Shown one piece after another: positions 1-16,076 of a stretch of 16,076 nt of DNA. A program made the position numbers and the translations under genes. A model generated the notes under the pieces. That model was not told the origin of the DNA, searched no databases, and worked only from the letters and a program-made list of their open reading frames with translations. This DNA comes from a virus (taxonomy: Duplodnaviria; Heunggongvirae; Uroviricota; Caudoviricetes), in the IMG/VR virus record IMGVR_UViG_3300028454_001165, positions 64,001 to 80,076 of that record; one strand, written 5' to 3'. Each line of letters opens with the position of its first letter. The first letter of the stretch is position 1.

Positions 1-1
1 C

Positions 2-2728
2 GCAGATGGGCTTGAGGGTCTTGGAACAGGACTTCAGGCATTTGCCAATGAAACGAAGGATCTGGATCAGGGCGTGGTCGAAAAGGCTGCCGCATGTGCG
101 GAAATCGTTATAGCTTTCTCACAGGAGGTTCCCAGCTCCGGCGGACTATGGCAGCTTATTGCCGGTGAGAAAAATCTCAAAGAATTCGGAATTCAGCTTG
201 CCGGTTTCGGAGCGTCGTTATATACGTTTGCGAAAGAGACGACGGACCTCCCGAAGGATGTGATCGAGAATGCCGCTGCCTGCGCTGATGTTATCATTGC
301 CTTTGCTAAGGATATTCCAAGCAATGGCAGTACGGTTTTGAAGTGGCTCATTGGTGAGAAGAATATTGGCGTTTTTGGCAATCAACTTTCATGGTTTGGT
401 TCTGGCCTTGCAAAATTTGCTGAACAGACAAAAGACATTAAAAGCGATGTTGTTGAAAACGCGGCTCTTTGTGCTGATACTGTTATCGCATTCGCCAAAG
501 AGATCCCGAATCAGTCCAACAGCTGGTTCTCCGTGCTTCTTCGCGGAGATACCTCTATGGAGACATTCGGAACGAATCTGGAAGCCTTCGCGTATTCGTT
601 TCTTGTATATGCCAAGTATATGGAACAGATAAACTTTGACGCGGTGACGAATACAAGCGACGCAGTTTCCGCAATTATAGAAATCGCAGGGTCGGTAGGC
701 GAAATAGCGAAGATCAAAGACGCGAATTTGGATAAGTTCGGTTCAAATCTTGAAAAATTCGGAAAGAAATTCAAAGCGTACTATGATAAGGTTGTCGATA
801 TCGATACGATAAAGGCAAACAATATTGCCAATGCCATTTCGAACACGATAGACGCGTTTGTCGGGACGGACGATCAGAAGCTGCTCTCCAAGGTCGAAGC
901 GATGGGAGAGAAAGTGCTGACGGGGATCACGGATCTGTTCGGTAAGGACGATTCCAAAAAGCAAACGCAGACAGCCGCCGGAAAACTGATCGAATACATC
1001 GCGGACAAGTTTGCGGATGAAGATTCCGTCAGCAAGGTCGGGAAGAAAATCTCGAAGATGGTCTCCGACGCGATTTTGAAGAACGACGTGAGCGAAAGCC
1101 TGAAAAAGGCCGGAGCTGATATTATCGACATGATCGGCAGCGGCATCACGGCGGAGGTCGACAAGGAAGAAACCGGACTGAAAGCGGTTGTCGCCGGGAA
1201 GATCCGGGGAATCGCAGGCATCTTCACAAATCAGGATTCCCAAGATACTCTCGTGCAAAAGGGAAAGGACATGATCGGATATGTTCGGCGCGGAATGTTC
1301 CCGGAAGGGGGATCTCAGAGCTGGATCGATTCGATCGTATCCTTCATCAACTGGGTAGCTTCCGAGATCAAGAGCCACACCGATGTGATGGCGGATGCAG
1401 GGGCCGCTCTTTCAAATTCTGTCATGTCCGGGATGAATTCCGTGGATATGTCGGGATCGGCGAAAACGCTTGGCGATAATTTTGTAGCGGGTTTTACGAA
1501 CAGCATTAATGACGGTACGGCCTTGGTTCAGCAGGCGGCGACAAAACTTGCGAGTACCCCGGTGAAGACAATAAAAACGGAGCTTGACATCCGGTCTCCG
1601 TCAAGGGTGGCTTATGCGCTCGGCTTGTTCTTCGACGAAGGTCTTGCCAACGGTGTCTTTTCCGGGATTCCGGGAGTAGGCGATAAGATTCTCGAACTTA
1701 CTGAATTTATAAAGGATAAAGCAAATTCCTATCTCAGCGATTCGAGCTTTATGGAGATCATAAAGGGGTCCGGTTTCGACCTTGCTTCCATGTTCGGAGA
1801 CGGTATCTACACATGGATCGAAACAGGGTCGATGGATGATTTCGGAAGCGACATTCCCGAACAGCTTCTTGCCGGATTCAAGGGATACGTGGAGGACGGA
1901 TCTGTTGCCGAAGCGACTTCGATGGTGACGGATGACATCAGCGAAGCGTTTGATGCGTTCTCGTACACCTCATATGAGAGCGGCCTTGATGGCGGAACGT
2001 CATATGGCACAGGCTATATCGAGGGAGTGACAACCACTCTTGAAGGCGCAGTACCGGTTCTCGAATCATCGAGCGAAATCGTTGCGGACGCGGTAGCCAC
2101 GCCGATCGAGGAACGAATGACGGAGGTTCTCAGCTATGCGGAATGGCTTGCGAAGGAATACCCGGAGGGGGTTACAACAGTCACTCCGGTTTACGATTTC
2201 GACGATCTGAAGCTGCAGGCCGGAGAACTGGAAGGCATTCTGACGGCGTTCGATATGGCGGATGACCACGGCAAGAGAATGATGATCCGCGAGCAGGGAG
2301 CCGATTTTCAAAATGAAGCTCTGGCGAACCTTCTGACGAGATACTGGAACGAAGAACCGATCCGGGAAGAAAACCGTCAGAGGTCGCTGAACGCGCTGAC
2401 CGGCTATCAGGCATATCTGGCGGAGCAGAAGGAGCTTACACAGGCACAGACTGCCGTACAGCAGAGCGCTTACACGGAGATTCAGCAGACGGCAACGGAG
2501 ATCTCGGAAAACGAACAGGCGCATTACGAGCAGTCGAACGCAGCGCTTGAAGAGATCAAGATGAATGTGCTGTCCATCCGCCAGGAACTTGACGGCGTAC
2601 ACGCAGACATCAACCGGATCGCAGAGATGAACGTCTACATCGACAGTGACGCGCTGGTCGGTGCGACGGCAGAGAAATACGATGAAGCCTTCGGCAATAT
2701 GACTACACTTGTGGGGAGGGGGATCTGA
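2..2728 (+). CDS. Phage tail tape measure protein, 5'-truncated by the window
   Basis: The frame is open from base 2 (ADGLEGLGTGLQAFANETKD...), so the track's GTG at 74 is not the true start. Ala/Gly-rich amphipathic repeats, the TMP-typical motif LDIRSPSRV (cf. LGIHSPSRV), and position directly upstream of Dit. Stop overlaps the next ATG (TGATG). Confidence 0.88.
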   Translation, partial: ADGLEGLGTGLQAFANETKDLDQGVVEKAAACAEIVIAFSQEVPSSGGLWQLIAGEKNLKEFGIQLAGFGASLYTFAKETTDLPKDVIENAAACADVIIAFAKDIPSNGSTVLKWLIGEKNIGVFGNQLSWFGSGLAKFAEQTKDIKSDVVENAALCADTVIAFAKEIPNQSNSWFSVLLRGDTSMETFGTNLEAFAYSFLVYAKYMEQINFDAVTNTSDAVSAIIEIAGSVGEIAKIKDANLDKFGSNLEKFGKKFKAYYDKVVDIDTIKANNIANAISNTIDAFVGTDDQKLLSKVEAMGEKVLTGITDLFGKDDSKKQTQTAAGKLIEYIADKFADEDSVSKVGKKISKMVSDAILKNDVSESLKKAGADIIDMIGSGITAEVDKEETGLKAVVAGKIRGIAGIFTNQDSQDTLVQKGKDMIGYVRRGMFPEGGSQSWIDSIVSFINWVASEIKSHTDVMADAGAALSNSVMSGMNSVDMSGSAKTLGDNFVAGFTNSINDGTALVQQAATKLASTPVKTIKTELDIRSPSRVAYALGLFFDEGLANGVFSGIPGVGDKILELTEFIKDKANSYLSDSSFMEIIKGSGFDLASMFGDGIYTWIETGSMDDFGSDIPEQLLAGFKGYVEDGSVAEATSMVTDDISEAFDAFSYTSYESGLDGGTSYGTGYIEGVTTTLEGAVPVLESSSEIVADAVATPIEERMTEVLSYAEWLAKEYPEGVTTVTPVYDFDDLKLQAGELEGILTAFDMADDHGKRMMIREQGADFQNEALANLLTRYWNEEPIREENRQRSLNALTGYQAYLAEQKELTQAQTAVQQSAYTEIQQTATEISENEQAHYEQSNAALEEIKMNVLSIRQELDGVHADINRIAEMNVYIDSDALVGATAEKYDEAFGNMTTLVGRGI
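41..850 (+). repeat. Tandem ~62-64 aa protein repeats in the tape measure protein
   Basis: Units begin FANETKD, FAKETTD, FAEQTKD (62, 63, 64 aa) and share V(V/I)E(K/N)AAxCA..VIAF..(E/D)(V/I)P and FGxxL..F. Two more degenerate units follow (YAKYMEQ, YYDKVVD). Confidence 0.8.
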
Positions 2729-3186
2729 TGTATCATTCCATAACATTCGGCAACAAGAACACATACTCGGACTGGCATCTGGTTCCCTCTTCCCGTCCGG
2801 TTGTCGATCCGCCGAAACCGAAGACACAGTATGTGGATATTCCCGGCGCGGACGGTTCCATCGACTTGACGGAATCCCTCGCCGGGAGACCGGTTTTCTC
2901 GGATCGGCAGGGAAGTTTTGAATTCATTGTTTTGAACGATTTTAACCTCGACAACTATTCTTACGATTGGAACAGCGTATATACGGCCGTCTTATCCTAT
3001 CTGCACGGGAAACGGATGCGGATGGTGCTTGAAGACGATCCGACATATTTTTACGAAGGGCGGTTCAGCGTCAATGGCTGGAAGAGCGATGCGAATAACT
3101 CGAAGATCACGATAGATTATGTCGTGGGGCCTTATAAGTACCCCGTCTCGAACGGAGCAAACGACTATACGGGAGGGATCCTCTGA
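2728..3186 (+). CDS. Distal tail protein (Dit)-like
   Basis: 152 aa with the siphophage Dit-like N-terminus (SITFGNKNTYSDWHL...VDIPGADGSIDLTE), between TMP and Tal, with TGATG overlaps at both ends. Confidence 0.78.
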   Translation: MYHSITFGNKNTYSDWHLVPSSRPVVDPPKPKTQYVDIPGADGSIDLTESLAGRPVFSDRQGSFEFIVLNDFNLDNYSYDWNSVYTAVLSYLHGKRMRMVLEDDPTYFYEGRFSVNGWKSDANNSKITIDYVVGPYKYPVSNGANDYTGGIL

Positions 3187-5921
3187 TGTATCAGATTTAC
3201 GCGGATAACACTCTTATCTATGACGATACGAGTTCCGATCCGTATATCAAAGTTGCGTCCCCGTCTTTGACGATGGAGGAAAGCGCGGCGGGATCTCTCA
3301 GGATGACGCTTCCTCCGGGAAACGCCGGATATGAAGCGATTGTCCGGATGGCGACGGAGATCGTCGTCAAAAAGGATGGAGATGAGATCTGGTCTGGACG
3401 GGCGCTTCAGGAAACCAAGGATTTCTGGAATCAAAGGCAGCTCGTCTGCGAAGGCGCGCTTGCCTATCTCAACGACACGACGCAGCCGCCGCACGCTTAC
3501 AGCTATTCCGGCGGAACGGCAGTCCGTCAATATTTGTCCGCGCTTCTGACCGTTCACAATGCGAATGTTCCGGCTTCGAAGCAGTTTACACTCGGCGCGG
3601 TCACGGTGACCGGGGATATTTCCGTCACGACGAACTACGAGAAGACGATGGAGTGCGTCAACAAGCTGATTCAGGAGTTCGGCGGGAACATGCGGGTGCG
3701 GAAGGAAAACGGCGTCCGCTATCTGGACTATCTGAACACGGAAGCCCGCACCACAACGCAGGCGATCGAGTTCGGAAAGAATCTGATCGATTTCACGAAG
3801 TCGTCCGATTCATCAGACTATGCGACGGTTGTCATTCCTCTCGGAGCGAAGCAGGACGAAGAGATCGAAGGAGTCGACAACTATCTAACCGTCAAGAGCG
3901 TGAACGGCGGGTCGATTTACGTGCAGGCATCGCAAGAAGTGATCAGTCAGTACGGATGGATCGAGACGGTCGTTCATTGGGATGACGAGACCAGCGCGTC
4001 CGCTCTTCTCGCAAAGGGGCAGCAGTATCTGTCGGACATTCAGTTCGACACGATGGTGCTCACCCTTTCCGCTCTGGATCTTCATTATCTGAACGCGGAG
4101 ATCGAAGACGTTCGGGTCGGAGACAGGATCCACGTTATCTCAACGCTTCACGGTATCGACCGGTTCTTTCCGGTGAAAAAGCTGACGATCCCTCTGGATC
4201 AGCCGCAGAATACCGTATTCCAGCTTGGGGACGACGTGAAAGTCAGTCTTACGTCCGTGGCGGGGAAGATCAATACCGAGGTCAAGAAGATGATCGACGA
4301 AGCGGTGGACGAGGACGCGATCCTCAGAGAGGCTCGTGATAACGCCGCCGCGATCATGAATCTGAAGACGAACGGGTTCATCACGATCACGACGGACGAT
4401 TACGGAACCAATGAACTGTACATCTCCGAAGTGCGTCCGATCAAGAACGATCAGGGACAGTTTGTGGCGCAGCGTTTCTGGCGGTTCAATATGAACGGCC
4501 TCGGATACACGGAGGACTACGGCGTAAGCTGGAAAGCCGCGATGTTGATGGACGGATCCATTCTCGGGGAACGGATCGCAGCCGGTTCGATCCACGGGAG
4601 CAAGATCACGGCCGGAACGCTGGCGTTAACGACTGCCGCCGGACAGGAAGCTCTGACGATCGGTCTGACGTCTCGCGGCATGGCGACCGACAGTTTTGAA
4701 ATCGGCGACATCGATCCGAACGACGGCTCCAATGTCAGCTCTACAACTTACGCGAGAAGCAAGTATAAGATCTATCTGAGATCCGGGACTGTTGTAAAGC
4801 TCACAAACGACTCCTACCTTTTTGATCCGATCGAGTATTCCGACAATACGGATGCCGAAAGCGGTTTTGTCCGGGCGTATGGTACGCCTGTGGACAGGAC
4901 GTTTACGGTTCCGTCTACGAACTATTATCGGTTCATTGCGCGCAAGACTTCCGGGGCGACGATCAGCAGCAGCGATCTGACGACTATTGCCGGAGCGTTT
5001 GAAATCGGCGGGACTACTGCGACGATTACGGCTGAAAATCTGCAGATTCTCGGAATGGTGACGTTTACCGATCTTTCGACTTCCGGATCCACGACTATCA
5101 ACGGAGCGAACATCCAGACCGGTACAGTCACGGCGAATAAGCTCAACGTCCGCGGTCTGACTGTAACGAGAGATTCCGACGGGGCAGTTTCATTTGCCAT
5201 CGATGCGAATGGGAATGTAACGATCAACGGCAGCGTCACAATGGGAGCGGGATCGTCTATATCGTGGAGTCAGGTAACAGATGTTCCGAGCACAGTCACC
5301 TATGCTTATGACCATGCTGACGCGGCGTATGATTATGCCGGTGACGCATATCTTCTCGCAGGAAATGCGGGTACCGCTGCAAATGCCGCAAAGACAATCG
5401 CAGCTCAGATTGCGGAGGGTACATATACCGGCACGACGATTGACGGCGTGACTTACACGGGTACGTTTATCAACGGTACGTCGATATTCTCTCCCACGAT
5501 CTATGCGAATGAATTCGTCACGAAACCTCCTACATCTTCCTCCGGGACAAACAATACAGGCGGATTCTTATTGCAGGGGTATTATGGCGGAGTACTCAGG
5601 GATGTTTTCAGAATCTCATTCAACGGAGGAAATACCGTTCCGACGACTTATATGGATGCTTGGGGCGAGCTCGACCTGCCATCCAGCGTCCGCATAAGTG
5701 ACGGTTCAAGTTATGGTGGGTATCTCATGGGCGGAACATCCGCGTCTCTGAGTTCCTATGCAACTCTGCAAGGATATTTCAAGGTAGACGGCGTTCTCAA
5801 TACAGGAGGTGGAGGAAACAATAACGGATACTTGGTGGTACGCAACGGAACCGCTGCGCCTTCCGAATATTTCTCTTCGACACCTCCGCTTGGGACCGTA
5901 TATTTCCAATGGGAATACTAA
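3186..5921 (+). CDS. Tail-associated protein (Tal / prophage tail endopeptidase-like N-terminus, spike/fibre-like C-terminus)
   Basis: 911 aa. The N-terminal ~350 aa resemble the structural Tal/gp27-like region (IEFGKNLIDF, VRVGDRIHV). Contains the spike motif FWRFNMNGLGY...DGSILGERIAAGSIHGSKITAGTL, beta-helix-like T/G-rich segments, a short heptad at 5301-5410, and the fibre-type ending GTAAP...GTVYFQW. Confidence 0.78.
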   Translation: MYQIYADNTLIYDDTSSDPYIKVASPSLTMEESAAGSLRMTLPPGNAGYEAIVRMATEIVVKKDGDEIWSGRALQETKDFWNQRQLVCEGALAYLNDTTQPPHAYSYSGGTAVRQYLSALLTVHNANVPASKQFTLGAVTVTGDISVTTNYEKTMECVNKLIQEFGGNMRVRKENGVRYLDYLNTEARTTTQAIEFGKNLIDFTKSSDSSDYATVVIPLGAKQDEEIEGVDNYLTVKSVNGGSIYVQASQEVISQYGWIETVVHWDDETSASALLAKGQQYLSDIQFDTMVLTLSALDLHYLNAEIEDVRVGDRIHVISTLHGIDRFFPVKKLTIPLDQPQNTVFQLGDDVKVSLTSVAGKINTEVKKMIDEAVDEDAILREARDNAAAIMNLKTNGFITITTDDYGTNELYISEVRPIKNDQGQFVAQRFWRFNMNGLGYTEDYGVSWKAAMLMDGSILGERIAAGSIHGSKITAGTLALTTAAGQEALTIGLTSRGMATDSFEIGDIDPNDGSNVSSTTYARSKYKIYLRSGTVVKLTNDSYLFDPIEYSDNTDAESGFVRAYGTPVDRTFTVPSTNYYRFIARKTSGATISSSDLTTIAGAFEIGGTTATITAENLQILGMVTFTDLSTSGSTTINGANIQTGTVTANKLNVRGLTVTRDSDGAVSFAIDANGNVTINGSVTMGAGSSISWSQVTDVPSTVTYAYDHADAAYDYAGDAYLLAGNAGTAANAAKTIAAQIAEGTYTGTTIDGVTYTGTFINGTSIFSPTIYANEFVTKPPTSSSGTNNTGGFLLQGYYGGVLRDVFRISFNGGNTVPTTYMDAWGELDLPSSVRISDGSSYGGYLMGGTSASLSSYATLQGYFKVDGVLNTGGGGNNNGYLVVRNGTAAPSEYFSSTPPLGTVYFQWEY

Positions 5922-5931
5922 GGGTGAGTAA

Positions 5932-8355
5932 ATGGCATATACAGCTACTTTATGCGATACCGTAACCATCAGCACAAGCGGCGATACTATATGCGGCTCA
6001 CAGGCTGGAACTACATCGTATTCCGGTGACGGGAAGACATACTATATCGCGGCGACATTCAATGCGGTCGGATCCGCCGAACTGAGATTCTTCGGTACAA
6101 CTGTGAGCGGAACGGCTTATGTGAGCGCCTATGCTTCAAACCCAAGCGCGACATTCAATGATTCGACCGGATGGCCGAGCCCGTATATTGTAAACGGAAC
6201 TACGACCGCAATCAGCACAAGCGAAAGAGCACTTGCCGTAACGGTAAATATAACAACATCAGGAACAACCGTTTATTTTTATTTCAGAAATGTACAGCCA
6301 AATGTTGCTGTTCTATTTCCGATCATTCGCTTTACAGAGAGCAGTACGCCGCTGTGGAGTGACGAATACACCAATCTCGGTTATGTCACGTCAAACCACA
6401 CGGAAACGCTGAATTCCACAGACCCATATAAAATCTACTGTTATCGTGCCCGATTCAATACTGGCGGCACGCTTCGGTTCGAACAGCCAAGCGGCGGGCC
6501 ATCCACCTATTTGTTCGTAACCGAAACATACAGCAGCGCGATATACGATCACACGACCGGATTGATTTCTTCGTCCGATTGTCTGGATTGGGCGTGGGGG
6601 CCGAATAATATCGACATTTCGATAGGAAACGGAACAACCCTCTATTTCTGGATCAGGCATTATAACGGCAGCGCAACTTCCGGACTGACTTTCAATCTTC
6701 TTCCTCCGGGAAGCGTATGGGCCACGCACGGATTTGACAGCTCAACGCAAATCACAACTTCAGGAACGTCGTGGAGCGGAAGCGCGGGGGATATACTTGC
6801 AAAACAGGTAGAATATATACCGCTTACGTTCAGTACGGCTGGGAGTTATACGTTCTCCTTTTCTGGCAGCGATGGACTCTACGGATATTTGACGTCAAGC
6901 ACGGCAATTGACAGCAACGGTAATCCGACAAGCGTACTTGCCTCCGATACAAGCGGTTCTTCAAGCGTATCGTTTACTTATACGGTTTCGACCGGAACGA
7001 CATATTATCTGATGTTCCGCACCGGAAACGGATCAGAAAACAGCTATTCGTTCTCCATATCTGTTGCATATAACGGCGGAAGCGGAGGACAATGGCTTCT
7101 GGATCCGTCAGATCTCGGAACACAGTCATCGCAATATTACACTTATCACAGCTATTCTCAATACACGCTTTATAAACGTGTAGTTCGTTTCAGTACGTCT
7201 GGAACGGTTACATTTTATTCTGCAGCGAGCAGCAGCGGCACAGTAGTTGACCCGAAGGGCTGGATCACTACGCATGTATCCGGGAATGATTGTGATGATG
7301 TAAACGGAACGCCTCCGTCTACCGCGACGATTCTTGCTTCCAACGATGACGGGGCTGGCAATCGTCAGTTTACAATGACGGCAACCGTATCGGCAAACAC
7401 ACAGTATGATTTCTGGTTCCGTCTTTGTAATGCTTCCGATTCCGGCTATGGATGGATCTACATTGATCCTCCAAGCGGAGGGGGCAATCAATGGAGTTAT
7501 TCCCAGTTAAGCTCCTTGACGAATCTTTCTGCCCAGACAACAAAAAACGTTACGCTCTCGTCTTGGACGGGTGGGTACTTCGCTGTTACATTCGCATACG
7601 GCGGATCGGCGACGGTCAGCATTCCGAGCGGCGCGAACGCGGATTTGTTTGTGACTTCCGCCGACAACAGCTACGATCCGTCCGACGGGTGCCCGTACAG
7701 CGACAGCGGAGGCAGCAAAGCTACAAGCAGCTCGACGCATACGATCACCGTAACGACCAGCGGAACCTATTATGTGTGGGCAAAAGGAAGCACTTCGTCC
7801 ACACAGGGAAATCTGACCGTCACCATCACGCCGCCGAGTCAGTCGCAGCTTTGGACATTGACGGCAACTGCGGATAAAAGCGTGTCCACGGCTGATGTGT
7901 TCTTCTCTTTTCCGATTACAGCCGGGTACATGTATGTCACGAAAGTCACTTTCTCCCAAGCCGGGACTGTCCGCTTCTATACGACCGGTGGGAATATCCG
8001 TCTCGGATGGCTCACGGCCTATACCGGAAGCGCCGATATAGACCGCACGACCGGAATACCGAGCGGTACGATTCTTGCAAGCGACACAAGCTCCGACGGG
8101 GATATTGATTTTTCATACAGCGTACAAGCTACATCGTACTACTTCTATATAAGGTCGAGCAGCTACAGCGATACGACCCAGCTTAACATATACTTCTCCC
8201 CGCAGCAGTCCTCTTCGTACAGGGTTGTAAAGATCTACACCTCAAGCGGGTGGAAGAACGCGATAGTATGGGTTTATACATCAAGCGGCTGGAAAATAGT
8301 TACGATTCCGTGGATCTACACCTCCAGCGGATGGAAAAAGACTGTCACGCCATAA
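5932..8355 (+). CDS. Large Ser/Thr/Tyr/Gly-rich tail fibre / adhesin-like protein with six tandem beta-sandwich (PPC-like) modules
   Basis: 807 aa, SD AGGGTGA at 5921-5927. Six 120-142 aa modules with recurring F..(A/S/G)G(T/S)..F, D..(T/N)GxP...LAS(N/D), GTxYY(F/L)xxR and PP...W motifs. C-terminal triple YTSSGWK. Directly downstream of Tal. Confidence 0.62.
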   Translation: MAYTATLCDTVTISTSGDTICGSQAGTTSYSGDGKTYYIAATFNAVGSAELRFFGTTVSGTAYVSAYASNPSATFNDSTGWPSPYIVNGTTTAISTSERALAVTVNITTSGTTVYFYFRNVQPNVAVLFPIIRFTESSTPLWSDEYTNLGYVTSNHTETLNSTDPYKIYCYRARFNTGGTLRFEQPSGGPSTYLFVTETYSSAIYDHTTGLISSSDCLDWAWGPNNIDISIGNGTTLYFWIRHYNGSATSGLTFNLLPPGSVWATHGFDSSTQITTSGTSWSGSAGDILAKQVEYIPLTFSTAGSYTFSFSGSDGLYGYLTSSTAIDSNGNPTSVLASDTSGSSSVSFTYTVSTGTTYYLMFRTGNGSENSYSFSISVAYNGGSGGQWLLDPSDLGTQSSQYYTYHSYSQYTLYKRVVRFSTSGTVTFYSAASSSGTVVDPKGWITTHVSGNDCDDVNGTPPSTATILASNDDGAGNRQFTMTATVSANTQYDFWFRLCNASDSGYGWIYIDPPSGGGNQWSYSQLSSLTNLSAQTTKNVTLSSWTGGYFAVTFAYGGSATVSIPSGANADLFVTSADNSYDPSDGCPYSDSGGSKATSSSTHTITVTTSGTYYVWAKGSTSSTQGNLTVTITPPSQSQLWTLTATADKSVSTADVFFSFPITAGYMYVTKVTFSQAGTVRFYTTGGNIRLGWLTAYTGSADIDRTTGIPSGTILASDTSSDGDIDFSYSVQATSYYFYIRSSSYSDTTQLNIYFSPQQSSSYRVVKIYTSSGWKNAIVWVYTSSGWKIVTIPWIYTSSGWKKTVTP
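8233..8337 (+). repeat. Three imperfect 24-nt direct repeats encoding (I/V)YTSSGWK
   Basis: ATCTACACCTCAAGCGGGTGGAAG (8233), GTTTATACATCAAGCGGCTGGAAA (8272), ATCTACACCTCCAGCGGATGGAAA (8314). Spacing 39 and 42 nt; differences are almost all synonymous. Confidence 0.92.
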
Positions 8356-8395
8356 AGACTTCAATAAATATTTCATAAAATCAAAAGGAGAAACT

Positions 8396-8722
8396 ATGAC
8401 TTACGGAGCGCTAAACAATGCCGTGCCTGTGCTGAATAAGCTTGTCTTGCAGAATCTGAGGCTCAGGCAGGCGTATCAGCTGACAAAAATAGCGAAGCGG
8501 GTCAATGACGAGCTCGCTTTTTTTAACGCAAAGTATCAGGAGATCATGAACGGCGACTTCCCTGACGACGAGAAAATCAAAATGATGAACGAGCTTCTGA
8601 ATTTTGAGGTCGAATGGGATGTTGAACCGCTTGTTTTCTCAGTTAACGACGATCTCATTCTGTCTGCTTCCGATCTTGAAATGGGCCGGGGGCTGGTTGA
8701 GATAAGGGAAGAACCAACCTAA
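8396..8722 (+). CDS. Small helical phage protein of the tail region (possible chaperone)
   Basis: 108 aa with SD AAGGAG. The helical pattern LNKLVLQNL.L..AY.L.KIAKRVNDEL resembles small proteins that commonly follow fibre genes in Bacillota phages. Function not assignable. Confidence 0.6.
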   Translation: MTYGALNNAVPVLNKLVLQNLRLRQAYQLTKIAKRVNDELAFFNAKYQEIMNGDFPDDEKIKMMNELLNFEVEWDVEPLVFSVNDDLILSASDLEMGRGLVEIREEPT

Positions 8723-8745
8723 CACAACAAGGAGGATTTTGAGCT

Positions 8746-9579
8746 ATGGGAAAATTCAACACTTACCCGGCGGCGGACAGGCTTGCCAAAACCGACATTC
8801 TTCTGAAAGACACGTCGGGTTCTACGGATACCAGAAAGATCACGGGCGAGCTGCTTGCGAGCGATCTTCTCGGTATGATCTCCGCGGACATGCACAGAAA
8901 CGTATATCGCGGCAAGAATCTCGGCACGTCTCTCACGGCGTCGCAGAAGACGGCGATTTCCAGTGGCACGTTCGACGATATTTTCATCGGCGACTACTGG
9001 ACGATCGGCGGGAAAAGCTACGCGGTCGCGGATATGGACTACTGGTATAATCACGGGGATACCGTATTCACGAAGCATCATCTCGTTCTGATCCCGACCA
9101 CCAACATGTACAACGCGAAGATGAACGAGACGAACATCACGACCGGCGCCTATATCGGCTCGGCGATGTACACCGGCGAATACACGAGCGACGAGGAAGT
9201 AAAGGGACTTACCCCCGCCAGAACAGAAATCGCGACGGCTTTCGGGGAGAATCTCCTTACCCACAGAGAGTATCTTGAAAACGCGGTTACGGACGGCATC
9301 GCTACAGCCGGAGCATGGGTCGATTTTACGGTCGATCTGATGTCCGAGACGATGGTCTACGGTCACAGAATCAGATCCACCGGAACAGTTGCCTGCAACT
9401 CCAAGTCCCAGCTCGCACTCTTCAGACTCAAGCCGAACTTCCTCGGAAGAAGCTCTGTATGGCTGTGCGATGTCGTTTCTGCGACCAACTTCGCCCGTGT
9501 CGACAGCTATGGCGCGGCGAGCGGCAACAACGCGTCGAACAGCCTTGGGGTTCGTCCGGTCTTCGCTGTTGGAGTGTAA
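8746..9579 (+). CDS. DGR target protein with C-terminal variable region (predicted C-type-lectin-like fold; likely receptor-binding tail protein)
   Basis: 277 aa with SD AAGGAGG. The C-terminus WLCDVVSATNFARVDSYGAASGNNASNSLGVRPVFAVGV contains the VR and the typical GVRP ending. The N-terminus FNTYPAADRLAKTDILL...TRKIT resembles short fibre-attachment motifs. Confidence 0.9.
   Translation: MGKFNTYPAADRLAKTDILLKDTSGSTDTRKITGELLASDLLGMISADMHRNVYRGKNLGTSLTASQKTAISSGTFDDIFIGDYWTIGGKSYAVADMDYWYNHGDTVFTKHHLVLIPTTNMYNAKMNETNITTGAYIGSAMYTGEYTSDEEVKGLTPARTEIATAFGENLLTHREYLENAVTDGIATAGAWVDFTVDLMSETMVYGHRIRSTGTVACNSKSQLALFRLKPNFLGRSSVWLCDVVSATNFARVDSYGAASGNNASNSLGVRPVFAVGV
9474..9559 (+). repeat. DGR variable repeat (VR) with 3' IMH-like GGGGTTCGTCC
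   Basis: Ungapped match to 10635-10720 (offset 1161). Mismatches at TR adenines: 9496, 9497, 9502, 9506, 9508, 9514, 9515, 9521, 9523, 9524, 9544, 9545, 9558. One non-A mismatch at 9516. Confidence 0.97.
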
Positions 9580-9586
9580 ACCCCGA

Positions 9587-9613
9587 GACCCCTCGTGGGT
9601 CGAGGCGCTTTTT
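9587..9613 (+). other. GC-rich hairpin downstream of VR (candidate DGR target-recognition hairpin and/or weak terminator)
   Basis: GACCC-ctcgt-GGGTC (9587-9601) or the alternative CCTCG-tgggt-CGAGG (9591-9605), followed by cgcTTTTT. Lies 8 nt after the target stop codon. Confidence 0.6.
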
Positions 9614-9657
9614 GAAAAATCCGTAAACAACTACTCAGAAGGGAGATTTACTGAATC

Positions 9658-9975
9658 ATGAATGAAGAGCTTTATACCCTGACTCTCGCGGACGGCACGG
9701 TAATCGAAAACGTCGCCAGAAACGGCGATAACTATATCGTGACCGGGGCCGTCGATACGTCGGTCTTTGAAGACAACTGCGTGCCTCTTACGATTTCCGA
9801 CGGAGAAAATGAGGAAATCCATGAGAATGCGGTCTTCGTGCAGGCACAGGCGCACGGAAATGAAACGTGGCTTGTGTTCCGCGATCTCGGAGCGGCCGAG
9901 CTTCGCGAAATGAGGCTGAGAGCTGACGTGGATTATGTCGCTATGATGGCGGATATCGAACTGGAGGTGGAATAA
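9658..9975 (+). CDS. Acidic phage protein, probable tail-fibre assembly chaperone (XkdW-like position)
   Basis: 105 aa ending ADVDYVAMMADIEL, a pattern typical of proteins immediately upstream of XkdX-family genes. Its stop overlaps the next ATG (TAATG). Confidence 0.6.
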   Translation: MNEELYTLTLADGTVIENVARNGDNYIVTGAVDTSVFEDNCVPLTISDGENEEIHENAVFVQAQAHGNETWLVFRDLGAAELREMRLRADVDYVAMMADIELEVE

Positions 9976-10118
9976 TGGAACATTCTGCAAAATTCGAGAA
10001 GGTAAAGGCTTACTATAAGTCTGGCCTCTGGAACATCACCAAGGTGAGAAACGCCGTCGTGAAGGGATGGATCACCGAAGCTGAGTTCGAGGAAATCACA
10101 GGAATTACCTACGAATGA
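9975..10118 (+). CDS. XkdX-family small phage protein (47 aa; not in the ORF track)
   Basis: Hand translation: MEHSAKFEKVKAYYKSGLWNITKVRNAVVKGWITEAEFEEITGITYE, matching the XkdX pattern (Y..GLW...V..AV.KG.IT..E..EITG). SD GGAGG at 9963-9967. Confidence 0.85.
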   Translation: MEHSAKFEKVKAYYKSGLWNITKVRNAVVKGWITEAEFEEITGITYE

Positions 10119-10624
10119 GCGTAATCGTTCCGAAAAGGAAGCTCTCCCGGTACGAAGCGCTGATCTACGCCGAAACGCTGCAAAAAGAGCTGACTGATTT
10201 AATGCTCAGAGATTTCGGGATAAAAGATATGAACCGTATGCTGAGGAATCAGGCGTTTGCAGCGTCCGGCTGTGATATTCGGTCTGAGGAAGAATACAGG
10301 CTGGCCTGTCGGAAAACAGCGTGGCTGTTCAGTGAGATCAAGAAAAGGATCAATTATCTGACCTCTCTGCTCACAGCCAATCTCAGAGCGGCGCATTCGA
10401 GATTTCCGATGACTCTGCATGAATACGAGATCCGGAGGGACTGCCTGAACGGAGCGATCGTCAACTGTGAGCAGATCAAACAGGAACTGCAAAGATCCGT
10501 TGAAATGTTCGCAGTTGACTTAAACGTATACGAACGCTCTATAAAAGCGATCAACACAGAAATTGAGTTGATAAAGTCTTGGCGATCCCGCGATAATAAG
10601 ATCCGAGTAAAGATCAAGGGGTAG
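10115..10624 (+). CDS. avd: DGR accessory variability determinant (Avd-like four-helix-bundle protein)
   Basis: 169 aa, basic and helical, immediately 5' of TR. Avd-family pattern MSV...R..S.YE / FP....E...RR.....AI..C..I..EL / E..LIK.WR. Start overlaps the XkdX stop (ATGA). Confidence 0.85.
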   Translation: MSVIVPKRKLSRYEALIYAETLQKELTDLMLRDFGIKDMNRMLRNQAFAASGCDIRSEEEYRLACRKTAWLFSEIKKRINYLTSLLTANLRAAHSRFPMTLHEYEIRRDCLNGAIVNCEQIKQELQRSVEMFAVDLNVYERSIKAINTEIELIKSWRSRDNKIRVKIKG

Positions 10625-10634
10625 TGTCTATTTG

Positions 10635-10720
10635 CGTTTCTGCGACCAACTTCGCCAATGTCAACAACAATGGCAATGCGAACAACAACAACGCGTCGAA
10701 CAGCAATGGGGTTCGTCCAG
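10635..10720 (+). ncRNA. DGR template repeat (TR)
   Basis: Intergenic between avd and RT, rich in AAC/AAT triplets (12 AAY codons in the target's frame), identical to VR at all non-A positions except one. Confidence 0.96.
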
Positions 10721-10824
10721 ATTCTCTGCCAACAACAGGGAAGGAGACATTATCAATTCCCGGAAGGGATGAAAAACAAAGCCGGACGTAATTTACTACG
10801 GTAAGTATTACTATAACGGTTAAT
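10721..10824 (+). ncRNA. Structured TR-RT spacer (candidate 3' part of the DGR RNA)
   Basis: Three hairpins read by eye: TTCTCTG/CAGGGAA (10722-10742), TCCC-GGAA-GGGA with a GNRA loop (10758-10769), and TAAT-TTAC-TACG-GTAA-gt-ATTA with a cUNCGg loop (10789-10810). Confidence 0.55.
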
Positions 10825-12102
10825 ATGGCAACAAAATACGAAGACCTTATTTGCGACGCCAATGTTCTTTATAAGGCCTACAAGGCCTCGGTCAAGGGCA
10901 GTAAGTGGAAAGAATCCACTCAGAAGTTCATGCTCAATTTTCTGAGCTATATTTTCGAGCTTCTTGACAAGCTCGTGACGCGGACATATGAAAACGGTCC
11001 GACCGATGAGTTTGAACTGCATGAACGAGGCCGGATCAGGCCTATCACAAGTCTGTGCGTATCGGACAGAATTATCCGTCACGTTCTCTGCGACGAGGTG
11101 TTTCTGCCGGAAGTGCGGAAGAAGATCATCTACGACAACGGAGCATCCATCAACGGGCGCGGATTGGCTCATTCCAGAAAGAGATTTGAAGTACATCTGC
11201 GCAGGTACTTCAAAGAATATGGAAACAATGGATACATCCTGTTCGGTGACTTCTCCAAATTCTATGATAATATCGTACATGAGATCGCAAAACGCGAATT
11301 GCTCAAACTGGTTGACGACGATGAATTTGTAGAGTGGCTGCTGACTTTGATATTTAACGGTTTCAGAGTTGACGTCTCTTTCATGACAGATGATGAATAT
11401 TCGAAGTGCATGACTTCGTGTTTCAACAAGCTGGATTACCGAGAAATTCCAAAGAGCGAACTGACCGGCGAGAAATACATGGAGAAATCGGTCAACATAG
11501 GAGATCAGCTGTCACAGATTATCGGAGTTTATTACCCATATAGGATCGACAACTATGTCAAATACGTCCGAAGTCAAAAGTATTACGGGAGATACATGGA
11601 TGACTTCTATATCATGAATCCGTCAAAAGAAGCGCTTGCAGATATTATGGACCACATCAAAATCATTGCGAGTGAGCTGGGAATACATATCAACGATAAG
11701 AAAACAAGAATCGTAAAGATCAAAGGGCCCTACCGTTACCTCCAATTTCGTTATGAATTGCTCGATAACGGAAAGATTGTTGTAAAAATCAATCAGAAGC
11801 GCGTGACGTGTATGAGGCAAAAGCTGAAAAAGCTGGCTGCGAAACTTGCTCGCGGTGAAAGAAAATATGAAAATATTGAAGGCATGTTCAGAGGATGGAT
11901 GTGCGAATTCTATAAATATATGTCAAAAGAACAGAGAAAGAATATGCTGTCTTTGTATGAGGATTTATTCAAGAAAACAATTCGGATCATAAAGAAGCCG
12001 AATAATAAGAACAAGATGATCATTGAAGACAGAAACGATGTTCAAAAGGAGGTATCACAGTATGGCTCTGACAATAAAGAAGGTCACAATGCCAGCGGAT
12101 AA
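10825..12102 (+). CDS. DGR reverse transcriptase
   Basis: 425 aa. RT motifs ERGRIRPI, DRIIRH, DFSKFYDNIVH, the DGR-type IGxxxSQ motif (IGDQLSQ, 11497-11517) and catalytic YMDD (11593-11604). Adjacent to TR and avd. Confidence 0.97.
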   Translation: MATKYEDLICDANVLYKAYKASVKGSKWKESTQKFMLNFLSYIFELLDKLVTRTYENGPTDEFELHERGRIRPITSLCVSDRIIRHVLCDEVFLPEVRKKIIYDNGASINGRGLAHSRKRFEVHLRRYFKEYGNNGYILFGDFSKFYDNIVHEIAKRELLKLVDDDEFVEWLLTLIFNGFRVDVSFMTDDEYSKCMTSCFNKLDYREIPKSELTGEKYMEKSVNIGDQLSQIIGVYYPYRIDNYVKYVRSQKYYGRYMDDFYIMNPSKEALADIMDHIKIIASELGIHINDKKTRIVKIKGPYRYLQFRYELLDNGKIVVKINQKRVTCMRQKLKKLAAKLARGERKYENIEGMFRGWMCEFYKYMSKEQRKNMLSLYEDLFKKTIRIIKKPNNKNKMIIEDRNDVQKEVSQYGSDNKEGHNASG

Positions 12103-13285
12103 AGTACCCATAAAGTGCCCGTATACAATGACGCCGACAAGAATCGTCATCCACAATACGGCGAATGACGCCAGCGCGCTGAATGAAATCAAATACATGC
12201 AGTCCAACAATAATCAGGTTTCCTTTCATTATGCCGTTGACGATAAGATGGCTGTGCAGGGGATCGAGCTTTGGCGGAACGCATGGCACGCCGGAGACGG
12301 CGGAAGCGAGAAAAGCCTCGGAAATCGGCAGGGAATTGCCATCGAGATCTGTTATTCCAAGTCCGGCGGCGAGCGGTTTATCAAGGCCGAACAGAACGCC
12401 GCAGAACTTGCCGCGCAGCTTTTGATCGATTTCGGCTGGGGGCTCGATAAAATCACGAAGCATCAGGATTACTCCGGCAAATACTGTCCGCACAGGACGC
12501 TTGACATGGGCTGGGATCGGTTTGTAAAAATGGTCGAAGAGAAACGCAACGCTCTGCTCAAAGCGAACAAAGCCGCGGATGTGACCAAAACGACGCTGAA
12601 CGGCTATACGATCGAGCGGGCAAAAGACTTCTCCATCCTGTACTGGGACAAGTCCAAGAAGAAGGGAACCGCACAGTCTTACATCAACGGAGGATTCTTC
12701 GGAGTTTACAAAGAGGGTAACATAACATTTACCCTGCCTGTCGGAAACCTCATTTGCGATGTGATCCCGGACAGTCGGCTTGTCTATTCGGTTCAGAAGT
12801 ACTGGAAGCCTTATGTGAGCGGCGGAAAATTCCGTTACGGAACCGCTGACAATGTTTCGGGTCAGTTCCGTGGAAAGAAGGTCACGACGCTGGTTCTTCC
12901 GACAAACGGAGCTCCCTATGTGGACGAGCTGTCCGCTGCTCCCGTTTCCTCGCGCTATGCCATTTCCGGCATTCCGGTCATTCGGAATGGGGTGGATGTT
13001 AGTTACAACAGTTTCGTCAAACCTCAGGGCTGGGACGATTCGCCTTTCTATGCGACGAGCCGTAATTTCATCGGGCTGAAGGGAACGTCTCTGTGGATCG
13101 TCACGGGAACTTCGAAAACCGCAAATTTCGTTGCCACATCGGAAGTTTATGAAAAGATCAAAGACTTTGGATTCAACGATCTGATCGCGCTGGACGGCGG
13201 AGGCTCTTACTACCACAAGTATGAAGGAAAGGCGGCCTTTGTCTGGAGCGACCGGGATGTCAGCAATCTGGTGGCGTTCGGATGA
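12062..13285 (+). CDS. Endolysin: N-acetylmuramoyl-L-alanine amidase (Amidase_2, XlyA/CwlA-like) fused to a phosphodiester-glycosidase (NAGPA-like) domain
   Basis: Start reassigned to ATG 12062 (SD AGGAGG at 12047-12052), giving 407 aa. Zn-amidase motifs IHNT, AWHAGDG, IEIC, KHQD, KYCP. C-terminal INGGFF and ALDGGGS motifs of the NAGPA/DUF2233 family. Confidence 0.88.
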   Translation: MALTIKKVTMPADKVPIKCPYTMTPTRIVIHNTANDASALNEIKYMQSNNNQVSFHYAVDDKMAVQGIELWRNAWHAGDGGSEKSLGNRQGIAIEICYSKSGGERFIKAEQNAAELAAQLLIDFGWGLDKITKHQDYSGKYCPHRTLDMGWDRFVKMVEEKRNALLKANKAADVTKTTLNGYTIERAKDFSILYWDKSKKKGTAQSYINGGFFGVYKEGNITFTLPVGNLICDVIPDSRLVYSVQKYWKPYVSGGKFRYGTADNVSGQFRGKKVTTLVLPTNGAPYVDELSAAPVSSRYAISGIPVIRNGVDVSYNSFVKPQGWDDSPFYATSRNFIGLKGTSLWIVTGTSKTANFVATSEVYEKIKDFGFNDLIALDGGGSYYHKYEGKAAFVWSDRDVSNLVAFG

Positions 13286-13641
13286 AGAAAGATACGGTGC
13301 TTTGGGCGCGGCAGTACTCCAAGCGTCTGATTACATTTCTGCTCGCGGCGTGGGCCATCGGAGCCGTGATCGGGGTAATCTATGAATTCATACGTCTCAT
13401 TGCGGCCCCGGAGATGGCTTCTATGGATTCCTTCTATATTTATCTCGCGGTTCCGTTGACGTGCGGGATCCCGTCTTATGTGATCCCGAATGTTTTCCTC
13501 AACAAGGAAAAGGTGCGGCAGGGGTACGATCCGGCATACGATTTGAAATATCTTGAAAAAGAAGACATGACCGGAGAAGGGATCGGAGAACCGAACGAAG
13601 GCATGGAAACCGCAATCGAGCAGGTATCGATGGATATTTGA
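13282..13641 (+). CDS. Membrane protein with two predicted TM helices (holin-like or lysis accessory)
   Basis: 119 aa with hydrophobic stretches LITFLLAAWAIGAVIGVIY and FYIYLAVPLTCGIPSYVIP and an acidic tail. ATGA overlap with the endolysin stop. Confidence 0.6.
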   Translation: MKKDTVLWARQYSKRLITFLLAAWAIGAVIGVIYEFIRLIAAPEMASMDSFYIYLAVPLTCGIPSYVIPNVFLNKEKVRQGYDPAYDLKYLEKEDMTGEGIGEPNEGMETAIEQVSMDI

Positions 13642-13685
13642 AACAAACGTGGAAAGGACGCTGAACAGCGCACGGGTATATCACT

Positions 13686-14119
13686 TTGAAAGAATTTCTG
13701 CTTGCCTTGCTCGGAGGCGGCGTGGCTGTAACGGTTGTCGAAACAATAAAAGAGGCAATCGCCTGGCATCGGAACCGTAAGGCTCAGCTCGAAGACAGAA
13801 GGGAAGAGGAGCTGAAGCGAAAAACGGAAGAAAGAATCCGAAATCTCGAAACAACTGTAGAGAAAGTCGAAAAAATGGTGATGATCCTTCTGGAAAGCCA
13901 AAAGAATTCACTATTTGACCGGATACAGTATCTTGCAAGAAATACATTGCGGAAGGTGCGATCGATGTGGACGACCTTCGGGCATTGAACGCGCTCTACC
14001 GGAGTTATCACGGTTACACGGACGATCACGGTGTGTATCACGAAGGCGTCGGTGGAAACGGCGATCTTGAAGACCTGATGAAGATCGTTCGCAAGCTGCC
14101 GCTCAAAGATTTGAAATGA
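13686..14119 (+). pseudogene. Frameshifted holin-associated membrane/coiled-coil protein (~144 aa if repaired)
   Basis: ORF 13686-13988 has an N-terminal TM and ...DRIQYLAR. A -1 shift at AGAAAT (13938-13943) continues as KYIAEGAIDVDDLRALNALYRSYH...GVGGNGDLEDLMKIVRKLPLKDLK* (stop 14117-14119), the C-terminus typical of this lysis-module family (Y...G.I..DDL...Y..YH...GGNG....M..V..LP). Confidence 0.72.
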
Positions 14120-14132
14120 CGGAGGAATCAAA

Positions 14133-14387
14133 ATGAATTCTGAATTTGTAAAGAAATTCCTGTCGAGGAAGTTTCTCGTGTCTCTCATCGGAATGATCGT
14201 CGGGCTGGCGATCGCTCTCGGTGCGGACAGTTCCGAAATCATGCAGGTTGCCGGAGCAATTACGTCCGCCGTATCCGCAGTCAGCTACATTTTCGGCGAG
14301 GCAAAGATCGACGCGGCCGCTGTGGAGCCGATTCCGCTTCTTCCCGCTCCCAAGAGCGATTCGGATGAAGTAAACGACTGGAAATGA
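14133..14387 (+). CDS. Holin-like protein (two TM helices)
   Basis: 84 aa with SD GGAGG at 14121-14125. KKFLSRKFL motif followed by two hydrophobic helices; located in the lysis module. Confidence 0.72.
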   Translation: MNSEFVKKFLSRKFLVSLIGMIVGLAIALGADSSEIMQVAGAITSAVSAVSYIFGEAKIDAAAVEPIPLLPAPKSDSDEVNDWK

Positions 14388-14399
14388 TATTTGAAGAAG

Positions 14400-14430
14400 A
14401 GCCGCTTGGGGTATTCTCGAGCGGCTTTTT
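14400..14430 (+). terminator. Rho-independent terminator ending the late operon
   Basis: AGCCGCTTGGG-gtatt-CTCGAGCGGCT, an 11-bp stem with 2 G-U pairs, followed by TTTT. Further T-rich sequence downstream and a purine/A-rich 5' flank suggest it may be bidirectional. Confidence 0.85.
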
Positions 14431-14473
14431 CATTCTCTCTTCTTTTTTTGTGCACGCGGGTGATGATGAAGTG

Positions 14474-14482
14474 TGGTAGAAT
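14474..14482 (+). promoter_or_regulatory. Candidate extended -10 promoter for xis
   Basis: TGgTAGAAT about 31 nt upstream of the xis ATG and downstream of the terminator. No good -35 at 16-18 nt spacing. Confidence 0.4.
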
Positions 14483-14513
14483 CGCACCGGAACAAAACTC
14501 ACGGAGGTGTTTT

Positions 14514-14717
14514 ATGAAAAGATCAGATCTGCCCATTGAGAGCCGTTACGCAATAACGATTGAGGAAGCTGCCGGTTATTCTTTGATTGGGGAGAACCGA
14601 CTGCGTAAGATCATAGAGTGCGATCAAACGCTCGAATGGGTCATGCATGTCGGATCACAGGTAAGAATCAAGAGGGAACTGTTTGAGAGGTGGCTGGATG
14701 AGCAGTACCATCTTTGA
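14514..14717 (+). CDS. xis: Tn916-family excisionase
   Basis: Start reassigned to ATG 14514 (SD GGAGGT at 14503-14508), giving 67 aa. MKRSDLPIESRYAITIEEAAGYSLIGENRLRK closely follows the Tn916 Xis pattern (D.PI..RY..TIEEA..Y..IGEN.LR). Confidence 0.9.
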   Translation: MKRSDLPIESRYAITIEEAAGYSLIGENRLRKIIECDQTLEWVMHVGSQVRIKRELFERWLDEQYHL

Positions 14718-14727
14718 AACGGAGAGC

Positions 14728-14756
14728 TTGACAAAGGAGACCATGAGTGGTATAAT
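14728..14756 (+). promoter_or_regulatory. Consensus sigma-70/sigma-A promoter upstream of int
   Basis: TTGACA (14728-14733), 17-nt spacer, TATAAT (14751-14756), plus the extended -10 TG at 14748-14749. Confidence 0.88.
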
Positions 14757-14804
14757 GTCCCTAACACATATCTACCACGAGCATCTTTTGTCAGAAAGGA
14801 GCAA

Positions 14805-16076
14805 ATGATGCCGCAACGCAAAGACATGAAAAACCGGAACTTGCTTCCGGGTGAGTACCAAAAATCTGATGGGAGGTATGAGTATCGTTACACAGATACA
14901 AATGGAAAACAGCGTTCTGTGTACAGTTGGATGCTGACACAGACTGATCGTCCCCCGGCAGGAAAATCATCACCGAAGTGCCTTCGGGAAATCGAACGCG
15001 AGATCGCAAAAGATTTGCAGGACGAGATAGATAGATTCAAGGCACGAAAAATGACGCTCAACGCTTTCTATCTGGACTACATCGAGAATAAAAAGGAACT
15101 CAAGGAAACCACCAGAGTGAACTATAAATATATGTACAAAACCTTTGTGTGGGAGGAGTTTGGCGCAAAAAAGCTGCCGGACATTAAGTATTCCGATGTA
15201 AAGAGATTCTACAATCATCTCATGCGGGACTGTCACATGAAACCCAACACACTTGAGACAATCCACACAATCTTGCATCCGATTTTCGGCACGGCGGTTC
15301 GCGACGGCTACATTCGCACAAACCCCACGGACGGGGTTATGGCAGAGATCAAGAAAAGTAACGATTGGGAGAAACCAAAACGTCATGCTTTGACTGAGTC
15401 GCAACAGATCGCGTTCATAGAGTACATTCGCGACCATCAAACCTATAGTCATTGGCTGCCGCTCATGACGGTTCTGCTCGGGACAGGCGGGCGTGTCGGA
15501 GAAATTCTCGGTCTGACTTGGGACGATGTGGATTTTAGCAATGAAGTTATCAATATCAATCATAATCTACTCTACCACATCAGCGAAGAAACTGGAAAGG
15601 CAAAACTGTCTGTCGGTACACCAAAGACCCGCTCCGGCGAAAGAGAGATTCCAATGTTTTCGGCAGTCAAGGAAACGCTGCTAAAGCTCTATGAGGAGCA
15701 AAAATGCGATGGCTTCTGTAAAACAAATGTGGACGGGTATACAGGTTTCATCTTTATGAACCGATTCGGAGACGTACTTACACCGCCTTGCGTAAACCGG
15801 GTCATCAATCGTGTTCTACGTGATTATAATATTGAGGAAGGAATGCGCGCGGAAAAGGAAGACCGGGAGCCGACATATCTCCCACACTTCTCGGTGCACA
15901 ATCTGCGGCACACATTCTGTACGAGGATGTGCGAGAACGAAACCAATCTGAAAATCATTCAAGAGATCATGGGCCACTCCGATATCACCACGACGATGGA
16001 CATCTACAACGAAGCGACGCGGGAAAAGAAGCGGGAATCGTTCTCCAATCTCGAAGGAAAGATGAAGATCTGCTGA
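14805..16076 (+). CDS. int: Tyrosine integrase, Tn916 Int family
   Basis: 423 aa; the start may be ATG 14808 given SD AAGGAG at 14796-14801. Tn916-type N-terminal arm-binding domain (GEYQKSDGRYEYRY...VYSW.L..TD..PAGK) and catalytic R (GTGGRVGE), K (PKT), HxLRH, MGH and Y (DIY). Confidence 0.94.
   Translation: MMPQRKDMKNRNLLPGEYQKSDGRYEYRYTDTNGKQRSVYSWMLTQTDRPPAGKSSPKCLREIEREIAKDLQDEIDRFKARKMTLNAFYLDYIENKKELKETTRVNYKYMYKTFVWEEFGAKKLPDIKYSDVKRFYNHLMRDCHMKPNTLETIHTILHPIFGTAVRDGYIRTNPTDGVMAEIKKSNDWEKPKRHALTESQQIAFIEYIRDHQTYSHWLPLMTVLLGTGGRVGEILGLTWDDVDFSNEVININHNLLYHISEETGKAKLSVGTPKTRSGEREIPMFSAVKETLLKLYEEQKCDGFCKTNVDGYTGFIFMNRFGDVLTPPCVNRVINRVLRDYNIEEGMRAEKEDREPTYLPHFSVHNLRHTFCTRMCENETNLKIIQEIMGHSDITTTMDIYNEATREKKRESFSNLEGKMKIC

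Follow-up and report, generated by a model that had tools for sequence, protein, structure and literature searches.

The phage described here very probably carries a BPP-1-type DGR with two targets. The cassette runs from a target gene, by way of an avd-like gene and a template repeat (TR), to the gene for a reverse transcriptase (RT). One variable repeat, VR1, lies in a 277-aa protein of the tail module, and a second, VR2, lies in a 168-aa DUF6273 protein. The phage is temperate and integrated, and is found as a prophage of 78.8 kb (C45:113582-192393) in a gut-type Clostridia bacterium. The window, which is the whole stretch of DNA that was analysed, measures 16,076 nucleotides. Unless a contig is named, positions are those of the window, and the features given there are all on the plus strand.

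TR (10635-10720) and VR1 (9474-9559) form an ungapped pair of 86 nt. A repeat search delivered 9474-9557 and 10635-10718, and the final 2 nt were added by eye. The TR is composed of A27 C25 G19 T15, and differs from VR1 at 14 positions. Thirteen of these are adenines in the TR (8 A>G, 3 A>C, 2 A>T), the sole exception being a T>G at TR position 10677. With 27 adenines on 86 TR positions, the hypergeometric probability of at least 13 out of 14 mismatches falling on an adenine is 2.7e-7.

The TR starts 10 nt past the stop codon of the accessory gene, and it is non-coding in its context, between that gene and the RT gene. If the TR is read in frame with the 277-aa ORF (8746-9579), it has 12 AAY codons, to which 24 of its 27 adenines belong, and also the codons ACC, AGC and CCA. 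No substitution of a TR adenine can lead to a stop codon, and the theoretical number of variants is 15^12 x 4 x 4 = 2.1e15. The original prediction, made earlier on this DNA, had described a pair of 86 nt with 27 adenines, 13 of them changed, and one other mismatch. It had also claimed some 2x10^15 protein variants and no stops. On recount, the former is exact, and the arithmetic of the latter is right.

Between the TR and the RT gene there is a spacer (10721-10824) which, from its position, is taken to belong to the DGR RNA. No Rfam family and no outstanding fold were found for it, and at gathering score no Rfam family was found anywhere in the window.

The RT (10825-12102) is 425 aa long. 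It has a YMDD and an IGDQLSQ motif. About 40 aa are inserted between RT motifs 3 and 4, and the protein is extended at its C-terminus. It matches RVT_1 (Pfam) and phrog_1423 (E 2e-58), and its best sequence match in the PDB is the BPP-1 bRT, 8ub7_A. In a small tree of 16 RTs it is placed inside the DGR clade (100/98), together with the RTs of BPP-1, nd4, nd12, Toutatis, Taranis, Shimadzu, BalMu-1 and Fontainebleau, most of which come from phages with published DGRs. Its sister is the RT of Acutalibacter phage Fontainebleau (99/99). Group II RTs (98/95) and retron-like RTs are outside this clade. The SQ motif is common to the named DGR RTs, where the group II and retron-like rows mostly have SP. 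The intact YMDD and IGxxxSQ motifs claimed earlier are present, and the phylogeny that had been suggested as a check puts the RT among its expected relatives.

A tblastn search found no second RT of the same kind in the genome. Pfam did pick up a different RT there, which belongs to a second DGR.

Avd is a PF05635-type four-helix bundle; as a pentamer it binds the RT, and homing depends on it. The ORF directly 5' of the TR (10115-10624) encodes 169 aa, and is predicted to be a basic four-helix bundle, in which helices 1 and 2 are separated by an insert. Its pI is 9.53, which matches the mean Avd pI of 9.5 (PMC5758913). For its AF2 model (pLDDT 73.5), the top four VIA matches are all of the Avd family: 2rld (Z 15.0), 2gsc (14.2), BPP-1 Avd 4dwl (12.9) and 8ub7_C, the Avd of an RNP (12.5), though such values are close to the background Z of helical bundles. 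On 4dwl the rmsd is 1.9 over 109 of 110 residues, and the four best matches have an rmsd of 1.7-2.5 at near-full coverage. VIA was needed to find these Avd matches, as Foldseek on the same model reached E = 0.12 at best.

By sequence, the accessory protein has no match in Pfam, PHROG, NCBIfam, PADLOC or the PDB. Scanning it with Pfam along with 52 relatives similarly gave no match, and hhalign of the 53-member profile against BPP-1 Avd returned a probability of 0.1. The earlier label ‘avd’ can thus be kept in part. Position, charge and predicted fold support calling the 169-aa ORF Avd-like, but by sequence it cannot be recognised as a member of the Avd / 23S rRNA-intervening-sequence family. 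The accessory family is not a small one, with at least 1027 cluster representatives. No domain database links it to Avd, and because of this, annotation pipelines will label such cassettes ‘avd-less’.

Two further ORFs lie between target 1 and the accessory gene. The first (9658-9975) encodes 105 aa, had no match in family searches, and is conserved in the second copy of the phage (SRR17284438) discussed below. The other (9975-10118) is a small phage protein of the XkdX family, 47 aa long (PF09693, E 5e-17).

In target 1 (8746-9579), residues 65-277 make up a DUF6273 / C-type-lectin-like domain, and the N-terminal part before it is short. VR1 encodes residues 244-271, which is the predicted lectin-like tip at the end of the ORF. 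The AF2 model has a pLDDT of 88. In VIA it matches the N-terminal DUF6273 domain of 9qa6 (Z 12.8) and the C-terminal domain of Lcl (7.7), and the rest of the list is mostly CTLDs, many at about 5, including the DGR protein TvpA (2y3c, 5.1). Its homologues, of which there are more than 6600, measure about 273 aa, and PF19789 is found in some. A CLec fold of the target was something the original prediction had proposed to look for, and AF2 and VIA indeed point to one.

The genes upstream of target 1 are a Prophage_tail protein (3186-5921), an 807-aa ORF (5932-8355) and a 108-aa ORF (8396-8722). Going by this tail-module position, target 1 would be a receptor-binding protein, and its variation would alter host range.

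It is possible, if on the doubtful side, that the DGR is real and that its first target nevertheless does not bind a host receptor. The lectin-like tip would then bind mucus or environmental glycans, or a ligand for secondary or reversible attachment, and variation would tune adherence and not host range. Published discussion of DUF6273 targets allows for binding to environmental material as well as to host surfaces (PMC11792537; bioRxiv 10.1101/2024.10.15.618418), and the main fibre could instead be the 807-aa protein just 5' of target 1. Against this, target 1 is part of the distal tail module, beside the XkdX-family gene, and it occupies the position that Mtd-like DGR targets have in BPP-1 and in phage Fontainebleau.

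The cassette had originally been described as a complete DGR. The cassette itself is confirmed, but it is not the whole system, since the same TR also feeds VR2, some 50 kb upstream and outside the window. VR2 (C45:136669-136754) is located in a 168-aa protein that consists of DUF6273 only. It has the same reading frame, and over TR positions 10638-10720 all 19 of its 19 mismatches are on adenines. The Atlas model of this protein has a TM of 0.90 to DUF6273 clusters. Its neighbours are replication-module genes, for a phage DNA polymerase, an annealing protein and a helicase.

Within the prophage, TR and VR2 are 50.1 kb apart, and 28.7 kb if measured the other way round the circular genome. The former value is at the upper edge of the phage DGR distances in Wu et al. 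An attP junction in a contig from SRR17284438 (L008) joins C45:192394 to C45:113582, and the prophage is an island with a G+C of 0.43-0.57 in a host with 0.60-0.63. A location of VR2 in a neighbouring element was considered and rejected, as the junction and the G+C profile place it inside the same prophage.

Target 2 is a real target, actively rewritten, in the early region. A speculative reading, rather unlikely to be right, is that it is no receptor-binding protein of the virion, and that it is instead a binder, expressed early and diversified by the DGR, which acts inside the infected cell or on it. A variable factor of the host or of a competitor is one example of what it could act against. 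If true, this would be an instance in which a retroelement diversifies a non-structural protein of a phage. By eye, target 2 has no evident signal peptide.

The 3' end of VR1 is a G+C-rich, IMH-like stretch, GGGGTTCGTCCGG (9547-9559), which by analogy with BPP-1 may have the same function. It is common to VR1 and VR2. The TR counterpart, at 10708-10720, reads ...CCAG and is IMH*-like. All four versions of the variable repeats (VR1 and VR2, in two samples each) have a G at this end where the TR has an A.

Downstream of VR1 there is a 29-nt element, CCCGAGACCCCTCGTGGGTCGAGGCGCTT (9582-9610), with a GACCC/GGGTC hairpin and a T run after it. It is a candidate target-recognition hairpin, and it may double as a terminator. 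The 4.3-Mb genome has this element in two places only, 23 nt past VR1 and about 30 nt past VR2. The hairpin is seen in the DNA fold, with a short stem of 5 bp plus 2 bp. Folding the DNA 3' of VR1, VR2 and TR gave energies that do not beat shuffled sequence, and the hairpin itself is no exception. The argument for it therefore rests on exact conservation and uniqueness, and not on stability.

On the BPP-1 paradigm, the TR and the downstream spacer would be transcribed together. The RT, with the basic four-helix accessory protein, would then copy this RNA to cDNA, misincorporating opposite template adenines. The cDNA would finally replace a variable repeat, guided by the IMH-like end and the 29-nt hairpin element that both targets share. 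The BPP-1-type architecture that had been claimed for this DNA is supported by the adenine-specific TR/VR differences, the place of the RT in the DGR clade and the lectin-like model of the target.

A second natural copy of the phage is available on two contigs (L008 and L010) of an independent sample, SRR17284438, so two copies in all are compared here. The flanks are about 97% identical (2.6-3% apart), and the TR is identical at 86 out of 86 positions. VR1 differs between the samples at 18 positions, 17 of which are TR adenines. For VR2 this is 22 out of 23. In the second sample, all 19 mismatches between VR1 and TR are at adenines, and VR2 has one non-adenine change (G>T). The RT and accessory ORFs are intact in both samples.

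With a fixed TR, and with differences in both variable repeats that are mostly at TR adenines, the rewriting of both targets postdates the divergence of the two copies. The DGR is genuine and has been recently active, on the scale of the 2.6-3% divergence between these copies. Variation at TR-adenine sites next to an invariant TR is also what had been expected from the original prediction, and it is seen here between natural copies. The T>G in VR1 and the G>T in the other VR2 show some drift since the last homing, or RT errors.

These same two non-adenine mismatches could be taken as drift after a last event in a relic DGR, which wrote both variable repeats in the past and which in this lysogen has since fallen silent or become defective. 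Old polymorphism would in that case account for what differs between samples. This is quite improbable. Both samples have an intact RT (425 aa, with intact YMDD and SQ motifs) and an intact accessory ORF (169 aa, 99% identical), the TR is unchanged despite a 2.6% difference in the adjoining DNA, and both repeats differ between copies that are so close that the rewriting must be recent on that scale.

A reading without any retroelement would explain the similar segments by ordinary duplication and divergence, or by gene conversion, among paralogous lectin domains. In its favour, related DUF6273 tips are alike in many phages, and an exact 40-nt piece of the TR also occurs in two otherwise unrelated phage contigs. 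It is effectively refuted by the one-directional adenine bias at both targets (13/14 and 19/19). The non-coding position of the TR between accessory gene and RT also speaks against it, as does an invariant TR next to two repeats that vary between samples.

The two contigs with the 40-nt match (L027 and L028, from IMG/VR and JGI metagenomes) were tried as further copies of this phage. They turned out to be unrelated phages with similarity in the TR core only, and are uninformative on activity.

The system has much in common with that of BPP-1 (mtd - avd - TR - brt; AY029185). Both have the order avd-like gene, TR, RT, and in both the VR lies 3'-terminally in a tail-module gene whose product has a C-type-lectin-like fold. 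They also share adenine-specific changes from TR to VR, an AAY-rich TR and an RT in the same clade, and the G+C-rich IMH-like end and the candidate hairpin 3' of the VR would be further common features. There are differences as well. The RTs are 24% identical, and the one described here has 425 aa against 328, and has the insertion between motifs 3 and 4 and the C-terminal tail. The accessory protein is 40 aa longer than BPP-1 Avd and without sequence homology to it, and the target is a 277-aa DUF6273 protein where BPP-1 has Mtd. Unlike BPP-1, this phage also has two extra genes between target and accessory gene, and a second target written by the DGR.

DGRs with two DUF6273 targets are not new. 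They are known from the Faecalibacterium phages Lelie, CP11 and Toutatis (PMC11792537; bioRxiv 10.1101/2024.10.15.618418), and also from phages nd4 and nd12 (PMC10743442). Like the present system, these gut-phage DGRs have one TR and two lectin-like DUF6273 proteins, in both of which the VR lies at the domain's C-terminus, and their RTs are in the same clade, at 25-30% identity. They similarly have one target near the cassette and one small protein far off, at 17.5 kb in Toutatisvirus. The cassette-proximal target differs, being a small 277-aa protein here, and an Ig-repeat ‘tentaclin’ or a Hoc-like protein in the other phages.

The DGR type, including its two-target form, is already published for gut phages in these three works. 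The findings leave the current picture of DGRs unchanged. What they do provide is a clean natural example, in which all cis and trans parts can be identified, with two targets, and with rewriting visible between wild copies. If the lysogen is culturable, it would lend itself well to the study of DGR biology in gut Clostridia of high G+C. It is also a data point on why, in many gut phages, the same DGR is directed at a small stand-alone protein of lectin-like type, encoded in the early region.

The closest cultured relative of the cassette is found in Acutalibacter phage Fontainebleau (ON453893). In a blastn search of the cassette against the phage collection, the TR of this phage was the only match. 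No paper describing its DGR was found in the literature searched, and the record says only hypothetical protein or reverse transcriptase. The order target, accessory gene, TR, RT and lysis genes is common to both phages. Identity is 38.6% for the RT, 45% for the target (in the lectin domain), 25% for the accessory protein (E 2e-12) and 79% for the TR. Fontainebleau is a 39-kb phage, its RT has 341 aa, and it lacks the XkdX and 105-aa genes between target and accessory gene. It has a TR/VR pair of its own, of 94 nt, in which 16 out of 19 mismatches are at adenines.

A repeat finder run on the window returns a direct repeat at 9474-9557 and 10635-10718, which alignment of the flanks extends to an ungapped 86-nt pair (9474-9559 and 10635-10720) with unrelated DNA on either side. 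The copy at 10635, the template repeat (TR), has 27 adenines, and the other copy, the variable repeat VR1, is mismatched to it at 14 positions. Thirteen of these change a TR adenine, in 8 cases to G, in 3 to C and in 2 to T; the chance of at least 13 of 14 mismatches landing on the 27 adenines is 2.7e-7. The remaining one is a T>G that adjoins a mutated AA. Pair and counts are as in the original prediction. The 277-aa ORF at 8746-9579, target 1, has VR1 in frame at its 3' end. Read in this frame, the TR has 12 AAY codons plus ACC, AGC and CCA, which means that a stop cannot arise. On this codon reading, the predicted theoretical space of about 2e15 protein variants without stop codons is arithmetically correct.

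A whole-genome search with the TR finds a third copy 50 kb upstream of it and outside the window. This copy, VR2, is at 136672-136762 of C45, the contig of the 4.3-Mb bacterial genome that carries the prophage. Compared to TR 10638-10720, all 19 of its mismatches are at TR adenines, and the reading frame is the same. The ORF with this copy at its 3' end, target 2 (C45:136268-136774), encodes 168 aa and lies among genes for a primase-polymerase (phrog_4210), an annealing protein and a helicase. A complete diversity-generating retroelement (DGR) had been claimed at 8746-12102; the cassette is indeed there, but the system is larger.

Target 2 is a stand-alone DUF6273 domain, going by a weak Pfam match and by the TM of 0.90 between its Atlas structure and DUF6273 clusters. 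Its likeness to target 1 is confined to the VR-encoded stretch. Both VRs end, on the 3' side, in GGGGTTCGTCCGG, where the TR has ...CCAG. An identical 29-nt element, CCCGAGACCCCTCGTGGGTCGAGGCGCTT, is found 23-30 nt past each VR and nowhere else in the 4.3 Mb. It holds a GACCC/GGGTC hairpin, with an unremarkable folding energy. By analogy with the BPP-1 paradigm, the GGGGTTCGTCCGG end and the 29-nt element occupy the expected spots of the IMH and the downstream inverted repeat, and would have these functions. Across the whole genome, about 30 sites, spread over many contigs, have near-matches to GGGGTTCGTCCGG, for example GGCGTTCGTCCGG. These may mark further lectin-like domains with an encoded G-V-R-P, or may reflect mere high G+C.

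A second copy of the same phage is available from sample SRR17284438. Its Logan contig SRR17284438_5482 (L008) matches window 5907-16076 at 97.4% identity, and runs from the window end straight into C45:113582 onward, where the two matches overlap by 18 nt. This join is the attP junction, so the phage was present in that sample in joined (circular or concatemeric) form. The junction sets the prophage bounds at C45:113582-192393 (78.8 kb), with the core TTCCCGAC[A/G]ATGAAGA. The prophage coincides with an island of G+C 0.43-0.57 in a host of 0.60-0.63, and the window is its right end. Given these bounds, VR2 is within the same phage as the TR; the other way round the circular genome, the two are 28.7 kb apart. 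The attP core adjoins a tyrosine integrase and a Tn916-Xis-like gene (window 14805-16076 and beyond).

Activity was judged from this natural second copy, so from one pair of copies. The TR is identical between them (86/86); the 10 kb around it has 268 differences. All 19 mismatches between the VR1 of SRR17284438 and the TR are at adenines. The two VR1 copies differ at 18 positions: 17 are TR adenines and the 18th is the window's lone T>G. For VR2, the sample's other contig (L010) shows 23 differences from this genome, 22 at TR adenines. Both samples have intact genes for the RT and the accessory protein. With the TR fixed and the VRs differing mostly at its adenines, the comparison shows that both targets were rewritten since the two phage lineages, about 3% apart, separated. 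This is a past event, read from two copies.

The reverse transcriptase (RT) gene at 10825-12102 encodes 425 aa with matches to RVT_1 and the phage RT family phrog_1423; against the group II, retron and DRT models, it scores far under the cut-offs. Its best sequence match among solved structures is 8ub7 chain A, the BPP-1 DGR ribonucleoprotein. Besides the window RT, a maximum-likelihood tree of 16 RTs holds 8 from phages, 4 group II from genomes of the same bacterial family, 2 retron-like from the same phylum, and the other RT of this genome. In it, the window RT has that of Acutalibacter phage Fontainebleau as its sister (99/99). As had been proposed, it falls among DGR RTs, both being inside a 100/98 clade with BPP-1 bRT, nd4, nd12, Toutatis, Taranis, Shimadzu and BalMu-1; the group II (98/95) and retron-like RTs are outside it. 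At motif 4, the named DGR RTs have SQ where most group II and retron-like rows have SP.

In the alignment, both the window RT (at residues ~170-215) and the Fontainebleau RT have about 40 aa inserted between motifs 3 and 4, which the BPP-1, nd12 and Shimadzu RTs lack. A C-terminal extension of about 50 aa is found in the window RT alone. For the endolysin gene at 12023-13285 (Amidase_2, with a weak NAGPA-like C-terminal match), the start called in the SRR17284438 copy is ATG 12062; with this start, it would overlap the RT gene's 3' end by about 40 nt.

The ORF originally labelled avd (10115-10624, 169 aa) stops 10 nt ahead of the TR. Its product has zero matches in Pfam, PHROGs, NCBIfam, PADLOC and PDB sequences, and a 53-member profile of its family (at least 1027 cluster representatives) gives no alignment to BPP-1 Avd. 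Avd proteins are very poorly conserved, and the pI of 9.53 equals the mean reported for them (PMC5758913). The AlphaFold model is an all-helical bundle (pLDDT 73.5), and its best four structural matches are all of the Avd / 'S23 ribosomal' four-helix family. Scores are Z 15.0 for 2rld, 14.2 for 2gsc, 12.5 for the Avd of the 8ub7 complex and 12.9 for BPP-1 Avd 4dwl (rmsd 1.9 over 109/110 residues); being near the helical-bundle background, these support an Avd fold but do not prove it. Fontainebleau has a 25%-identical family member at the same position. The label thus stands on predicted fold, pI and position but not on sequence family, and the protein is here termed Avd-like.

Target 1 is without a Pfam match of its own. 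Its homologues, of about 273 aa, number over 6600, and a few of them carry PF19789 (DUF6273). In a model built from 42 homologues (pLDDT 88), residues 65-277 match the N-terminal DUF6273 domain of Thomasclavelia IgA peptidase (Z 12.8). Next come the Legionella Lcl C-terminal domain and many C-type lectin domains, including that of the Treponema DGR protein TvpA, in line with the C-type lectin fold anticipated for this protein. It lies in a tail module, with a Prophage_tail protein, an 807-aa and a 108-aa protein on its 5' side and a 105-aa ORF and an XkdX homologue on its 3' side. From this position, it is plausibly a receptor-binding protein, and the DGR would then diversify host range.

The BPP-1-type reading fits the adenine-biased repeats, the RT's clade and the order Avd-like - TR - RT. 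This order is the B type of Wu et al., here with two targets, one adjacent and the other not; in phage DGRs, it is common for non-adjacent targets to lie within 50 kb (PMC5758913). For gut phages, DUF6273 is already published as a lectin-like domain that DGRs target, and the layout with two DUF6273 targets, one of them small and distant from the cassette, matches that of Toutatisvirus, Lelie, CP11, nd4 and nd12 (PMC10743442, PMC11792537, bioRxiv 10.1101/2024.10.15.618418). This is one more well-documented case of a known type and layout. What sets it apart is modest: TR and VR2 are far apart, the Avd-like family is a sequence orphan, and the RT insertion is specific to its clade.

Fontainebleau (ON453893) is the nearest cultured relative of the cassette, with the same gene order. 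It has its own 94-nt TR/VR pair (7385-7478 and 8100-8193 of the Fontainebleau locus L013, 16/19 mismatches at adenines). This homologous DGR is unannotated in the record, and the CDS that the record places over its TR (35085-35339 in record numbering) is probably spurious.

In two phage contigs, IMGVR_UViG_3300029947_000015 and ERZ808274 NODE-124, the TR agrees with this one at every position of its central 40 nt. Their TRs are about 85% identical to it over 76-86 nt, and there is no other DNA similarity to the window. The match suggests that an AAY-rich template core may be strongly conserved, or exchanged, among DUF6273-targeting DGRs.

The same genome also has a second, unrelated DGR at C45:309002-313380 (locus L012 spans 311068-314541). 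Here an ORF of at least 959 aa has the VR (C45:311733-311870) at its C-terminus; the TR (C45:312045-312182) is 312 nt downstream, and a 359-aa RT (C45:312301-313380) is 3' of that. Mismatches are at TR adenines in 14 of 16 cases. This RT has NMDD for YMDD and INQ for SQ, and in the 16-RT tree it has a long branch within the DGR clade.

Follow-up and report, generated by a model that had tools for sequence, protein, structure and literature searches.

The genes and repeats at the end of the late operon

Toward the 3′ end of its late operon, the prophage in the window (the whole 16,076-nt stretch that was analysed) carries a six-part DGR module: a target gene with a VR, p105, an XkdX-family gene, an Avd-like gene, a template repeat (TR) with its spacer, and a reverse transcriptase (RT), after which come an endolysin and further lysis genes (Table 1). 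VR1, an 84-nt repeat with 85% identity to the TR, ends 22 nt short of the target stop codon. Its core mismatches fall at TR adenines in 12 of 13 cases, and the aligned stretch contains 14 A-to-N and two T-to-G differences. A second VR, VR2, lies 39.4 kb upstream in the same prophage and differs from the TR by 20 A-to-N changes and one C-to-T; its position is in the early region of the prophage. The GC-rich IMH pairs GGGGTTCGTCCGG in the VR with GGGGTTCGTCCAG in the TR. No Pfam family matched the 277-aa target.

A 29-nt hairpin element is common to the 3′ sides of VR1 and VR2, and equivalent post-VR hairpins are present in two related loci, L013 and L142, that of L013 being terminator-like too. 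The hairpin behind VR1 is probably a DGR target-site hairpin, although its loop has 5 nt instead of the GRNA tetraloop of DGR target sites (PMC3240598). It could also act as a weak attenuator, damping read-through into p105, XkdX and avd.

In the RT, IGDQLSQ is found at residue 225 and YMDD at 257, the [ILV]GxxxSQ motif being diagnostic of the DGR-clade RT. Judged from these sequence features and the repeats, the DGR is apparently complete and active. The RT gene also contains one exact copy of the motif TTGATATTT (at 11347), near-copies of which are found at the p119 and p84 stops.

The ORF immediately 5′ of the TR gave no Pfam match, no significant PDB sequence match and a best Foldseek E of 0.14, and we call its product Avd-like on the basis of fold, charge and position, not Pfam. 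Its pI is 9.53, compared with 9.5 ± 0.7 for Avd proteins (PMC5758913). Avd-family chains were ranked top by the wide VIA-align search only, in which the best matches to the model (pLDDT 86) were 2gsc (Z 14.4), 2rld (Z 13.5), 8ub7_B (Z 12.0) and 4dwl_A (Z 11.8), values that helical bundles can reach by chance. The superposition on 4dwl_A, with an rmsd of 2.0 over 106 of 109 residues, likewise has a Z within the chance range for helical bundles.

The product of p105 matched no Pfam or PHROG family, and its fold model (pLDDT 74) yielded only generic beta-barrel matches in Foldseek, at E 0.017 or worse, with no informative PDB match. We considered p105 as an XkdW-like chaperone, for which Pfam, PHROGs and the fold search gave no backing. 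The neighbouring protein matches the XkdX profile over positions 1–40 of 40 (E 5e-17; 62.1 bits against a cut-off of 23.5), and PF09693 occurs in one other genome of the genus only, with a score under the cut-off. No Rfam family was matched in the window.

Two features that an earlier note on this DNA had described, an avd ATG overlapping the XkdX stop and an RT stop 41 nt inside the endolysin gene with the endolysin SD and start encoded within RT, are both present at the coordinates it gave. A single ATGA at 10115–10118 supplies both the XkdX stop and the avd start, a stop-to-start junction that suggests translational coupling. Because 23 homologues, all starting M-A/S-L-T/K-I/T-K/R-K, fix the endolysin start at 12062, the overlap with RT is 41 nt; the endolysin frame is +1 relative to RT, and the last 13 RT codons and stop are read from the endolysin gene in the other frame. 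The endolysin itself scores 67.5 bits against Amidase_2 (PF01510; cut-off 26) and 9e-73 against the amidase family phrog_3088. Short overlaps are usual in this operon (−1 nt at TMP/p152, p152/p911 and p105/XkdX, −4 nt at lys/p119), and that between RT and endolysin is the only unusual one.

Table 1. Features of the late-operon 3′ end, with positions in the window
Feature	Position	Strand	Basis
p108, last left-flank gene	8396..8722	+	Nucleotide homology to DGR-free L167/L168 stops at ~8673
DGR target gene, 277 aa, tail-fibre position	8746..9579	+	Carries VR1 at 9474–9557
GC hairpin (5-bp stem, 5-nt loop) and T-run, 12 nt past target stop	9591..9605	+	Terminator-like in scan
p105, conserved small protein at XkdW position	9658..9975	+	Module conservation
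XkdX-family protein, 47 aa	9975..10118	+	Pfam PF09693; phrog_134
Avd-like accessory protein, 169 aa, pI 9.5	10115..10624	+	Fold, charge, position; without upstream SD
Promoter-like site TTGATA-18-GATAAT (10/12) in avd 3′ end	10568..10597	+	Scan; judged chance
Template repeat (TR)	10635..10718	+	TR/VR comparison
TR-RT spacer	10719..10824	+	Strongly conserved in family (alignment, 16 loci)
DGR reverse transcriptase, 425 aa	10825..12102	+	RVT_1 3e-16; phrog_1423 2e-58
Non-conserved RT tail, about 21 codons	12037..12102	+	Alignment to RT relatives
Endolysin SD AAAGGAGG	12045..12052	+	Within RT codons; homology to DGR-free endolysin relatives restarts here
Endolysin, Amidase_2 and NAGPA-like domain, 407 aa	12062..13285	+	Pfam, PHROG, homologues
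Rest of lysis module: p119, p100, p84	13282..14387	+	Co-inherited with endolysin in relatives
Strong intrinsic terminator, 16-bp stem and T-run, ends late operon	14396..14430	+	Terminator scan

An old junction and a young one

We compared the window with about 130 loci carrying related DGR modules (RT-seeded, about 65; p105-seeded, 80) and with 23 relatives of the endolysin (3 viral and 20 metagenomic). The order target-p105-XkdX-avd-TR-RT was found in about 65 RT-seeded loci and in 78 of the 80 seeded with p105, and by this comparison the layout is standard in a large gut-phage family. Since 88 distinct XkdX/avd sequences keep their spacing, all within −4 to +2 nt (−4 in 54, −1 in 24, and 0 to +2 in 9), that junction is, by the same measure, old. 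Throughout the family the module always sits between tail and lysis genes, with the RT 3′ end running straight into the next gene.

At the other end of the cassette the picture differs. The 56 distinct RT 3′ ends keep ...NKK(L/M)(I/V)xxD(R/K) and then diverge in length and sequence; RT relatives end a few codons past the conserved DR, and often the SD of the following gene falls within the RT tail and the RT stop touches that gene's ATG. The earlier note had asked whether the last ~25–40 residues of the RT are a non-conserved read-through tail, and the alignment shows one comprising the last ~21. RT-family nucleotide homology is gone by 11996, and at the RT 3′ end the window has aaaGGAGGtatcacagtATG where the relatives have aaaGGAGGtatcgTAATG. 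None of the 23 endolysin relatives has an RT upstream, and all have their own AAAGGAGG SD. The 41-nt overlap is thus unique among about 130 RT and 23 endolysin relatives, and the RT/endolysin junction is, on this sample, both unique and young.

Comparison with the nearest flank relatives, the DGR-free loci L167 and L168, places the outer limits of the exchange. The window is homologous to both at 8384–8673 (65% amino acid and 73–74% nucleotide identity), and homology restarts at 12045 or 12062. Because homology breaks after p108 and restarts at the endolysin SD, the whole 3.3-kb block, not just avd-TR-RT, was probably exchanged. GC content steps from 36–40% to 50–54% at ~12050, and the presence of p105 and XkdX follows that of the DGR rather than that of the endolysin.

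We therefore favor, as probably correct, an explanation in which the whole module was joined in this lineage to a different lysis cassette (the amidase endolysin, p119, p100 and p84), leaving the overlap as a recombination scar and the DGR within the late operon. The join most likely occurred via the ribosome-binding sequence AAAGGAGG common to both partners, a crossover at SD microhomology that we infer from 8–12 shared bases only. It would have cost the RT its usual stop, such that the RT continues for 13 codons inside the endolysin gene, up to an out-of-frame TAA. As far as the sequences indicate, the 41-nt overlap is a neutral scar left behind by an exchange of lysis genes and has no special locking role. 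The breakpoints come from relatives of lower identity: when the 53 genomes of the genus were searched by DNA, none contained this prophage, no relative above 80% nucleotide identity was found to tie down the joining event, and the matches in a DNA search of the phage collection were amidase fragments only.

The earlier note had proposed instead that only avd-TR-RT was inserted, at a pre-existing XkdX/endolysin junction, and that the overlaps were selected and lock the cassette in place since its deletion harms lysis. The overlaps are real, and XkdX adjoins the lysis genes in DGR-free L165 and also in L142, where the two are 60 nt apart with no cassette between. (We do not count L142 as a DGR-less phage, since it is a short contig whose target retains a VR-like end and hairpin; only its XkdX-lysis gap is cassette-free.) However, p105 and XkdX track the DGR, flank homology breaks at p108 and the endolysin SD, and the XkdX/avd junction is old, all of which point to target-p105-XkdX-avd-TR-RT as the exchanged unit. 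Nor does the cassette seem locked. Internal deletions mark the cassettes of at least nine relatives, indicating that function is lost freely. Although nine decayed cassettes all retain the avd 5′ end and the RT 3′ end, retention of these ends is expected regardless, since bigger deletions would hit essential neighbors, and L108 has lost the RT 3′ end. All 23 relatives with the same endolysin lack the RT overlap, their lysis genes being unchanged, which the note itself had named as an outcome contrary to its reading, and RT relatives lack this endolysin; also speaking against lock-in are relatives whose cassette occupies a different junction or is absent from the XkdX-lysis one. We consider insertion with lock-in very unlikely.

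It is also conceivable that the overlap is regulatory, with ribosomes that finish RT unmasking or occluding the endolysin start and so making the dosage or timing of endolysin depend on translation of RT. The endolysin SD and ATG do lie inside RT codons, and in many relatives the SD of the following gene is likewise within the RT tail, with stop abutting start. However, the 41-nt form is confined to the window, the endolysin has a strong SD itself, like all its DGR-free relatives, and the weak SD of RT probably allows too little RT translation to drive synthesis of the endolysin. This role for the overlap strikes us as highly improbable.

Transcription and timing

Tail and lysis genes on one strand form an unbroken series around the cassette, consistent with the cassette's earlier assignment to the late operon: up to the strong terminator, intergenic gaps range from −41 to +78 nt, bar the 200 nt of TR and spacer. 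The same note had spotted no clear promoter or terminator inside the cassette. Our scan, based on the sigma-70 consensus and thus one that an internal phage-type promoter could escape, agrees with this, as it found 8 promoter-like sites against 8.9 expected from shuffled sequence and no convincing promoter or terminator in the cassette interior. An early-promoter motif reported for the phage, CGCG-N16-TAATGG, is absent from the window, where near-matches are fewer than chance. It is plausible that the DGR cassette is co-transcribed with the late genes, through read-through from a late promoter upstream of the window.

If so, diversification would plausibly be timed to lytic development, with DGR activity rising as that development proceeds. 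In the hankyphage of Bacteroides, a temperate gut phage whose DGR diversifies a tail fibre, derepression of the lytic cycle raised DGR activity (PMC12135933). That phage is unrelated to the window in phage type, host phylum and gene layout, and no overlap with lysis genes is described for it (PMC12135933).

Could the DGR machinery have a promoter of its own, before avd or in the avd 3′ end before the TR, and be expressed independently of the late genes, in lysogens included? The site in the avd 3′ end is about 40 nt ahead of the TR and its TTGATA is retained in about 10 of 16 relatives. VR2 lies in the prophage early region, and the hankyphage DGR is active in uninduced cultures (PMC12135933). 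Against these points, promoter-like sites are at chance frequency, most relatives have GACAAC or GATAAC at −10, and the two hexamers of the site coincide with conserved residues (L-I-K and D-N). We accordingly rejected the site as a chance match. Expression of avd from upstream is further favored by its lack of an SD and its overlap with XkdX in every relative. We regard a dedicated promoter as quite unlikely.

Another possibility, unlikely in our estimation, is a functional partnership within this phage family. Here p105 and XkdX would be partners of the DGR, the five genes target-p105-XkdX-avd-RT would form a co-adapted “diversify-and-fold” module, strict translational coupling of XkdX to avd would set Avd dosage relative to fibre assembly, and the RT tail would be a ribosome-binding platform for the lysis cassette that follows. 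DGR expression would then be mechanically tied to the final lytic step.

Related systems and the wider family

The module resembles that of Bordetella phage BPP-1 (mtd-avd-TR-brt; architecture B1, PMC5758913) in its avd-TR-RT core, upstream target with C-terminal VR, adenine-specific TR/VR differences, GC hairpin downstream of the VR and location at the end of the tail cluster. The prophage also has another target that is not adjacent, an arrangement described for phage DGRs. Unlike BPP-1, the window has p105 and XkdX between target and avd, with XkdX joined stop-to-start to avd, and an RT that runs into lysis genes; its Avd-like protein exceeds that of BPP-1 by about 40 residues and has an additional helix. 

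The loci compared here define a large DGR family of gut Clostridia phages, about 130 loci that include a prophage of Hungatella hathewayi DSM 13479, with a fixed layout: two small genes in tail-assembly position separate the target from avd, and RT abuts the lysis genes. The accepted view of how DGRs work is left unchanged. Comparison within the family marks where modules are exchanged, and the layout lends itself, as a clean natural system, to studying when prophage DGRs are switched on, with the decayed cassettes as a natural deletion series. Annotators should not assume a mistake or a gene fusion when an RT is long and ends in an unusual C-terminal tail, or when an endolysin lies “inside” an RT. 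Among the papers searched, none pairs XkdX with DGRs, or DGRs with “late operon.”

In the Bacillus subtilis prophage PBSX, xkdV, xkdW and xkdX are followed by the lysis genes. The earlier note took this contiguous order to be standard, and it holds in the DGR-free gut phage MT835558.1 (fibre, small protein, XkdX, holin, endolysin), whose XkdX is 60% identical to that of the window, as well as in L142 and the type-B loci described below. In contrast to PBSX and MT835558.1, the window has a 2-kb avd-TR-RT block separating XkdX from the lysis genes. Acutalibacter phage Fontainebleau (ON453893.1) and three IMG/VR loci (L100, L102 and L104), which we call type B, likewise carry a DGR between tail and lysis genes, but there the cassette lies between target and p105, and XkdX abuts the lysis genes. 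Their structural genes are 42–45% (target), 50% (p105) and 52% (XkdX) identical to those of the window, whereas the machinery has diverged far more (Avd, 25%; RT, 38–39%). In the type-B locus L104, the RT tail overlaps p105 by 133 nt.

Identity and layout of the retroelement

The element in the window is a real diversity-generating retroelement (DGR), ordinary, intact and of architecture B1. The mismatches of its 84-nt repeat pair, variable repeat 1 (VR1) and template repeat (TR), fall nearly all at TR adenines, and the reverse transcriptase (RT) carries the DGR-type motif IGDQLSQ together with YMDD. The 169-aa ORF has no Pfam match and no PDB sequence match. Its predicted structure (pLDDT 86) is a bundle of helices; the best natural fold matches, at Z-scores easily reached by helical bundles, are PF05635-type proteins and Bordetella Avd (2gsc, Z 14.4; 2rld, Z 13.5; 8ub7_B, Z 12.0; 4dwl_A, Z 11.8, rmsd 2.0, 106/109 residues). 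We call the modelled protein Avd-like; its pI of 9.53 equals the average of Avd proteins (PMC5758913). Over its first ~69 residues (8746-8950), the DGR target shows 41% identity to the beginning of a tail protein of 625 aa (L081:363-548) from a relative that has no DGR; this looks like a common N-terminal anchor domain with exchanged distal parts.

Features of the + strand gene series and its flanking signals
Feature	Position	Strand	Remarks
Tape measure	ends 2728	+	followed by p152, p911, p807
p108	8396-8722	+
277-aa gene (target)	8746-9579	+	3′ end holds VR1
VR1	9474-9557
p105	9658-9975	+
XkdX	9975-10118	+	Pfam PF09693, 5e-17
169-aa ORF (Avd-like)	10115-10624	+
Non-coding DNA	between 169-aa ORF and RT		200 nt
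TR	10635-10718
RT	10825-12102	+	RVT_1 and phrog_1423 matches
Amidase endolysin	12062-13285	+	Amidase_2 plus NAGPA-like domain
p119, p100, p84	end 14387	+	3′ of endolysin
Intrinsic terminator	14396-14430		strong, 16-bp stem; after last lysis gene
Sigma-70 promoter	14728-14756		perfect 12/12 consensus, extended -10 TG; ahead of next unit (gene from 14805)

Genes run uninterrupted on the + strand from the tape measure to p84. Genes overlapping by 1 or 4 nt are usual within this operon, and the 41-nt overlap alone stands out. All three gene-packing features described in the earlier note were confirmed: the XkdX stop and avd start share ATGA (10115-10118), the RT stop lies 41 nt inside the endolysin gene, and the endolysin Shine-Dalgarno (SD) sequence, AAAGGAGG at 12045-12052, and ATG at 12062 fall within RT codons. 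The endolysin start is secure, since every full-length homologue starts at this Met and has the same first residues.

Searches with RT (16 genomic and 53 viral loci) and with a p105 alignment (80 further loci) recovered the order target-p105-XkdX-avd-TR-RT in almost every locus, including a Hungatella hathewayi DSM 13479 prophage (L013). The DGR family is well populated, found in gut phages and fixed in a layout that includes p105 and XkdX. The two genes are spaced by -4 (ATGA) in 54 of the 88 distinct XkdX/avd junction sequences, by -1 (TAATG or TGATG) in 24 and by 0 to +2 in 9; this junction is an old, family-wide property. As avd has no SD of its own, it is likely expressed by termination-reinitiation coupling from XkdX. 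The TR and TR-RT spacer are also strongly conserved across the family. Conserved in the spacer (10719-10824, compared with the corresponding region of 15 related loci) are GAAGGAGA, a hairpin that closes on GGAT, AAAGCC and, just 5′ of the RT start, AATTTACTACGGTAA followed by GGTGAATA; the spacer is probably the priming and RT-binding region of the DGR RNA.

The RT/endolysin junction and module exchange

The C-terminal tail of the window RT, which the earlier note had suspected of being a non-conserved read-through, is indeed non-conserved: across 56 distinct RT 3′ ends, ...NKK(L/M)(I/V)xxD(R/K) is kept, after which length and sequence diverge. In many relatives the stop comes 2-3 codons past this motif and is separated from the next gene by 13-26 nt; many others have a tail like SPQEILQEV, in which the QEV or KEV codons encode the GGAGG of the next gene and the stop touches its ATG, and some read through 20-160 nt into that gene. 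The next gene in the relatives encodes a 100-120-aa phrog_4105 protein and is followed by a Dp-1-type holin; none of them has the window's endolysin. The window RT reaches ...IEDRNDVQKEVS and continues for 16 more residues (aaaGGAGGtatcacagtATG, beside aaaGGAGGtatcgTAATG in the relative L131), the usual stop being absent and the frame running on to the TAA within the endolysin gene, so that its last 13 codons are the conserved endolysin N-terminus in another frame. The window's RT/endolysin junction is unique among the relatives, and the right-hand junction is variable in the family. We found no description in the searchable literature of XkdX-avd coupling or of an RT tail holding the next gene's ribosome-binding site; both are variants of familiar gene packing in phages.

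Seen from the endolysin, the overlap is likewise missing. Its relatives (3 viral and 20 metagenomic, 45-79% identical, mostly with p119 and p84 partners) each have their own intergenic region ending in AAAGGAGG, and RT, avd, XkdX and p105 are all absent upstream. Of the flank relatives, L167 and L168 are the best: like the window they have p108 (65% aa identity) together with the lysis genes. Nucleotide homology covers 8384-8673 and begins again at 12045 or 12062, and between these breakpoints L167 and L168 have a different, DGR-free 3.8-kb block with four small ORFs and a gene for a protein of 672 aa. Homology to the RT family is gone by 11996 at the nucleotide level, and at about 12050 the GC content jumps from 36-40% to 50-54%. 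Because flank homology stops and resumes at these points, together with the GC step, the unit exchanged in the window's lineage is the whole target-to-RT block (about 8723-12044). Both the RT tail and the RT/endolysin overlap are scars of that recombination, specific to this lineage; the right crossover probably fell at or adjoining an SD carried by both parents.

About 900 additional nt divide one endolysin homologue (L180:1169-3319) at residue 142; this insert may be an intron or small mobile element within the amidase gene.

Proposed insertion and observed loss of the cassette

The earlier note had the avd-TR-RT cassette inserted between XkdX and the endolysin and held there by its overlaps. 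The first proposal is partly borne out on a deep timescale, where the cassette does behave as a block occupying alternative fibre-to-lysis junctions, but not for the window's own lineage, which swapped the whole target-RT block at the L167/L168 breakpoints. In Acutalibacter phage Fontainebleau and three further loci (L100, L102, L104), the order is target-avd-TR-RT-p105-XkdX-phrog_4105-holin-endolysin (type B), and XkdX adjoins the lysis genes, unlike in the window, where XkdX lies 5′ of avd (type A). Since the machinery has diverged between the two types (Avd 25%, RT 38-39%) well beyond the structural genes (42-52%), the comparison suggests that the cassette and structural genes have separate histories. 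At locus L142, a target that ends in a VR-like segment is followed by p105, XkdX and, after 60 nt, phrog_4105 and holin, with no cassette at the XkdX/lysis junction. In MT835558.1, whose XkdX is 60% identical, the fibre gene is followed by a gene of 112 aa, XkdX, holin and endolysin, and there is no DGR. Read-through of the RT is seen a second time, independently, in type B, where the RT ORF at L104:4787-6318 (448 aa) extends 133 nt into the homologue of p105.

The case for lock-in is weak. Internally deleted or frameshifted cassettes in at least nine relatives (L023, L071, L073, L097, L106, L118, L135, L139, L140) show that the DGR is readily lost. That these nine retain the avd 5′ end and RT 3′ end argues weakly for a selected lock, because any deletion must spare the neighbours' translation signals; the cassette of L108 has lost its 3′ end. 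The decay fusions include avd residues 1-32 joined to RT 234-396 (L139) and avd 1-89 joined to RT 255-397 (L135).

A second target, and transcription

A whole-genome search located a second variable repeat, VR2, at G000:C45:136672-136762 (L004:1501-1591), on the window's contig and 39.4 kb upstream of where the window begins. It is the 3′-terminal part of an ORF of 168 aa, differs from TR at 20 A-sites and is followed by the same 29-nt hairpin element as VR1. Since full-length homologues of this small target sit 3-8 kb downstream of RT in L116, L029 and L078, VR2 is a second target in this prophage, as is known to occur with phage DGRs (PMC5758913). Relatives have additional VR-like segments, again C-terminal, at a distance of 1-2 kb downstream of RT: L045:9952-10092, L119:10242-10364, L120:10149-10271 and L139:7661-7783. 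Second targets appear to be common among the relatives of this DGR, at varying positions.

Co-transcription of the cassette with the late genes, as the earlier note proposed, is plausible and meets nothing against it in the sequence, because gaps are tiny, the window scan found no strong terminator 5′ of 14396, and no promoter above chance emerged from a scan for the sigma-70 type, other types being outside its reach. The early-promoter motif reported for the phage is absent from the window. One candidate, TTGATA-18-GATAAT at 10568-10597, was rejected as a promoter: most relatives have GACAAC or GATAAC in place of its -10, and both hexamers correspond to conserved residues. Upstream of the cassette, at 9591-9605, a small hairpin and T-run 3′ of VR1 resemble a terminator in both the window and L013. 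Since the hairpin recurs after VR2 without a T-run, and DGR targets require a downstream hairpin (PMC3240598), it would be mainly a target-site element, possibly with an attenuating effect. Timing of diversification to the lytic phase, for which hankyphage offers experimental precedent (PMC12135933), would be reasonable here, though not a new idea.

TTGATATTT has one exact copy inside RT, at 11347, and near-copies at the p119 stop (TGGATATTT, 13631-13639) and p84 stop (ATGATATTT, 14384-14392). GATATT occurs 14 times on the + strand of the window and 5 times on the - strand.
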